In this document: in pieces, positions 1 to 64,000 of the stretch
Numbering within the stretch: the first letter of the stretch is position 1
How the letters are laid out: every line of letters begins with the position of its first letter
From: Candidatus Poribacteria bacterium
GTDB lineage: Bacteria; Poribacteria; WGA-4E; WGA-3G
Direction: 5' to 3'
Length of the DNA: 64,000 nt
Assembly: GCA_963665235.2 (NCBI GenBank)
Contig: CAXXLX010000001.1
Location: 1,024,001 to 1,088,000 of the forward strand
Notes under the pieces: generated by a model
The model's input: the letters and a program-made list of their open reading frames with translations, nothing else
The model's database searches: none
Told to the model about the DNA's origin: nothing
Position numbers and translations under genes: made by a program

Positions 1-31
1 TGGAAGTTTATGCTACAAGAAAGAGACATTT

Positions 32-1477
32 TCAATTAGAAATGGTATTATATTGTTTCTTGTGTAGCTTGGCGGGATACGGGTAACCAGCTTGATGTAA
101 TTTTTCGACGATATCAGCGTAATCCTCACGTTTTTCATTGTCCGACAGTTTGGTTCCATCGTTCCACTTGTCAGCTACTTCCGTATCCTGCATAATCGAA
201 TGACCGTGTCGTTCATTATAATGCTTTTCTTGTAATTCATCTGTTGCATGGTCTAATTCAATACAGTGTCCAATTTCATGTCCAATAGTTCCCTTCAATT
301 CTTCGAGGTAGTAGTTTTTATAATAATTATCTAAGTCCGGATGCTTATCTATCCGTTGCAAGTCCTTTGCAATACGATGCGGATACACGCGACAATATTG
401 AACAAGATATGGCACGGTGGCCCGCGGTGCCACGACACCCTGGTCCCCCTGATGCGAATCCTTAATCTCGTCATCAGCGGAAGCATTTACAACATAAACG
501 GCACTTTGAGGGTTTGGAGTACCACCCCTGATAGGTACATACCTTTTGCCATTTCCACAAGTATAACGACTTATCCGTCTGTTGTTAGATGCCATATTAT
601 TTTTATCAATGAGGTGAATGGTAAATACGTCCGGAAGGTTTGACGCATAGCCATAACCTTCATCAAACTCGCTGTGAACAAAAAGGTCTTTTTCAGATGA
701 CGGATCTGTGTCAACATGCTCACCACCGATCCAGAACCCGCGATACTCTTCAAAAACGGTAAGCCCATCTCCATTGTTTGTATTGCCATTGGGGCCGGCT
801 TCGTCATCTCCCCACGGGTCGTAACCGGCGCGTCCTTCAATTACAAATGTATTATCCTCCCTCCAACCATCGGCAATGTCGTTGCCGTTATTGTCTTTAG
901 GTATTGAAAGACTCGCATTCGCGGTGTCATTATTAGTGGGGGTATTATCTAGCTCCTGACCGTTCTCTCCTTTTTTCTCATTGAGACTTACGTTTCCATC
1001 GAGTATACCGTGGGCACCATAGTCATCAACAAAAACATATATCGGAATTCCTGTATGAGGCGATTTGCAGTAAACTGTCAATGTATCACTCGTTTTGCTA
1101 ACGCGATACTGTAATTGGTCCGTGTCTTTGGGTTGGTCACTTTGCCGGAAGTAAATATCCTTTTTATCGCCGGACTGGGGGCCCTCATTCATACAGAACC
1201 CTGTGTAATCGGAGACCTCTGTCAGGCTAAAAGTATAGTGAGTCGATGTAATGGCATCTATTGCATCTGAATCGGCCTCGATAGAAGCATTAATTACAAG
1301 CACTGTATCGTGTTCCGGTGTCCATGACTCCCACTTGGCGGGTGGCTTCAGGTCTAACGTAAAAGTGGTAGCGGGTTGCGTAGGCACCGCATCTGCTGCG
1401 TGAGTGGAATTAGTCAAAATAGATGAACAGATAAGAACCAGCGGTAAGAGTGAAACACTTAGATATTTGCGTATCAT
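32..1477 (-). CDS. Secreted protein with putative Ca-binding repeats and C-terminal HExxH zinc-metallopeptidase motif
   Basis: N-terminal signal peptide ending THA-AD; DNNGNDIADGW and NGDGLTVFEEYRGF motifs; HEIGHCIELDH zincin motif (HExxHxxxxxH). Confidence 0.65.
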   Translation of the reverse strand: MIRKYLSVSLLPLVLICSSILTNSTHAADAVPTQPATTFTLDLKPPAKWESWTPEHDTVLVINASIEADSDAIDAITSTHYTFSLTEVSDYTGFCMNEGPQSGDKKDIYFRQSDQPKDTDQLQYRVSKTSDTLTVYCKSPHTGIPIYVFVDDYGAHGILDGNVSLNEKKGENGQELDNTPTNNDTANASLSIPKDNNGNDIADGWREDNTFVIEGRAGYDPWGDDEAGPNGNTNNGDGLTVFEEYRGFWIGGEHVDTDPSSEKDLFVHSEFDEGYGYASNLPDVFTIHLIDKNNMASNNRRISRYTCGNGKRYVPIRGGTPNPQSAVYVVNASADDEIKDSHQGDQGVVAPRATVPYLVQYCRVYPHRIAKDLQRIDKHPDLDNYYKNYYLEELKGTIGHEIGHCIELDHATDELQEKHYNERHGHSIMQDTEVADKWNDGTKLSDNEKREDYADIVEKLHQAGYPYPAKLHKKQYNTISN

Positions 1478-2415
1478 CTGTTTTCTTCTTCACTTTTTCG
1501 TTTCATAGCGGGTTGTTCACGGATGAGATGTTTATACAAAGAAAGTCTTTTCATAGGTCCTGTAAACACTTCAGCCGCTTCAAAGTATGATAGTGCCTTT
1601 TCATATTCCCCCAAACTGTAGTAGGTTAGTCCTAAAACAAAGATAGGATCATACCACCACGGGTTTTGCTGATATGCTTTTTCGAGATAAGGTATCGCTT
1701 CGCGGGGTTCAGGATGGTGATAAGTTAGGTGGCATGCTAATTTATATAGAGCTTCTATTGAGTCTGGACGTAGTTCAACGAGCCTCCGACGTATCGCTTC
1801 CCCCTCATCCGGATTTTTATCTTGTATCATGGCACAATAGTAGCTAAGCGCACGAAAGTTATCGGGGTTTTCTGACAGCACTTCTTCAAACAGTTTCTTT
1901 GCTTCCGCTTTCCAACCAGCCAATTTCATAAGATATGCGCCGGTTGCGACCTTGTCTAACCCTTCACCGACAAGTGCTATGAACCTTTGTTCATTCACTT
2001 CGTCCGGAAGATCAATATCATAAGCAAACCTCTCTATTTTTCTCCATTTTTCTGTGCCTTCTCTAAGATGCCAGAAACCTTTATCGTCCACTCTTCTAAA
2101 GTGTTCCGGGTATTTTTGAACGAAATCGGGCGGTGGAAACGGAGACTTTGGCAGTCTATAGTGTCCATCGGGGCGATGTGGTGGGGTCTTTGGGAACTGT
2201 ATCGTTGTAAAAAAGGTATCGCCCGGCGGAGCTTCGGGCACCTTCGTGTATGCGGTGCTCCGGTGATGCTCGTGAGGCAGTGAACCGGCTGGTGTGTTTT
2301 CATCAGCAGCGGGTGCGCTCTTTTCTACGGTTTTCTGGCCGCACCCGGCACACCCACTGAGTAAGATTATCATTGTCAGAAATAACGTTGTAAGGTTTCC
2401 ACTGTGAAGGTTCAT
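1474..2415 (-). CDS. TPR-repeat lipoprotein
   Basis: ATG 2415 preceded by AGGAG; lipobox LSGC; C-terminal TPR-like repeats (EAIPYLEKAYQQNP...LG..Y..LGEYEKA). Confidence 0.7.
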   Translation of the reverse strand: MNLHSGNLTTLFLTMIILLSGCAGCGQKTVEKSAPAADENTPAGSLPHEHHRSTAYTKVPEAPPGDTFFTTIQFPKTPPHRPDGHYRLPKSPFPPPDFVQKYPEHFRRVDDKGFWHLREGTEKWRKIERFAYDIDLPDEVNEQRFIALVGEGLDKVATGAYLMKLAGWKAEAKKLFEEVLSENPDNFRALSYYCAMIQDKNPDEGEAIRRRLVELRPDSIEALYKLACHLTYHHPEPREAIPYLEKAYQQNPWWYDPIFVLGLTYYSLGEYEKALSYFEAAEVFTGPMKRLSLYKHLIREQPAMKRKSEEENR

Positions 2416-2530
2416 GACGTTTCTCCTATTTTTCAACGCCTATAATCCATTGTTCGGCGGAACGTTGCGTCTGTTAAAAGAAAACTGATGACCAATAATA
2501 GAGGTCAAGTGAAAATAAGATGTTGTCGTG

Positions 2531-3481
2531 TCATTGTATGGCGATTCCTTTATTCTGTTTGGCTAAAATTATTCGGATAAGAGCAATACGAGTAGACGCG
2601 ACACCAGGGTGATTTCCTGCGAACCTTTGAAACCCTTGGAAGTATCTCAGTGATTTCTCAAACTCCCGTAATTCAAAATAAACTTGACCTAAAATCAAAA
2701 TAGGATCTGCCCAGTCCGGTTTGAGTTGATACGCTTTTTCAAGATAAGGTATCGCTTCACGGGGGGTGTCTTCGTTCTCCAAAATGAGCTGCCCTAAACT
2801 ATATAAGATTCTGATGTCATCAGGACGGGTTTGTAGCATGCGGAGATAGGTCGCTTTCACCTCATCCGGATTATCAAGTGAATGATACATACACCAATAA
2901 ATAAGCACCTCATAATCATTTGGATTTTGGGCGTATGCTTTATCTACCAATTCTTTCGCATAATCATTTGAGACATGTTTTGCCGCTATAAACAAGGCCC
3001 CAACAAGTGGGTCTAATCCTTCCGATAGTGCTTCTGCCAATTTTCTTCGATAGGCTTGTTCTGTGATTCCTTTAGAGCCGAATTCACCCTGCACTTGCGA
3101 CCATTTTTGAAATAATTCTTCCGTTTCATTGACACTCCAATATCCGTTTTCATGTATGACGAAGAGATGCGGGTTGTCTTTGATAACATTCGGGATTTCA
3201 AATGGATTCTTTGGTCTGTAGTGTCCATCGGCAGAGAGTTGTGGTTTGTCCGGGAAAACGATACTTTCAAAAAAAGTGTCGTTTTCAGGGGCTATGGGCT
3301 CCGTTGTATCTGGTGCGGGATGCCAGTGTCCATCGTGCCAGTATCCATTCGCTGTGTCTTGTTGCTCTGCTTCAATAGGTGTCTGCTCAGCGTTTTTCAC
3401 GCTACACCCACTACAGCCTGCTAACAAGAACAATGTTATCAGTAGCATTATGGTTGTGAAAGGGTCTATACGATATTTCAT
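2531..3481 (-). CDS. TPR-repeat lipoprotein, paralog of 1474..2415
   Basis: ATG 3481 preceded by AAGGAG; lipobox LAGC; shares DTFF..I.FP, DGHYR and PREAIPYLEKAYQ blocks with its neighbour. Confidence 0.7.
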   Translation of the reverse strand: MKYRIDPFTTIMLLITLFLLAGCSGCSVKNAEQTPIEAEQQDTANGYWHDGHWHPAPDTTEPIAPENDTFFESIVFPDKPQLSADGHYRPKNPFEIPNVIKDNPHLFVIHENGYWSVNETEELFQKWSQVQGEFGSKGITEQAYRRKLAEALSEGLDPLVGALFIAAKHVSNDYAKELVDKAYAQNPNDYEVLIYWCMYHSLDNPDEVKATYLRMLQTRPDDIRILYSLGQLILENEDTPREAIPYLEKAYQLKPDWADPILILGQVYFELREFEKSLRYFQGFQRFAGNHPGVASTRIALIRIILAKQNKGIAIQ

Positions 3482-3514
3482 CGGTTTTCTCCTTTTTTCA
3501 GGACTATTTAGTTT

Positions 3515-3745
3515 GAGGAGCGGGCTTGTCGCCCGCATACTACTCTTTTATTTTATAGCATTTTGAATGGACAGTCGCGAGCACAGCGCGTTCCTACAGA
3601 AGACTTTGAACAGAAATAGGTCTACCAGGCGGTTTTTCTCAGGCGTGAGCACAGCTCGCTCTTGAGGAGCGGCAGATTGCCCAGTATTCGGGCAAGCAGC
3701 CCGCTCCTCGTACTAAAAGAGTCGCGAGCAGAGCTCGCTCGGACA
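3515..3745. repeat. Cluster of REP-like palindromes from two families
   Basis: agtattcgggcaa.cagcccgctcct family at 3515-3541 (reverse) and 3683-3709; gtaggagcgagct..gctcgcga family (reverse) near 3574, 3644 and 3722. Confidence 0.7.
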
Positions 3746-3859
3746 GAAGAAAACGATTGAAAATATGGAGAACTAGATGACCCTGCCACCCCTTATCAGG
3801 GAGACGACGTTACATACAAACGGTGAGTGCCTTTGAATCGGCACTTATTGCGGAATATA

Positions 3860-4684
3860 TCAAGCCACCCACGGCTCAAGCCCGAGAAGTTTTTTCCCTA
3901 GCGGGGTTAGTTCAGCTGTTTTGCCTTGGTGATGCTCCTTCTCTTTCTTGTTTCCACCGAGACCGGTTAAACGTTCACGCCATCCTGTCACCCGGTGTTC
4001 GCTTGTCTCTGTGCCGTTATTCGGTGCGGGTGACATCGTGATGTATTGCGCCATCCGTGGACGTTCAGCAGAGTTCGGGCTGCTGCCGTGCGGCAATGCG
4101 CTGTGCCAGATAACCAAATCCCCTGCGTTTCCCGCAACCGGCACCGCTTCCGATTGATATTCGCGTATCACCTGCTGTGGGGGGGTATCTTCAGGCAAGG
4201 TCTTTAACCACGCCTCTAATTTCTTATGGAAACCGGGGATACAGGTAAACGCTCCCTGATTACTGGGGGTATCCGCGAGGTATAACACACCTTGTACCCT
4301 TAGACGCACCGGCATATCGTTCAACGACATATCCCAATGCAGATAGGGGCCGGTGAACTTCCACTCTGGCCGTTCGGGCGGGTTCATACTTGCGCGGTCA
4401 AAACTAACCCAGAGTTTATCATTTCCCCAGATTTCAGTGAACGCTTGATGGATGCGCGGATATTGGCGGTTGTTCCACAACGCTTGATGTTGATAAATTT
4501 CCACCATAATCGTCCGCCGAGGGGGGTCGGGGTACCAGCTCTCCGGGTCATCGCCATTCATCTCAAGGAAATCCCAGACCGCTTGCTCAGCGGCGCGGCA
4601 ATTTTCAAGCGGAACGGCTTCCGGTACAACAACGTAACCATTTTCTTCCCAAAATTCTAAAGCTTCTGCATCAAAAACAGGCAT
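3860..4684 (-). CDS. Phytanoyl-CoA dioxygenase (PhyH) family Fe(II)/2OG dioxygenase
   Basis: FWEENGYVVV start; canonical HxD (LHWD); GDLVIWHSALPHGS and a conserved R. Confidence 0.85.
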   Translation of the reverse strand: MPVFDAEALEFWEENGYVVVPEAVPLENCRAAEQAVWDFLEMNGDDPESWYPDPPRRTIMVEIYQHQALWNNRQYPRIHQAFTEIWGNDKLWVSFDRASMNPPERPEWKFTGPYLHWDMSLNDMPVRLRVQGVLYLADTPSNQGAFTCIPGFHKKLEAWLKTLPEDTPPQQVIREYQSEAVPVAGNAGDLVIWHSALPHGSSPNSAERPRMAQYITMSPAPNNGTETSEHRVTGWRERLTGLGGNKKEKEHHQGKTAELTPLGKKLLGLEPWVA

Positions 4685-4741
4685 AATTTTTCTCCAATAT
4701 ATAGTAGTAGGCACGAGGTGTGTGCTGTTAACTCTCTTGAT

Positions 4742-5425
4742 TTAGGATATAAAATGCTGTCTTGCATATTCAAGTCGTTCCGGCACACCGATATCAATCC
4801 AGTCCGTTTCAACTGTGTGAACATAGAATTGTGTTAGGTGTGGGAAAACATCGTGTTCAATAGAAAAGGTATCGCTTTTTGGAAAAGCGTCAACAATAGC
4901 ACGGTTGAAAAGAAAAACTGCCCCGTTTGCACAACCGGGGCGTGCCTCCTGCTGTTTCTCGCGAAACTCGGTTATACGGCCCTGTGCGTCAGCGACGATT
5001 TCACCGTAGGAGCGGAGGTCATCCACTGAAACACCGAGCACTAACCCCTCCATTTCAGGACGCAGGCGGGCAAGCATGTCAGCCAAAGCGATATCTTTCA
5101 ACAAAATATCACCGTGTAAAACAAACACAGGAAAGCTGCGTACATAGCGGAACGCGTTCTGAATTGCACCACCGGTACCGAGCGGTTTCTCCTCTTGTGC
5201 ATACAGGATTTTCACACCAGCATAGCTGTCACCGACATGCTCATAAAGCACATCGTGCAAGTGTCCGGAGGCGAGAATCACTTCTGTCACCCCCGCCGCT
5301 TTTAGGAGTGCTACCTGCCATTCCAAAACGGTGCGTTCCCCAACTTTGAGGAGGATTTTCGGCAGCTTTTCCGTTGTTTTTCCGAGTCGGGTGGACAGGC
5401 CACCACAAAGAATAACCGCTTGCAT
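4742..5425 (-). CDS. Sugar-phosphate nucleotidyltransferase (NTP_transferase family)
   Basis: AVILCGGLSTRL, LPK, EEKPLGTGGAI and WIDIG motifs. Confidence 0.85.
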   Translation of the reverse strand: MQAVILCGGLSTRLGKTTEKLPKILLKVGERTVLEWQVALLKAAGVTEVILASGHLHDVLYEHVGDSYAGVKILYAQEEKPLGTGGAIQNAFRYVRSFPVFVLHGDILLKDIALADMLARLRPEMEGLVLGVSVDDLRSYGEIVADAQGRITEFREKQQEARPGCANGAVFLFNRAIVDAFPKSDTFSIEHDVFPHLTQFYVHTVETDWIDIGVPERLEYARQHFIS

Positions 5426-5532
5426 GATTGGTAATTGGTAGCGTTCCGTAATGGCTAGCCGATGATATTAACCTGTATATTGAAGAGCAGGCTGTTTGCC
5501 TGAAGCCTGTGCAATACTATGTATTTCACATC

Positions 5533-7119
5533 TTATACGGTTTGCAAGTTGCTTATAGAAAGCAACCAGGGTTCATCTACCAAAGCACGCAGGAATATCC
5601 CGCGTGCGCCATTCAAATCTCTGTCCATCTTAAGACCTGTGCTATCTTTGATAACTTTAGCCCCGCCTAAGTTTTTGACAATCTCGCCTGTCCAAGACAC
5701 TGTTTTTGACGTGTAAGCCTCACAGACATCCAGCACAAGACATCCAGTTTCTTTTGCTTTATGCCTAAGGAACTGTTTGAAACGGTAATGGGAGAGAGTC
5801 AACATTTGGCGGACTGTTCTTTTATGGAGTTTGCGTCCACTTTTACAAGTCTTATGAGAAGTCTCAAAAGTGGGGAGTAAGATAATATCAAAGTTATCGA
5901 CAAGCCACCGTGCGACTTTCTTATGCAACTCATCCACAAGGTTTCTAATCCGTTTTCTGATACGATTTGCGGCACGTCTCATGTTCTTCTTTGCCTGTTG
6001 CTTAGTTGCTTTAGAGGCACGGGATAATAGGTCGTCAAGATATGAACAAAGTCGTTGAATACGATTAATCGCATGGTGTCCGAGCCAGCCGAACCCATGC
6101 TCATGAAAATATGTAAGGAATGTCCTAACACCGGGGTCAAGTGCGACGACACGTCCGTTTGGTTTTCGCTTTCGTATCGTCACACTATAACTGACACACA
6201 AATAATAGTGTGTGCCATCTTTGACCAAGCGGGAGTCTTTGATATTTTCAGGGAGACGCTCACTCAGTCGAAGTTTTCCTAACTTTGTGTGATAAACACC
6301 CTTTTCAGATATGGCAGCTTTGGGTATAAAGATACTATCTGAAGGGTTTCGTTTAGATTTAAAAGAAACAGATTGAAACTGTCCTATTTTCTGACATTTC
6401 TGCTTCGCTGCGCGAACAGCAAGACAGGCATCACGGATAGCAACTGACTTAATTTGATAAGGAACAGGGGTTGCCCAATCCGGCAGGGCATCAAGGATAC
6501 CTGTCTTAATCGCTATCCAGTTGGCATGTGTGTCCGTGTCGTTCAACAAAGCAACCGTTTTGTTGTAGGTCCAACGTGCTGTGCCTATCCATTGCCGCAG
6601 TGTCTCACGTTGTTCGCTTGATGGATAAACTCTTATCCTCTTTGATTTTATCACGGGAACTTCGGAGTCCATGCAGTCTGCAACTGAAGACATGCAGGAT
6701 GGCGAGAAGATCCGACTTGAGCTCTTCTTCCGGGCTGTGTTCTGTTTGGTCAAGAACCACGAGTTCGCCACCGTTTTGTTCAACGAGGTATCGTATAAGG
6801 TCGATACCGAACCGGGCGAGACGAGCCCGATGGGCAATAACAACCTCGAACTTATCACCTTGCATAAGCCGGTCCAGTAAGGTTTAGGTCCCTTTTCTTT
6901 TGAAGTTAAGACCGCTTCCGATGTCTCTAATAATTTCTGCTTCGGGGTAGATACTTCGCATAAAAGCGACTTGGCGTTCAAGGGCGTCTCTTTGCTTGGT
7001 GCTCGATACCCGGCAATAGCAAACAGTGGCAACTGATTTGGATTGGCTTTTGATGTATCTGTCAACATCGTAGCGTCTGTGTCCGCCTCCAGTGCGGATA
7101 ATATCAATCTTTCCTTCAT
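5533..7119 (-). CDS. tnpB: IS607 TnpB RNA-guided nuclease (pro-Fanzor type) with long N-terminal extension
   Basis: RuvC motifs ALDPG, DIILLP, EAYTSKT and DRDLNGA; GGAG 8 nt before ATG 7119. Confidence 0.9.
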   Translation of the reverse strand: MKERLILSALEADTDATMLTDTSKANPNQLPLFAIAGYRAPSKETPLNAKSLLCEVSTPKQKLLETSEAVLTSKEKGPKPYWTGLCKVISSRLLLPIGLVSPGSVSTLYDTSLNKTVANSWFLTKQNTARKKSSSRIFSPSCMSSVADCMDSEVPVIKSKRIRVYPSSEQRETLRQWIGTARWTYNKTVALLNDTDTHANWIAIKTGILDALPDWATPVPYQIKSVAIRDACLAVRAAKQKCQKIGQFQSVSFKSKRNPSDSIFIPKAAISEKGVYHTKLGKLRLSERLPENIKDSRLVKDGTHYYLCVSYSVTIRKRKPNGRVVALDPGVRTFLTYFHEHGFGWLGHHAINRIQRLCSYLDDLLSRASKATKQQAKKNMRRAANRIRKRIRNLVDELHKKVARWLVDNFDIILLPTFETSHKTCKSGRKLHKRTVRQMLTLSHYRFKQFLRHKAKETGCLVLDVCEAYTSKTVSWTGEIVKNLGGAKVIKDSTGLKMDRDLNGARGIFLRALVDEPWLLSISNLQTV

Positions 7120-7192
7120 TTGCTAATCTCCGTAAGTGTGCCGGGGTATAATCAAGCAACTCGCTCGCTTTTTTTGCTGATACATAAGTCAT
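6605..7192 (-). pseudogene. tnpA: IS607 TnpA serine recombinase with in-frame TAA
   Basis: MerR-like HTH, YCRVSS and DIGSGLNFKR; ORFs 6884..7192 and 6605..6865 are in the same frame, split by TAA at 6884-6886; DRLAR changed to ARLAR. Confidence 0.88.
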
Positions 7193-7267
7193 TGTATATA
7201 TGATAACACAAATATCGCGAAATGTAAAGAAATATACAGATTTTATGCTACTGTTCCGCTACCTTCA

Positions 7268-7642
7268 TTAGGCTTGGAACTCAAATGCATTCTCAATTTG
7301 TTCAAGCCGTAACAATTCACACTGCGGTGACAAGTAGATAGCGATAACATCAAAGCGGCAAGGTGCGTTCAATAGATTTTGTGCCTGCAAATACGCCAAC
7401 GCAATTTTGGAAATTTGCCGCTGTTTTCGGCGTGTCACCGCAGCTTGAGGCAACCCAAACTTCAGGCTGCGCCGCGTTTTAACTTCCACAAAAACGATAC
7501 GCTCCCCATCTTGTGCAACTAAATCAATCTCGCCACGTTGGAAACGATAGTTCTGTGCAAGGATTTGATACCCTTGTGTCTTGAGATGCTCCACTGCGAA
7601 CTTTTCGCCAAGCTTTGCAACGTCCAGCCGTGAATGACGCAT
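7268..7642 (-). CDS. yraN: YraN family protein (UPF0102)
   Basis: GEIDLVA, VFVEVKTR and CRFDVIAI motifs; located next to rnhB. Confidence 0.92.
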   Translation of the reverse strand: MRHSRLDVAKLGEKFAVEHLKTQGYQILAQNYRFQRGEIDLVAQDGERIVFVEVKTRRSLKFGLPQAAVTRRKQRQISKIALAYLQAQNLLNAPCRFDVIAIYLSPQCELLRLEQIENAFEFQA

Positions 7643-7687
7643 GTGTGCTTTCCAAATTGTACGAAAATAGCTATCGGCACCCGGCGG

Positions 7688-8317
7688 TTAAAACCAGAAC
7701 GTATCCGGGAGCAGTTTAAAGGTGGACCGATGAATCTCTGATGGACCAAATTCAGCAATTGCCTGACGATGCTGCCGTGTAGGGTACCCTTTATGTTGCG
7801 CGAACCCGTAGTTTGGGTACGTCTGATGTAGTTCAATCATCAGTCTATCGCGTGTTGTTTTAGCGATAACGGAAGCCGCCGCGACGGAGCAGCTGAGGCT
7901 ATCCCCCTTCGGAATCGCTTTTCCGACAATACCTGTGTCAGGCAGATGTAAACCGTCAACAAGCAGATAGTCCGGTTGCGATGTGAGTTGCCCAACCGCT
8001 TCCTTCATCGCCACTAACGTCGCACCTAAAATATTGTGCCTCGCGATAACATCGGGGCTCGCTGAACCGACACCTACTGAAACAGCCACACGTTGGATTT
8101 CGGCAAACAGCTGCGCCCGTTGTTTTGGGGTCAACTGCTTTGAATCCCTCAAACCGGTAATGTGGCAATTGCGCGGGAGAATAACAGCAGCAGCGACAAC
8201 CGGTCCAGCCAAAGCTCCCCTGCCTGCTTCATCAACCCCCGCGAGCTGTTTGTAGCCGTTCTGATAGCATTCACGTTCAAAAACGTTCAGCTGATTAGCG
8301 TCTACGTTCTTTGACAC
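7688..8317 (-). CDS. rnhB: Ribonuclease HII
   Basis: [28 protein letters not shown] and HKGYPT; GTG start at 8317 inferred (the ORF track extends into rplS). Confidence 0.93.
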
Positions 8318-8639
8318 GTGCTGCCCTTCCAGAGCGGTCTCGCAAATAATATAATTTCGCGCGTCGGACCGCACCGTACCGAACGACCTGAATACTGTCA
8401 ATATTCGGTGAATGGAGTGGAAATGTCCGTTCACTTCCCTCGCCAAATGCGACGCGACGCACCGTAAATGTGGCGCGCAAGCCGCCGTGTGCCCGACGAA
8501 TTACAGTGCCTTCGTAAGCCTGAATTCGTTTCTTCTCTCCCTCGCCGATAAGGGTATTCACCCGAACAACATCGCCAGGGCCAAACTCAGGAATATCACT
8601 CTTCATATATTCACTTTCAACGGATTCAATCAAATTCAT
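8295..8639 (-). CDS. rplS: 50S ribosomal protein L19
   Basis: [27 protein letters not shown] and [10 protein letters not shown]. Confidence 0.97.
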
Positions 8640-8666
8640 TTTCTTCTCCTCCTTGTAGTTAATATT

Positions 8667-9389
8667 TTAGTCCACTTCCGCCTTGAGAAACGCAAGCTCC
8701 TCATCTGTCAGTTCTAGCTGCTGTAGTAAATCTGGGCGGCGTTCTGCTGTCCTTTTAAGCGATTGTGCATGTCGCCATTTCTCAATATTGTCATGATGTC
8801 CACTCAATAGAACGTCCGGAACATGCATGCCCTCAAACGCCGCGGGCCGGGTGTAATGCGGATGATCGAGTAAATCTTGGCTGAACGAGTCGACCTGTGC
8901 CGATTCGTAGTCGCCTAATGCGCCGGGTAACACGCGCCCGATAGCGTCAATTAGCACAAGCGCAGCGATTTCGCCGCCACTCAACACATAATCCCCGATA
9001 GAAATTTCGGTTGTCACCAACTTTTGGCGGACACGCTCGTCAACCCCCTTGTATCGCCCACATATAAAAATGAGGTGGGTTTCCAAAGAGAGGGTTTCCA
9101 CGAGGGATTGCGTCAGCGGTGTGCCTTGTGGCGTTAAATAGACAACCTGCGCGGTTGCCTCTGTCCTTAATTCAGCGATAGCCGCGAAGAGTGGTTCCGG
9201 CTTGAGAATCATTCCCGCACCGCCGCCGTAAGGGTAATCATCAACCGATTTATGCTTATCCGTTGCCCAATCTCGCAAGTTGCGAACCTGAATGGTTAAT
9301 TTGTCAGTCTCCTGAAGCCGCTTGAGGATACCTGTTTGCAAGGCAGGTAAGATTATCTCTGGAAATAGCGCGAGCACATCCATCTTCAT
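8667..9389 (-). CDS. trmD: tRNA (guanine37-N1)-methyltransferase
   Basis: [33 protein letters not shown] and VLLSGHH. Confidence 0.97.
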
Positions 9390-9399
9390 TGTTCCGTCG

Positions 9400-9654
9400 C
9401 TATTCTTCGGTGGTCCGTGGGGTCTCGATTAACTCAAGAATTACCTTTTTATTCGCTCGCAGCCCTGCGGTATAAAGCACAGTTCTGATAGCTCTCAAGG
9501 TACGCCCATATCTGCCGATAATTTTCCCCAGATCTTCTTCTGTGACAGTTAACTCAATAATAACCACCTTTTCGCCAGTCACTTCACGGACAACCACTTG
9601 GTCAGGGTTATCGACCAGGGCTCTTACTACGTATTCAATCAAATCTTTGAACAT
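9400..9654 (-). CDS. khpA: KH-domain RNA-binding protein KhpA
   Basis: LVDNPDQV and [12 protein letters not shown]; lies directly downstream of rpsP. Confidence 0.9.
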
Positions 9655-9842
9655 AATTCACTTTCGAGGGTTAACAACGTGAAACATGCGAATAGGCAGG
9701 AATATTTCGTTTTCCTGTCCCCGCGTGCGTTATTATTTGTAGGCGCGCTTTTGAAGCGTGCACCATGTCTCTCGTCCATTCCGGACTCTCACTCGGTTTC
9801 CACCAGATGTTAGAGCATCAAAGCTACTCTTCTTCAGAGGTC

Positions 9843-10400
9843 TCAGGAGAAGCCTCTGCTGCCGGTGCGTCTGCTTCTTCGGGTGCAGTTTCCGCTGCTG
9901 GTGCCTCTGTTTCCGCTGCCGGTGCATCCGCTTCTGCTGCTGGTGCGTCTGCTTCTTCGGAGGCTGTTTCTGCCTCCGGTGGTTTCTTCAGAGGCTGTTT
10001 CTGCCTCCGGTGCATCCGTTTCTTCAGAGGCAGTTTCTGTGAGAAGTGCTGCCTGTTCCTGCTCTACTGAGGCGGCTTCCCCGTCTTCGGGTGTATCCGA
10101 AGCGTCAGCCACTTCGTCCTCAGGTAGCGGTTTTCCGAGTTTTTCATACGTAAATTTTTTCCAGATACCACTTTGGGATAGCAACCGTTTCGCTGTATCG
10201 GTAGGTTGCGCTCCCCGCCTTAACCATTTCAGTGCTTTTTCCTCGTCAATAAGGACATCAGCTGGGTCGGTTAAGGGATTGTAATGGCCGAGGCGTTCTA
10301 AAAACACACCGTCTCGCTGTGCCCGCGCATCAGCCGCGACAATTCGATAGAAAGGCCGTTTTTTTCTACCGTGCCGTTGTAATCTAATTCTAACTGCCAA
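9843..10400 (-). CDS. rpsP: 30S ribosomal protein S16 with repetitive C-terminal extension (frameshift within the tail)
   Basis: [24 protein letters not shown] and GAQPTDT; the acidic tail continues in another frame to the stop at 9824. Confidence 0.95.
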
Positions 10401-10535
10401 AAAATACCTCCTGGTATATATCGTATCGTCGATAAATGCGAAATGTTGGTTCCGCGTAAATGCTCAAATATTGTTTTCAAATGATGCCCGGCAAATAGCG
10501 TGATAGCACCGTTGCTATCCATAGCTCCGTTAGCA

Positions 10536-11948
10536 TCACTTGCGTTTTTTCCGTTTCCTTGGCTTTCGTGCCTTCCGCTTTGTTCGTGGCCCCCCCCCAA
10601 TTTTTGTGCGTGGGAGCCCACCGATTTTCGTTCCTTTCTGTAGCATCGCCATTGATGGCTGCTGATCGAACATGCTATTCATCATCCGGAGTTGCGAAAT
10701 CAGTTGATTCACCTGATTCACACTCGTTCCACTCCCGTTAGCAATTCGGAGTTTTCGGCTTCTATCCAGCAGTGGCGGATTTTTCCGTTCTTCAGGTGTC
10801 ATCGACTGTATAATCGCTTTTGCGTATTTCAGCTGACTTTCATCCGGCTTAAGGTCCTTGATAGGCAATTGGTTCTTAAAAGGGACCAAATCCAGCAGTT
10901 GGTCTAAGGGGCCCATATTTTTTATCTGTTCAAGTTGAGAGAGAAAATCGGTAAAATCCAGTCCTTTCTTTTCTAAGAGTTTGCGTTCTATTTCCTTCGC
11001 TTGGTCTTCGCTGAAGACGGCTTCGGCTCTTTCCACGAGCGTCTGAAAATCGCCTTGCCCGATAATGCGTGATGCCATCCGCTCCGGGTGAAATTCCTCA
11101 AGTGCCGTCGCCTCAATCCTTTCCCCAACGCCGATAAACTTAATCGGTTTCTGCGTAATAGACCGAATTGAGAGGGCTGCGCCGCCGCGTGCATCGCCAT
11201 CCATCTTTGTCAAGACAACGCCATCAATCTCCAAATCGGTATTGAAGCTCTCCGCAACGTTGACTGCATCCTGCCCAGTCATCGCATCAACGATTAATAG
11301 GATTTCAGCGGGGTTCACCGCTGCTTTGATAGCTTGAAGCTCTGCCATCAACGTTTCATCAATATGCAAACGCCCGGCTGTGTCAATAATCACGCGGTCG
11401 CAACCACGGCTCAATGCATCTTGCACCGATGCCTTCGCAATATCAACCGGGGAGACCTCCGTGCCGAGCGAAAAGACCGGCGTATCTGTCTGCTCACCAA
11501 GCAGTTGTAGCTGTTTAATTGCCGCAGGACGGTAAACATCCGCAGCGACCAGCATCGGGTTACGGCCCTCCTTCTTAAATCTGAGCCCTAATTTCGCTGC
11601 GACTGTCGTTTTACCTGACCCCTGCAATCCTACTAAGAGGATAACCGTCGGGCCACTCGGCGCGACCTGAATCTTGGTCGACTCCCCGCCCATCAACGTT
11701 GTCAATTCTTCGCCGATAATCTTAGCAATCTGGAGCTCCGGCGTGAGACTGCCTATCACCTCTTGACCGAGGGCCCGCACCTTGATATTCTCTATAAAAT
11801 CGCGGGTGACCTTGTAGTTCACATCCGCCTCGAGAAAGGCGCGACGCACCTCACGCAGCGCATCAGAGATATTGTTCTCCGTTAATTTTCCCTGTCCTTT
11901 CAACTTTTTGAAAGTACTTTGCAATCGGTCGCTCAAGCTTTCAAACAT
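10536..11948 (-). CDS. ffh: Signal recognition particle protein Ffh
   Basis: MFESLSDRL, GLQGSGKTT, DTAGR, TKMDGDARGG and the M-domain SMTPEER. Confidence 0.97.
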   Translation of the reverse strand: MFESLSDRLQSTFKKLKGQGKLTENNISDALREVRRAFLEADVNYKVTRDFIENIKVRALGQEVIGSLTPELQIAKIIGEELTTLMGGESTKIQVAPSGPTVILLVGLQGSGKTTVAAKLGLRFKKEGRNPMLVAADVYRPAAIKQLQLLGEQTDTPVFSLGTEVSPVDIAKASVQDALSRGCDRVIIDTAGRLHIDETLMAELQAIKAAVNPAEILLIVDAMTGQDAVNVAESFNTDLEIDGVVLTKMDGDARGGAALSIRSITQKPIKFIGVGERIEATALEEFHPERMASRIIGQGDFQTLVERAEAVFSEDQAKEIERKLLEKKGLDFTDFLSQLEQIKNMGPLDQLLDLVPFKNQLPIKDLKPDESQLKYAKAIIQSMTPEERKNPPLLDRSRKLRIANGSGTSVNQVNQLISQLRMMNSMFDQQPSMAMLQKGTKIGGLPRTKIGGGPRTKRKARKPRKRKKRK

Positions 11949-11982
11949 GATTTGCATCCTTAATGAAATAGTTAATTAAAGT

Positions 11983-12011
11983 ATTATAGCAGATTTTATT
12001 GCGTCTGTCAA
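11983..12011 (-). promoter_or_regulatory. Sigma70 promoter of the ffh-rpsP operon
   Basis: Perfect TTGACA-17 bp-TATAAT on the minus strand, ~35 nt upstream of ffh. Confidence 0.85.
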
Positions 12012-12052
12012 GTTTTTTTTAGAGAGGGGTAAATATTTTTGTCGAAAGAGTT

Positions 12053-12253
12053 GAGGGGGAAGAGTGGAAAATTTGGAAGGGGCGAAATTATCTAAATCGC
12101 GGCATCCTGTAGATGACGCAGGAGGGTTTCCCGCAAACTAACAGTTTACAGTCCGACGCGATAATCCGCGATTTGCGGCGTATTCGCCCAAATGCGACGT
12201 GCATTCAGACAACACACGCCAAATCCACTCTTCCACTCTTCCACCCTTCCACC
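12053..12253. repeat. Intergenic repeat with inverted purine/pyrimidine octamer arms
   Basis: ggaagagtggaa... at 12059 versus ccactcttccactcttccacccttcc at 12224; ttcagacaac.cacgccaaatcc block shared with ~58002. Confidence 0.55.
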
Positions 12254-12355
12254 TATCCGTTTGATAAAAACTTTACCCCTCCCCATAAAATTGTCCAAAG
12301 TTTAGCAATTTTTTAAGTACTTGACAAAAATTCTTGTGTATGATACAAATAACGT

Positions 12356-13372
12356 ATGCAAACAACTACGAAAATTATATCTTTACTCTTTTTAACATTT
12401 TTCTATTTCGGATGCCAAGGCGGACTGTTCAATCTTAACACCACCGACACTAACGGAAATATTATAGAGAAATCCGGAGAATTGACAGAAAATGAGGTGT
12501 GGGATGGAATGGTGTACGTCACCGATACGGTCGTCGTTCCGGAGGGCATAACATTGACTATCCGGTCAGGGGCCATCATTGGGTTTGAACCGATGGACAC
12601 ACCGACCGGGCTTATCGTGCACGGTGAACTTTACGCGGAAGGCGCACCGGACCGAATGATAGTTTTCGGCTCCTTAGGGGCACAACAAAACGCCCCGGAA
12701 ACCCCGCAGGTGCAGATACCGAAAATCGGAACCGAAACTGTACCAACAACACCCACAAAAATCACACTTCCAGCAAAAGTGGGAGATTGGGAAGGAATTC
12801 AGATTGAGGCGAGCAGTCCCAACAACCGTTTAACGTATTGCCGTATCCAACATGCAAATACAGGCATTACATGCCGAACAGACGCTGTCCAAATTGAGGG
12901 ATGTCTCTTCAGCGAAAACAGAATCGGAGTGCTTGCTGAAAATAGCAATCCCACAATTACCAGTAGCGAGTTCAACAAAAATGAAACAGGTGCCCAATTC
13001 CGAGGTGCTGCTGCACCGGAGGTAGAATACAACGCGTTCGCCGCCAACGAATTTGGACTTGTATGTGAGGACGATTCTCGACCGCGCATCCATCACAACG
13101 AAATCCGCTCAAACTATCAACATGCAATCGCCTGCTACTCCACAGCTTCACCAGAGATTGTCTCCAACAATATCACGTTGAACAGTGGATGGGCAGTCTA
13201 CGATGGCGGAAGACTCCGAGACAATTTTATCAACGGAAACAAGCAGTTGGGCCCCAACGTCACTGACCTCGGAATCGGCACAGAAAGCGAGCAGTTTTAT
13301 GGAGTAGACGAGGTATTTGAACCGAGACCCTCTCCCGTACCGGAGGCGGGTATACCCCGGGAAACGTTTTAA
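12356..13372 (+). CDS. Lipoprotein with right-handed parallel beta-helix repeats
   Basis: FGC lipobox-like end of signal peptide; VPEGITLTI, GDWEGI and repeated N..GI/P.I..N motifs. Confidence 0.75.
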   Translation: MQTTTKIISLLFLTFFYFGCQGGLFNLNTTDTNGNIIEKSGELTENEVWDGMVYVTDTVVVPEGITLTIRSGAIIGFEPMDTPTGLIVHGELYAEGAPDRMIVFGSLGAQQNAPETPQVQIPKIGTETVPTTPTKITLPAKVGDWEGIQIEASSPNNRLTYCRIQHANTGITCRTDAVQIEGCLFSENRIGVLAENSNPTITSSEFNKNETGAQFRGAAAPEVEYNAFAANEFGLVCEDDSRPRIHHNEIRSNYQHAIACYSTASPEIVSNNITLNSGWAVYDGGRLRDNFINGNKQLGPNVTDLGIGTESEQFYGVDEVFEPRPSPVPEAGIPRETF

Positions 13373-13376
13373 TCTC

Positions 13377-14333
13377 ATGCGTCAATTCAGAGCCTATCTT
13401 GACCTTATCCGCTATCCGCTTTTTGCAATTCCGATCGTTGCGACACTCCCTGGTGCGCTGATTGCAAGTGAGGGACATTTCACGTGGCGCGTCGCAGCGG
13501 CACTCGGCATCGCGTTAGGCGGCTACTTCGCCGGGATGATAAAGAACGACTATTTCCATCGTGAAACAGACGCGCTCACGAACCCGGAACGGCCGCTTCC
13601 CTCGCAGCGACTAACACCTCGGCAGGCACTTGTACCCGCAAGCACTCTCTACGGATTATGCGTAATCGCTGGATTCTGGCTTGACCGTAACGCAGGGTTT
13701 GTAGTCATGGGCTTAGTCGCCATTTCGCATCTTTACAACGCCTTTTTCAAGGCGCGCGGCATACTCGGCAGCCTCACGTTGCCCTTAGGCATTGGATTAC
13801 TGAATATCTTCGGCGCATTAGCCGTCAGCGGCACCGTCCCACGGTTGGTGTGGTACGCCTTCGCAGCGACGACCCTTTATGATTTGGGCACCCACATCAC
13901 AACGACCTTTAAGGATATCGCACGTGATGAAAAACTCGGTATTACAACGACACCCCTGCAGCTCGGTATCCGCCCGGCACTTTTGCTCGCCGCAGTCGCA
14001 ACGGGATTAGCATTCGTTATCGCATTGTTACCCTATTGGTTAGAAGAATCCCTGCACCAGAAATTCCACGCCGTTTGGGTAATCTTAGGACTGATAGCCG
14101 CCGTGGGGAGTCGTATTCCGCTCTATCTACAGCCGAACGAGAAAAACGGTTATTTTGCACTGAAGGGGTCAATGATAGGGTCAATCCTCTTTTTTCCGTG
14201 TCTCATCGGCGCGCAGGTGTCTATTGCTTGGACCGCAACGGCAATTGTCCCGTTGCTGCTTGTAACGCTGCTTTTGCTAAAAACAACACAACAGGAGGTG
14301 GCAATAAATTATTGGCAAGATGTGGCAGATTAG
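13377..14333 (+). CDS. UbiA-family prenyltransferase
   Basis: NDYFHRETDALTNPERPLPS and FKDIARDEKLGITT Asp-rich motifs; multiple TM helices. Confidence 0.85.
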   Translation: MRQFRAYLDLIRYPLFAIPIVATLPGALIASEGHFTWRVAAALGIALGGYFAGMIKNDYFHRETDALTNPERPLPSQRLTPRQALVPASTLYGLCVIAGFWLDRNAGFVVMGLVAISHLYNAFFKARGILGSLTLPLGIGLLNIFGALAVSGTVPRLVWYAFAATTLYDLGTHITTTFKDIARDEKLGITTTPLQLGIRPALLLAAVATGLAFVIALLPYWLEESLHQKFHAVWVILGLIAAVGSRIPLYLQPNEKNGYFALKGSMIGSILFFPCLIGAQVSIAWTATAIVPLLLVTLLLLKTTQQEVAINYWQDVAD

Positions 14334-14367
14334 CGTTAGAGAATAGTTGTTCAACAAACCTCTTCGG

Positions 14368-14565
14368 TAAGAGCGAGCTGTGCTCGCGATATTAACAGAC
14401 TAAACCCCAGTATTCGGGCAAACAGCCCGCTCCTTAAGGGTGATATGTTTATAGAAAACTATAACGCAAAAACTCTTAGTCCCATAGGGACGATATCTTT
14501 ATAGGGGTTAGTGCAAACCGACATTTATTATCAAACTCACGTTTGCTAACAGCCAACAGCCAAAG
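14368..14565. repeat. Composite REP-like repeat cluster
   Basis: gtaagagcgagctgtgctcgcga (14368), agtattcgggcaaacagcccgctcct (14409), ttagtcccatagggacgatatctttatag (14476) and heptamer tail gctaacagccaacagcc. Confidence 0.7.
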
Positions 14566-14574
14566 GAAATCACC

Positions 14575-16023
14575 ATGAAAAATATCGTTTTGCTTATTAC
14601 GGATACGTTTCGCTATGACAACCTCGGGGACCGAGCAGAACGTCCTATCCGAACCCCGATGCTTGATAAATTTGAGGCGGAACGCGCAACTGCAATTGAT
14701 AAATTCTATATGAGCAGTTTTCCCACCGTCCCGCATCGCACCGATGTCGCAACAGGGACGGTCGGATGGCCCCACTATCCGTGGCAACCTATCGACCAGA
14801 GTGGGCCGAATCATATCGCAAGACTCTTGGGGGCACAAGGGTACGCAACACAACTGATTTGTGATTGCCCGCATCTGTTCAATACACGGTTCCAGCACGG
14901 TTTCGATGCCGCTTTCCAGCACAGAGGACAGGAGGGCGACAAACCGTTGCTGCACCTCAACGACGACATCCGAACCGTTATGCCCGACGAGAAAACGCGT
15001 CCGCACCCCGCATTCCGCGGAAATACCTTGCCCAATACACACAGGTGGACAAACCGCTACTACCAATATGAAGCGGAAACGTTTTCCAGTAGAACGGCAC
15101 AAACCACAATCCGATGGTTGGAAGAGAACTGCAACGCCGGCCCCTTCTTCCTCTGGGTCGACTTCTTCGACCCCCACGAACCCTGGGACCCACCCGAATA
15201 CATCGTCAAACGTTACGACCCGGATTATACGGGACCACCGATGCTACATCCGAACTACGGCCGCTCGTCACTCTACACGGAGGCTGAGTTGCACAACCTC
15301 TGGGCACACTACGCAGGTGAATCGGAACTCGTTGACCGGCACATCGGACGTATCCTTGAAAAAGTAGAAGACCTCGAACTTTGGGACGATACCCTCATCG
15401 TTGTCATGTCCGACCACGGAATGTCCATCGGAGAACACGGCAGGACAGGGAAGTCTAACATTGACCCGGAAGACCCGCGTTATTGGCCCACCTATCCAGA
15501 GATTAACCATGAGATGTTCTTAATTGCAGGCGGAGACGTGCCACGGGGCCAACGGCTTGACCTAATTGCACAACCGATGGATATCCTGCCGACACTCTGT
15601 GAATTAGCGGGTGTCACCGTTGAACCGCGCAAACCTTTTGAGGGCAGGTCTTTTGCTGATGCACTACGCAACGGGGATTCGCAGCATAGAGAATACGCGG
15701 TAACAGGAACACATATCGGCTCAAGAAACGGGACCGTGCCACGCCGCGCAACAACGCCGTTCCTCGTCACGGAGCGTTGGGGATATGCCCCCGTCGGCCA
15801 AGATGGCACACCCGAACTGTTTGACCTAACCGTTGACCCGATTGCAACGAACAATATCGCTGAAGACAACGCTGCACTTGTCGCAGAGCTGCATCAACTT
15901 TTTATGGCGCACCTTTTGGAACACAACGCCCCAGACAATTTCCTCGCACTCTGGCAGGAAACACCTTCAGGAGACGGACGCGGCAAATGGTCAATTGACT
16001 ATCCGGAAGAGTCCAAGGAATAA
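14575..16023 (+). CDS. Sulfatase / alkaline-phosphatase superfamily hydrolase with Thr at the nucleophile position
   Basis: NIVLLITDTFRYD, PTVPHR, FFDPHEPWDPP, SDHG and ELFDL. Confidence 0.85.
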   Translation: MKNIVLLITDTFRYDNLGDRAERPIRTPMLDKFEAERATAIDKFYMSSFPTVPHRTDVATGTVGWPHYPWQPIDQSGPNHIARLLGAQGYATQLICDCPHLFNTRFQHGFDAAFQHRGQEGDKPLLHLNDDIRTVMPDEKTRPHPAFRGNTLPNTHRWTNRYYQYEAETFSSRTAQTTIRWLEENCNAGPFFLWVDFFDPHEPWDPPEYIVKRYDPDYTGPPMLHPNYGRSSLYTEAELHNLWAHYAGESELVDRHIGRILEKVEDLELWDDTLIVVMSDHGMSIGEHGRTGKSNIDPEDPRYWPTYPEINHEMFLIAGGDVPRGQRLDLIAQPMDILPTLCELAGVTVEPRKPFEGRSFADALRNGDSQHREYAVTGTHIGSRNGTVPRRATTPFLVTERWGYAPVGQDGTPELFDLTVDPIATNNIAEDNAALVAELHQLFMAHLLEHNAPDNFLALWQETPSGDGRGKWSIDYPEESKE

Positions 16024-16086
16024 GGCTTAAAATGGGTATGTAAAGTTTCTGTACAAGTATAAATTGAATAGCGGCCTGTTTCTGTA

Positions 16087-16303
16087 TTAGTCCCAGTATT
16101 CGGGCAAACAGCCCGCTCCTCAAGGACGATATATTTATAGAAAGACCCCAATAACCTCCGCTTTAGTCCCGTAGGGACGATATATTTATAGCGTCATGGA
16201 AACCGTTGGAAACCTATAGCAAGAAGTCTCTGACGCGCGTCAAAAACATCATTAGAATAACAACATCTTGCTAATTGCTAATTGCTAATCGCCAATCGCT
16301 AAT
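16087..16303. repeat. Composite intergenic repeat (nested REP-like units plus heptamer-armed element)
   Basis: Two ttagtccc...ggacgatatatttatag units; core agcaagaagtctc.gacgcgcgtcaaaaacatcattagaataacaa shared with 45130-45180; gctaatt/gccaatc heptamers. Confidence 0.75.
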
Positions 16304-16328
16304 AAGGAATAAGGAAAACAACGAACGT

Positions 16329-17639
16329 ATGGAAACTTCAAGCGCGCTGCACAATGAACTCAGGCATATTGTTGACGAGACAGGCATCCTTCCGATAGAG
16401 CAGGCTTCGGATTACACCTTTGATGGCTGCGTTCCGAAGGCAGTCGTTTCACCAGCATCTGTCCAAGAAATGCAAGCTGTCCTCCGCCTTGCCAGGGCAC
16501 AGCAATTCTCTGTTATCCCCGCGGGTGCCGGCACAAAACTCGGTATCGGTAATACACCTCAAAAAGTGGATGTCGTCTTGGTCACAACACGTCTAAACAA
16601 CGTGGTAGAATATGAACCAGCAGATTTAACCGTAACCGTAGAGGCAGGTATTCGGTTGGCAGACCTCCAAGCCGAGTTGGCACAACATCGACAATTTTTC
16701 GCATCGACTCCACCTTACGCTGACAGATGCACTATTGGCGGACTCGTTGCAACAAACAGCAGCAGTACAATTCGCCTTCGCTACGGCACCGCGCGAAATC
16801 AGGTATTAGGGATGCGGGTTGTCCTTGCCGACGGTACCGTTGTCAAAAGCGGCGGCAAAGTCGTAAAAAACGTCGCCGGCTACGACCTAAACAAACTCTA
16901 TATCGGTGCTTTCGGCACACTCGGTATCATTACCGAAATAGCCCTCAAATTGGCACCGCTTCCCGCACGGCGGGCAATACTTGCCGCACAATTTCAAAAC
17001 GTTCAAGACGGTGTTGACGCAGGCTTAAGCGTTTTGCGCTCACAAGCACTCCCCACCTTCGTGAACCTCTTTATGAACACCGATATCGACTATTTCACGG
17101 AGACAAAACCAGGGCTAATAGTAGAATTCGGCGGTGATGCCGAAACTGTAACATGGCAACTCAACCACGTCCAAACACTTATGGAACAAAACAGCACGAT
17201 AGGTGTCGAAATTGTAGAGGGTGAATTGCAAGAAAATCTTAATCAAACCGTTCAGAAATTTCCAGAGGCTAATAGGCACGCCGATACAGTAATTGCAAAA
17301 GTCAACCTAAAGCGGACAGATATCGTTAAATTCGTTGAGCAGCACCTAAAATCGGGTGAAGAGATGATGGCACTCTTAGGGAGTGGCGTACTCTATCTCA
17401 AAACGCCTATAGATTCCGGGACGGACCTTCAAGCACTTGCGTCAACACTCACACAGCTGCGTCAACATGCTATGGCGATGCAAGGCAATCTTACCATAGC
17501 GGCTGCCCCGCCTGAACTCAAACAGCATATCGACGTTTGGGGCCCCATTGGCAGCACGCTTCGCCTGATGAAACAGGTTAAAGCGAAATTCGATGCAGAC
17601 GGTTTGTTGAACCCAGGGCGGTTTGTCTCAAATCTCTAA
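16329..17639 (+). CDS. FAD-binding oxidoreductase (GlcE/GlcD-like)
   Basis: YEPADLTVTVEAG, TIGG, GGKVVKNVAGYDLNKL and C-terminal LNPGRF. Confidence 0.85.
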   Translation: METSSALHNELRHIVDETGILPIEQASDYTFDGCVPKAVVSPASVQEMQAVLRLARAQQFSVIPAGAGTKLGIGNTPQKVDVVLVTTRLNNVVEYEPADLTVTVEAGIRLADLQAELAQHRQFFASTPPYADRCTIGGLVATNSSSTIRLRYGTARNQVLGMRVVLADGTVVKSGGKVVKNVAGYDLNKLYIGAFGTLGIITEIALKLAPLPARRAILAAQFQNVQDGVDAGLSVLRSQALPTFVNLFMNTDIDYFTETKPGLIVEFGGDAETVTWQLNHVQTLMEQNSTIGVEIVEGELQENLNQTVQKFPEANRHADTVIAKVNLKRTDIVKFVEQHLKSGEEMMALLGSGVLYLKTPIDSGTDLQALASTLTQLRQHAMAMQGNLTIAAAPPELKQHIDVWGPIGSTLRLMKQVKAKFDADGLLNPGRFVSNL

Positions 17640-17685
17640 CGTTCCGTGTATCAGCACCGCCAATTGCCAAAGGAGAACTCACAAA

Positions 17686-19578
17686 ATGTTCAAAAACACC
17701 AAATTTTATAAGTATTCGACCTGGACGCTGCTAGTGCTACTAACAGTGATGTTTCCGATTCAGACACCAGCACAGTTAGAAGACTTCGGACTTTTCGAAG
17801 GCGCAGCACCAGAAATACTCAGTGCAAAAGGCTATCTCTCTCTAGACAAGGCACAACCCGGCACACAACTCCAGGTTGCCATTGTCGTGAAAATTGCTGA
17901 AGGGTGGCATGTCAACGCGAATCCCGCAGGCGAAAATCTTATCCCGACCGAGGTGCTACTTCCCGACTCCCAACATATCACCTTTGGCGAAGTCGTATAT
18001 CCCATCACAGAGGACACGCTAGACATCATAGGAATTGGAGAGGTGCCGGTCTATCACGACACCATCACTATCGGGATGCCAGTGACCCTGCTGAAAACCG
18101 TCCCAATTCAATCCCTGACGTTAGATGTCCAGCTGCGTTATCAAGGGTGTAACGATGAACAGTGTCTGTTACCGGAGACGTTAGATGTTCCCATACCGAT
18201 TGAAGTCGTTAGCATGGCAGAACTTGTGAAACCGGTGAATGAAAACATTTTTTCCGGCATCGCCTTTGGTAGCACAAATGAAGGCACGAATGAAGAGGGA
18301 CTTGCAGGAGCCTTTGCAGGAGCCTTATCGGGAGGCAACATAGTGCTTGCCCTGCTCCTCGTATTCGCGGCGGGCATCTTGACAAGCTTAACACCGTGTG
18401 TGTACCCGCTCATACCGATAACCGTCTCAATCTTCGGTGCAAATGAGTCCGCAGGTTTGCTAAAATCCTTTCTGCTCTCACTTGTCTATGTGCTGGGTAT
18501 CGTAGTGATGTATTCAACTTTGGGCATTGCTGTTGCGTCAACGGGTGCGGTGTTCGGTCAAATAATGTCGAATCCGTGGGTTGTCGGTTTTATTAGCGTA
18601 ATCCTAATTTCGCTCGGGTTGTCAATGTTCGGGGTTTTTGAAATTCAGCTTCCGGCTTCCGTGCAGGGTCGGCTTAACACCGTCGGGGGTGCAGGATTTG
18701 CTGGCGCGTTTGGGATGGGAACTGTTGCGGGAGTCATTGCTGCACCCTGCACAGGACCGGCGTTGGCAGTTCTTTTAACCTACATTGCAACAACAGGCAG
18801 CATATTCCTCGGTTTTTGGCTTATGTTTACCTATGCCCTCGGCATGGGGTTGCTGTTCATCGCTATCGGGACGTTCTCTGGGCTGCTCTCCGCGCTACCC
18901 CGTTCCGGGGGCTGGATGTACGTCTTAGAAAACATCTTCGGTATTGCGATTATCACCATGGCACTCTACTTTCTCAAAGATGTCTTTGAGCCGTTAAAAA
19001 GTTTTCTACAGAACTCGGTTCCGTTTTTCGCGCTTGCGGGTGTCCTCATTCTACTTGGATTATGGCTTAGCAAGCTAACACAACGTTTTAGTGGGATTCC
19101 GCGTTCCACGAAGTTACGAAAAGCGTCTGGCATCCTGTTAGCGGTCTTAGGATGTTATATGATAATTGGCGGCATTCAACAACCTGCTGGCCCCCACCTC
19201 GACTGGATTGACAATGAAACCGAGGCTTTGGAGATTGCCCTCCGGGAGGACAAACTATTGATGCTTGACTTTTACGCCTCCTGGTGCGTCGCTTGCAAGG
19301 AACTTGACCACAAAACTTACGCGGACCCGGCAGTTGCCGCAAAACTCGATAATTACGTCAATGTCAAACTCGATTTTACCCGGAGCTCTGACATCACTAA
19401 AGCACTCACAGAGAAATATCAGATTCCGGGATTGCCTGTTGTCATCTTTATGGATGCACAAGGCAACGTTTTCAAACGAATCACAGGTTTTGTTGATGCC
19501 GAGGAGATGTTAGACATCCTTGAAGAAGTTGAGCAGAAGCAGAAATCGGCGAGCTCCCCTGAAGGCGGAATGCTTTAG
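17686..19578 (+). CDS. dsbD: Thiol:disulfide interchange protein DsbD
   Basis: N-terminal DsbD domain (GWHVN, YQGCNDEQC), TM domain TPCVYPLIP and APCTGP, thioredoxin domain DFYASWCVAC; AGGAG before ATG 17686. Confidence 0.92.
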   Translation: MFKNTKFYKYSTWTLLVLLTVMFPIQTPAQLEDFGLFEGAAPEILSAKGYLSLDKAQPGTQLQVAIVVKIAEGWHVNANPAGENLIPTEVLLPDSQHITFGEVVYPITEDTLDIIGIGEVPVYHDTITIGMPVTLLKTVPIQSLTLDVQLRYQGCNDEQCLLPETLDVPIPIEVVSMAELVKPVNENIFSGIAFGSTNEGTNEEGLAGAFAGALSGGNIVLALLLVFAAGILTSLTPCVYPLIPITVSIFGANESAGLLKSFLLSLVYVLGIVVMYSTLGIAVASTGAVFGQIMSNPWVVGFISVILISLGLSMFGVFEIQLPASVQGRLNTVGGAGFAGAFGMGTVAGVIAAPCTGPALAVLLTYIATTGSIFLGFWLMFTYALGMGLLFIAIGTFSGLLSALPRSGGWMYVLENIFGIAIITMALYFLKDVFEPLKSFLQNSVPFFALAGVLILLGLWLSKLTQRFSGIPRSTKLRKASGILLAVLGCYMIIGGIQQPAGPHLDWIDNETEALEIALREDKLLMLDFYASWCVACKELDHKTYADPAVAAKLDNYVNVKLDFTRSSDITKALTEKYQIPGLPVVIFMDAQGNVFKRITGFVDAEEMLDILEEVEQKQKSASSPEGGML

Positions 19579-19654
19579 CACACGTCGTTTGCCGAAAATG
19601 CCAGAAAATGCAAAGAAACCTTGGACGCAGAAAAACCCGATGGAGAAAATTAGC

Positions 19655-20740
19655 ATGGCAACTGATAGACAGCTTGAAAAGAAATCGTTCCTATTATCAC
19701 GGCCCTACCTTTTTTATTTAGAGGTTTTTGTGCTCATCGGTTTTGTGGCACTCGCCGCGCTGCACATCCGGCGCGGCGGCGCACAACCTGAACCGCTATC
19801 CCAACAACCCGATAGCTTGCTTGCCGAGGCGGATGCACACTTTGACAAACAGGATTTGAGCCCCGCCTTACGTCTCTATTGGCAAGCATTGCAAGCATTC
19901 GTAGCCGAAAAGTCAGAAGCGAACGCACCTGCCCGATTGCACGCGAACCTCCGCATCGCAGAGATCTACTCACAGAGCAATTGGTTGAAAGATGCAAAAG
20001 CACGCCTAGAATATGCAGCACGTATCCAACCCGAACATGGAGCAGTTCGACTCCTACGCGGCAAACTGTTTCGCAATGAAGGGTTGCTAGAGGAAGCGAC
20101 CGAAGAATTTCTTGCAGTAGTAGAGAATAACCCCAACCACGCTGAAGCGCACTACCTACTCGGTGTACTCTACCAAGGAAACAGGCAGTTTAAACAGGCC
20201 GCTGCCAGATACCGAAGGGCAATTGAAAGCGACCCAAACCTCCAAAACGTAGCCTCCGAAAAAGCCCCTATCGGAATACTCGCCCGACTTCAATTATCCC
20301 GAACCTACAACAGAATGCTTCAGAGCTATATAACCGCGGACCGTGAGCTTACACCTGAAGACTTCAAAGAGATTGCGCGGCTTGAAACACAAGCAATTCT
20401 ACGCTTAGAGCAGGCACTTGAAAAATGGCCCACCCTTAGTGAAATCACCGATGACCTCATCCGCCTGCTCTATGTACGTGCCAAAGCACTTGAACGGGAA
20501 GGCGCAACCCGCCCCTACGCTGACGCACTTCAGGTCTATGAACGTATCGTGGAACTTGACCCAGAAGAGCTTGGAGCCTGGGAACGCATGGCAGAAATCT
20601 ATTACAGCTATCTGGGGAATAAACGGAAAGCCCTGGAAATATACCGGAAAGTCTATGAACTTTCACCCCACCCGAGTACCCTAGCGAACGTCAAATCGCT
20701 TGAAAGAGAGCTAGGAATCGACACAGAATCGACGGAATGA
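19655..20740 (+). CDS. Membrane-anchored TPR protein
   Basis: N-terminal TM helix; repeats such as NPNHAEAHYLLGVLY and YERIVELDP; start uncertain (19598 or 19655). Confidence 0.75.
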   Translation: MATDRQLEKKSFLLSRPYLFYLEVFVLIGFVALAALHIRRGGAQPEPLSQQPDSLLAEADAHFDKQDLSPALRLYWQALQAFVAEKSEANAPARLHANLRIAEIYSQSNWLKDAKARLEYAARIQPEHGAVRLLRGKLFRNEGLLEEATEEFLAVVENNPNHAEAHYLLGVLYQGNRQFKQAAARYRRAIESDPNLQNVASEKAPIGILARLQLSRTYNRMLQSYITADRELTPEDFKEIARLETQAILRLEQALEKWPTLSEITDDLIRLLYVRAKALEREGATRPYADALQVYERIVELDPEELGAWERMAEIYYSYLGNKRKALEIYRKVYELSPHPSTLANVKSLERELGIDTESTE

Positions 20741-20791
20741 TACGGAAACAGAATTCGGGGTGAAACCCCGCTCCCCAAAATGCCCCCGCAT

Positions 20792-21742
20792 TCATGACTG
20801 CTCTATGAGCACTTTAACAGGCTCGCCAAACGTTTCCTCCAAGCGCGTCTTTGTTATTGCTATTGCACTGGCAGCGTTATCAATTCCAATCCAACGACGG
20901 TTCAGTTGTTGAGCTGCATGTAGCGTTGTGCCACTTCCACAAAACGCATCTAACACAATATCCCCCTCTTGACTGGAGGCGGTTATGATTCGTTTCAAGA
21001 GCTTCAACGGTTTCTGTGTCGGATACCCCAAACGTTCCGTATTATTTCTAAAAAGGGGACGAATATCCTCATCCGGAATTAAGCCGGTATCAACCCACCA
21101 ATCGCGCATCTGGACGTATCTATATTTCTGAAGTTCGTCCCGTTTAACGCCTAAACGTTTCCCGCTCGGGGTATGCGGTTCAGGGAGTGTAGGGGTATAG
21201 CTTTTCTGCCGTTGCAGATTTATGTGTGTATCAGCGGCTGTTTTGCTAGATTTCGTATAGAGGTGGAGAATATCATGTTTTCGTGCGAAACCAACGTTGC
21301 GTTGTGGTGTCCCGCCAGTTTTATAACCCCAGACGATTTCGTTCTGATAATTTTGCTCACCAAAAATCGCGTCAAGTAACACTTTGAGATAGTGGCTGGT
21401 AGTTGGGTCACAGTGGAGATAGAAGCAGCCTGCCGGTTTTAAGACACGGTGCAGCTCCAATAAACGGCTCGCCATCATCGTGAGGTATGCCACTTTGTGG
21501 TCGTCTTCAAAGGTTTGACGAAACGCAGTTAGCAGCATGGCAACAGGTTTATGTCCATTCTGTAATTCGGTATAGGCCGCCTCTGTTTCCGAATTCCAAT
21601 GCCAAATATCTCTGAACGCGCCTTTGTAATCGATATGTGAATTGAAGGGCGGGTCTGCATAGAGCAGGTCCACACTTTCATCTCGAATATATTGTCTTAA
21701 AATGTGGAGGTTGTCCCCGTGGTAAAGCACGTGAGTCTGCAT
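20792..21742 (-). CDS. Orphan beta-class N6-adenine/N4-cytosine DNA methyltransferase
   Basis: GDNL..L and DLLYADPPFN precede YPTQKP and DAFCGSGTT. Confidence 0.9.
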   Translation of the reverse strand: MQTHVLYHGDNLHILRQYIRDESVDLLYADPPFNSHIDYKGAFRDIWHWNSETEAAYTELQNGHKPVAMLLTAFRQTFEDDHKVAYLTMMASRLLELHRVLKPAGCFYLHCDPTTSHYLKVLLDAIFGEQNYQNEIVWGYKTGGTPQRNVGFARKHDILHLYTKSSKTAADTHINLQRQKSYTPTLPEPHTPSGKRLGVKRDELQKYRYVQMRDWWVDTGLIPDEDIRPLFRNNTERLGYPTQKPLKLLKRIITASSQEGDIVLDAFCGSGTTLHAAQQLNRRWIGIDNAASAIAITKTRLEETFGEPVKVLIEQS

Positions 21743-21757
21743 CGGTTTGAATCATGT

Positions 21758-23532
21758 CCGATGATATTAACCTATCTATTTCCGTGGAATACTATGTATT
21801 TCACATCTTAGACGGTTTGCAAGTTGCTTATAGAAAGCAACCAGGGTTCATCTACCAAAGCACGCAGAAATATCCCGCGTGCGCCGTTCAAATCTCTGTC
21901 CATCGTCCGACCTGCGCCATCTTTGATAACTTTAGCACCGCCTAAGTTTTTGACAATCTCACCTGTCCACGACACGGTTTTTGATGTATACGCTTCACAA
22001 ACATCTACCACAAGACACCCCGTTTCTTTTGCTTTATGCTTAAGGAACTGTTTGAAACGGTAATGAGAGAGGGTCAGCATTTGGCGTGCGGTTTTCTTAT
22101 GGAGTTTGCGTCCACTTTTGCACGTCATTTGAGAAGTCTCAAAAGTGGGGAGTAAGATGATATCAAAGTTATCTACAAGCCAGCGTGCGACTTTCTTATG
22201 AAGTTCATCAATAAGATTGCGTATTTTGCGGCGAAGCCGTTTTGCTGCGTTTCGCATATTGCGGCGTTGTGGGCGTTTTGCTTTTGCAGCCCGGCTGAGT
22301 AGGTCGTCGAGATATGAACAAAGTCGTTGGATTTTATTGATAGCGTGGTGTCCAAGCCAGCCGAAGCCATCTTCACAAAAATAGGTGAGAAACGTTCTGA
22401 TACCGGGGTCAAGTGCGACAACACGCCCGCTTGGTTCTCGCTTTCGTATCGTCACACTATAACTGACACACAAATAGTAGTGTGTGCCATCTTTGACTAA
22501 GCGGGAGTCTTTGATATTTTCAGGGAGACGCTCACTGAGTCTAAGTTTTCCTAACTTTGTGTGATAGACACCCTTTTCAGATATGGCACCTTTGGGTATA
22601 AAGATAGACTGTTTATCGTTTTTCCGACTACGGAACTTCACGCATTGAAATGTGCTTCTCTGCTGATAGTCTATTTTCGCGTTCTGGACAGCTTGACAGG
22701 CATCCCGAATAGCAACTGACTTGACTTGATAAGGAACAGCCTTCGCCCAATCGGGTAAGTCGTCAAGGATACCTGTCTTAATCGCCATCCAGTTCGCTTT
22801 TGTCTCAGGCTGACGCAAATAGTCAATCGCTTTGTTATAGACAAAACGAGATGTGCCTATCCATTGACGCAGCGTCTCACGCTGTTCCGGTGTCGGATAG
22901 ACTCTTATCTTCTTTGATTTTGTTACGGTAACTTCGGAGTCCGCGCAGTCTGCAACTGAAGACAGGCAGGATTGCGAGAAGATTGGATGTGAGGTCTTCT
23001 TGTCGACTGTGTTCTGTTTGGTCAAAAACCACGAGTTCGCCAACGTTTTGTTCAATGAGGTATCGAATAAGGGCGATACTGAACCGGGCGAGACGAGCCC
23101 GATGGGCAATAACAACCTAGAGCTTATCACCTTGCATAAGCCGGTCCAATAAGGTTCTAACCCCTTTTCTTTTGAATTTGAGACCACTACCGATGTCTCT
23201 AATGATTTCTGCTTCGGGGTAGATACTTCGCATATACGCGACTTGTCGTTCAAGGGCATCTCTTTGGTTTGGGCTGGACACCCTGCAATAGCAAAGAGTG
23301 GTCCTTGGTTTTGATTTGCTTTTGATGGACCCATCAACATCATAGCGTCATGTCCGCCTCCTGTGCGGGTTGTCCCAATCTTTCCTTCATTTGCTAATCT
23401 CCTTAAGTGATTCGGGGTCCAATCCAGCATTTCCGATGCTGGACGGCGCGGATACATAAGTCATATATATTGTAACACAAATATATTGAAATGTCAAGAA
23501 AAATATAGATTTTATGCTACTGTTCCGCAACC
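21758..23532 (-). mobile_element. IS607-family element, copy 2 (subtype B, non-autonomous)
   Basis: Same ends as the other copies; nearly identical to copy 4; tnpA has TAG at 23117-23119 and frameshifts. Confidence 0.92.
21808..23457 (-). CDS. tnpB: IS607 TnpB (pro-Fanzor type); a 1-nt deletion joins the TnpA HTH frame to the TnpB frame
   Basis: ALDPG, ILLP, EAYTSKT and DRDLNGA; gcgtca versus gcgtcca in copy 4 near 23349. Confidence 0.85.
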   Translation of the reverse strand: MYPRRPASEMLDWTPNHLRRLANEGKIGTTRTGGGHDAMMLMGPSKANQNQGPLFAIAGCPAQTKEMPLNDKSRICEVSTPKQKSLETSVVVSNSKEKGLEPYWTGLCKVISSRLLLPIGLVSPGSVSPLFDTSLNKTLANSWFLTKQNTVDKKTSHPIFSQSCLSSVADCADSEVTVTKSKKIRVYPTPEQRETLRQWIGTSRFVYNKAIDYLRQPETKANWMAIKTGILDDLPDWAKAVPYQVKSVAIRDACQAVQNAKIDYQQRSTFQCVKFRSRKNDKQSIFIPKGAISEKGVYHTKLGKLRLSERLPENIKDSRLVKDGTHYYLCVSYSVTIRKREPSGRVVALDPGIRTFLTYFCEDGFGWLGHHAINKIQRLCSYLDDLLSRAAKAKRPQRRNMRNAAKRLRRKIRNLIDELHKKVARWLVDNFDIILLPTFETSQMTCKSGRKLHKKTARQMLTLSHYRFKQFLKHKAKETGCLVVDVCEAYTSKTVSWTGEIVKNLGGAKVIKDGAGRTMDRDLNGARGIFLRALVDEPWLLSISNLQTV

Positions 23533-23654
23533 TCATAGTCGGCTATTGCAATTGTTAGAAGTGGATCGATACAAATAACAAGTTATGCGCCTCACTTTGT
23601 CACAACCCGCCTGCCAACAGCGGCGGCAGGCGAGCGGAGGCCATGATTCAAAAT

Positions 23655-23999
23655 CTTGAGTTGAGAATAAGCCGGATTCTGTATATGATGGTCATTCATC
23701 TGGGATTAATGTTTCCACTAACCTCAAGCGGTTACCTGGGAACGAGGCGGGCACGCCTTCGAATGTCCCCTATTTTACCTTGCTCCAGATGGGGTTTACC
23801 GAGCCCCATAAGTCACCTTATGGGCTGGTGCGCTTTTACCGCACCGTTTCACCTGTACAACGTTTTGAGGCGTTGTAGTCTACTCTCTGTTGCACTTTCC
23901 ATAGCGTCGCCGCTCCTGGGTGTTATCCAGCATCCTGCCCTGTGGAGTCCGGACTTTCCTCATCCCGTTTTCGGGACGCGACCATCTACTCAACTCAAG
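23655..23999 (-). ncRNA. rnpB: RNase P RNA (bacterial type A)
   Basis: Minus strand has GAGGAAAGTCCGGACTCCACAGGGCAGGATGCTGG, GGTAAACCCCATCTGGAGCAAG and ACAGAATCCGGCTTA; P1 stem cttgagttgag/ctcaactcaag. Confidence 0.97.
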
Positions 24000-24006
24000 T
24001 CTTTTT

Positions 24007-24036
24007 ATTATACCATATATAGGTTCTTCCTAGCAA
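24007..24036 (-). promoter_or_regulatory. rnpB promoter
   Basis: TTGCTA-18 bp-TATAAT with extended -10 TG, ending ~7 nt upstream of P1. Confidence 0.7.
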
Positions 24037-24162
24037 TACCAATTTTTTGCGGACGCTTTGTGCACTACTTTAGTGGCTATTTGTGGGTGGCTCACCCCGT
24101 TTGCATGCGCGCCTACGAAGCGCGCCTACAAACGGGTAAAGGAGCCCAGGGATACTAAAAGT

Positions 24163-27100
24163 TTAAGAACAACCACTAGTTGCGCCGCAATTGGTGCATC
24201 GGTGGCAATTTCCGCTGCGCATCATAAGGGAACCGCACACGTGACACGGAGGAGCATCAGCGTGCAGGAGGAAAACCTGCTTCTCATGGGCTGCCCAGGA
24301 ATCGGTATCTCCGTTATTGCCGTGTCCAAATGGGTGGAGTGCTTCAGGGAGTGCCAGCTGTTCATCAAGTTTGAAAACATCGGCAGATTCATCAGAATCT
24401 AGAAACTCCTTACCGAGCCATCGGAAGACATAATCAATAATTGATTTCGCTCTCGGGATTTCCGGATTCTGTGTGAAACCTGACGGTTCGAATTGTACAT
24501 AGCTGAACTTATTGACCAGCGATTCCAAAGGCACACCGTATTGCAACGCGACGGAGGTAAGGATTGCGACCGAGTCCATGAGGCCCGATATCATAGAGCC
24601 CTCTTTGCTCATTCGGATGAAAACTTCCCCCGGGGGGCCATCTTCATAAAATCCGACGTGTATATACCCTTCATGTCCGGCGACGCTGAATTTGTGTCCG
24701 ATAGCTCTGCGTGTGTCAGCGAGACGTTTCCTGACGGGTCGTTCAGTCGGTGCGTCAACGACTTCAGCCGTTTCGTCCTGCGCCTCCTGCTGACTCTGCG
24801 TTGAGAGGGGCTGGCTGCCTTTGCTGCCATCCCGATAAATCGCAAGACATTTAACATCGCGGCGCCACGCCTCCACATACAGCGTTTTTATATCGTTCAC
24901 TGTCGCATCATGCGGGACGTTCACTGTCTTGGAGATAGCCCCAGAAATAAAGGGCTGCACGGAGGCCATCAATTTGAGGGGGCCCATGTGATTAATATAG
25001 CGCGTGCCATGTTTACCACATTGCACAGCACAATCAAAGATAGGGTAATGCTTCGAAGAGAGATGCGGTGCACCTTCAACGGTACCAGTACCACAGATGA
25101 TTTCTTCAGCCGTCGCAATTTCGTCCGGGTCAAAACCGATTGTCGTCAGGAGGTTAAAGTTAGGCGCTGCCGCTTTCTCGGCTGCTATGCCTAACCGCTC
25201 CAAGCATTCATCGCTGAGGAAACCGGGGGCGAATGCGAGAGTGAGGTCAAACGCGCTTGGCAACCTCTCCTCAACGCACGCGATGTCTTCGTCCGTGAAA
25301 CCCTTCGCTTTGAGAGCCTCCGGATTGATATACGGGGTACCTTCGAGCGTTCCGGTCCCAACGAGGTGTGTGACAATCGCCTCAATCTGTTGCGGCATGT
25401 AACCGAGTTTGCTCAGGGCATCGTGAACGCTTTGGTTAACAATCTTCATGTAACCGCCACCTGCCAACTTCTTGAATTTGACGAGTGCGAATTCCGGTTC
25501 AATTCCGGTTGTATCACAATCCATCAAGAGGGCGATTGTGCCTGTCGGTGCGATGACACTAATTTGGGAGTTCCGATAGCCCCACTGTTCACCGTTTTGA
25601 AGGCAGATATTCCAATCCTCATGTGCTGCATCTAGAAGGCTCGGCGGGCAAACAGTCGCATCAAGTTGGTATGCTGCTTCGCGGTGCATACGGATGACCG
25701 CTAACATCGAGTCTCGATTCTCCGCGTATCCTTCGAAAGGTCCGATACTTTTCGAAATTTCCGCACTAGTTCTGTAGCCGTGTCCACTCATAATCGCGGA
25801 GATAGCACCAGCATAAGCGCGCGCTTCAGGGCTGTCGTAAGGAATACCCAAGCGCATCAGCATTGCCCCTAAGTTCGCAAAACCGAGACCGAGAGGGCGA
25901 TATTGGTGAGAACGTTCCGCTATTTTTTCTGTCGGGTACGAAGAAAAATCAACGATGATTTCCATCGCAGTGATGAAAACGCGTACCGTTGCGCGGAACC
26001 CTTCAACGTCAAAACTGTTATCCGCATTTAGAAACTTTGTGAGGTTAATGCTGGCAAGGTTGCACGCGGAGTCGTCTAAAAAGAGGTATTCGCTGCACGG
26101 ATTACTTGCATTAATTCTGTCTGTCTCCTTACAGGTGTGCCATTTTTGAATAGTGTCGTCAAACTGGACCCCAGGGTCAGCACAAGCCCATGCAGCATAA
26201 GCGATTTTTTCCATGAGGGTTTTTGCTTCGTACTCGGCAGCGACTTTGCCACTTGTGCGATAGGTTGTCTTCCAGGATTCACCTTCTAGATAAGCCTCCA
26301 TGAAAGCATTCGGAATTCGGACAGAGTTATTGCTATTCTGACCACTGATAGTACTGTATGCTTCCCCGTTGAAGTCGGCGGGGTATCCGGCGGCGATAAG
26401 TGCTTTCGCCTTTTTTTCCTCCTTCAGTTTCCAGTCGATATAATCAACGATTTCTGGGTGGTCCATGTCGAGAATAACCATCTTCGCAGCGCGGCGCGTT
26501 GTACCACCGGACTTAATACTGCCTGCCCACCGGTCGAATCCTTCAAGGAAGGAGAGCACGCCGGAACTTTCACCACCGCTGGAGAGGTGTTCACCTTTGG
26601 CGCGCACCTTGCTGAAATTTGAACCGGTGCCACTTCCGTACTTAAAGAGACGCACCTCGGAGCGTTGCAGCTCAAGCATAGAGTCCAAAGAATCGTCAAC
26701 GCTCTGTATAAAACAGGCAGAATTCTGAGGGTGCTGATACGCATTAGTGGAAACCCCCACTTTTTGGGCATCCGTGTCCCAGAAGTAGTTGCCACCGCCA
26801 CCCTCAATGTCGTATTCATGCCATAGACCACAGTTAAACCAAACAGGGGAATTGAATGCACCACGCTGGGTGACAAGGATATGTGTCAATTCCATTTCAA
26901 ACGTTTCAGCGTCTTCAGGGGTAGCGAAATAGCCGCCGAATTCCTCACCGACGCGGCGGAGCGTACGGGCAACACGCGTCACCAATTGGCGGACGCTGTC
27001 CTCCGCATCAACCTCCGGAACCCCCGCTTTCCGGAAATATTTAGAGGCAGCAATATCGGTTGCCAGCTGTGTCCAAGCGGTCGGCACTTCAACTTGGTTC

Positions 27101-27282
27101 TGTTTAAAGATAACATCGCCCTTCTCGTTGTAGATAGCGGCATCACGGCGTTCCCACTCAAGCGATTCGTATGGGTGAACCCCCGGGGTCGTAAAGTAAC
27201 GGCTGAAGGCGAGCCCCATCCGGTTACCTGCTTCCGGATGTTTTCCCTCTTCACCAATTTCTTTGGGCGTATTAGAGGCCAT
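24163..27282 (-). CDS. nrdJ: Vitamin B12-dependent (class II) ribonucleotide reductase
   Basis: FNSPVWFN, SACFI, GGTTRRAAKM, NPCSEY, APTGT, SGAISKTVN and YRDGSK; C-terminal TSCPD-like and zinc-ribbon domains. Confidence 0.95.
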   Translation of the reverse strand: MASNTPKEIGEEGKHPEAGNRMGLAFSRYFTTPGVHPYESLEWERRDAAIYNEKGDVIFKQNQVEVPTAWTQLATDIAASKYFRKAGVPEVDAEDSVRQLVTRVARTLRRVGEEFGGYFATPEDAETFEMELTHILVTQRGAFNSPVWFNCGLWHEYDIEGGGGNYFWDTDAQKVGVSTNAYQHPQNSACFIQSVDDSLDSMLELQRSEVRLFKYGSGTGSNFSKVRAKGEHLSSGGESSGVLSFLEGFDRWAGSIKSGGTTRRAAKMVILDMDHPEIVDYIDWKLKEEKKAKALIAAGYPADFNGEAYSTISGQNSNNSVRIPNAFMEAYLEGESWKTTYRTSGKVAAEYEAKTLMEKIAYAAWACADPGVQFDDTIQKWHTCKETDRINASNPCSEYLFLDDSACNLASINLTKFLNADNSFDVEGFRATVRVFITAMEIIVDFSSYPTEKIAERSHQYRPLGLGFANLGAMLMRLGIPYDSPEARAYAGAISAIMSGHGYRTSAEISKSIGPFEGYAENRDSMLAVIRMHREAAYQLDATVCPPSLLDAAHEDWNICLQNGEQWGYRNSQISVIAPTGTIALLMDCDTTGIEPEFALVKFKKLAGGGYMKIVNQSVHDALSKLGYMPQQIEAIVTHLVGTGTLEGTPYINPEALKAKGFTDEDIACVEERLPSAFDLTLAFAPGFLSDECLERLGIAAEKAAAPNFNLLTTIGFDPDEIATAEEIICGTGTVEGAPHLSSKHYPIFDCAVQCGKHGTRYINHMGPLKLMASVQPFISGAISKTVNVPHDATVNDIKTLYVEAWRRDVKCLAIYRDGSKGSQPLSTQSQQEAQDETAEVVDAPTERPVRKRLADTRRAIGHKFSVAGHEGYIHVGFYEDGPPGEVFIRMSKEGSMISGLMDSVAILTSVALQYGVPLESLVNKFSYVQFEPSGFTQNPEIPRAKSIIDYVFRWLGKEFLDSDESADVFKLDEQLALPEALHPFGHGNNGDTDSWAAHEKQVFLLHADAPPCHVCGSLMMRSGNCHRCTNCGATSGCS

Positions 27283-27614
27283 ATTTCTCCTTCCTTATAT
27301 TAGGATAGGCTCAGGGCATCCCTTTCGGGGCACTAAGCGAATGAAGCGTTCTGTACACACACCTCTAGCGCATGTTTGGAACGGTTTTTGTTCTGTTGGC
27401 TTGCTTCGGAGGCACGCGCAACGTCCGGTTTTTGCCATCTAGAATCTCGCGATATGTGAAAAAAATATGATTCCTATTGCGTACAAAAGATGACATTTTT
27501 TTGAATTTATGCTATAGTAATATGATACTAGAAAACGCGAAATTTTGCAAGAAAAAAATACGATTTTTTATTTTTTCCGACAAAAATTTCCATCAGCGTA
27601 AACGAAGGATTTCA

Positions 27615-28976
27615 ATGAGAAAAACGCGGGGCGATTTGACCCAAGGGGGACTTCTGCAGCATCTGTTACGGCTTGCTGTCCCGATGACATGCGGCTACAT
27701 TCTCCAAGATGCATTTAATGTCGTAGATATGATTTTCGTCGGAAGGCTCGGGCCAGCTGCTATCGCCGCAGTCGGGGTGAGCGGGAATTTACTGAGGTTA
27801 ATCAGCGTTTTCTCACTCGGAATTTCAACCGGTGCTGGAATTATAGTGGCACAATACCTCGGCGCGCGGAACCATGCACAAGCAGCACACGTAGCGATGC
27901 AGGCAATTCTATTAGCAATCCTATTCGCTATCGGCATCGGCATTATCGGTTATCCGTTAGCAACACACGGTTTGCGGGCAGTGAGAATAGAAGACCCGGA
28001 GGTGCTACGGCTCGGTACAACCTATATGCATATTATTCTCGTCGGCATTAGCACAATGTTTTTGTCGATGACGCTCGGTGCTATCTTCCGTGCCGGGGGG
28101 GATGCCGTTACGCCGATGGTCGTCCTGATTTTCTCAACGGCGATTAACATTATCCTCGACCCGCTGCTGATTTTTGGAATAGGCATATTTCCGAAACTAG
28201 GCGTAGCCGGCTCAGCTTATGCAACGCTTATCGGGCGCGGTATAGGCGTAGTTGTACTGCTTTACATATCCTGGCGCGGACGCGCACCTATCTCCTTACG
28301 CTATGTTCAATACCGCATGGACCTCATAGAAATGCTTGACATTTTACGGTTAGGCGTTTATAGTTCTATGCAAGGATTTTGGCGGCATTTATCACGACTC
28401 GGTTTTTTATGGGTCATCGGACCGTATGGAAAGTACGCGGTCGCAGCCTATACAATTTGTATGCGCCTCCGGATAGTCGTGATGAACCCCGGCTTCGGAA
28501 TTGCCAACGCAGTCGCACCGTTAGTCGGTCAAAACTTGGGAGCAAACCAGCAGGGCCGCGCCGAAAAAGCAACCCGATTAGGCAACATATTAGGCACAAC
28601 GCTTATGGCAACGGTCGGCGCACTTTTTCTTATTTTTCCGCAGGTGTTCCTCCAGATTTTTACCGAAGACCAGCAGGTTATCAAAATCGGGACTGTCTAC
28701 CTTCAGTTTCTATCGCTCACATTCGGATTTATCGCCTTCTCGCTTGTGCTAGGCAAAGCACTCAACGGGGCCGGAGATACGTTCTCGCCCATGATTATTA
28801 CCCTAGCATCTCAGATGGGAATCGGCTTAGGGCTAGTGCTTCTGTTTTCACACATGATAGGACTTCAGGGGGTCTGGCTCGGCATCGCACTCTCAAACGT
28901 TGTGCAAGGTATCGCTATGTGGTTCTGGTATCGTACCGGAAAATGGAAAACAAAGAAGGTAATTAAAAATCGGTAG
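27615..28976 (+). CDS. MATE family efflux transporter
   Basis: DLTQG, VDMIFVGRLG, GDAVTPM, NIILDPLLIFG and GQNLGA; about 12 TM helices. Confidence 0.92.
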   Translation: MRKTRGDLTQGGLLQHLLRLAVPMTCGYILQDAFNVVDMIFVGRLGPAAIAAVGVSGNLLRLISVFSLGISTGAGIIVAQYLGARNHAQAAHVAMQAILLAILFAIGIGIIGYPLATHGLRAVRIEDPEVLRLGTTYMHIILVGISTMFLSMTLGAIFRAGGDAVTPMVVLIFSTAINIILDPLLIFGIGIFPKLGVAGSAYATLIGRGIGVVVLLYISWRGRAPISLRYVQYRMDLIEMLDILRLGVYSSMQGFWRHLSRLGFLWVIGPYGKYAVAAYTICMRLRIVVMNPGFGIANAVAPLVGQNLGANQQGRAEKATRLGNILGTTLMATVGALFLIFPQVFLQIFTEDQQVIKIGTVYLQFLSLTFGFIAFSLVLGKALNGAGDTFSPMIITLASQMGIGLGLVLLFSHMIGLQGVWLGIALSNVVQGIAMWFWYRTGKWKTKKVIKNR

Positions 28977-29034
28977 GTAGATGTACCTATCTGCTAAGGA
29001 CGCGCACACTTCATCGCGCAAAGGAGAATTTTAA

Positions 29035-29874
29035 ATGACATACAAAGGCTACGAAAACCCACAACTAATTATATCCGCAGCGGAACTGAAAGAGGCACTA
29101 TCAGACGAAACGTTCTGTATCGTCGACACACGGCCGACGTACGAATACATGCGTGGACATATCCCCGGCGCACTTCACCTCGACCTCTTCGGCTTGAGCC
29201 TCATCAACACCCGTAAGGAGACATTTGATGCATTTATGTGGATGATAGCTTACCTATTCCAACAACGGGGACTTGACCCAAGGAAACCAATCGTGTGGTA
29301 CGAGGACATTTCGGGAACCCGTGCCTCGCGCGGTTTCTGGTTCTGCGAATATTTGGGACACTCTGAAACACGGCTGCTGGATGGCGGGTTTAGAGCATGG
29401 TTAGCAGCAGAAGGGGCCATCAGCACGGATGGCGTTGAACCACCAGAGGTGCCGCAATTTCCGATAACAGCACAACACAATACACACATGGATGCTGATG
29501 TCATTCGTGTGCTGCTGAATCGCGAGGATTTTATCCCGCTGGATACACGCACGGCTGATGAACACTACGGTAAGGTGGCACGGGCCGAACGCGCAGGAGC
29601 TATCCCAGGGTCCATCCATGTGGAATGGCTCAATAACCTCGACGAGACAGGCGCGTTCAAACATGCAGATGCGCTCCGGGCGATGTACGACGCTGTCGGC
29701 ATCACACCAGAGAAACAGATAATGTGCTACTGACAAGGGGGATACCGCTCCTCCCAAACCTACGTGGCGTTACGGCTCTTGGGTCATCCAAAGGTAAGCA
29801 ACTACATAGGGTCTTGGAAAGAGTGGGGAGACCGGCTGGATTTGCCGGTCGAAATTCCTGAAGCAGAGGCATAG
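29035..29874 (+). CDS. Two-domain rhodanese/sulfurtransferase with probable UGA-encoded selenocysteine at the active site (279 aa)
   Basis: The TGA at 29731 sits at the catalytic Cys position: IMCY-TGA-QGGYRSSQTYVALRLLGHPKVSNYIGSWKEWG...; the frame stays open to TAG at 29874. Confidence 0.85.
29734..29755 (+). promoter_or_regulatory. Candidate bacterial SECIS hairpin
   Basis: GGGGGA-UACCGC-UCCUCC stem-loop immediately 3' of the UGA; fold judged by eye. Confidence 0.45.
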
Positions 29875-29879
29875 AGACA

Positions 29880-30623
29880 CTAAAACGTGAACGCTGGAAA
29901 TGCACGGGACGCACCGACCTCTACGATTTCTGCAACTTCAGAGGGACGCTCATGCGGGAGATAATGTCCGGCGTTCGGTATCCATATCCACTCAACATTG
30001 GGATTGGGCGGAATACACAACTTATCCTCGGTTAAACTGTTCCGCCCCATACCCCCAAAGACTTCACAAATAGGGATACGTGCATCCTGAAGGTAGGGAT
30101 AGGCATCGAAATTCTGCACAGATGTCCAGAAGCTGTGCCAGACTTCGGAACTGAAACGGGCACGTGTCTCCGCAGCCTTCCGCCGAATACGCGCAACTTC
30201 GGTTTTGGACAGCCTACCGTACAACCGTCCTGCATCAAAAGCACGGCTTGCAGCGGAGAGGCTTGTCCACCCCTCTAACAACACAAGCCCGGCAACACAT
30301 GAGGATTGACTTGCAACCGCCATCGCAACCATGCCGCCAAGGCTATGTCCAACAAGCAGCACCTCCTGAAGCTTCATAGTCTCTATAAAGCATAAGACAT
30401 CCTCAGCGAGGTTTGCGAATGTAAACGGCTCGGTAGGCACACTGCTCTGTCCATGCCCCCGAAAATCCAGGGCTATGCAACGTAGGGTGTCCGGTATTTT
30501 CGCAAGCACTGCTGTCCAATCCGACACGTCACACCCGGTGCCGTGTAAGAAAAGGATTGGCACCCCCGATTCCCCCGAATTGACGTAAGCCATTTCACCC
30601 CAATATGTTGTAAACGTTTTCAC
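29880..30623 (-). CDS. Alpha/beta hydrolase
   Basis: LFLHG, DFRGHGQS, GHSLGG nucleophile elbow and AGHYLPHE. Confidence 0.88.
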   Translation of the reverse strand: MKTFTTYWGEMAYVNSGESGVPILFLHGTGCDVSDWTAVLAKIPDTLRCIALDFRGHGQSSVPTEPFTFANLAEDVLCFIETMKLQEVLLVGHSLGGMVAMAVASQSSCVAGLVLLEGWTSLSAASRAFDAGRLYGRLSKTEVARIRRKAAETRARFSSEVWHSFWTSVQNFDAYPYLQDARIPICEVFGGMGRNSLTEDKLCIPPNPNVEWIWIPNAGHYLPHERPSEVAEIVEVGASRAFPAFTF

Positions 30624-30626
30624 TTG

Positions 30627-31832
30627 CTAATCCAAAAATTGGGCATCCACTGTAGCCCCTGCTGCCAATTTTGCACCAGCGGGTATTGTAATCAATCCGT
30701 TTGCTAGGACGAGCGAATGGAGAATGCCTGAACCTTGTGGGCCAGTTGTTTTAGCGGTATAGTGTCCATCCTGCTCGGTGAGAATTGCACGCATATAATT
30801 AACGCGTCCATCTCTATTCTTGACGCTTTCCGCTAAGACCGCTTTGAAGGTTGGACGTAGTAGGTGGGTATGGCCCGCCATTTTCAGGAGGGCAGGTCTC
30901 ACAAAAAGCTCGAAAACCACTAGGGACGAAACCGGATTACCGGGCAATCCAAAAATCGGTTTTCCATCAGCGATACCGTAAGCCTGCGGTTTTCCGGGTT
31001 TCATTGCGACGCGCCAAAAATTAATCTCACCCAATTTCGCCAACACACTTTTCACCACGTCGTGCTCACCTACGGAGACACCCCCACTAGTAATCAGCGC
31101 GTCAGCCTTTGCCAGCGCGTCCCGAAAAATTCGCTCTGTTTCCGCTTCGTCGTCAGGAGCGATGCCCATATCAATCGGCACACCGCCTGCTTCCTCGACC
31201 TGTGCATAGAGACCGTAGCGGTTGCTGTCCCGAATTTTTCCCGGTTCAAGCCGTTCACCCAACGGTGTCAGCTCATCCCCCGTCGAGACAATCGCGACAG
31301 TCGGTTTTCGATGCACGATAACCTCCGCACAATTGAGAGAAGCAAGCATAGATATCTCCGGCGCACGGAGCAGCTTTCCGGGGGGCATCACCTCTTCCCC
31401 CGCTTTGACGCTCTCTCCTGCAAAACGGACGTTCTGATTTTCCGAGACGTTTTCAAAAATCTTAACACTGTCGCGTGAGAACAGCTCCGTCACTTCTTGC
31501 ATGACAACCGCGTCTGCCCCTTCAGGCATCATCGCACCTGTCATGATACGTGCCGCTTGTCCTGACAAGACCTGTTTTGTAGGGGCATGCCCCGCGGCAA
31601 TGGTTTCCACAACCGAAAGTACGGTCGGATTCTCTTCAGTGGCGGCTTTTACATCTACTGCCCGAACAGCAAAACCATCCATCGCTGAATTGTCAAACGG
31701 CGGGATGTGCTCCGGGGCAGATACCGCCTCGGCAAGGACATAGCCGGCACAATTGAGTATCCCGCGCTTCTCTGTAGATAAAACGGGAATGGTATTTAGC
31801 ATCCGTTGACGCGCTTCATCAACACTTAGCAT
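30627..31832 (-). CDS. moeA: Molybdopterin molybdotransferase MoeA
   Basis: PPFDNSAMDGFA, IMTGA, STGDEL, TSGGVSVG, MKPGKP and GLPGNPVS. Confidence 0.95.
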   Translation of the reverse strand: MLSVDEARQRMLNTIPVLSTEKRGILNCAGYVLAEAVSAPEHIPPFDNSAMDGFAVRAVDVKAATEENPTVLSVVETIAAGHAPTKQVLSGQAARIMTGAMMPEGADAVVMQEVTELFSRDSVKIFENVSENQNVRFAGESVKAGEEVMPPGKLLRAPEISMLASLNCAEVIVHRKPTVAIVSTGDELTPLGERLEPGKIRDSNRYGLYAQVEEAGGVPIDMGIAPDDEAETERIFRDALAKADALITSGGVSVGEHDVVKSVLAKLGEINFWRVAMKPGKPQAYGIADGKPIFGLPGNPVSSLVVFELFVRPALLKMAGHTHLLRPTFKAVLAESVKNRDGRVNYMRAILTEQDGHYTAKTTGPQGSGILHSLVLANGLITIPAGAKLAAGATVDAQFLD

Positions 31833-32067
31833 TTTAATCTTTCTCCATTTGTCATAATAAGGTACTCGGACATTTTGTAGCATAAACTTCCTAGTTTGTG
31901 CGGATGCGGAGACAAACTAAAATTTTGTTCTACAACATCGCCGGTAAGTGCCGTTTCGTATACGACAGGCTTACAATGTCCAATTAATTCTAAATCCTAC
32001 TATAAATTGGAACTGCCATCAATCTTTTTTCTCCGAAAAGCGAAGATTGACACACAAGCACACCGTC

Positions 32068-33381
32068 CTAACAGACCCCGTACACGAACGCATTATCCAA
32101 ATCGACTAACTTAACCCGTAGCACTTGATTAACGGCTGTGTCCGGCGCATCTACTAACACGCGGAGATAGTTATCCGTAAACCCTGCAAGTAGATTTTTC
32201 TCACCTTCCCTACTATCCTCAATGAGTACGTCCTTATATTTGCCGAGCATTTTCTGTCTAAACGCAGTGCTGAGTTGCTCACCTAATGCATGCATTGCGC
32301 GACTTCGCTCAGCGGAGACGTGCGGAGGGATTTGGTCCGGGTAAGTTGCCGCAGGCGTGCCTTTTCGGGGGGAATACCGGAACACATGTAGTTGACTGAA
32401 ACCGATGTCTTCAACGAACTGAAGCGTCTCCTTGAAATCGCTATCAGTTTCGCCGGGGAAGCCGACCATTATATCCGTGGTAATACCGACATCGTCGGTA
32501 AATTGCGTACGCAGTTTTTCGACGAGATGTGCGAACTGTCTTGTGGTATATCGTCGGCGCATTCTACGCAAAACGCTATCGGTTCCGGATTGAATGGGAA
32601 TATGAAAATGCGGCATACACTTCGGAAGTGCAGCCATCCGTTCGGAAAGGATATCGGGAAAATACATCGGCTCAATAGAACTGAAACGGATGCGGAAAAT
32701 GCCATCAATATCATGAATAGATTCTAAAATGTCAGCAATATCTTTGTCCCTACCCGTATCCATGCCGTACGCCCCCAGATGCACGCCAGTAATGACCACC
32801 TCTTTAATACCGCCATCAGCGATACGATGTGCTTCGTCTGTGATGTCGTTGAGGGGACGGCTCGTCATTCTGCCGCGGACATAAGGAATAATACAATACG
32901 TGCAGAAAGCGCTGCAGCCGTCCTGAACCTTAATCAAGGCCCTTGTCCGTTTTCCAGCACTGCTCACCCCTCCGCTGCTAAAACGGGCATGCTCCCGAAT
33001 TGCATCGTGTTGCACAGGTTGAATCTCCAACAGCGTCTCGGTATGCAGCGTATCTATATAATTTTGAAAATCGGCCTTCTCACGGTTGCCGAAGACACAC
33101 GTCACCCCCGGTATTTCTTCAATTGCTTCCCGGTCGCTTTCGGCGTAGCAACCCGTGACAAAAATCTTTGCATCCGGGTTTTGTCGGATAGCCCGGCGAA
33201 TAGCTTGACGTGCTTTTTGGTCCGCAGCATTTGTGACTGTGCAGGTGTTCAGGAGATAGAGGTCTGCTGGTTGCATATCGTCCACGATAGCGTACCCGTT
33301 GCGGACAAGTGTTTCGCGCATTGATTGCGTATCGTATTGATTAACCTTGCAGCCCATCGTGATAAGCTTTGCTGTTTTCAT
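32068..33381 (-). CDS. mtaB: tRNA t6A37 methylthiotransferase MtaB
   Basis: GCKVNQYD, NTCTVT, radical SAM CSAFCTYC, VGFPGET and HVFRYSPRKGT; adjacent to rsmE. Confidence 0.92.
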   Translation of the reverse strand: MKTAKLITMGCKVNQYDTQSMRETLVRNGYAIVDDMQPADLYLLNTCTVTNAADQKARQAIRRAIRQNPDAKIFVTGCYAESDREAIEEIPGVTCVFGNREKADFQNYIDTLHTETLLEIQPVQHDAIREHARFSSGGVSSAGKRTRALIKVQDGCSAFCTYCIIPYVRGRMTSRPLNDITDEAHRIADGGIKEVVITGVHLGAYGMDTGRDKDIADILESIHDIDGIFRIRFSSIEPMYFPDILSERMAALPKCMPHFHIPIQSGTDSVLRRMRRRYTTRQFAHLVEKLRTQFTDDVGITTDIMVGFPGETDSDFKETLQFVEDIGFSQLHVFRYSPRKGTPAATYPDQIPPHVSAERSRAMHALGEQLSTAFRQKMLGKYKDVLIEDSREGEKNLLAGFTDNYLRVLVDAPDTAVNQVLRVKLVDLDNAFVYGVC

Positions 33382-33413
33382 AAATCTTCAGAGAATGTCT
33401 ACCATTTTTTCGG

Positions 33414-33577
33414 TTAATGGTAATTGGTTAGAGATTTCTTATATTTCTTTCTTTGGTTATTGGTTATTGGTTTATGGCAACCATTAGCAAGAGAAAGAGG
33501 ACACTGACGCGCTTCAGATATGTTCTTAGAATCACAACATCTTGCCAATCGCCAATCGCCAATCGCTAATTGCCAAA
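33414..33577. repeat. Heptamer-armed intergenic repeat
   Basis: ttggtta arms on the left and gccaatc arms on the right; core ttagcaagagaaagagg...aatcacaacatcttgcc shared with 57725-57788. Confidence 0.7.
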
Positions 33578-34285
33578 TTCGTAAGCGGCAATAGCGACTG
33601 CTGCGATTGCCGCGGTTTCTGTTCTCAAGATATTTGCCCCAAGTGTCACGGGTGCACACCCACTTTCAACAGCAGTTTGAATCTCTTTATCGGAGAATCC
33701 CCCTTCGGGCCCGATAAAAAGCGCGATAGATTCCGCCTTCGGTGTGCTTCGCAGCACCGTCTTGATATGCCGTTCTGTCTCATTTTCCCAGAAAATCAGG
33801 TTGAGAGCAAAGGCTTTACCCTGAACAAAGCAGTCCTCAAAACGTTGCGTCCGGGAGAGTTCAGGTATCCACGGACGTTTACACTGCTTCGCCGCAGCAA
33901 GGACGACGCGGTGCCAACGTTCGTATCGGTTTTGACTCGGTTGTTGCAGTGCGCGTTCGGTGTGCATCGGCACAATGTGTGTTACGCCGAGTTCAGTCGT
34001 TTTTTGCAGAATTAATTCCATTTTCCTATTCTTCGGTATACCCTGAAAGAGGATGAGACTGGGCTGTGCCTTTCGGTAAAATTCATGCTTCAGTATTTTC
34101 GCCTTTGTCTCATTTACATTGGAAGTCGTAACCGTTGCAACATAAACGTTCCCTTTTCCATCCATAATTTGGATAGTATCCCCCGGCTCAACCCGCACCA
34201 CATTTCGGAGGTGATGCTGTTCGCTACCGGTAATCGTGGCAAAATCGCCCTGGAGCTGAGTTGGGAGAACATAGGCCGTGTGCAT
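33566..34285 (-). CDS. rsmE: 16S rRNA m3U1498 methyltransferase RsmE
   Basis: HHLRNVVR, QKTTELGV, IGPEGGFS and LGANILRTETA. Confidence 0.95.
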   Translation of the reverse strand: MHTAYVLPTQLQGDFATITGSEQHHLRNVVRVEPGDTIQIMDGKGNVYVATVTTSNVNETKAKILKHEFYRKAQPSLILFQGIPKNRKMELILQKTTELGVTHIVPMHTERALQQPSQNRYERWHRVVLAAAKQCKRPWIPELSRTQRFEDCFVQGKAFALNLIFWENETERHIKTVLRSTPKAESIALFIGPEGGFSDKEIQTAVESGCAPVTLGANILRTETAAIAAVAIAAYEFGN

Positions 34286-34295
34286 CCTGTCTCCA

Positions 34296-34970
34296 TTAGG
34301 ACGTTACCTGTTCCGGGACAGTGCGTAGTTTTTCGATAACCGCTTCCGGTTGTTGACTGCCGAAAATGGCCGTGCCAGCGACTAAAAGTGTCGCACCAGC
34401 CTGAATAGCCAGCGGTGCAATCTCCACCGTTACACCCCCATCCACAGAAATCTCAAGCGAGCCCCCCATTTCCTGAATGTGTCGGTGCAATATCGCTATC
34501 TTTTCCAAAGTCTGCCGTTGAAAAGTTTGTCCACCGAAACCGGGGTCAACGCTCATCGGTAGCACAAGGTTGAGGCTCGATAGATACGGGATGACAGTCT
34601 CAGTCGGTGTATTCGGTGAAAATGCAAGCCCGGCCTTAATGCCGCGCGCTTTAATTGCTGCAAGAACAGTTTCAATATCATCCGCACACTCAACGTGGAA
34701 GGTAATGTAGTCGGCACCCGCTGCAGCGAGGGCATCTATGTAGCGGAGTGGGTGCATTACCATGATATGGACATCAAAGGGTACCGTTGTTTGCTCTCGG
34801 ACCGCTGCAATAAAAGGTGGACTGATACCGAAGTTCGGAACAAATTCGCCATCCATAACATCAAAATGGAGCAAATTCGCACCCGCAGCCACAATCCTTT
34901 CCACCTCTTCCCCCAACCGGGTAAAGTCGGCAGCTAGCAGTGAGGGGGCAATCCTGGGTTTGTTGTCCAT
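34296..34970 (-). CDS. rpe: Ribulose-phosphate 3-epimerase
   Basis: IAPSLLAADF, HFDVMDG.FVPN, DVHIMV, PGFGGQ and VDGGV. Confidence 0.95.
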   Translation of the reverse strand: MDNKPRIAPSLLAADFTRLGEEVERIVAAGANLLHFDVMDGEFVPNFGISPPFIAAVREQTTVPFDVHIMVMHPLRYIDALAAAGADYITFHVECADDIETVLAAIKARGIKAGLAFSPNTPTETVIPYLSSLNLVLPMSVDPGFGGQTFQRQTLEKIAILHRHIQEMGGSLEISVDGGVTVEIAPLAIQAGATLLVAGTAIFGSQQPEAVIEKLRTVPEQVTS

Positions 34971-34988
34971 TGATTCTTCCTCCAATGA

Positions 34989-35969
34989 CTAATGATAGAC
35001 AACTTCGTCTAATTTCTCATCATTTTCATAGATAATTACGCGTGTTTCGCCAAAAACGCGAACCCGTTTTTGTTCCAAGTCAATCACTGTGCCGGGTGCG
35101 TAAGATTCATCGACCTCAGTGCGTTCACCGTATCCATCAATGACAACGATTCTGACATGGCGTGACAGCTCACCCTCTTCACTCACCGTGTGCTTGTGGG
35201 GTAGCAGCCTTCCGATGTTTCGAGTTTCGCCTTGAACGCCACTGACCTCAAGCAAAATGAGGTCTCCGCTTTGGACAAGGTCCCCGCCTATCGGTTTATG
35301 CGTAATGACACCCCCCACGGGGATTTTCGGGTGCGGTTTATATTGAACCTCAACATGGAGCCCACCCTCTTCAAGTGCCGACACAACATCATCTATAGGT
35401 TGATTCTGAAGGTTCGGCAACTGAATGTACCGGGGCCGTGTTCCAAGACTCATCAATAGGTTAATAGAGCTTCGACGGCGTTTCCTGCTACCTTCTCCTG
35501 GCGTTTGAGCGATGACAGTATCCGGCGGATAACTTCCCGAGTGGACATAAGCCACCCGATTCGGCGTAAAACCAGCAGTTCGCAGGGTATCATACGCTGC
35601 ATCCTTTGATTTCCCTATCACAGACGGCACCAGAATCAACTCGGTGCCAATACTCACCGTGATTTCAACCGGTTGATACGCTTTGATTCTAGTCCCTGAT
35701 GGCGGTTTTTGTGAAACAATGTGTCCCTTCGGGATGTCCCCACTACTTTGCAGCTGAATTGGGGCCGCAATTTGAAGTCCAGCCTCATCAAGGCTTCGGA
35801 CAGCAGCGGGATACTCCATACCGAGCAGGTTCGGGGTCGGCACCTCGGGGCTCTTAATCCATTGCGGAATAATAACGAAGACCATTAGCAAGCCGATTAT
35901 CCCCACCAAAGTCAGACAGTACAAAATAACCTTAATAGTCGCCCACAAGGTTTTATTTACTACGTTCAT
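34989..35969 (-). CDS. Membrane-anchored PASTA domain protein
   Basis: N-terminal TM helix followed by three PASTA repeats (PNLLG, VPSVIG, LPNLQN); typical fmt-PASTA-rpe context. Confidence 0.85.
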   Translation of the reverse strand: MNVVNKTLWATIKVILYCLTLVGIIGLLMVFVIIPQWIKSPEVPTPNLLGMEYPAAVRSLDEAGLQIAAPIQLQSSGDIPKGHIVSQKPPSGTRIKAYQPVEITVSIGTELILVPSVIGKSKDAAYDTLRTAGFTPNRVAYVHSGSYPPDTVIAQTPGEGSRKRRRSSINLLMSLGTRPRYIQLPNLQNQPIDDVVSALEEGGLHVEVQYKPHPKIPVGGVITHKPIGGDLVQSGDLILLEVSGVQGETRNIGRLLPHKHTVSEEGELSRHVRIVVIDGYGERTEVDESYAPGTVIDLEQKRVRVFGETRVIIYENDEKLDEVVYH

Positions 35970-36050
35970 CTTGTTTCCGATGATATTAACCTATATATTG
36001 AAGAGCAGGCTTGTAGCCTGAAGCCTGTGCAATACTATGTATTTCACATC

Positions 36051-37637
36051 TTATACGGTTTGCAAGTTGCTTATAGAAAGCAACCAGGGTTCATCTACCA
36101 AAGCACGCAGAAAAATCCCGCGTGCGCCGTTCAAATCTCTGTCCATCTTGAGTCCTGTGCTATCTTTGATAACTTTAGCACCACCTAAGTTTTTGACAAT
36201 CTCACCTGTCCACGACACGGTTTTTGATGTGTATGCTTCGTTAACATCTACCACGATACATCCAGTTTCTTTCGCTTTATGCTTTAGAAACTGTTTAAAA
36301 CGGTAATGGGAGAGGGTCAACATTTGGCGGACGGTTTTCTTATGGAGTTTGCGTCCACTTTTACAAGTCTTATGAGAAGTCTCAAAAGTGGGGAGCAAGA
36401 TAATATCAAAGTTGTCGACAAGCCACCGTGCAACTTTCTTATGAAGTTCATCCACAAGGTTTCTAATCCGTTTTCTGATACGATTTGCGGCACGTCTCAT
36501 GTTCTTCTTTGCCTGTTGCTTAGTTGCTTTAGTCGCACGGGAGAGTAGGTCGTCAAGATATGAACAAAGTCTTTGAATACGATTGATTGCATGGTGTCCG
36601 AGCCATCCGAACCCATGTTCATGAAAATATGTCAGGAATGTCCTAACACCGGGGTCAAGTGCGACGACACGTCCGTTTGGTTTTCGCTTTCGTATCGTCA
36701 CACTATAACTGACACACAAATAATAGTGTGCGCCATCTTTGACCAAGCGGGAGTCTTTGATGTTTTCAGGGAGACGCTCACTCAGTCTAAGTTTTCCTAA
36801 TTTTGTGTGATAGACACCCTTTTCAGATATGGCAGCTTTGGGTATAAAGATGCTATCTGAAGGGGTTCGTTTAGATTTAAAAGAAACAGATTGAAACTGT
36901 CCTGTTTTCTGACATTTCTGCTTCGCTGCGCGAACGGCAAGACAAGCATCCCGAATAGCAACTGACTTAATTTGATATGGAACAGGTTTAGCCCAATCGG
37001 GTAAATCGTCAAGGATACCTGTCTTAATCGCTATCCAGTTCGCTTGTGTGTCCGTGTCATTCAACAAAGCAACCGTTTTGTTGTAGGTCCAACGTGCTGT
37101 GCCTATCCATTGACGCAGCGTCTCACGTTGTTCGGTTGTTGGATAAACTCTTATCTTCTTTGATTTGGTCACGGTAACTGCGGAGGCCGTGTAGTCTGCG
37201 ACTGAAGACGTGCAGGATGGCGAGAAGATCCGACGTGAGTTCTTCTTGTGGACTGTGTTCTGTTTGGTCAAGAACCACGAGTTCGCCACCGTTTTGTTCA
37301 ACGAGGTATCGTATAAGGTCGATACCGAAACGGGCGAGTCTGTCCCGATGGGCAATAACAACTTCGAGCTTATCACCTTGCATAAGCCTGTCCAATAAGG
37401 TTCTAAACCCTTTTCTTTTGAAGTTAAGGCCACTTCCGATGTCTCTGATGATTTCTGCTTCGGGGTAGATACTTCGCATATATGCGACTTGTCGTTCAAG
37501 GTCATCTCTTTGCTTGGTGCTTGACACCCGGCAATAGCAAACAGTGGTAACTGATTTGGATTTGCTTTTGATGTATCCATCAACATCGTAGCGTCTATGC
37601 CCGCCTCCTGTGCGGATAATATCAATCTTTCCTTCAT
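36051..37637 (-). CDS. tnpB: IS607 TnpB (pro-Fanzor type) with N-terminal extension overlapping tnpA
   Basis: ALDPG, ILLP, EAYTSKT and DRDLNGA; GGAG-8 nt-ATG at 37637. Confidence 0.9.
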   Translation of the reverse strand: MKERLILSAQEAGIDATMLMDTSKANPNQLPLFAIAGCQAPSKEMTLNDKSHICEVSTPKQKSSETSEVALTSKEKGLEPYWTGLCKVISSKLLLPIGTDSPVSVSTLYDTSLNKTVANSWFLTKQNTVHKKNSRRIFSPSCTSSVADYTASAVTVTKSKKIRVYPTTEQRETLRQWIGTARWTYNKTVALLNDTDTQANWIAIKTGILDDLPDWAKPVPYQIKSVAIRDACLAVRAAKQKCQKTGQFQSVSFKSKRTPSDSIFIPKAAISEKGVYHTKLGKLRLSERLPENIKDSRLVKDGAHYYLCVSYSVTIRKRKPNGRVVALDPGVRTFLTYFHEHGFGWLGHHAINRIQRLCSYLDDLLSRATKATKQQAKKNMRRAANRIRKRIRNLVDELHKKVARWLVDNFDIILLPTFETSHKTCKSGRKLHKKTVRQMLTLSHYRFKQFLKHKAKETGCIVVDVNEAYTSKTVSWTGEIVKNLGGAKVIKDSTGLKMDRDLNGARGIFLRALVDEPWLLSISNLQTV

Positions 37638-37710
37638 TTGCTAATCTCCGTAAGTGGTCTGGGGTGTAATCCAATAGTTTGCTTGCTTTCTTTGCGGATA
37701 CATAAGTCAT
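37123..37710 (-). CDS. tnpA: IS607 TnpA serine recombinase (intact, 195 aa)
   Basis: HTH...TGGGHRRY, YCRVSS, QRDDLERQ, DIGSGLNFKRKG, HRDRLARFG and EELTSDLLAILHVFS. Confidence 0.93.
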   Translation of the reverse strand: MTYVSAKKASKLLDYTPDHLRRLANEGKIDIIRTGGGHRRYDVDGYIKSKSKSVTTVCYCRVSSTKQRDDLERQVAYMRSIYPEAEIIRDIGSGLNFKRKGFRTLLDRLMQGDKLEVVIAHRDRLARFGIDLIRYLVEQNGGELVVLDQTEHSPQEELTSDLLAILHVFSRRLHGLRSYRDQIKEDKSLSNNRTT

Positions 37711-37716
37711 GTATAT

Positions 37717-37745
37717 ATTATAACACATTTTTACCGAAATGTCAA
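37717..37745 (-). promoter_or_regulatory. IS607 left-end promoter (probably leaderless tnpA mRNA)
   Basis: TTGACA-17 bp-TATAAT then 6 nt to the ATG; equivalent boxes in the other three copies. Confidence 0.8.
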
Positions 37746-37785
37746 GAAAAACATAGATTTTTTGCTACTGTTAATCAACCTCGCG

Positions 37786-38727
37786 CTAACCAAAACTTTC
37801 CCCAGTTTTGACGTGATATCCGTTAATAAAATCGCCTATTTCCATAACTTTTTTTGTAGCAGGTTGAACCTGTAAGAGTTGGAGTAAACCTTCCCCAGTA
37901 GCAACAAGCAGCTCTCGCTGCGGTGTAATTTTCAATGTCCCGGGGGCCCCTGTGAAGTCTGTTCCCTGTGGATACGGTATACTTCGGATAATTTTGAGCG
38001 GGCGGTCGTCTCGAAAAAAGGTGTAAGCCCCTGGCCACATAGCAGTGCCTCGGATGAGATTGTGAATCGCGGTTGCCGAATCATCCCAATTGATACGTCC
38101 GGTCTCCTTTGTCAGACGCGGGGCATGGGTCGCCTCGGCGTGATTTTGGGGTGTTGCAGATGGGGGGGCACCGGGCGGTAAGTCTGATAACAGTGCCGCC
38201 AATTGACGTGCACCGATGCATGCAAGTTTGTCCATCAACGTCTCCACTGTTTCTGCAGCACAAATCGGAAACCGTTCTGCACAGATAATATCGCCTGTAT
38301 CCTCACCCGCATCTAGTAGCATCAGCGTTACACCGGTTTCTGTTTCACCGTTAATCAGTGCCCACTGAACCGGGGCTGCGCCCCGGTACTTCGGCAACAA
38401 CGATGGATGTAGGTTGATAGTCCCGCATGGCGGTATATCCAAAACAGCTTGCGGGAGAATCTGACCGAAGGCAGCGACAACAGTCACATCCGGTGCAAGC
38501 TGTTTAAGGGTGTTTATGAAATCGGGCTGTCTCACCTTTTCCGGTTGATACACCGGCAAATTGTGTTCCGTAGCGACCCTTTTCACGGCCGATGGGGTTA
38601 AACGTTTTCCGCGTCCCTTCGGCCGGTCCGGTTGCGTGACAACCCCGATAATTTCAAACTTATTAGAGATAAGTCCTGTTAGCGCGGGGACAGCAAATTC
38701 GCTAGTGCCCATAAAAAGAATTCGCAC
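37786..38727 (-). CDS. fmt: Methionyl-tRNA formyltransferase
   Basis: ILFMGTSEFA, VTQPDRP.GRG, NLHPSLLPKYRGAAP and DTGDII. Confidence 0.97.
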   Translation of the reverse strand: MRILFMGTSEFAVPALTGLISNKFEIIGVVTQPDRPKGRGKRLTPSAVKRVATEHNLPVYQPEKVRQPDFINTLKQLAPDVTVVAAFGQILPQAVLDIPPCGTINLHPSLLPKYRGAAPVQWALINGETETGVTLMLLDAGEDTGDIICAERFPICAAETVETLMDKLACIGARQLAALLSDLPPGAPPSATPQNHAEATHAPRLTKETGRINWDDSATAIHNLIRGTAMWPGAYTFFRDDRPLKIIRSIPYPQGTDFTGAPGTLKITPQRELLVATGEGLLQLLQVQPATKKVMEIGDFINGYHVKTGESFG

Positions 38728-38739
38728 AATACGCCCCCA

Positions 38740-39363
38740 TCAGAATCGAAGCTGTAGTAAGGATATAGTGAGAAATTCAGAATCTTCACTGTAGCAATTC
38801 ATAGATGTTTCCAAAGACCGCCTACCGATGCTTTCCGATAACCGGCTGCCGATAGCCATTTGCTGTCGCAGGCTTGCGATGCTCCCATCAGATTCCCCAT
38901 CCCCTTTATCCGGCGGTGCTGCAGGGGGGCGCGTCGGCACACGGGATGCTGTCCTATCTTTATTGCGCGTATTTAACCAATCCCACACTCCGATTATAAG
39001 AGCTAGCGAAACTGCCCCAATCCCAATTCTTCTATAATCCTTCGGGTATAATACCGGGGAAATTTTATTTTCCCGAATCATCTTCACTCCCCGAACAGCG
39101 AAATAGCTATGAACTGCAGCAAAGGGGAACGAGCTTAATGTAATAATCTCAAACCGGCGTAACGCGCTTTCGCTATATTCTTCCTCCGCTTGTTCCGCTT
39201 GTTCTGCTGGCGGGGTCATCTCCGTTTGTGCTTTAGCGATTTGTGGCATTATGGCGAAAATAAAAAGTCCAGCGAACACGGCAAACCAATAATAGGCATT
39301 CGCCGAATGACGTTCTCTGCCTCCCCCGCCGCCTGCGGGAGAGTTATACCGAATTTTGTTCAC
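38740..39363 (-). CDS. Hypothetical membrane protein
   Basis: 207-aa ORF filling the lspA-fmt gap on the operon strand; two to three hydrophobic segments. Confidence 0.6.
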   Translation of the reverse strand: MNKIRYNSPAGGGGGRERHSANAYYWFAVFAGLFIFAIMPQIAKAQTEMTPPAEQAEQAEEEYSESALRRFEIITLSSFPFAAVHSYFAVRGVKMIRENKISPVLYPKDYRRIGIGAVSLALIIGVWDWLNTRNKDRTASRVPTRPPAAPPDKGDGESDGSIASLRQQMAIGSRLSESIGRRSLETSMNCYSEDSEFLTISLLQLRF

Positions 39364-39374
39364 AATTTACGCTC

Positions 39375-39920
39375 CTATACGGCAGTATTGCTCTGATTAC
39401 GGTATCGAAAAAGGTAAAAAATCAGCATACCCGCCCCGATACATACAGACACATCCGCAACATTAAAAGTAGGCCAAAATAGATGCTTGCTCTCTATACC
39501 AAACTGAAGAAAATCGATGACACGGCCCAAGTAGAGTCGGTCGATGAAATTGCCAACAGCACCGCCGAGTAGAAAACCGAGAGCAATTCGCATCCATCGA
39601 CTGTGTCGGAATTGGAAGTAATAGATGAAAATGAAAACTAACGCCACAATTGTAACACCGATAAGTAGAGCACGTTGGCCTGATAATATACCGAAGGCAG
39701 CACCTGTGTTTGTATCATGCCGCAGATTGAAAAAACCTGGAATAACCGAATAACCTGTTCCCCAGGGGATATAATGTTGAACAAGCCATTTGGTAATTCT
39801 ATCAAGGAGTAAGGTCGGAATAGCCACAGCTAACAACGGCAGAACCGACTTGATATAATAAAATATCGACAACCTACCAGCAGCACTGCTATCAGGATTA
39901 GGTTTTTGATTTGTACGCAT
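39375..39920 (-). CDS. lspA: Lipoprotein signal peptidase II
   Basis: DRITK, NTGAAFG, GGAVGNFIDR, VIDF and FNVAD. Confidence 0.95.
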   Translation of the reverse strand: MRTNQKPNPDSSAAGRLSIFYYIKSVLPLLAVAIPTLLLDRITKWLVQHYIPWGTGYSVIPGFFNLRHDTNTGAAFGILSGQRALLIGVTIVALVFIFIYYFQFRHSRWMRIALGFLLGGAVGNFIDRLYLGRVIDFLQFGIESKHLFWPTFNVADVSVCIGAGMLIFYLFRYRNQSNTAV

Positions 39921-42543
39921 TCTTAAGGGCCTTCCATTCCGATTTTGCGTCATCCTGTTCAGGGACGCTTGGTAATTGGTTCCGGGTACTCAGAAAAACG
40001 CTAACGGGGGTTTTACCCATCTCATGATGAATCTCCTCCGCCAAAAAAGGAAGCAACGGCGCAAAACATTGAAGAAGAACGGAGCATATTGCCTCAAACG
40101 CTATCTTCGCCGAGGTGAAACGCTCATCCGCACCATCAATTTGACATAAACTGATATAGCACTGGAAATCGGCACGACAGAAGTCGAATAAGCAGGTCCA
40201 CATGCTGTAGAAATCGTTCTCCCGATAAGCCAATTCAAAATCAGCTAAAAGTTCCTTCGTCGCCAACACTGCAAGAGTGTCCGGGGATAGCAGTGTAGTA
40301 GCCGAACTTTTATCAGTAGCACCGGAGCTGGTCTCATCCCGAAAATGTACATATACCTGCGCCGCTTCTTGTAATATTCGTTTCAACTGGGTATATTTGC
40401 GCTTGTATCTCTTTGCTAGGGTCTCAAGTTGCGCAGCACCATCCGCCTTAGCTCTGACCTTATGTAAATCGGGAGCAATTGCAATAAGTCTCAGAACATC
40501 GGCCGGGTATTTCTGAAGCATCGCGTCCGGTATCTCCATCCGCCAAACTTTTTCCGGAATGTTTTTGAGTTGTAAACGTTTAAACGGATGGCACTCTTTA
40601 ATAGGCCGACTCAGTCGGAGTGTTGCAGCCAGAACGTTCAACTCCCCTAACCATTTCAGAAACGGACGACGGGGGGCGAAAACGACACTCACAGCAGATT
40701 CAACGGAGCCCTTCTTGAAATCCGAGCTATACAGAGCTTGAAGAAGATTCACAAAATAGTTATCGATATGGGTCAACTCTTTACGGAAATCCTTCGCATG
40801 ACAGTTCGAACAGGACGTATCTGTAGGCAATAATTCCTCAACACTCAAGCGGAACCAGTGTTCGGTGCCACCACGAATTGCACTCCGCACAACGCGGAGA
40901 ACGTTTTTATCCAAGATAGGAACGTTGCAATGGTCACAGCGCAGAATCGGCAGTGGAATCCCCCACCGACGTTGCGATGACACCCGCATATCCGCAACCT
41001 TCATCATCTCTTTACGGATAGAACCCCCAAGCCGCTTGTTATAGTTGTTCCAATACTCCTTGGAATTGTTGAGCTCCTCCGTTATACTACTACCGGTAAT
41101 AGCGAAGCACCAATGTTGATACGGACGGAAAACTGATGGACTGTTACAGTGTTCGCAACACAACTGTGTCTCTTTTCGCATGCGCGCTTTTATCAAATAC
41201 TCCCGATTTTCTAATTCACTGCGGATGAACTCCTCCGCATTAAACAGATTTAGACCACACAACGAATCGGCATCCTCAGTAAATCTACCCGTCTCATCAA
41301 AGATAGGCGTTATCTGTGTAGCAGCATCGAATTGAAGAGGCACCCCAGCACCTCCTGTTCCGGGAACCTTCGAAGGAGGCTTACCCTCCTGGCCAGGTCC
41401 AGATAATGCATGGATAATGCTGTAACTCAGCGGATGATGTGCCGGATTCAAATGGATGACACTTGCCGCTAATTCTGTCCCATCGAAGGAATTTGAAATC
41501 CGATCGAACACTGCTTCAGGAATTACGAAAAACGGAAGCTCCGTTAGTGAGAAAAGAGGATGTGACACAGTGTGTTCTATCAGCTGAGCCGTTTTCAATT
41601 TGGCGATGGGTATGGGATAATCGTCCCGCGTCGCGTTCGGGTTTTCAAACATTTTTAACTGCGGCTCAGCGAAAATCAGATAATCGCTCTTAAACTCCAT
41701 AAGCCAATAGTTAACCTCTTCGCGAATGCCTAAGGCAATTGTACCGGCTATCTCCCAGAGCTGCGATATCGGAAGAAGCATCGCAAAAAAAACATTCACA
41801 CCGAATTCTTCGAAACCGGTATTGAAGGGAAACTTGATGTATGTATGTGAGGTATCTGTCGGAACCTGTGTAACGGTTTTGCCGAGCTCTAACGGTGTGG
41901 TGCATTTTGGGCACCAATGGCTCAGTTGCGGTTCATCGAGTAGGTATTCTAAATCTCGCAATCTATCTAGAACGCTAAAAAGTTTAGTGTCATAGCGCGC
42001 CTCTAATGTTCTGTCGGTGGAGCTCCAGTCAGCAAAAATGCCGAGGGATTCCAACTTCTGCCGCTGCTCTTTCAAGAGCTCGCTATAGACTTGATGGCAC
42101 TGTTTTCTAAAACCGAGCAGATTCTCCGAGTACCCAGAGGGATTCTTCTGGACAACCCCTGCCTCAATACTAAGCGGATAGGTTTCCCAAAGCGGTGAAT
42201 AGGCAATATCCTTCCCACGCATCATCTCATATTTGAGAAAAATATCCTGATAAATTTTTTGCCGAAGTGTCTCAACAGTCAACACATGCACAGGGGTCGG
42301 CTTTTCGCGAATCACATACGCGGGAATGCCATCCGTTTTGTCCGGAAATACGTAGACATTCTCCGCTGACCATAAGCTAAGCGTTACAGCCTCGCGCGAT
42401 TTTTCCGCTGTAGGTACAAGCTTCCGCGCGCGAGTCGGCCTGTTCTCAATCGGCACCGATGCCTTCGGTTTTCTACCCCGTTTCCCGGAAGATGTCTTCG
42501 CCGAAGCGGATTTTGAAAATGCTTTTGTTTTTGTGATACTCAC
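39898..42543 (-). CDS. Degenerate isoleucyl-tRNA synthetase-like protein lacking HIGH and KMSKS (probable pseudoenzyme)
   Basis: Colinear IleRS scaffold (KIYQDIFLKY, LGIFADW, WCPKCTTPL, SSQRRWGIPLP, YPADVLRL, APLLPFLAEEI) in the ileS-lspA position; catalytic motifs altered. Confidence 0.8.
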   Translation of the reverse strand: MSITKTKAFSKSASAKTSSGKRGRKPKASVPIENRPTRARKLVPTAEKSREAVTLSLWSAENVYVFPDKTDGIPAYVIREKPTPVHVLTVETLRQKIYQDIFLKYEMMRGKDIAYSPLWETYPLSIEAGVVQKNPSGYSENLLGFRKQCHQVYSELLKEQRQKLESLGIFADWSSTDRTLEARYDTKLFSVLDRLRDLEYLLDEPQLSHWCPKCTTPLELGKTVTQVPTDTSHTYIKFPFNTGFEEFGVNVFFAMLLPISQLWEIAGTIALGIREEVNYWLMEFKSDYLIFAEPQLKMFENPNATRDDYPIPIAKLKTAQLIEHTVSHPLFSLTELPFFVIPEAVFDRISNSFDGTELAASVIHLNPAHHPLSYSIIHALSGPGQEGKPPSKVPGTGGAGVPLQFDAATQITPIFDETGRFTEDADSLCGLNLFNAEEFIRSELENREYLIKARMRKETQLCCEHCNSPSVFRPYQHWCFAITGSSITEELNNSKEYWNNYNKRLGGSIRKEMMKVADMRVSSQRRWGIPLPILRCDHCNVPILDKNVLRVVRSAIRGGTEHWFRLSVEELLPTDTSCSNCHAKDFRKELTHIDNYFVNLLQALYSSDFKKGSVESAVSVVFAPRRPFLKWLGELNVLAATLRLSRPIKECHPFKRLQLKNIPEKVWRMEIPDAMLQKYPADVLRLIAIAPDLHKVRAKADGAAQLETLAKRYKRKYTQLKRILQEAAQVYVHFRDETSSGATDKSSATTLLSPDTLAVLATKELLADFELAYRENDFYSMWTCLFDFCRADFQCYISLCQIDGADERFTSAKIAFEAICSVLLQCFAPLLPFLAEEIHHEMGKTPVSVFLSTRNQLPSVPEQDDAKSEWKALKNAYKSKT

Positions 42544-43932
42544 TACGGCTGAAGCCGTGTGCTTCTTTTAGCACATCGACCCTCCTATGTGATTCCTGCT
42601 TCCGCGTCTCGTGCCTCCTTCTGAAAAACAGAAGTGGGTTGAGGTCTTACTTGCGCTCCACAGGCGTTTAGGCTCTCGGTATATCCTACCGCGAGGTTTC
42701 TCAAGTTGATTGCAGCGTTCAGGTCTCTATCTGCTCTATATTGGCAGACACTGCAATGATAAGTTCTATCGGATAATGTTAAATCTGTTTTCTTATGGCC
42801 GCAGCTGCTGCAAGTTTTACTGGATGCAAAGAACTGGCAGGCTTCGGTTACAGGGATACCGCGTGCCTCGGCTTTCGTCTTTAGCAACAATAGGAACCCG
42901 CCTAAGGCACTATCACTCAACGCCTTAGCAAGTTTGCTATTCTTTAGCAAGTTAGACACTTTTAGCGTCTCAATAACAATGCCTGACGCACGATTGACAA
43001 TATCCGTGCTTGCTTTCTGATGTGCATCGCAGCGAATAGAGGTAACTTTATAGTGGATACGCTCAACGACGCGCTTCTGCTTGAACCAGTTTTTAGACTG
43101 CGGCACTTGACGGCTCAACTTCCGTTGGGCACGGGCTAACTTTCGCTCATAGCGTTTCAAAGGCCTCGGGTTCTCATATCGCGTCCCATCACTGCACGTC
43201 GCTAAGGTATTAATACCGACATCTATACCGATTATGGGGTGCGTTGATACATCAACAGCTTCGGTGTCCTCCACTTCAACGGTGATAGATACGAACCAAC
43301 GATGCGCCGTGCGACTTATGGTCACTTTTATGATTTTGCCTACGAAACGCAACTCTTCAAATGTCTTTACCCAACCTATTTTGGGTAACCTAATCCGTTT
43401 GCCTTCCACTCTCACGGAGTGGGCAGCTGTCGTGTAGGATTGACGACTGCCACGCTTTTTGAAACGCGGAAAGCCTGAACCGTTATCAGTCCAATTCTTG
43501 ATGGCAGTCCCTAAATTGTCGATACCATATAGAGCCGCACGCTGATCTTGCGCTGAGGTCCAATCATACTCTCGCTTTTTCTCATTGAAACGATTGTTTA
43601 GCGTGAAAGTAGATAAGAAGGTATCCTCAGCTAAATTCGCTTTAAAATCAGTCAGACCCATATTGTAGGCAAAACGGGCATAACCGCATTGCGCGCTAAA
43701 CCAACGCCGCTGCTTAAAAGTCGGAGCTAAGGCAATCTTATGGGTTTTGTATGGCATCGTCTGAACTCCTGTTAGGTTGCTGACTCGCCTCGGTGAAGGC
43801 GGAGACAGAGTAACCGCTCCGCCGCTGAGGCAGTCCTATAAGTACACCACAGGGATATATCCCATGTCAACTATTTTAGCTGCTGCTGCACGAGACACAC
43901 GGGTCGGACCCAACGCTAAAGCATTGGGATTG
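42533..43932 (-). mobile_element. IS200/IS605-family solo-tnpB element (IS1341-like)
   Basis: Left hairpin cccaatgc-ttta-gcgttggg after TTAA; right hairpin acggc-ttca-gccgt ending in TCAC; no tnpA. Confidence 0.8.
42585..43757 (-). CDS. tnpB: IS200/IS605 TnpB RNA-guided nuclease
   Basis: ARFAYN, IRLPKIGWV, GIDVG, VIETL, SSKTCSSCG...CSVC and DRDLNAAINL; AGGAG RBS. Confidence 0.93.
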   Translation of the reverse strand: MPYKTHKIALAPTFKQRRWFSAQCGYARFAYNMGLTDFKANLAEDTFLSTFTLNNRFNEKKREYDWTSAQDQRAALYGIDNLGTAIKNWTDNGSGFPRFKKRGSRQSYTTAAHSVRVEGKRIRLPKIGWVKTFEELRFVGKIIKVTISRTAHRWFVSITVEVEDTEAVDVSTHPIIGIDVGINTLATCSDGTRYENPRPLKRYERKLARAQRKLSRQVPQSKNWFKQKRVVERIHYKVTSIRCDAHQKASTDIVNRASGIVIETLKVSNLLKNSKLAKALSDSALGGFLLLLKTKAEARGIPVTEACQFFASSKTCSSCGHKKTDLTLSDRTYHCSVCQYRADRDLNAAINLRNLAVGYTESLNACGAQVRPQPTSVFQKEARDAEAGIT

Positions 43933-43954
43933 TTAAGCAAGACCCTTCATGTCT

Positions 43955-44233
43955 TTAAGGTGAAGGTGTAGGATGCAACAATGTATTCAGAATGTGTAAC
44001 AGCACAAGTAATACAATAGGTGAAACGTCAATGCCAAAATTCCGGGTTAACGGTCCAAGCACTTGGCGAATCGGTTGTAGAACCGGGTCGACCATTTGAC
44101 TCGTCGCATGAAAAATTCTACGCACGGCTAAATTCCGAGTCCCAAACACAAACCAAGAGAGAACCGCATTTACAATAACGATTATCATATAAACTTCAAG
44201 CAAGTGACTGAGAACCCTAGCGAGCATGTTCAT
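43955..44233 (-). CDS. yggT: YggT family membrane protein
   Basis: LSWF, DPVLQPIR and IDVSPI; follows proC. Confidence 0.88.
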   Translation of the reverse strand: MNMLARVLSHLLEVYMIIVIVNAVLSWFVFGTRNLAVRRIFHATSQMVDPVLQPIRQVLGPLTRNFGIDVSPIVLLVLLHILNTLLHPTPSP

Positions 44234-45066
44234 AGTGGTACGTTCCCTTCCTCTTTTGTGATCCCAAGTTGTTTCGCTCGTTCAGTCGCCGCAAGAATAG
44301 CCTCAGTGACTGTAGCCCGAAAGCGACCCTGTTCCAGAGCATAGAGACCCGCTGCAGTTGTACCACCGGGGGTAGTAACACGATTTTTTAATACCACTGG
44401 ATGCTCCTGTGTCTCCGCTAGCAACGTTGCAGCACCTAACACCGTATGCGTCGCAAGCGTTTGGGCATCTTGCCGAGGCAGCCCCACCTGAACCCCCGCA
44501 TCCGCTAAAGCCTCAATAAAAAGGGCAACGTAGGCAGGACCGCTACCGCTCATCCCTGTGACAGCGTTCAGATGCCGTTCCTCCATGATTAACGACGTAC
44601 CACATGCATCGAAAATTTTCTGTGCTGTGGCGAGATGGTCCGCACCCGCTGCGCTGCCCCCTGTTAGCACCGATATTGCTGCCCCTACCGATGCAGCAAT
44701 ATTTGGCATCACCCGAACAATCGCACACGGAACCTCAAAGTAAGACTCCAAGGACGTTGTCGTAACACCCGCTGCGATGCTAATCATCCATTGCGGAGAG
44801 GTTAAACTTCGGGCAATCTGTGGCAGAATGTGTGGCACCGCTACAGGCGGCACAGCACACAGAATAATATCTGTCGTCTCCACAAGCTCCGTAATATCTG
44901 CCGCACCGTTGACCTGCCTCTCATCGCAGAGTTTTGTTACGAGAGTCGTATCTAGGTCGGTAATCCAAATTTGCTGTGCTGGCAAAAGCCGGTCCGTAAT
45001 ACTTCTCACGATGATACCGCCCATTTTCCCAACACCTATGACCCCCAACCGCATGTTTTCAATCAT
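44230..45066 (-). CDS. proC: Pyrroline-5-carboxylate reductase
   Basis: IGVGKMG, ISIAAG, RVMPN, SGSGPAY and VTTPGGTT. Confidence 0.95.
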   Translation of the reverse strand: MIENMRLGVIGVGKMGGIIVRSITDRLLPAQQIWITDLDTTLVTKLCDERQVNGAADITELVETTDIILCAVPPVAVPHILPQIARSLTSPQWMISIAAGVTTTSLESYFEVPCAIVRVMPNIAASVGAAISVLTGGSAAGADHLATAQKIFDACGTSLIMEERHLNAVTGMSGSGPAYVALFIEALADAGVQVGLPRQDAQTLATHTVLGAATLLAETQEHPVVLKNRVTTPGGTTAAGLYALEQGRFRATVTEAILAATERAKQLGITKEEGNVPL

Positions 45067-45284
45067 TTTTTCCCTTGTTTCCACTTAGCCCAATATGGAC
45101 AAAATGTTGGCTATTAGGTTTATGCCTGTTAGCAAGAAGTCTCCGACGCGCGTCAAAAACATCATTAGAATAACAAACTCTTGCCAATTGCTAATCGCCA
45201 ATCGCTAATCGCTAATTTATGATACCGCCCATTTTCCCAACACCTATGACCCCCAACCGCATGTTTTCAATCATTTTTTCCCTT
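45011..45284. repeat. 66-bp direct repeat (45011-45076 and 45219-45284) flanking a 142-bp dispersed repeat
   Basis: atgataccgcccattttcc...aatcattttttccctt occurs twice; the middle segment matches the repeat at 16217-16303. Confidence 0.88.
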
Positions 45285-46001
45285 TCCGAAAATTGCCCGC
45301 CCGATTCTAACTACATTCGCACCCTCTTCAATTGCAACCTCAAAATCGTTTGTCATGCCCATAGAGAGATACGGTAACGTGATTCCGGGAAATTGTTCCG
45401 CCTTCACCTGCTCAGCAAGTGTTCGCAACAACGCGAAAGCCGGACGGTTATCCGCAGCAGACTCACTTAACCGTCCCATCGTCATTAACCCAACGATACG
45501 TACCGCGGGATACGCCAGCGATTTCTCCATGAAGTCAAAGAGACACTCTGAAGACAAACCGTGTTTAGTAGCCTCGCCAGTTGTGTTTACCTGAATTAGG
45601 ACATCTGTTTTCTGGCCCCGCGCCTCCGACCTGCGTGCTATCTCGGCTAAGAGCCTCACGCTTTCCACCGAATGAATCAGCCCGAACATGCCGAGTGCCG
45701 ATTTCACTTTATTTCTTTGCAAATGCCCGATGAGATGCCACCTACACCCTATCACAGAGGTCGCCGCACGCACCTCTTCATATTTTTGCTGCGCCTCCTG
45801 CACCCGATTCTCACCTATATCCGTGACACCCGCAGCAAGAGCCGCCTCAATTTCTGATACCGAGCGTCCTTTAGTGACAGCAACAAGCCGTACCGAATCC
45901 GGTGTTCGACCGCTCCGTTGCGCAGCTGCTCTTATACGGTCCATGACATTATAAAGGTTGTCGGCTATCTGAGCGTCCACATTTTCCTCCAGAGCAAACA
46001 T
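45267..46001 (-). CDS. yggS: PLP homeostasis protein YggS
   Basis: LVAVTK, GENRVQE, WHLIGHLQRNK, GLMTM, LSMGMTND and VRIGRAIFG. Confidence 0.95.
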   Translation of the reverse strand: MFALEENVDAQIADNLYNVMDRIRAAAQRSGRTPDSVRLVAVTKGRSVSEIEAALAAGVTDIGENRVQEAQQKYEEVRAATSVIGCRWHLIGHLQRNKVKSALGMFGLIHSVESVRLLAEIARRSEARGQKTDVLIQVNTTGEATKHGLSSECLFDFMEKSLAYPAVRIVGLMTMGRLSESAADNRPAFALLRTLAEQVKAEQFPGITLPYLSMGMTNDFEVAIEEGANVVRIGRAIFGKGKND

Positions 46002-46025
46002 TGAGCGACCTCAAGTACTATCTTT

Positions 46026-46397
46026 CTACTTAGACCGTGTAATGAATCCGACATCTTCATCCCAGTCAGGGTCTTCATCTTCGAAAGATTCTATGTCAAT
46101 GCGCCCCTTAACAAAACCATCTGGCACAATAATGCTTATAGGTCTGCTGCTGCAAAACAGTATACCGATAACGGCTAGTGCCACCGCACAACTTACAATA
46201 CCGATACCGACCATAACAATATGCGTCGCCTCCGTGTAAACTTGCGTGACCTGGACCGCACTTACCGATTCCTGTGACAAAAGATCCGGGTATTTTTTAT
46301 CAGGATAGTTGTAGCCCCGGCGGATAAAACGGAGACCAATGATACCCGTAACAACCGAGGATATTCCAAATATTGCACGTACTAGAAAGTTAAGCAT
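46026..46397 (-). CDS. Hypothetical two-TM protein with acidic C-terminus
   Basis: ORF directly upstream of yggS; two hydrophobic helices; start uncertain. Confidence 0.55.
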   Translation of the reverse strand: MLNFLVRAIFGISSVVTGIIGLRFIRRGYNYPDKKYPDLLSQESVSAVQVTQVYTEATHIVMVGIGIVSCAVALAVIGILFCSSRPISIIVPDGFVKGRIDIESFEDEDPDWDEDVGFITRSK

Positions 46398-46507
46398 CTT
46401 CTTTAGTGTCCAATTTTTAATTCGCAATTAAGATTGCAAGCCAACCGACTCAGGTACTTAATGATACCACCTTTTTTTTTCACAATGCAAATTTATTTTA
46501 CCACGCC

Positions 46508-46630
46508 GTAGGAGCGAGCTTCGCTCGCGACCCTCTAGTATTCGGGCAAACGGTTTCCGGCTCCCAAGCGAAACAACGCATCGACCATTCCAGTTCGTCC
46601 GTTCGTAGTAGGGCGATTCATCGTCCGTTC
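46508..46630. repeat. REP-like cluster (GTAG-type)
   Basis: gtaggagcgagcttcgctcgcga, agtattcgggcaaac and gtagggcgattcatcgtcc (the last also at ~51046). Confidence 0.7.
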
Positions 46631-46698
46631 TTCATAATTGTCCCCCTTAGATACACAGAGGACATCCCGATACTCGTACGATAACCGACCGCCGACTG

Positions 46699-47475
46699 CT
46701 ATATCTCCACAAGTTGAATAAATGAAAGCATTCTACCTGTCTGCCCCCGCTCCGCACGATGTGAGTAAAACTTATCGGTCCAACAAGCAGTGCAAAAAGG
46801 GGATACCGAAATTGCCGAGGCGGGCACACCCTTTTCAATACATTGGTTAACATTAGCAGCTTGTAGGCTCAAGTGTGTTCCGTTATGTACATTTTTCCCG
46901 AAGTGCTGTGCAAATTGGTCAAGCAATTCAGAACTTACCGCATAGCAACACCTTTGGATAGCGGGCCCTAAGTGTATCAGGCAATCCCTTGTCTCAGTGC
47001 CGAAGCACATTCTCATCTGTTCCAGGGTGGTGTTAGCGATTCGTGCAAGAGTACCACGCCATCCTGCATGGGCAATTCCGATAGCCGGGGTTGCCACATC
47101 CAAAATGAAAATCGGAACACAATCCGCAGTAAAAACCCCTAACGCAGGACCGTGCTGGGCAGTAATAAGGGCATCGCCTGTTATTTCAGGTTCACTCTCC
47201 TTTTCAAGATGCCACAAGAGGGGCACCCCCATATCTGCCGTAACGACAGTCGTGCTGTGAATTTGGCGGCAATACTTTACCGTTCGCACACCTATCTGCT
47301 CAGAAAAAATCTGTCTATTTTGGAGAACCGCTGCCGGGCTATCCCCAACATGGGTAGCCAGATTGAGAGAGGCATAAGGTGTTTTACTTACACCGCCAGT
47401 TCGGAGACTCATCCCAGCTTTGACCAAAGCAGTTGTCTCCAACTCATGAATTGTGTGATATAGATGCGTTTTCAA
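46699..47475 (-). CDS. pgeF: YfiH/PgeF (laccase-domain) protein
   Basis: SLNLATHVGD, QIHS, TADCVP, HAGWRGT, GPAI..CCY and FYSHR. Confidence 0.9.
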   Translation of the reverse strand: MKTHLYHTIHELETTALVKAGMSLRTGGVSKTPYASLNLATHVGDSPAAVLQNRQIFSEQIGVRTVKYCRQIHSTTVVTADMGVPLLWHLEKESEPEITGDALITAQHGPALGVFTADCVPIFILDVATPAIGIAHAGWRGTLARIANTTLEQMRMCFGTETRDCLIHLGPAIQRCCYAVSSELLDQFAQHFGKNVHNGTHLSLQAANVNQCIEKGVPASAISVSPFCTACWTDKFYSHRAERGQTGRMLSFIQLVEI

Positions 47476-47798
47476 GAGTAGTAATCTTCCCGGGGTGGAC
47501 TAAAAATATCGAGGGCGCGTGCCGGCTTATCAAAAGCCTTCGCGCTATGTTTTACATCAGAAGGGATAAGATAGACATCGCCTTCCTTGAGGACTCGGGC
47601 TTCCCCATCAATCGTCAGCTCAAATGTCCCTTCCAGGACCATGCCCATCTGCTCGTGTGGGTGGCTATGCTCCGCCACAACGCTATGCGGCGTGAGGTGC
47701 ACAAACGACAGCATCAGCTTCTCCCCATGAACTGTCCGGATTGTAATATCCTCAAAAATCTGTTGCTCGGGTTGTTCGTTGATATTGAAAAAAGGCAT
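47472..47798 (-). CDS. Cupin domain protein
   Basis: HSHPHEQ, GD...IPSDVKH and DIFSPPREDY. Confidence 0.85.
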   Translation of the reverse strand: MPFFNINEQPEQQIFEDITIRTVHGEKLMLSFVHLTPHSVVAEHSHPHEQMGMVLEGTFELTIDGEARVLKEGDVYLIPSDVKHSAKAFDKPARALDIFSPPREDYYS

Positions 47799-47851
47799 AA
47801 CGTATCTACTCCTTACCGAATTGATTTAACGTGAAAATTGGGCAAAAAGTT

Positions 47852-48598
47852 TCAATAAGGAAAAGGCGTATCTGGGTCCAGCGGCTTAACGTAAAGCACC
47901 CTTTTACAACTTGCACAATAAACCAGCTTTTCATATTTCTGCGCCTCTTTGAGGTTTTGCGGTTGAATGGTGAGGCGACAGCTTTCACACGTTCCACTTT
48001 TGGAAAGTGCCACAAAATCGGTCTTGCGCCGCTCGAGCCATCGGTGGTATTGGTCTCTGAGGGCCTGTTCTATTTTGGGTAGAAATTCGGTCCGCCGCTC
48101 CAACTTTTCAGCCAGCTCCTTTTCCAAAGTACCCTTTTCTTGTCGGAGTTCAGCCACTTTTTGAGTTGTGCTAATATCTTCTTGAGCCACCTCTGCTTCA
48201 AGCTCAGCCAATTCCTCTTTCAATTGGTCGCACGTTTCCATGAGCTCCAGAATCGCCTCCTCAGTTTCGCTATCCTTCCGCTCGAGGTATTCTATCTGGC
48301 GTTCTAGCGCACTGTACGCATCATTAGAGGTGACCGTCCGTTGTTCGTTCCTATATTTCTTACGCTGCTCCGCGTTCATATCGAGCTCAGCATTTTTTGA
48401 ACGTTGTACTTTTTCCGCCTCAGCGAGTGCTTCGGAGATTTCGGTAATATCCTCTTTATATTTCGTTACACCTGCCGCCAGCCGTTCAATACGTTCTGGA
48501 ATAGCTTGGAGCCGTTCATGGATAGACAACAGCTCTCTATCCTGTTCCTGTAGTTGATATAGCAAAGCGAGCTGTTGCCTCAAAGATTCGTTAGCCAT
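47852..48598 (-). CDS. Coiled-coil protein with C4 zinc ribbon (DUF164/CT398-like)
   Basis: L..LQ..D start; long coiled coil; CESC...CASCKRVL. Confidence 0.85.
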   Translation of the reverse strand: MANESLRQQLALLYQLQEQDRELLSIHERLQAIPERIERLAAGVTKYKEDITEISEALAEAEKVQRSKNAELDMNAEQRKKYRNEQRTVTSNDAYSALERQIEYLERKDSETEEAILELMETCDQLKEELAELEAEVAQEDISTTQKVAELRQEKGTLEKELAEKLERRTEFLPKIEQALRDQYHRWLERRKTDFVALSKSGTCESCRLTIQPQNLKEAQKYEKLVYCASCKRVLYVKPLDPDTPFPY

Positions 48599-49418
48599 TC
48601 GTTTCAACCTCCCTTTCAACGAGGTATGCGAAAAAGATACCGAGTTGATACAGAATAAAAAGCGGAATCGCCATTAGCAGCATAGACCCCGGGTCCGCTG
48701 GGGTTAGCAAGGCGGAAATGACACAGATGCCTAATAGGGCGTGACGCTGCTTCCCGCGAAAACCGCGCCAGTCAATCACACCGATACGCGCAAGAAACGC
48801 CATCACTATCGGCAACTCAAAAGCGACACCAAAACCCAAAATTAAGTGTATCACTAAACTAATATAGTTCGCCAAATCCCATCGGTTCGGTAAATTCGGA
48901 AACAGTTGAGCCGAAAAATACAACACAACCGGTGTAACAATGAAATACGCAAAAACGGAACCGATGACGAAAAACGTCACAATCACTAAAAACAGCGGTA
49001 ACGCAAGCCGTTTCTCTTTGCGATTGAGCGCAGGAAACACAAACGCCCATATCTGATATAGCACTATCGGGAGCGCAAGCAGAATCCCCGCAGCAAATCC
49101 CAACTTTAGATACGCCATAATCCCTTCCAAAGGACCAACTTTGATTAGCTCCGCATTGATATTTGAAGCATTCGTCCGCAAACTGAGCGAAAAAAAACCT
49201 AAAGTCGACCCCTCAGCACCAACTGTCGCATCAATAGCACCTGACAGCAACGTATTAATAGAATTTTTGAGCGGAAACAGGACAACCATCTCCACAGGCC
49301 CGCTAAACGTTAAACACAGAACCGTAAAAACAGCAATAGCGATAGCTGAAATGATAATCCGCCGACGGAGCTCCTCAAGATGTTCCCAAAACGTCATCGC
49401 GACATCATTAGATTCCAT
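48591..49418 (-). CDS. tatC: Twin-arginine translocase TatC
   Basis: MTFWEHLEELRRR, YQIWAFVFPAL, FELP and LTPADP. Confidence 0.95.
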   Translation of the reverse strand: MESNDVAMTFWEHLEELRRRIIISAIAIAVFTVLCLTFSGPVEMVVLFPLKNSINTLLSGAIDATVGAEGSTLGFFSLSLRTNASNINAELIKVGPLEGIMAYLKLGFAAGILLALPIVLYQIWAFVFPALNRKEKRLALPLFLVIVTFFVIGSVFAYFIVTPVVLYFSAQLFPNLPNRWDLANYISLVIHLILGFGVAFELPIVMAFLARIGVIDWRGFRGKQRHALLGICVISALLTPADPGSMLLMAIPLFILYQLGIFFAYLVEREVETNG

Positions 49419-49438
49419 AGCACGCCTCGTTCACAGTG

Positions 49439-49660
49439 TTAGGTCGACTCCGGTGGACCGATGTTTTTGTCCTCATCTCCGTCAACATCTACATCGTTCG
49501 CCGCCTTTGTCAGTTCGTTTTTGATATCATCGCCCGCGCTCCTAAATTCCCGAATCGCTTTCCCAAGCGACCGCCCCATCTCAGGCAGCTTCTGAGGCCC
49601 GAAGACTACAAGCGCAATCACAAGGATAACTAATATTTCCATCCCGCCTGTTCCCATCAT
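49439..49660 (-). CDS. tatA: Twin-arginine translocase TatA/TatB
   Basis: EILVILVIALVVFGPQKLPEMGRSLGKAIREFR; GGAGG RBS. Confidence 0.92.
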   Translation of the reverse strand: MMGTGGMEILVILVIALVVFGPQKLPEMGRSLGKAIREFRSAGDDIKNELTKAANDVDVDGDEDKNIGPPEST

Positions 49661-49786
49661 GTTCCTACTTCCTCCTTTGCTGAAATGTAGCAAACTCCCA
49701 ACTAATCAAAGTATATCATAAAATAGGCCCATTGGCAACTAAAAAAATTAAAATCGTTGACCTGCGCTCCCCGGTGTGCTATCATG

Positions 49787-50977
49787 TTAACGGCGGGGGA
49801 AAAACGTATCAATACCAGCCTCCACATCTTCTATCGGATGACCATACTGTTTCCGATAATTTTCGTGCGTATTCCGCTCCGTTTCCGTCAACTCCGTTAG
49901 CGGAAAATCAAGGCTTTCCTGACTACGTTTACCCGACTCGTTCATCGCAATATTCATCTCTTGGTCTTGCCTAGCGCGGGCAGCACCGTATTCCGGAGCC
50001 GTCCTGTTAAGCACAGCTGTAGCGATACTGAGAAGCTCGTCTGCCACCGCAATTTGTCCATCGGAGAGCGGATAGTTCTTGAACGGGTTTTCCCACGTCA
50101 CCATCTGTTCCGGGAGTTCCAACGTAATCTTTTCTGTCACGGTGACTCCATCTACGTCAATTGTGCTCCGTTCGGGCCGGTAAGCGATGCCTTTCGCACC
50201 AGATTCAAGGTCAGCGGGAGGGGTTACGTAAATATCTTTACCGACAATCGTGCCTCTGCTACCATCAATTTGGGAGATGCCCGTTTGTCCGCGACCCAAG
50301 GCGCGCGCATGAATGACATTGGAGTAAACCATAAGCGCGGTCGCCCCGTTATCGAATTCAATAAAACCAAGGCTCCAGTTCTCACGCGTATGATGCCGTT
50401 TCATCCGGTCAATAATCGGAATCACAGGACTTGTCTGTGTAATACCGAGTGCCGACTTCGGCTCACCACCAGCACGAAGACGAAGCATACTCATCCCGTG
50501 ATAACCCCCTTCATGAAAAATTCGGTAAATTCTAGCGACATCGCCTATAACGCCCGCTGCAATTACCTTCGACAGAAACCGCTCTTGAGGCGCGCGGTAA
50601 TAGTTTTCCGCCACCTCAAGCTTTACGTCATTGGCATCGGCACGTTCAATCATCAAATCGGTCATCGGTAACGTAACAGCGATAGGGGTTTCACAGAGGA
50701 TATGAACCCCCGCATCCGCCATAAAACAACCAATTGAGTGGTGTGCAACACCGGGGACAGTAATATCAACGACATCCAGGTCCTCCTGAGCTACAAGCTC
50801 ACGGACATTGGTATAGGGGGTTGCCCCGTACTGTTCGGCATAGCGCGTCGCTGTTTCTTCATCTATATCGCAAATCGCAACGAGATTGAAAACATCTTTA
50901 AGTTTCGCAATAACCGGTAGATGCGCGCCACCGCCGCGTCGACCCGCACCAATTAAAGCAATATTGAGTTTGGACAT
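49787..50977 (-). CDS. Gfo/Idh/MocA family oxidoreductase
   Basis: IALIGAGRRG, LVAICD and HILCETP (EKP-like). Confidence 0.85.
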   Translation of the reverse strand: MSKLNIALIGAGRRGGGAHLPVIAKLKDVFNLVAICDIDEETATRYAEQYGATPYTNVRELVAQEDLDVVDITVPGVAHHSIGCFMADAGVHILCETPIAVTLPMTDLMIERADANDVKLEVAENYYRAPQERFLSKVIAAGVIGDVARIYRIFHEGGYHGMSMLRLRAGGEPKSALGITQTSPVIPIIDRMKRHHTRENWSLGFIEFDNGATALMVYSNVIHARALGRGQTGISQIDGSRGTIVGKDIYVTPPADLESGAKGIAYRPERSTIDVDGVTVTEKITLELPEQMVTWENPFKNYPLSDGQIAVADELLSIATAVLNRTAPEYGAARARQDQEMNIAMNESGKRSQESLDFPLTELTETERNTHENYRKQYGHPIEDVEAGIDTFFPRR

Positions 50978-51100
50978 ATATCAAAACTCCTTAGAACAAG
51001 TTTCATTTAAGATACCATTTTTCACACAGGCCTGTCAAGAGGATAGTAGGGCGATTCATCGCCCATCAGCCAATCGCTAATTGCCAATAACCAATAAACT

Positions 51101-51847
51101 ATGCTTGCCATTATTCTCAAAGACCTCCGTTTTTACACCAATTCGCGCAAATATCGACGAATCCATCTCCTAATTTTATGCGTGCTTACATTACTACTAT
51201 TCGTCACCGCCGTTGAATTTTACGCGCAACGCAGAACAGGAAACCCTATCACACTCGGGCAGCAGGTGTACACACTATTCATCATCGCCCTCTTCATCTT
51301 CCAATTCTGGGTGCCGAGACATGCCGTTGAAGCCCTGTGCCTAGAACGGACCTCTCATCCACATCTACCGGGGGATAGCGCGAACGCTGCACTGCTAAAG
51401 CTAACACCCATTGCAGCATGGAAAATACTAGCAGGCAAACTGGGAGCTGTTGTGCTCTGGACAATCTGGAGCATTTGGTTAGCAATACCCCTATTAGCAC
51501 TTTCAAGCTACATAGGCGGGTTGACAATATCGCAACTCCTGAAATGTGGTGTAGTGATATTAGGGAGTTGTCTCTTTTTCGCGCTGATTGGCATCGGGTG
51601 TGCGTTATGGTGTTCACCTATTAGTGCAAAAGGCATCAGTTACAGCGTTGCTCTGGCAATAACCTTCCTGCCCCTACTACCGATATCCCCCTTCGTGGAC
51701 ATTCCGATGTTAGAAGCAATAAGTCCCCTCTGCGCGTTACTATCAATTATTGGTTCAGGTGGAACATATCTTTGGGTGTGGAATATCTGTTTATTCGCCG
51801 TGTTATTTCTGCTGCTCTTCCCAATTCTGGCCATGAAGCTGCGCTAG
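51101..51847 (+). CDS. ABC-2-type permease-like membrane protein
   Basis: About six TM helices; LLKLTPI...ILAGKL motif. Confidence 0.6.
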   Translation: MLAIILKDLRFYTNSRKYRRIHLLILCVLTLLLFVTAVEFYAQRRTGNPITLGQQVYTLFIIALFIFQFWVPRHAVEALCLERTSHPHLPGDSANAALLKLTPIAAWKILAGKLGAVVLWTIWSIWLAIPLLALSSYIGGLTISQLLKCGVVILGSCLFFALIGIGCALWCSPISAKGISYSVALAITFLPLLPISPFVDIPMLEAISPLCALLSIIGSGGTYLWVWNICLFAVLFLLLFPILAMKLR

Positions 51848-51899
51848 CACGAGCGTTATATGTCCCACACGTAGACGCTAAATGGTATAATATTAATTG

Positions 51900-53876
51900 A
51901 TGAATACGATAAAACAGACATCACATCCTCAACAAACACCGCAGTCCACCGACGGTTTGAGCTCCTCCCAGCCGAAAGCCGGCGTGACGTTTCGTGCAAT
52001 TCTGCTCGGCATTTTCCTCATCCCGCCCAACACCTATTTCATTATGGCGAATCATCTCCGCTTTTGGAGCACTTTGCCGACAACGATGTCCCTGATTTAC
52101 AACGTCGTCGTAACATTGGCGGTATTGACAAGTCTCAATTTGCTGCTCAAAAAATTGCTACCACGTTTCGCGCTTCGGCAGGGAGAGTTGCTTACCATCT
52201 ACGTTATCCTCTCGCTCTCCTCCGCAATTGCGGGGCATGACATGATGCAAACCGTTGTGCCTGTCATACCGAACGGGTTTTGGTTCGCCACACCTGAAAA
52301 TGAGTGGCAACAGCTCTTCTGGCGGCACCTACCCAATTGGCTTACACTCAGCGAACTCTCTGTCTTGCAAGATTTTTACGATGGCGATACAACCTTCTAC
52401 ACAAAAAAATATATAACCGCATGGTGGCAACCGATTTTATGGTGGACAGTGCTTTTGTCTGTCCTAATTTGGGTGATGATTTGTATCGACCTGCTCTTAC
52501 GGAAACAGTGGATAGAACGGGAACGATTGACCTATCCGATTGTCCGCCTACCGATAGAAATGACGCACACAGATGGGCGGCTCTTTAAAAACAAAATGCT
52601 GTGGGCAGGTTTCGCAATTGCAGGAAGCATCGACCTCATTAACGGTATCCACGCCTTCTTCCCCGCTTTTCCGGAGATACCGGTTCGCAAAGCAAACCTC
52701 GGTATCTATTTTACCGAAAAACCGTGGGATGCAATGGGATGGACCCCCATCTATATTCTCTCCTTCGGAGTCGGGCTCGCCTTTTTGATGCCATTAGAGA
52801 TGTCATTTTCGCTCTGGTTTTTCTACCTATTCTGGAAAGCGGAGCGTATTTTAGGGAGGGCTATGGGACTACAGATTTTGCCAGGCTTTCCTTACGATGG
52901 ACCCCAGGGAGTCGGTGCGTATCTCGCCATCGCATGCTGTGGACTATACGGGGGCCGCAAACACTTTTATGCAATTTTCAGAAACCTGTTCCGCAAAAAA
53001 GGGACCGGCATGAACACGTTGTCTCCCGAAGACGCAGACGCAACAGACTATCGATGGCCAGTAGCGGGATTGATAGCAGGGGTGCTTTTCCTTTTCATCT
53101 TTTCAAACTACGGGGGGATGGCAGTTTGGATGATTGCGTTGTATTTCCTTATCTATTACCTACTCGCGTTAGGCATCACCCGGGTACGTGCCGAAGTCGG
53201 GCCGCCGACGCATGAAATGTTTGTAGCGAACCCGCGGCGATTCATCTTAGATACACTCGGTTCGCGCCCGATTCCGCCACGGAGCCTCACCATGATGTCG
53301 CTCTATTACGCCTTTAATCGCGGCTACCGTGCACATCCGATGCCCCATACATTAGAGGGATTTAAACTCGTTGAAGTCGCAAACATGAAAGCCGGGCGAA
53401 TGGTCATAGCCATGATGTGTGCCGTCGTTTTCGGCATCCTCGCCGCGTTCTGGTCATACCTCGCCGTATCCTACGAAATAGGCGCGAACCCGGGTCTGGG
53501 AAACGGCGGCTATAACAGACTCCGCTCCTGGCTCTACTATCCGAGCGAAACGAACGTTCCCGCCGTCACCTTTATGGGTATTGGGTTTCTGTTTACGACG
53601 TTATTGTGGTGGTTGCGCACCCGTTTCCCAATGTTTCCGTTTCATCCCACCGGATATGCTGTCGCAAGCAGTATGTGGACATTTGGATGGCTCTGGTTCT
53701 CGGTGTTAGTAAGTTGGGCAGCAAAAAATCTCATCTTACGATTTGGCGGTATCCGTCTCTATCATCGAGTCTTACCGCTATTTTTAGGGCTGATTTTAGG
53801 TGAATTTATTGTCGGCGGGGCGTGGGTGTTAATTCGCCTTATCTGGGGAGTCTCTGTTTATTCATTCTACCGTTAG
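51900..53876 (+). CDS. Large polytopic membrane protein (DUF6785/DUF6784-like)
   Basis: QWIERERLTYPI..LP, SLWFFYL, FPFHPTGY and PLFLGLILGE blocks; family recognised from memory. Confidence 0.7.
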   Translation: MNTIKQTSHPQQTPQSTDGLSSSQPKAGVTFRAILLGIFLIPPNTYFIMANHLRFWSTLPTTMSLIYNVVVTLAVLTSLNLLLKKLLPRFALRQGELLTIYVILSLSSAIAGHDMMQTVVPVIPNGFWFATPENEWQQLFWRHLPNWLTLSELSVLQDFYDGDTTFYTKKYITAWWQPILWWTVLLSVLIWVMICIDLLLRKQWIERERLTYPIVRLPIEMTHTDGRLFKNKMLWAGFAIAGSIDLINGIHAFFPAFPEIPVRKANLGIYFTEKPWDAMGWTPIYILSFGVGLAFLMPLEMSFSLWFFYLFWKAERILGRAMGLQILPGFPYDGPQGVGAYLAIACCGLYGGRKHFYAIFRNLFRKKGTGMNTLSPEDADATDYRWPVAGLIAGVLFLFIFSNYGGMAVWMIALYFLIYYLLALGITRVRAEVGPPTHEMFVANPRRFILDTLGSRPIPPRSLTMMSLYYAFNRGYRAHPMPHTLEGFKLVEVANMKAGRMVIAMMCAVVFGILAAFWSYLAVSYEIGANPGLGNGGYNRLRSWLYYPSETNVPAVTFMGIGFLFTTLLWWLRTRFPMFPFHPTGYAVASSMWTFGWLWFSVLVSWAAKNLILRFGGIRLYHRVLPLFLGLILGEFIVGGAWVLIRLIWGVSVYSFYR

Positions 53877-54012
53877 CGGGATTATTTACACCGGGTGTGT
53901 AATCCGCAATTCTGAACAGTTCACAAAATGCAGACAGGTTCGCAAAAAACTCTTTCTCCGTGTCCTCTGTGTCCTCCGTGTAATCCGCGATTCTGACAGT
54001 TACGCAGCACAC

Positions 54013-55878
54013 TTAAGGCTCAAATTCCCAAAAAAGAATAGTACCGTCCCAACTCCCACTAACTATAGTGTTCCCATCAGGACTAAACGACACGCTACTG
54101 ACATCACCCGTATGTCCTTTGAGTGTTTCGATAAGTTGCCTTGTGCTTAGGTTCCATAGACGAATAGTTTTGTCCACGCTCCCGCTAACTATCGTATTCC
54201 CATCCGGACTAAACGACACACTATTGACCGGACCCGTATGTCCTTTGAGTGTTTCGATAAGTTGCCCTGTGCTTGTGTGCCATAGCCGAATAGTCCAGTC
54301 CCCACCCCCACTAACAAGTATACGAGCATTCAAACTAAAAAAGGACACGCCATTGACCGGACCCGTATGTCCCATGAGTGTTCTGATAAGGTGTCCGGTG
54401 CCCGTGTCCCATAGACCAATAGTCCTGTCCGAACTCCCACTAACTATCGTCCTACCATCTGGACTAAACGATACACTAGTGACATCACCCATATCTCCTT
54501 CGAGTGTTTTGATAAGGTGTCCTGTTATAGCGTCCCACAGACGAATAGTATTGTCATCGCCCCCACTAACTATCGTCCTACCATCCGGACTAAACGATAC
54601 GCTACTGACATCACCCCCATGTCCTTCGAGTGTTTTGATAAGGTGTCCTGTTGTAGCGTCCCACAGACGAATAGTATTGTCATCGCCCCCACTAACTATC
54701 GTCCTACCATCCGGACTAAACGATACGCTAGCGACATCACCCATATCTCCTTCGAGTGTTTTGATAAGGTGTCCTGTTATAGCGTCCCACAGACGAATAG
54801 TATTGTCATCACCCCCACTAACTATCGTCCTACCATCCGGACTAAACGATACGCTTTCAACCCACCCTGTATGTCCTTCGAGTGTTCTGATAAGTTGTCC
54901 TGTGCTAACGTCCCATAGACGAATAGTATTGTCATCACCCCCACTAACTATCGTCCTACCATCCGGACTAAACGATACGTTATAGACACGCCTTGTATCT
55001 TCTGGGAGTGTTCTGATAATTTGTCCTGTGCTAACGTCCCATAGACAAATAGTATTGCCATCACCCCCACTAACTATCGTCCTACCATCCGGACTAAACG
55101 ATACGCTTTCGACCCACCTTGTATGTCCCGTGAGTGTTTTGATAAGTTTTCCTGTGTTCGTATCCCATAGACGAATAGTCTTGCCATCACCCCCACTAAC
55201 TATCGTCCTACCATCCGGACTAAACGATACGCTTTCGACCCACCTTGTATGTCCCGTGAGTGTTTTGATAAGTTTTCCTGTGTTCGTATCCCACAGTTGG
55301 ATAGGATTGTTATAACTCCCACTAACGATACTAACGATAGTATTCCCATCTGGACTAAACGACACGCTAATAACCAACTTCGGATCTCCCGTGAGTGTTC
55401 TGATAAGTTCTCCTGTCCTAATGTCCCATAGACCAATAGTTTTGTCCATACTCCCACTAACTACGGTGTTACCATCCGGACTAAACGACACACTAGTGAC
55501 ATCACCGGTATGTCCTGTAAGCACTCTGATAGGCTTTCCAGTATTTGTGTCCCATAGACGAATAGTCTTGTCATCACCCCCACTAACGATAGTATTCCCA
55601 TCTGGACTAAAAGACACGCTATTGACCGGCCCTGTATGTCCTGTAAATAGGTTAAGTTCTTCCCCTGTCTGAACATCATAAATCCAAATCCCGATACTAC
55701 CACCAACAGCTAACCGCGTGCCATCTGGTGAAAACCGTATCTCATTTATAGAACCTTTACCAAGACGGACTTTCGCCCCCTTTGGTAAGTTCCATTGTGT
55801 ATAGTCTACAGCGAAAATGTTTGGGGTAACCATTAGGAGCACAAACAAAATCGTTAGCATCAAAAACATAGTTCGCAT
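54013..55878 (-). CDS. Secreted WD40-repeat protein (14 repeats)
   Basis: Signal peptide; DYTQWNLPKGAKVRLGKG leader; near-identical 42-aa GH...VSFSPDG.TIVSG..D.TIRLWD repeats. Confidence 0.92.
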   Translation of the reverse strand: MRTMFLMLTILFVLLMVTPNIFAVDYTQWNLPKGAKVRLGKGSINEIRFSPDGTRLAVGGSIGIWIYDVQTGEELNLFTGHTGPVNSVSFSPDGNTIVSGGDDKTIRLWDTNTGKPIRVLTGHTGDVTSVSFSPDGNTVVSGSMDKTIGLWDIRTGELIRTLTGDPKLVISVSFSPDGNTIVSIVSGSYNNPIQLWDTNTGKLIKTLTGHTRWVESVSFSPDGRTIVSGGDGKTIRLWDTNTGKLIKTLTGHTRWVESVSFSPDGRTIVSGGDGNTICLWDVSTGQIIRTLPEDTRRVYNVSFSPDGRTIVSGGDDNTIRLWDVSTGQLIRTLEGHTGWVESVSFSPDGRTIVSGGDDNTIRLWDAITGHLIKTLEGDMGDVASVSFSPDGRTIVSGGDDNTIRLWDATTGHLIKTLEGHGGDVSSVSFSPDGRTIVSGGDDNTIRLWDAITGHLIKTLEGDMGDVTSVSFSPDGRTIVSGSSDRTIGLWDTGTGHLIRTLMGHTGPVNGVSFFSLNARILVSGGGDWTIRLWHTSTGQLIETLKGHTGPVNSVSFSPDGNTIVSGSVDKTIRLWNLSTRQLIETLKGHTGDVSSVSFSPDGNTIVSGSWDGTILFWEFEP

Positions 55879-55935
55879 CAGGTTGCCGATGATATTAACC
55901 TATCTATTTCCGTGGAATACTATGTATTTCACATC

Positions 55936-57519
55936 TTAGACGGTTTGCAAGTTGCTTATAGAAAGCAACCAGGGTTCATCTACCAAAGCACGCAGAAATA
56001 TCCCGCGTGCGCCGTTCAAATCTCTGTCCATCGTCCGACCTGCGCCATCTTTGATAACTTTAGCACCGCCTAAGTTTTTGACAATCTCACCTGTCCACGA
56101 CACGGTTTTTGATGTATACGCTTCACAAACATCTACCACAAGACACCCCGTTTCTTTTGCTTTATGCTTAAGGAACTGTTTGAAACGGTAATGAGAGAGG
56201 GTCAGCATTTGGCGTGCGGTTTTCTTATGGAGTTTGCGTCCACTTTTGCACGTCATTTGAGAAGTCTCAAAAGTGGGGAGTAAGATGATATCAAAGTTAT
56301 CTACAAGCCAGCGTGCGACTTTCTTATGAAGTTCATCAATAAGATTGCGTATTTTGCGGCGAAGCCGTTTTGCTGCGTTTCGCATATTGCGGCGTTGTGG
56401 GCGTTTTGCTTTTGCAGCCCGGCTGAGTAGGTCGTCGAGATATGAACAAAGTCGTTGGATTTTATTGATAGCGTGGTGTCCAAGCCAGCCGAAGCCATCT
56501 TCACAAAAATAGGTGAGAAACGTTCTGATACCGGGGTCAAGTGCGACAACACGCCCGCTTGGTTCTCGCTTTCGTATCGTCACACTATAACTGACACACA
56601 AATAGTAGTGTGTGCCCTCTTTGACTAAGCGGGAGTCTTTGATATTTTCAGGGAGACGCTCACTGAGTCTAAGTTTTCCTAACTTTGTGTGATAGACACC
56701 CTTTTCAGATATGGCACCTTTGGGTATAAAGATAGACTGTTTATCGTTTTTCCGACTACGGAACTTCACGCATTGAAATGTGCTTCTCTGCTGATAGTCT
56801 ATTTTCGCGTTCTGGACAGCTTGACAGGCATCCCGAATAGCAACTGACTTGACTTGATAAGGAACAGCCTTCGCCCAATCGGGTAAGTCGTCAAGGATAC
56901 CTGTCTTAATCGCCATCCAGTTCGCTTTTGTCTCAGGCTGACGCAAATAGTCAATCGCTTTGTTATAGACAAAACGAGATGTGCCTATCCATTGACGCAG
57001 CGTCTCACGCTGTTCCGGTGTCGGATAGACTCTTATCTTCTTTGATTTTGTTACGGTAACTTCGGAGTCCGCGCAGTCTGCAACTGAAGACAGGCAGGAT
57101 TGCGAGAAGATTGGATGTGAGGTCTTCTTGTCGACTGTGTTCTGTTTGGTCAAAAACCACGAGTTCGCCAACGTTTTGTTCAATGAGGTATCGAATAAGG
57201 GCGATACTGAACCGGGCGAGACGAGCCCGATGGGCAATAACAACCTAGAGCTTATCACCTTGCATAAGCCGGTCCAATAAGGTTCTAACCCCTTTTCTTT
57301 TGAATTTGAGACCACTACCGATGTCTCTAATGATTTCTGCTTCGGGGTAGATACTTCGCATATACGCGACTTGTCGTTCAAGGGCATCTCTTTGGTTTGG
57401 GCTGGACACCCTGCAATAGCAAAGAGTGGTCCTTGGTTTTGATTTGCTTTTGATGGACCCATCAACATCATAGCGTCCATGTCCGCCTCCTGTGCGGGTT
57501 GTCCCAATCTTTCCTTCAT
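55936..57519 (-). CDS. tnpB: IS607 TnpB (pro-Fanzor type) with N-terminal extension
   Basis: AAGGAG-8 nt-ATG; ALDPG, ILLP, EAYTSKT and DRDLNGA. Confidence 0.9.
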   Translation of the reverse strand: MKERLGQPAQEADMDAMMLMGPSKANQNQGPLFAIAGCPAQTKEMPLNDKSRICEVSTPKQKSLETSVVVSNSKEKGLEPYWTGLCKVISSRLLLPIGLVSPGSVSPLFDTSLNKTLANSWFLTKQNTVDKKTSHPIFSQSCLSSVADCADSEVTVTKSKKIRVYPTPEQRETLRQWIGTSRFVYNKAIDYLRQPETKANWMAIKTGILDDLPDWAKAVPYQVKSVAIRDACQAVQNAKIDYQQRSTFQCVKFRSRKNDKQSIFIPKGAISEKGVYHTKLGKLRLSERLPENIKDSRLVKEGTHYYLCVSYSVTIRKREPSGRVVALDPGIRTFLTYFCEDGFGWLGHHAINKIQRLCSYLDDLLSRAAKAKRPQRRNMRNAAKRLRRKIRNLIDELHKKVARWLVDNFDIILLPTFETSQMTCKSGRKLHKKTARQMLTLSHYRFKQFLKHKAKETGCLVVDVCEAYTSKTVSWTGEIVKNLGGAKVIKDGAGRTMDRDLNGARGIFLRALVDEPWLLSISNLQTV

Positions 57520-57593
57520 TTGCTAATCTCCTTAAGTGATTCGGGGTCCAATCCAGCATTTCCGATGCTGGACGGCGCGGATACATAAGTCAT
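57005..57593 (-). pseudogene. tnpA: IS607 tnpA remnant
   Basis: YCRVSS retained; GAG to TAG after GDKL; DRLAR changed to ARLAR; early frameshift. Confidence 0.85.
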
Positions 57594-57669
57594 ATATATT
57601 GTAACACAAATATATTGAAATGTCAAGAAAAATATAGATTTTATGCTACTGTTCCGCAACCTCCTTCTG

Positions 57670-58020
57670 TTTAGTCCAGCATGGACGATATGTTTATAGA
57701 ATTATGGCTGTTGGCTTATGGCTGTTAGCAAGAGAAAGAGGCTTCTGACGCGCGTCAGAGGGTTATCTATAATCACAACATCTTGCCAGGAGAGAAAATA
57801 ATGAAAATCGCAGATTTTCATCTATTTCTCCTTTCTGCCAATCGCCAATTGCTAATCGCTAATTTAAAATCCGCGAAATCCGTGTTCTCCGTGCTAATCC
57901 GCGATTCAGACAAAAAAACACAACATCACTTAATCCCAAAACCTTGACGCGCACACCTCTTAAAATCCGCGCAAATCCGATAAATCCGCGCAAATCCGAG
58001 ATTCAGACAACGCACGCCAA
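57670..58020. repeat. Composite intergenic repeat region
   Basis: ttagtccagcatggacgatatgtttatag unit, heptamer-armed element and aatccgcg-type repeats (also at 53897-53998). Confidence 0.7.
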
Positions 58021-58022
58021 AT

Positions 58023-58172
58023 CCCTCTTCCCCTCTTCCATTCTCCCATTCTTCCCTTCTTCCATTCTCCCATTCTTCCCTTCTTCCATCCTTCCCCTCT
58101 TCCATCCTTCCCCTCTTCCATCCTTCCCCTCTTCCATCCTTCCATTCTTCCCTCTTCCATTCTTCCATCCAT
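58023..58172. repeat. Pyrimidine-rich octamer tandem repeat (cttcc-nnn)
   Basis: About 18 degenerate units of the type cttccatc / cttcccct / cttccatt. Confidence 0.85.
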
Positions 58173-58203
58173 CCCTCTGACAAAAACTTTACACACCTCG
58201 CGC

Positions 58204-59580
58204 TCACAACAGTTGACTCTCCCACCATGAGAGATAATCTGCATCGCTTATATCGGGTGAAAGCCCACGCTTTTCCATACCCTGCCTGAAATTTTCAGCC
58301 ATGTGTTCATCCCAATAGGAGGTAACCTCTGGCGACTCCGGTGTTTCCCCCATATCCCCTGTCGCCTCTATCCACGTGTCCAGTTGTGCAGCCAGCTCAT
58401 CTCGAACCACCTCATAATTTCCATCAGCGGCTAGATTGTTAACCTCGTACGGGTCCGCCTGTAGGTCATACAGTTCCACCGCAGGACGGGTCTGTTGCAC
58501 GAACAGCTGTTGCGCCGGTGACAATTCGCCACTTTGCGAAAGCACCTGTAGCAGCGTCCACACCGGATATTGTAATTTTTTATACGAATTGAATTGCATA
58601 TAGGGCAGTTCAGGATGATAATTGCGAATGAGTTTATAGCGGTGCGTGCGAATACATCGAATCCGGTCATCGGTACCGTCACATCGGTCCCGCGCTGCGA
58701 AGATAGCCTTGCGCCGTGCTGCTTCAGGACCGAGGAAAATTTGTCCTTGCATATAGTCCGGTATTGGAATGCCAGCCAGCGACAGCGTCGTCGGCGTGAA
58801 ATCAACCCCACTGATAAGTGAATCATCGACAGTGCCGGGCTCAACCTGCCCTGGCCAGCGAACAATCAGCGGAATGTGAATACCGCCATCGTAGAGAAAT
58901 TGCTTGCATCGGACATGCGCACGCCCATGGTCGCTCATAAAAAAGACAACAGTGTTATCTGAGAGCCCCTCCGCGTCCAACCGTTCCAGAATTTGCCCTA
59001 CCTTCCGGTCCAAAATCTGGATACTTTCGAGATAAAGTGCCCAATCCTTGCGTGTAAGCAGATGGTCCGGATAGTAAGGCGGCACTTCCACATCATCCGG
59101 ATGAATTGGCCGTTCCGGGTCCGGTTTAAAAACGCGGTGCGTATCGGGAATGTTAATTTGGGCATAAAAAGGCTGTCCTTCCGGGCGTTCACGCCAATCT
59201 ATGCCATCAAAAGGCTGCTCACGTTTGAAGTTAAAATCGGTTTTACCGGGACGTTTATAGGGCGGGCCGGGGCTATTGCAAGTAAAATATCCCGCCTCTC
59301 GGAAGCAGTCAGTGATGAGCTGCATATCAGCTCGCAGCGGTTTATCCCGATTGCTCCGATGGTTATGAGCATCAAAATTGGTTTGATATGTCCCCGTAAT
59401 AAGCGTAGAGCGGCTCGGTGAGCAGACAGGACATGTAACAAACGCACTGGTATAACGCGTACCCTCCGCCGCCAGTCGGTCAATATTCGGCGTTTGCACA
59501 GCAGGTGTCCCGTAGCAGCCGAGTTCAGGCGAAAGATCTTCGCCATAAATCCAGAGAATGTTCGGTTGTTTCGCTGACAT
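58204..59580 (-). CDS. Sulfatase (Cys-type, formylglycine-dependent)
   Basis: QPNILWI, PVCSPSRS, SDHG, LYDGGIHIPLIVRWP and ELYDL..DPYE; AAGGAGG RBS before ATG 59580. Confidence 0.92.
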   Translation of the reverse strand: MSAKQPNILWIYGEDLSPELGCYGTPAVQTPNIDRLAAEGTRYTSAFVTCPVCSPSRSTLITGTYQTNFDAHNHRSNRDKPLRADMQLITDCFREAGYFTCNSPGPPYKRPGKTDFNFKREQPFDGIDWRERPEGQPFYAQINIPDTHRVFKPDPERPIHPDDVEVPPYYPDHLLTRKDWALYLESIQILDRKVGQILERLDAEGLSDNTVVFFMSDHGRAHVRCKQFLYDGGIHIPLIVRWPGQVEPGTVDDSLISGVDFTPTTLSLAGIPIPDYMQGQIFLGPEAARRKAIFAARDRCDGTDDRIRCIRTHRYKLIRNYHPELPYMQFNSYKKLQYPVWTLLQVLSQSGELSPAQQLFVQQTRPAVELYDLQADPYEVNNLAADGNYEVVRDELAAQLDTWIEATGDMGETPESPEVTSYWDEHMAENFRQGMEKRGLSPDISDADYLSWWESQLL

Positions 59581-59590
59581 AATAACCTCC

Positions 59591-60436
59591 TTACACTGCC
59601 CCGTTAACATTACCCACCACATACCGACTACGGAACAGAGTTCGCCGCATCGGCGGCATCGCTTCAAGCAGTTTCGGATGCGGCTGATAAACCTTAGCAT
59701 AACCGCTGTCTACCGGACTGTATAGGTTGAATACCGCCAACCTATCGTTGTCGGTATTGGTCCACGTCGACGCGCTGTGCGTAAGTGCTTCTGTAAAAAA
59801 GAGGAGCGACCCTGCGGGGCAACCGTAAGTGCTCCAAATATCCGAATCCGGATTTTGGATTTCCGCTGGGGCCGTATAAACCGCCTTATGACTGCCGGTC
59901 ACTAAGAGGGTGCCACCTTGCCCCTTCTTGACCTCGTTCAGTTCCCACACAATACGGGTGTGCGGACTGTACCCTTTACCGGGAAAAGCATTATAGTAGT
60001 GTGCATCCCCGGGAAATCGGAGGAGCCCATTGCCATTGTGCGGACCAAAGTTCCCCATACTAGGCGTACGATAAAAGAGATGCGTGCTCTCAACAGAAAA
60101 ACCGTAGCATGCAGGACTCGTCACGGCTGGGTGTGCCGTAAATTCGTTTAGAAGTGAGACAACGAGCGGATGGTCAATCAATTTCTGAAGAGGGCCACCG
60201 AGCGTGCTACGTTCGTGTTCCGGAATAGATTCGGGGTCGTGGTGGAGGCGAAGTGCAAAATCACGCATCTCCGCCAATTCTGGCCCCGTGAAAACCGCGG
60301 GTATCAGCAACCATCCATGCGTATCAAAAGCATATTTCTGCTCCGCAGTAAGTTCGGGAACGGTTACACCATCAGCATTGCAGGTCGGCAGTTCACATGG
60401 ACCTGACGGTAATATTGAGCTGTCATGTATTTCCAT
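59591..60436 (-). CDS. PhyH-like Fe(II)/2OG enzyme with HxG motif
   Basis: QKYAFDTHGWL, PHNG, WEL, GSHKA, AGSLLFFTEALTH and a conserved R. Confidence 0.75.
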   Translation of the reverse strand: MEIHDSSILPSGPCELPTCNADGVTVPELTAEQKYAFDTHGWLLIPAVFTGPELAEMRDFALRLHHDPESIPEHERSTLGGPLQKLIDHPLVVSLLNEFTAHPAVTSPACYGFSVESTHLFYRTPSMGNFGPHNGNGLLRFPGDAHYYNAFPGKGYSPHTRIVWELNEVKKGQGGTLLVTGSHKAVYTAPAEIQNPDSDIWSTYGCPAGSLLFFTEALTHSASTWTNTDNDRLAVFNLYSPVDSGYAKVYQPHPKLLEAMPPMRRTLFRSRYVVGNVNGAV

Positions 60437-60449
60437 TTTCACATCCCCC

Positions 60450-61373
60450 TTAAATTTCGATAGGATACGCGGAGGTGCGATTGCCGAAATCTCCGTTAAC
60501 AACGTTTCCACCCGCGTAAGCCTCGCGAAAAAGCGTTTGACGTTGGGCAGGCATCGCCGCTATAAGTTGCGGATGCGGTGCCCAATTAGACCAACGACTC
60601 GCCACCGTGTTATACAAATTGGAGATACGCACTCGGTCCGGAGAAGAAATGCCAGCAATGTGCATCTGCGTCATCGATGCTGTCAAAAAGACAAGCGAAC
60701 CCGGCGGACACTGATATGTTTCCCAGAGCGATGAATTTGCTGACTGAACCCCTGCTGGCATCGAATATGCAGCCTTGTGGCTTCCTGCAATAAAGCGATA
60801 GTTATTTGTTTGTGCCTCAACCTCCGTGAGTTCCCATATCGCGCGCGTTAACCCGCTCCACCCGCGTCCGGGCACACATCGATAGATATGAGAATCGCCC
60901 GGCAATCGAAACAAACCGTGCCCGCTGTGTGGGGTGTCCTGTGATTCTGCGGGTGTAGCCCCGGCTCCGAAAATCAGCTCCGGTTCTTCAAGTCGGAACC
61001 CGTAGCACTCCTCACTCGCAGCGGGCGGGTATGCCAAAAACTCGTTTAAAAATCCGACAACAACCGGGTGGTCCGCCAACCTCTGTAGGGGTCCCCCAAG
61101 TGCACACCGCTGCGGCACTGGAATACTGTCAGGTTTAGTGTGCAGGCGTTCACAAAACTCCCGCATTTCTGTTATTTCCGTCGCCGATAAAACATCCGGA
61201 ATTAAAAGCAGCCCAATCCGATCGAAATCATATTTCTGTTTCTGTGTCGGAACGACAACAGACAAACCATCGGCATTAGTTTGTGTCAACGCTTCAGGTT
61301 CAACCTCAACAGCACTGCCGAGATTTTTATTCACAATAAAAGGTTTTTTCGTCGCAAGCTCTCTATAAGCCAT
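60450..61373 (-). CDS. PhyH-like protein, degenerate paralog of 59591..60436
   Basis: QKYDFDRIGLL, PHSG, WEL, GSHKA and GSLVFLTASMTQ; GGAGG RBS. Confidence 0.7.
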   Translation of the reverse strand: MAYRELATKKPFIVNKNLGSAVEVEPEALTQTNADGLSVVVPTQKQKYDFDRIGLLLIPDVLSATEITEMREFCERLHTKPDSIPVPQRCALGGPLQRLADHPVVVGFLNEFLAYPPAASEECYGFRLEEPELIFGAGATPAESQDTPHSGHGLFRLPGDSHIYRCVPGRGWSGLTRAIWELTEVEAQTNNYRFIAGSHKAAYSMPAGVQSANSSLWETYQCPPGSLVFLTASMTQMHIAGISSPDRVRISNLYNTVASRWSNWAPHPQLIAAMPAQRQTLFREAYAGGNVVNGDFGNRTSAYPIEI

Positions 61374-61571
61374 CAGTGTATTTCCTCCAGGCACAATGTT
61401 CGCGTGCATAGAGTATGCCACAAAACCGCTAAACTGTCAAGCGCATCACACACCCCACACCCAGGATTATTTAGTTCTCCATATTTTTCGCTGTTTGTTC
61501 AACACCCCTCTTATGTAGGTGCGTGCTGTGTCCTCTCTTCTGACAAAAAAACAAAAACACACCGCCCCCTC

Positions 61572-61724
61572 TTAGCCACAGCGGAGCGGTATGTTTATAG
61601 AATTTATGGCTGTTAGCTTATAGCTATTGGTAATAGCGAGAAGGTTGTGATGCTAAGCATATCTCTGCCGCGCATCAAAAACCTCTTCTTCTTGCTAATA
61701 GCCAATAGCCAATAGCCAATAACT
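61572..61724. repeat. Heptamer-armed intergenic repeat
   Basis: ttagccacagcggagcggtatgtttatag unit; ggctgtt/agctatt and gccaata arms; core inverted relative to the 33486 copy. Confidence 0.65.
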
Positions 61725-63990
61725 AAAAATGCAATTTATATAACAACTTCACATTTCTGCCCGGCTCCGGTTTCACCGACTTGATAAGAGACAGATGTTC
61801 TCGGTATTCCGTATTGAAGATATTTTCAAACTCAACAACCAGCATGCTCTGAAGTTGCCACACTGAAAAGTTGAGATAACCGCCAATATCATAGACGCGA
61901 TATCCAGCTGTCCGCTCCTCAAACTCACCCAGCCGGTCCTGACTTGCAGCAAAACGGGAGGTTAAATCGATATGAAAAGCAGGCTGCGCGTATCTAAAAA
62001 CGAGTTTACCGTTGAGCGGCGGAATGCGCTCCAACGGCTTACCGTTCGACGCAACTGTTCCGTTGACATAACTCATATTGAATTGGAGGTGAAAGTAGGG
62101 AAACATCTCCCCCTCAATCTGGAGCTCCGCACCATCCATCACAACGTCCTGGCCGGTATATTGATAAATCCATAACCACCCGGCTGCACCACTGCCCCAC
62201 TCCTTCGTTCCAGTGTTCGTCGGAATGAGATAGTTCTGTATCTGATTCCTGAACAAGGCTAGATTGAGTTTGACCCTATTACCTGAATATCGAGCAAAAA
62301 GTTCCGTACCATATCCGTTTTCATGCTTCAATTCAGCGTTCCCAATTTCGTAGGAATAGACCGCTAGATGCGGACCATCGCTGAAAAGCTCCTCAATACC
62401 CGGCGCGCGAAACGTTTTCATTAAGGTAGCCCCGGTGCTGACCCTGTCGGTCCAATAGTAGATGCCGGAAACAGCAGCCGATAGACCGTTAAAGTCGCGG
62501 CGTTCAACGGTACCAGCCCGAATGACAGTGCCGGGTCTAAACGGTTCAGCCCGTCTAATATCGTAACGGATAGCCCCTTGTAAAGTGAAGTTATTGAGGT
62601 TATACTGATTTAGATAGAAACCAGCCAATGCAAATTCGCGGGTGTGAGGTGTCCAGTAAAATCCGCCTGTTGCATGGTCCCGATATTCCCCCCAAACACC
62701 AACGATAGCGTTCTCTAACATGTAAGCCATCGCCGAGACATTGTAGGTTAGCACGCCGAATTCCACACCAAGCGTACCGTTGCCCTCTATCTCCTGATGC
62801 TGATAGCGGGTGTAGGCTGCCTGGAGTTTAATCTTATCAAGCCACGGCATCCCGAAACGATACGCCAACTGACCCTCATAACGTTGTCGGGCCAGGGCAA
62901 TGTTAACACCGGTAAGATGCCCCTCCGGGGAGCCGGGGACACCGTAATTCGAGCGGTAGCTGCTTCCAGAAACCCCCATGAAACCCCAGGGCTTAATCAA
63001 CGAAACCCCGCTTGAAAAATTGACATTCGACAAACCCGTGTTCTCAAGCGAACCGATTGGCGTTTGGATGTCCGATGCAAGACGGCGATTCCATGCAACA
63101 TTTCCTGCAAACTCCCCAATTGGAAAGGTGAAATCTGTCGAGGTTGTCCGACCCGAATTCACAGATTCACCTTGGAGCGTTAAATGCATGGCAAGCCGTT
63201 TCGGCAAAATTTCCTGGATATTACTGTTCTTAACATTGATGACACCGCCTAATGTACTTGAACCGTAGATAAGCGATGCAGGGCCACGCGTAATTTCAAT
63301 CCCCTCCGCAGCTGCTGGGTCAATTGATACAGCATGGTCCGCACTAGATGCAGATTTATCACCTGTACGTTCACCGTTTTCAAGAATCAGCAGTCTATCG
63401 CCACCTAACCCTCTAATCATAGGGCGTGCAACTGCACGGCCCATCATCCGTTGCGAAGTACCAACCTCGTCTGACAACGTATCCGCCAGGGTCATCCCTA
63501 TCCGTTTTTGAAGTTCAACCTCCGATAATACCAAGTCGGTTGTTTTAGCAAACTGTGAAATATCTCGGTTCGATCCGTGCACCGTAACCTTTTTCAATTC
63601 AAACAGCTGCCGCTCCAATTCAATCAGTAGTCCTTGCGTCTTTTCATTGACAACAACCGCCTCTTTAAGCGATTGATATCCCGTTTTAGCGAACCGAAGC
63701 GTCTGCTGTCCTTCTGGCACCGCCTCAAATTGGAACTGCCCGTTCGCGTCGGTAAGCACTGTCTTCTCAAGCGAAATGATATGGACAGTAACCCCAGCAA
63801 GCGTGTTCTGACGCAATACATCAATTACTTTCCCCCGCAGTGTCCAGGTTTTAACATGGGCACTTTCGGCGTTTTGGGGACAGCAAAACGGACACGTAAC
63901 GTTCAATAGGAGAGCAAATAGTAGGGAGGCGCGCCGCAAAAGCGCGCTTCCCAGAGAAGCTCTGTGCGTACAAGTACAAGCACATAACAT
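61723..63990 (-). CDS. TonB-dependent outer-membrane receptor
   Basis: CarboxypepD-like N-domain; plug RPMIRGLGGDR and IEITRGPASLIYG; FRAP..EEL, NIFN.EY, GRN and terminal F; start may lie outside the window. Confidence 0.9.
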   Translation of the reverse strand: MLCACTCTHRASLGSALLRRASLLFALLLNVTCPFCCPQNAESAHVKTWTLRGKVIDVLRQNTLAGVTVHIISLEKTVLTDANGQFQFEAVPEGQQTLRFAKTGYQSLKEAVVVNEKTQGLLIELERQLFELKKVTVHGSNRDISQFAKTTDLVLSEVELQKRIGMTLADTLSDEVGTSQRMMGRAVARPMIRGLGGDRLLILENGERTGDKSASSADHAVSIDPAAAEGIEITRGPASLIYGSSTLGGVINVKNSNIQEILPKRLAMHLTLQGESVNSGRTTSTDFTFPIGEFAGNVAWNRRLASDIQTPIGSLENTGLSNVNFSSGVSLIKPWGFMGVSGSSYRSNYGVPGSPEGHLTGVNIALARQRYEGQLAYRFGMPWLDKIKLQAAYTRYQHQEIEGNGTLGVEFGVLTYNVSAMAYMLENAIVGVWGEYRDHATGGFYWTPHTREFALAGFYLNQYNLNNFTLQGAIRYDIRRAEPFRPGTVIRAGTVERRDFNGLSAAVSGIYYWTDRVSTGATLMKTFRAPGIEELFSDGPHLAVYSYEIGNAELKHENGYGTELFARYSGNRVKLNLALFRNQIQNYLIPTNTGTKEWGSGAAGWLWIYQYTGQDVVMDGAELQIEGEMFPYFHLQFNMSYVNGTVASNGKPLERIPPLNGKLVFRYAQPAFHIDLTSRFAASQDRLGEFEERTAGYRVYDIGGYLNFSVWQLQSMLVVEFENIFNTEYREHLSLIKSVKPEPGRNVKLLYKLHF

Positions 63991-64000
63991 ACCAATTCAC

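Follow-up and report, generated by a model that had tools for sequence, protein, structure and literature searches.

The long open reading frame upstream of lspA in the analysed DNA (a stretch of 64,000 nucleotides from a Candidatus Poribacteria genome, hereafter the window) is probably the ancestral type 1 isoleucyl-tRNA synthetase (IleRS1) of its phylum, which was assigned by source names. It would have stayed at the old ileS-lspA site in a non-charging form, with charging carried out by an IleRS2 encoded elsewhere.

The reading frame (P0001) lies at 39898..42543 on the minus strand and runs through 881 codons without interruption in the listed frames, as had been predicted; gene callers start it at residue V30, which gives a protein of 852 aa (P0002). 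Homology to IleRS was confirmed by the Pfam domains tRNA-synt_1 (72.5 bits) and Anticodon_1 (32.3 bits) and by NCBIfam TIGR00392 (ileS), which scored 172.1 bits, below its cutoff of 621.4, and 147 bits in the genome scan. An AlphaFold (AF2) model was obtained with a pLDDT of 83.1 and a pTM of 0.83. This model, whose superposition on IleRS had been proposed as a check, found IleRS1 structures 8c9f and 8c9e as its top Foldseek matches (E 2.5e-33 and 1.2e-32), aligned over 872-877 columns at 17-18% identity. The model, the Foldseek matches and eight invariant cysteines indicate that the class Ia fold and the two CP Zn modules are kept. An ESM Atlas search with the paralogue recovered nothing beyond generic class I synthetase clusters (scores 0.92-0.94), and PADLOC, run on the paralogue and a 207-aa neighbour, returned 0 families and matched no anti-phage defence model.

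Motifs were compared in alignments to Priestia megaterium IleRS1 (8c9e/8c9f) and to the IleRS2 of the same genome. HIGH, HMGH in the aligned enzyme, is replaced by TVET (residues 89-92; 42268..42279, minus strand), GWDTHGLPIE by LWETYPLSIE and EGSDQYRGWF by FAPRRPFLKWL, and neither HxGH nor a KMSKS-like motif was present in any of the 85 aligned family members. The replacements reported in the original prediction at the HIGH, GWDxHG, Thr-rich and Asp editing and EGxDQ motifs were thus all seen in the alignments, but its statement that the KMSKS loop is deleted has to be revised, since the phmmer alignment revealed a loop of near full length in which KMSKS is substituted by NIPEK (residues 661-665; 40549..40563, minus strand). 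The four CxxC pairs are retained as described. C211/C214 (41902..41913, minus strand) and C463/C466 (41146..41157, minus strand) together make up the first Zn module, C536/C539 and C578/C581 the second; the four pairs align with those of IleRS2, and all eight cysteines are invariant in the 85 sequences. The anticodon-binding helices, also said to remain, are kept as a fold in the model but not as a reading device. The ARD1 motif, LSNWYVRRSRDRFW in IleRS2, within which S713 and R721 of PmIleRS2 fall, corresponds to FQCY-ISLCQIDGA in the paralogue, the residue mapping being approximate at this low identity. The protein ends after ARD1 and thus lacks the C-terminal module that reads the wobble position, made up of ARD2 and the Zn-binding domain. 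Anticodon-specific recognition of tRNA-Ile is therefore unlikely on sequence grounds, and an anticodon-specific tRNA-Ile binder was rejected as a candidate.

The editing site is altered as well. The Thr-rich TTTPWT is replaced by ISQLWE (ISQLWE or HLWE across the family) and G.VH.AP.HG..DY by SVIHLNPAHHPLSY. An invariant Ser (S373) occupies the position of the editing Asp, which, following the IleRS editing literature, we take to be essential, and most members have Pro at that of the editing His. Parts of these motifs persist in older branches, namely TPWT in one copy (G002) and APGH.PDDY or APGH.PDHY in two others (G015, G053), and for this reason an intermediate stage with editing only is conceivable. 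A free-standing trans-editing factor, dead in synthesis and still deacylating mischarged tRNA-Ile through CP1, would agree with these remnants; for the window protein's family it is highly improbable and was rejected, as the editing motifs are lost there.

A working IleRS was expected elsewhere, and a profile search of the genome located one at G000:C1:115489-118023 (951.6 bits, above the ileS cutoff), on the same contig and 0.95 Mb away, so the paralogue is not the sole IleRS of this genome. The second enzyme has 1056 aa with GVHH, WTTTPWT and KMSKS, and scores 1030-1040 bits against PmIleRS2 versus 328-336 bits against PmIleRS1. An IleRS2-type enzyme of 1045-1173 aa was found in all 10 Poribacteria genomes sampled. 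That the paralogue might itself be a working IleRS with non-canonical motifs has some precedent in the natural [A/G]xHH variants of HIGH described for IleRS2 in the available text of two preprints (bioRxiv 10.1101/2023.01.31.526100; 10.64898/2026.02.03.703510). However, the two His of HIGH, the two Lys of KMSKS and GxDQ are gone together, as is the ARD1 Arg, which PmIleRS2 cannot have mutated without losing its charging activity; the ileS score is 172 bits where 621 are needed, and a bona fide IleRS2 is present. We consider a working enzyme almost certainly excluded by these observations, and the motif losses suggest that the paralogue is dead, in the sense that it would form neither Ile-AMP nor Ile-tRNA.

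The locus supports the ancestral origin of the gene. The lspA gene (signal peptidase II; Peptidase_A8, 141 bits) is located at 39375..39953 and a yggT-like gene, the conserved upstream neighbour, at 43955..44233, both on the minus strand. The order yggS-proC-yggT-X-lspA-hyp-fmt is conserved, with lspA downstream of the paralogue in 33 of 35 loci, in agreement with the proposed canonical ileS-lspA site. When 128 sequences were placed in a FastTree LG+G tree with IleRS2 as the root, all Poribacteria-type copies fell into a single clade within IleRS1 (23 tips; SH-like support 0.934), long-branch effects being possible for the exact sister group. The least diverged copy, found in G002, scores 459 bits in an end-to-end alignment with PmIleRS1 and 174 bits against PmIleRS2. 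This basal copy keeps the C-terminal Zn finger (CERC...CHKC) that the window protein lacks; according to the available text of a preprint, the C-terminal Zn-binding domain is exclusive to IleRS1 (bioRxiv 10.64898/2026.02.03.703510). Scores against the ileS model are graded within the family (445, 276, 234, 226 and ~170 bits). We propose that an IleRS2-type enzyme took over tRNA-Ile charging and displaced the original IleRS1, whose catalytic motifs would have been lost afterwards. HIGH, KMSKS and GxDQ had gone from the IleRS1 copy by the time the sampled Poribacteria lineages split. The editing and anticodon-reading motifs were lost later, along with, in the family of the window protein, the C-terminal ARD2/Zn-finger module. 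Purifying selection has nevertheless kept the protein folded and at full length, with its two Zn modules.

Of 151 genomes from the phylum, 136 contain a match to the paralogue, including all 99 of the window genome's own family; it was not found in 14. A clean loss has occurred in f2 and in genus g8, and yggT abuts lspA in the three genomes without the paralogue that were examined. Because two lineages have cleanly deleted it, the gene is dispensable. Similar motif-less IleRS1 copies were noticed in MAGs of Armatimonadota, Wallbacteria and Bacillota.

Selection on the gene was estimated by the NG86 method, which is approximate, from pairs that are not independent and with dS differing between loci of one genome pair. 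Each of the 35 orthologues extracted is an intact ORF of full length (791-946 aa), three flags for internal stops being natural terminal stops. Over 89 pairs dN/dS ranged from 0.14 to 0.27; when the pairs were divided by dS into three bins of 20, 16 and 53, the medians were 0.21, 0.165 and 0.171, respectively. Neighbouring genes gave 0.1-0.2. For the same 10 genome pairs it was 0.15-0.27 for the paralogue versus 0.05 for IleRS2. The paralogue's dN is ~6-fold higher, and its identity is 53-54% where that of IleRS2 is 89-90%. Constraint is strongest in residues 521-610 (40714..40983, minus strand; dN/dS ~0.04), a segment which contains WGxPLP, the second Zn module and the FRKE..ID block, and remains high in residues 81-210 (0.09-0.16). 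By domain, the values were 0.12-0.15 for the Rossmann halves, 0.29 for the anticodon domain and 0.45 for the N-terminal tail. About 100 residues are invariant across the 85 family sequences, densely so in the second Zn module. The most constrained parts are the former catalytic core and the Zn modules.

A decaying pseudogene is ruled out by the intact ORFs and the low dN/dS: fragmented orthologues or a ratio near 1, named at the outset as observations that would speak against selection, were not found. A relic that decays slowly, kept in cis for the expression of the overlapping and essential lspA, would fit the 56-nt overlap between the 3' end of the paralogue and the 5' end of lspA (in the listed ORFs, with the lspA start approximate), the conserved arrangement, the ~6-fold faster evolution and the loss in some lineages. 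Such a role cannot, however, yield a dN/dS of 0.15-0.25 along 880 codons or ~100 invariant residues; the 0.04 segment is internal and distant from lspA, and deleted lineages have lspA expressed straight after yggT. We regard it as very unlikely. Since the catalytic motifs are gone in 85 of 85 members and the gene is nevertheless intact and under selection across the phylum, the former IleRS1 has probably acquired a new role. A full-length, selected, motif-less copy is a pseudoenzyme, as originally proposed, and would act by binding. The fast evolution and the clean losses count against this explanation.

The start of the frame also had to be corrected. An IS200/IS605-type element of 1413 bp, carrying only TnpB (ORF at 42585-43757; Pfam OrfB_IS605 and Cas12f1-like_TNB), is inserted inside codon 2 of the paralogue at 42533..43945 on the minus strand. 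The listed GTG start (42543) sits in the end of the element, 42533-42543 (11 nt) being element sequence, and the native ATG is at 43948-43950 (minus strand), 4 nt past the stop codon of yggT. With the element removed, the protein would read M-K-K-T-K-A-F..., which matches the family consensus MKKxNS..K. Contigs from two RNA libraries (X2, X3) join 42532 directly to 43946, and a second end-to-end copy of the element, 93.7% identical, is found at C1:2459112-2460547. The element has thus recently severed the ORF from its native ATG in the window genome, and because of this separation the product of this copy may be N-terminally altered or poorly translated. No inverted repeats up to 60 nt apart were found in the element; a 6-bp hairpin (42544-42559) was noted beside its end in a terminator scan.

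In a single study, three metatranscriptome runs yielded contigs that span portions of the paralogue and bridge it to lspA (X1, 39315-40085) and to yggT (X2, X3), which hints at transcription; DNA carry-over is possible, and, these being assembled contigs, their depth cannot rank genes and uncovered stretches are uninformative. An Rfam scan of 37000-46500 gave 0 matches. Scans of 39200-44400 were uninformative: 10 promoter-like sites were seen where shuffled sequence gave 6.4 +/- 2.7, and 4 terminator-like sites where it gave 4.6 +/- 2.5.

The functional surface of the paralogue would consist of the remodelled former catalytic core and the CP/Zn modules, because constraint is strongest there and the new invariant residues R79, E80 and Q99 lie in them. 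As to what is bound, our best guess, a tentative one, is RNA, either the acceptor arm of tRNA or another structured RNA. A basic N-terminal tail had been predicted and is indeed shared by the family, with a median length of 34 aa and 29% K+R. In the window protein this K/R/S-rich tail spans residues 1-45 (42409..42543, minus strand) and is predicted to be disordered, with pLDDT <50 for residues 1-39. This lineage-specific tail would add non-specific affinity for RNA. Against this guess, constraint is weakest in the tail (0.45), which older branches of the clade lack, and the anticodon motif and wobble-reading domains are lost. Without the tail, moreover, the median pI is 5.96, versus 6.64 for 31 canonical IleRS; the folded body is thus not basic, for which reason a globally basic RNA-binding body was rejected.

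The same constraint on the old active site may be read differently, as the synthetic site remodelled into a new ligand pocket, either of a new enzyme or of a sensor, for example for isoleucine or a similar hydrophobic metabolite. We consider this possible, if doubtful. P82, W527 and W631 are invariant in the family, together with the acidic residues E80, D100, E120 and E127, which align with canonical D, D, D and E; following published work on T. thermophilus IleRS, we tentatively assign the P, W, W and D positions to the Ile pocket. A new invariant R79-E80 motif has also appeared, as REMPT in 54 of the 85 members. However, the catalytic core is most conserved in ordinary IleRS too, so structure alone may account for the pattern; the EGxDQ segment, the site of ribose/ATP binding, varies in both sequence and length within the family, and the housekeeping neighbours point to no ligand or pathway. 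With the Zn modules intact, the rebuilt pocket (R79-E80-x-P82, Q99-D100, W119-E120, W527, W631) could also be that of a new enzyme or of a sensor or decoy for isoleucine-like molecules, which we think rather unlikely. Natural IleRS1 inhibitors of the mupirocin/thiomarinol type are a candidate ligand class, and would fit because the working IleRS2 of the phylum carries GVHH. The GVHH variant of IleRS2 has been reported to confer hyper-resistance to mupirocin.

Retention of the fold and the dense invariant patches in the Zn module would also suit a protein-binding scaffold or regulator, acting for example on the active IleRS2, on a translation factor or on a protein of envelope biogenesis. Non-catalytic aaRS paralogues with protein partners, such as HisZ, are known from the available text of PMC9437257. 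Nothing, however, points to a partner here, the neighbours giving no functional signal because the context is the ancestral ileS-lspA one, and we hold this explanation to be unlikely.

According to the available text of one preprint, the HIGH motif of type 1 IleRS is held nearly invariant and the persistence of IleRS1 in bacteria owning IleRS2 is a question in the field (bioRxiv 10.64898/2026.02.03.703510). The Poribacteria provide a natural counter-example, a phylum-wide displaced IleRS1 without catalytic signatures that is still folded, Zn-binding, selected and at its ancestral locus. No description of this family was found in a full-text literature search, and members may be present among the sequences used for IleRS phylogeny in the 2026 preprint. 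The graded series within the family allows the order of module losses to be worked out, and lineages without the paralogue are clean natural knock-outs, which makes this a tractable case of an essential enzyme turned pseudoenzyme after xenologous displacement. If the copies in Armatimonadota, Wallbacteria and Bacillota act alike, displaced synthetases would have taken this path more than once. Several sources label such proteins 'isoleucyl-tRNA synthetase' or 'isoleucine--tRNA ligase', which calls for caution in annotation.

Compared with IleRS1 of Priestia megaterium (PDB 8C9E/8C9F), the paralogue shares the fold, the domain order, the site upstream of lspA and a nested position in the tree, but lacks the signature, editing and ARD1 motifs and the ARD2/Zn-binding domain, has gained a basic tail and is only 17-18% identical. 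HisZ is a truncated class II paralogue, reduced to the catalytic domain, with HisG as its partner, whereas the Poribacteria protein has a full-length class Ia body and so far no partner. Like HisZ and similar inert paralogues, of which PMC9437257 gives a table, it derives from an aaRS, would not aminoacylate and is maintained by selection, probably for a binding or regulatory role. SbzA of Streptomyces is likewise an IleRS-like protein, an aminoacyl-tRNA-dependent transferase with a non-translational role beside a housekeeping IleRS; it differs in its canonical architecture, weak aminoacylation and biosynthetic gene cluster (available text of PMC12945691), whereas the paralogue is motif-less and lies in a housekeeping operon. 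LeuRS-I of Sulfolobaceae is also a full-length class Ia duplicate that does not charge and stands beside a working enzyme, and its editing domain is disrupted and its C-terminus divergent; unlike the paralogue, in which the adenylation and anticodon-reading motifs are gone, it makes leucyl-adenylate and binds tRNA-Leu (available text of PMC9437257). LeuRS-I is a duplicate, whereas the Poribacteria paralogue is a displaced ancestral gene and not a recent duplicate.

The uninterrupted 881-codon ORF of the original prediction (window 39898..42543, minus strand) was confirmed to be real, and at the 3' end it overlaps a reading frame clearly identifiable as lspA (Peptidase_A8, 141 bits). The encoded paralog scored 72.5 bits with Pfam tRNA-synt_1, 32.3 bits with Anticodon_1 and 172 bits with the NCBIfam ileS model (TIGR00392), whose curated cutoff is 621; it is an IleRS homologue, far under the family level. 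Residue-level alignments were made to the solved Priestia megaterium type 1 enzyme (PmIleRS1, 8c9e/8c9f) and to the IleRS2 of the same genome, and the motif replacements reported earlier were borne out in both. Canonical HMGH is replaced by TVET, GWDTHGLPIE by LWETYPLSIE, TTTPWT by ISQLWE, G.VH.AP.HG..DY by SVIHLNPAHHPLSY and EGSDQYRGWF by FAPRRPFLKWL. The KMSKS loop, thought to have been deleted, is there at nearly full length, with NIPEK in place of KMSKS.

A functional IleRS had been expected elsewhere, and the sole ileS match above the cutoff in the genome was indeed found at C1:115489-118023 (951.6 bits), on the same contig and about 0.95 Mb from the window. This 1056-aa protein carries GVHH, GWDTHGLP, WTTTPWT and KMSKS, and its far higher score with the type 2 enzyme PmIleRS2 (1030-1040 bits) than with PmIleRS1 (328-336 bits) identifies it as type 2. 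Its gene has no lspA beside it. An IleRS2-like enzyme of 1045-1173 aa was present in 10/10 sampled genomes of the phylum.

The housekeeping IleRS2 showed variation of its own. The HIGH position is occupied by GVHH (L001:1483-4653; G000:C1:115489-118023 region), and the [A/G]xHH variant to which GVHH belongs is tied to mupirocin hyper-resistance in two preprints (bioRxiv 10.1101/2023.01.31.526100, 10.64898/2026.02.03.703510). GVHH also occurs in genomes G015 and G046, and TIAH in G002 and G004. In families f2 and f3 the enzyme is longer (1128-1173 aa; L043, L054 and L055, from G015, G010 and G003), with an insertion of about 45 aa past the first Rossmann half and the altered motifs GFDCQGLW, FRNWF and AMHKS, and the ileS model splits it into two matches (548-559 and 125-132 bits).

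A word-indexed search recovered 127 relatives of the paralog. Identity ranged from 36% to 100% among the 120 of 127 listed, nearly all of them full length, and all those with an organism name, among the matches listed, were labelled Candidatus Poribacteria. At E<=1e-20, a match was obtained in 136/151 genomes of the phylum, and in 99/99 genomes of the window's own family. Copies in representatives of other families were progressively less diverged by ileS model score, from 164 bits in G050 (f1, ORF of 946 aa) through 226 bits in G008 (f5, 890 aa), 234 bits in G053 (f4, 805 aa from stop to stop, a count of 871 running past the stop) and 276 bits in G015 (f3, 791 aa) to 445 bits in G002 (f8, 943 aa). 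HIGH and KMSKS were missing from all seven copies aligned with three IleRS2, G002 included. The G002 copy could be aligned with PmIleRS1 from end to end (459 bits), and scored 174 bits with PmIleRS2. It keeps TLNLP at the N-terminus, a remnant of TPWT and, at the C-terminus, the CxxC...CxxC Zn finger, a feature given as exclusive to IleRS1 in a preprint (bioRxiv 10.64898/2026.02.03.703510).

FastTree (LG+gamma) was run on 128 sequences (representatives of an exhaustive phmmer search plus locus-derived proteins, IleRS2 root), and all Poribacteria-type copies fell into one clade of 23 tips (SH-like 0.934, or 1.0 minus two basal tips), which is nested among IleRS1 and motif-less in 23/23 tips; its exact sister group is uncertain because of long branches. 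The paralog, denoted X, is an IleRS1 descendant and lies in a conserved gene order, yggS-proC-yggT-X-lspA-hyp207-fmt. lspA follows X in 33/35 loci, deepest lineages included, and the diverged copies of G046 and G004 are likewise immediately upstream of lspA. Since ileS-lspA is the classical bacterial gene arrangement, X is most simply explained as an IleRS1 inherited vertically and displaced in function by IleRS2. In three genomes of lineages with no match (G001 and G010 of f2; G003 of genus g8), yggT adjoins lspA with 170-555 nt between them, a clean secondary loss indicating that the paralog is dispensable in some lineages.

The 207-aa protein of this gene order (hyp207; window 38740-39363, minus strand) is conserved directly downstream of lspA phylum-wide at 41-69% identity, with a dN/dS of about 0.2 and no Pfam or PADLOC match.

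The original prediction of a selected rather than decaying gene held: the extracted orthologues were full-length ORFs in 35/35 cases, three flags of internal stops being natural terminal stops, and dN/dS was well below 1. Nei-Gojobori estimates, an approximate method (NG86) applied to pairs with shared history, were made on 29 loci of genus g2 and binned by paralog dS. For the paralog, lspA and proC, respectively, dN/dS was 0.21, 0.18 and 0.15 at dS 0.1-0.3 (20 paralog pairs), 0.165, 0.13 and 0.12 at dS 0.3-0.7 (16 pairs), and 0.171, 0.11 and 0.09 at dS 0.7-1.2 (53 pairs); at dS<0.1 the paralog estimate, from four very close pairs, was a noisy 0.43. Low dN/dS together with full-length orthologues clearly places the paralog under purifying selection. 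In the same ten genome pairs, omega was about 0.05 for IleRS2 versus 0.15-0.27 for the paralog, and between the window genome and g2 identity was 89-90% for IleRS2 versus 53-54% for the paralog, with a paralog dN about 6-fold higher. Constraint is thus about 4-5-fold weaker than on the essential IleRS2, and is similar to that on ordinary neighbours. In g2 genome pairs, dS was 0.08-0.42 at the paralog versus 0.45-0.80 at IleRS2, 2-6 times lower (L012, L015-L018 versus L068-L072), which points to recombination or to separate histories of these loci. Taken over 89 pairs, regional dN/dS was 0.45 in the N-terminal tail, 0.15 in the Rossmann N-half, 0.17 in CP1, 0.12 in the Rossmann C-half plus CP2/3 (0.04 at residues 521-610 within it), 0.17 in the KMSKS loop/SC-fold, 0.29 in the anticodon-binding domain and 0.35 at the C-terminus.

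Three metatranscriptome runs, all of one study, yielded assembled contigs that matched the operon at 95-100% identity and covered parts of the paralog, including a 771-nt contig over the lspA-paralog junction and yggT-paralog joints. The listed strain differences fell at third codon positions in 3/4 cases in the paralog and 13/14 in lspA. These contigs, for which DNA carry-over is possible, hint that the paralog operon is transcribed.

RNA-library contigs of two runs (X2, X3) connect 42532 straight to 43946, skipping 1413 nt. The skipped segment is a TnpB-only IS200/IS605-type element of 1413 bp (42533-43945; TnpB ORF 42585-43757, minus strand), which the closely related strain in these libraries does not carry. 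The same genome has another end-to-end copy at C1:2459112-2460547 (93.7% identity), along with four partial copies. On the minus strand, the joint reads yggT stop TAA, AGAC, then ATG AAA AAA ACA AAA GCA TTT, and its translation, M-K-K-T-K-A-F, is in frame with the paralog ORF and agrees with the family consensus. The native start is therefore the ATG at 43948-43950, with the element inside codon 2. The start originally listed, a GTG (42543), is not native and falls within the element's end; gene callers start at a GTG at residue 30 (P0002, 852 aa). Beyond the insertion site the ORF is intact; cut off from its native start, the window copy may have a tail that is changed or truncated, or may be poorly translated.

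Two further features were seen around mobile DNA. A 6-bp hairpin (42544-42559) adjoins the element end, and just downstream of fmt a second mobile unit (window 36051-37728, minus strand) contains, judging by its translations, an ORF of 528 aa whose C-terminus resembles TnpB and, overlapping it, one of 201 aa with the appearance of a serine-recombinase/MerR-type IS607 TnpA.

An AlphaFold model of the paralog, built from an 85-sequence family alignment, was confident (pLDDT 83.1, pTM 0.83), with disorder limited to residues 1-39, 385-401 and 741-748. Its top PDB matches were IleRS1 8c9f/8c9e (E 2.5e-33 / 1.2e-32, 872-877 columns, 17-18% identity), followed by IleRS2, then ValRS, then LeuRS. The CxxC pairs are retained as proposed, all 8/8 Zn-ligand cysteines being invariant in 85/85 family members, and an HxGH or KMSKS-like motif occurs in 0/85. 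Across the family, HLWE or SQLWE takes the place of the editing Thr-rich motif, with an invariant Ser at the editing Asp position and mostly Pro at the editing His position. The anticodon-binding helices were also said to remain; their fold persists but the anticodon-reading motif does not. The ARD1 motif, LSNWYVRRSRDRFW in IleRS2 (where it holds S713 and R721 of PmIleRS2, and where R721A is reported to abolish charging), is aligned with FQCY-ISLCQIDGA in the paralog. As the protein stops directly after ARD1, the wobble-reading ARD2/Zn-finger module is absent in f1, f3 and f4; it is present in the G002 copy.

The paralog is folded, selected and equipped with both Zn-ligand cysteine sets, and it lacks every signature required for the adenylation, transfer and editing steps and for reading the anticodon. 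It would act by binding, through a remodelled core and the CP/Zn modules. The added basic N-terminal tail proved genuine (median 34 aa, 29% K+R, 25% S+T, disordered) and is confined to f1. The partner may be an RNA, either the acceptor arm of a tRNA or some other structured RNA, with the basic tail assisting, a tentative reading with somewhat less than an even chance; against it, the pI of the body is only 5.96 and so not basic, the tail shows weak constraint and is specific to one lineage, and the anticodon-reading parts are lost. The former active-site region has gained invariant residues, among them R79-E80 (REMPT in 54/85 members) and Q99, beside the retained P82, D100, W119, E120, E127, W527 and W631; that the paralog offers a new small-ligand pocket is rather unlikely, and that its partner is a protein, improbable. 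What probability remains goes to minor rivals.

Outside the Poribacteria clade, roughly 20 more IleRS1-like representative clusters were without HIGH and/or KMSKS in the alignment (P0143, P0147, P0148, P0152-P0154, P0156, P0162, P0167, P0168, P0172, P0175, P0178, P0180, P0182, P0207, P0241, P0242, P0247, P0264). Those with names are MAGs of Armatimonadota (P0152, P0182), Candidatus Wallbacteria (P0156) and Bacillota (P0147). Sixteen of the motif-less representatives form, with P0202, P0224 and P0250, a weakly supported 19-tip clade (SH-like 0.54). Displaced IleRS1 copies may repeatedly take the pseudoenzyme path.

Full-text literature searches, supplements aside, returned no published description of the paralog family, and NCBIfam holds no model for it; source names are 'class I tRNA ligase family protein', 'hypothetical protein' and, misleadingly, 'isoleucyl-tRNA synthetase'. 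We rate the family as a probable member of the aaRS-derived pseudoenzymes. SbzA, a known IleRS paralog, is described as keeping the architecture and a weak activity (PMC12945691). As a functional analogue, the non-charging LeuRS-I of Sulfolobaceae comes closest, although it is reported still to form the adenylate (PMC9437257).
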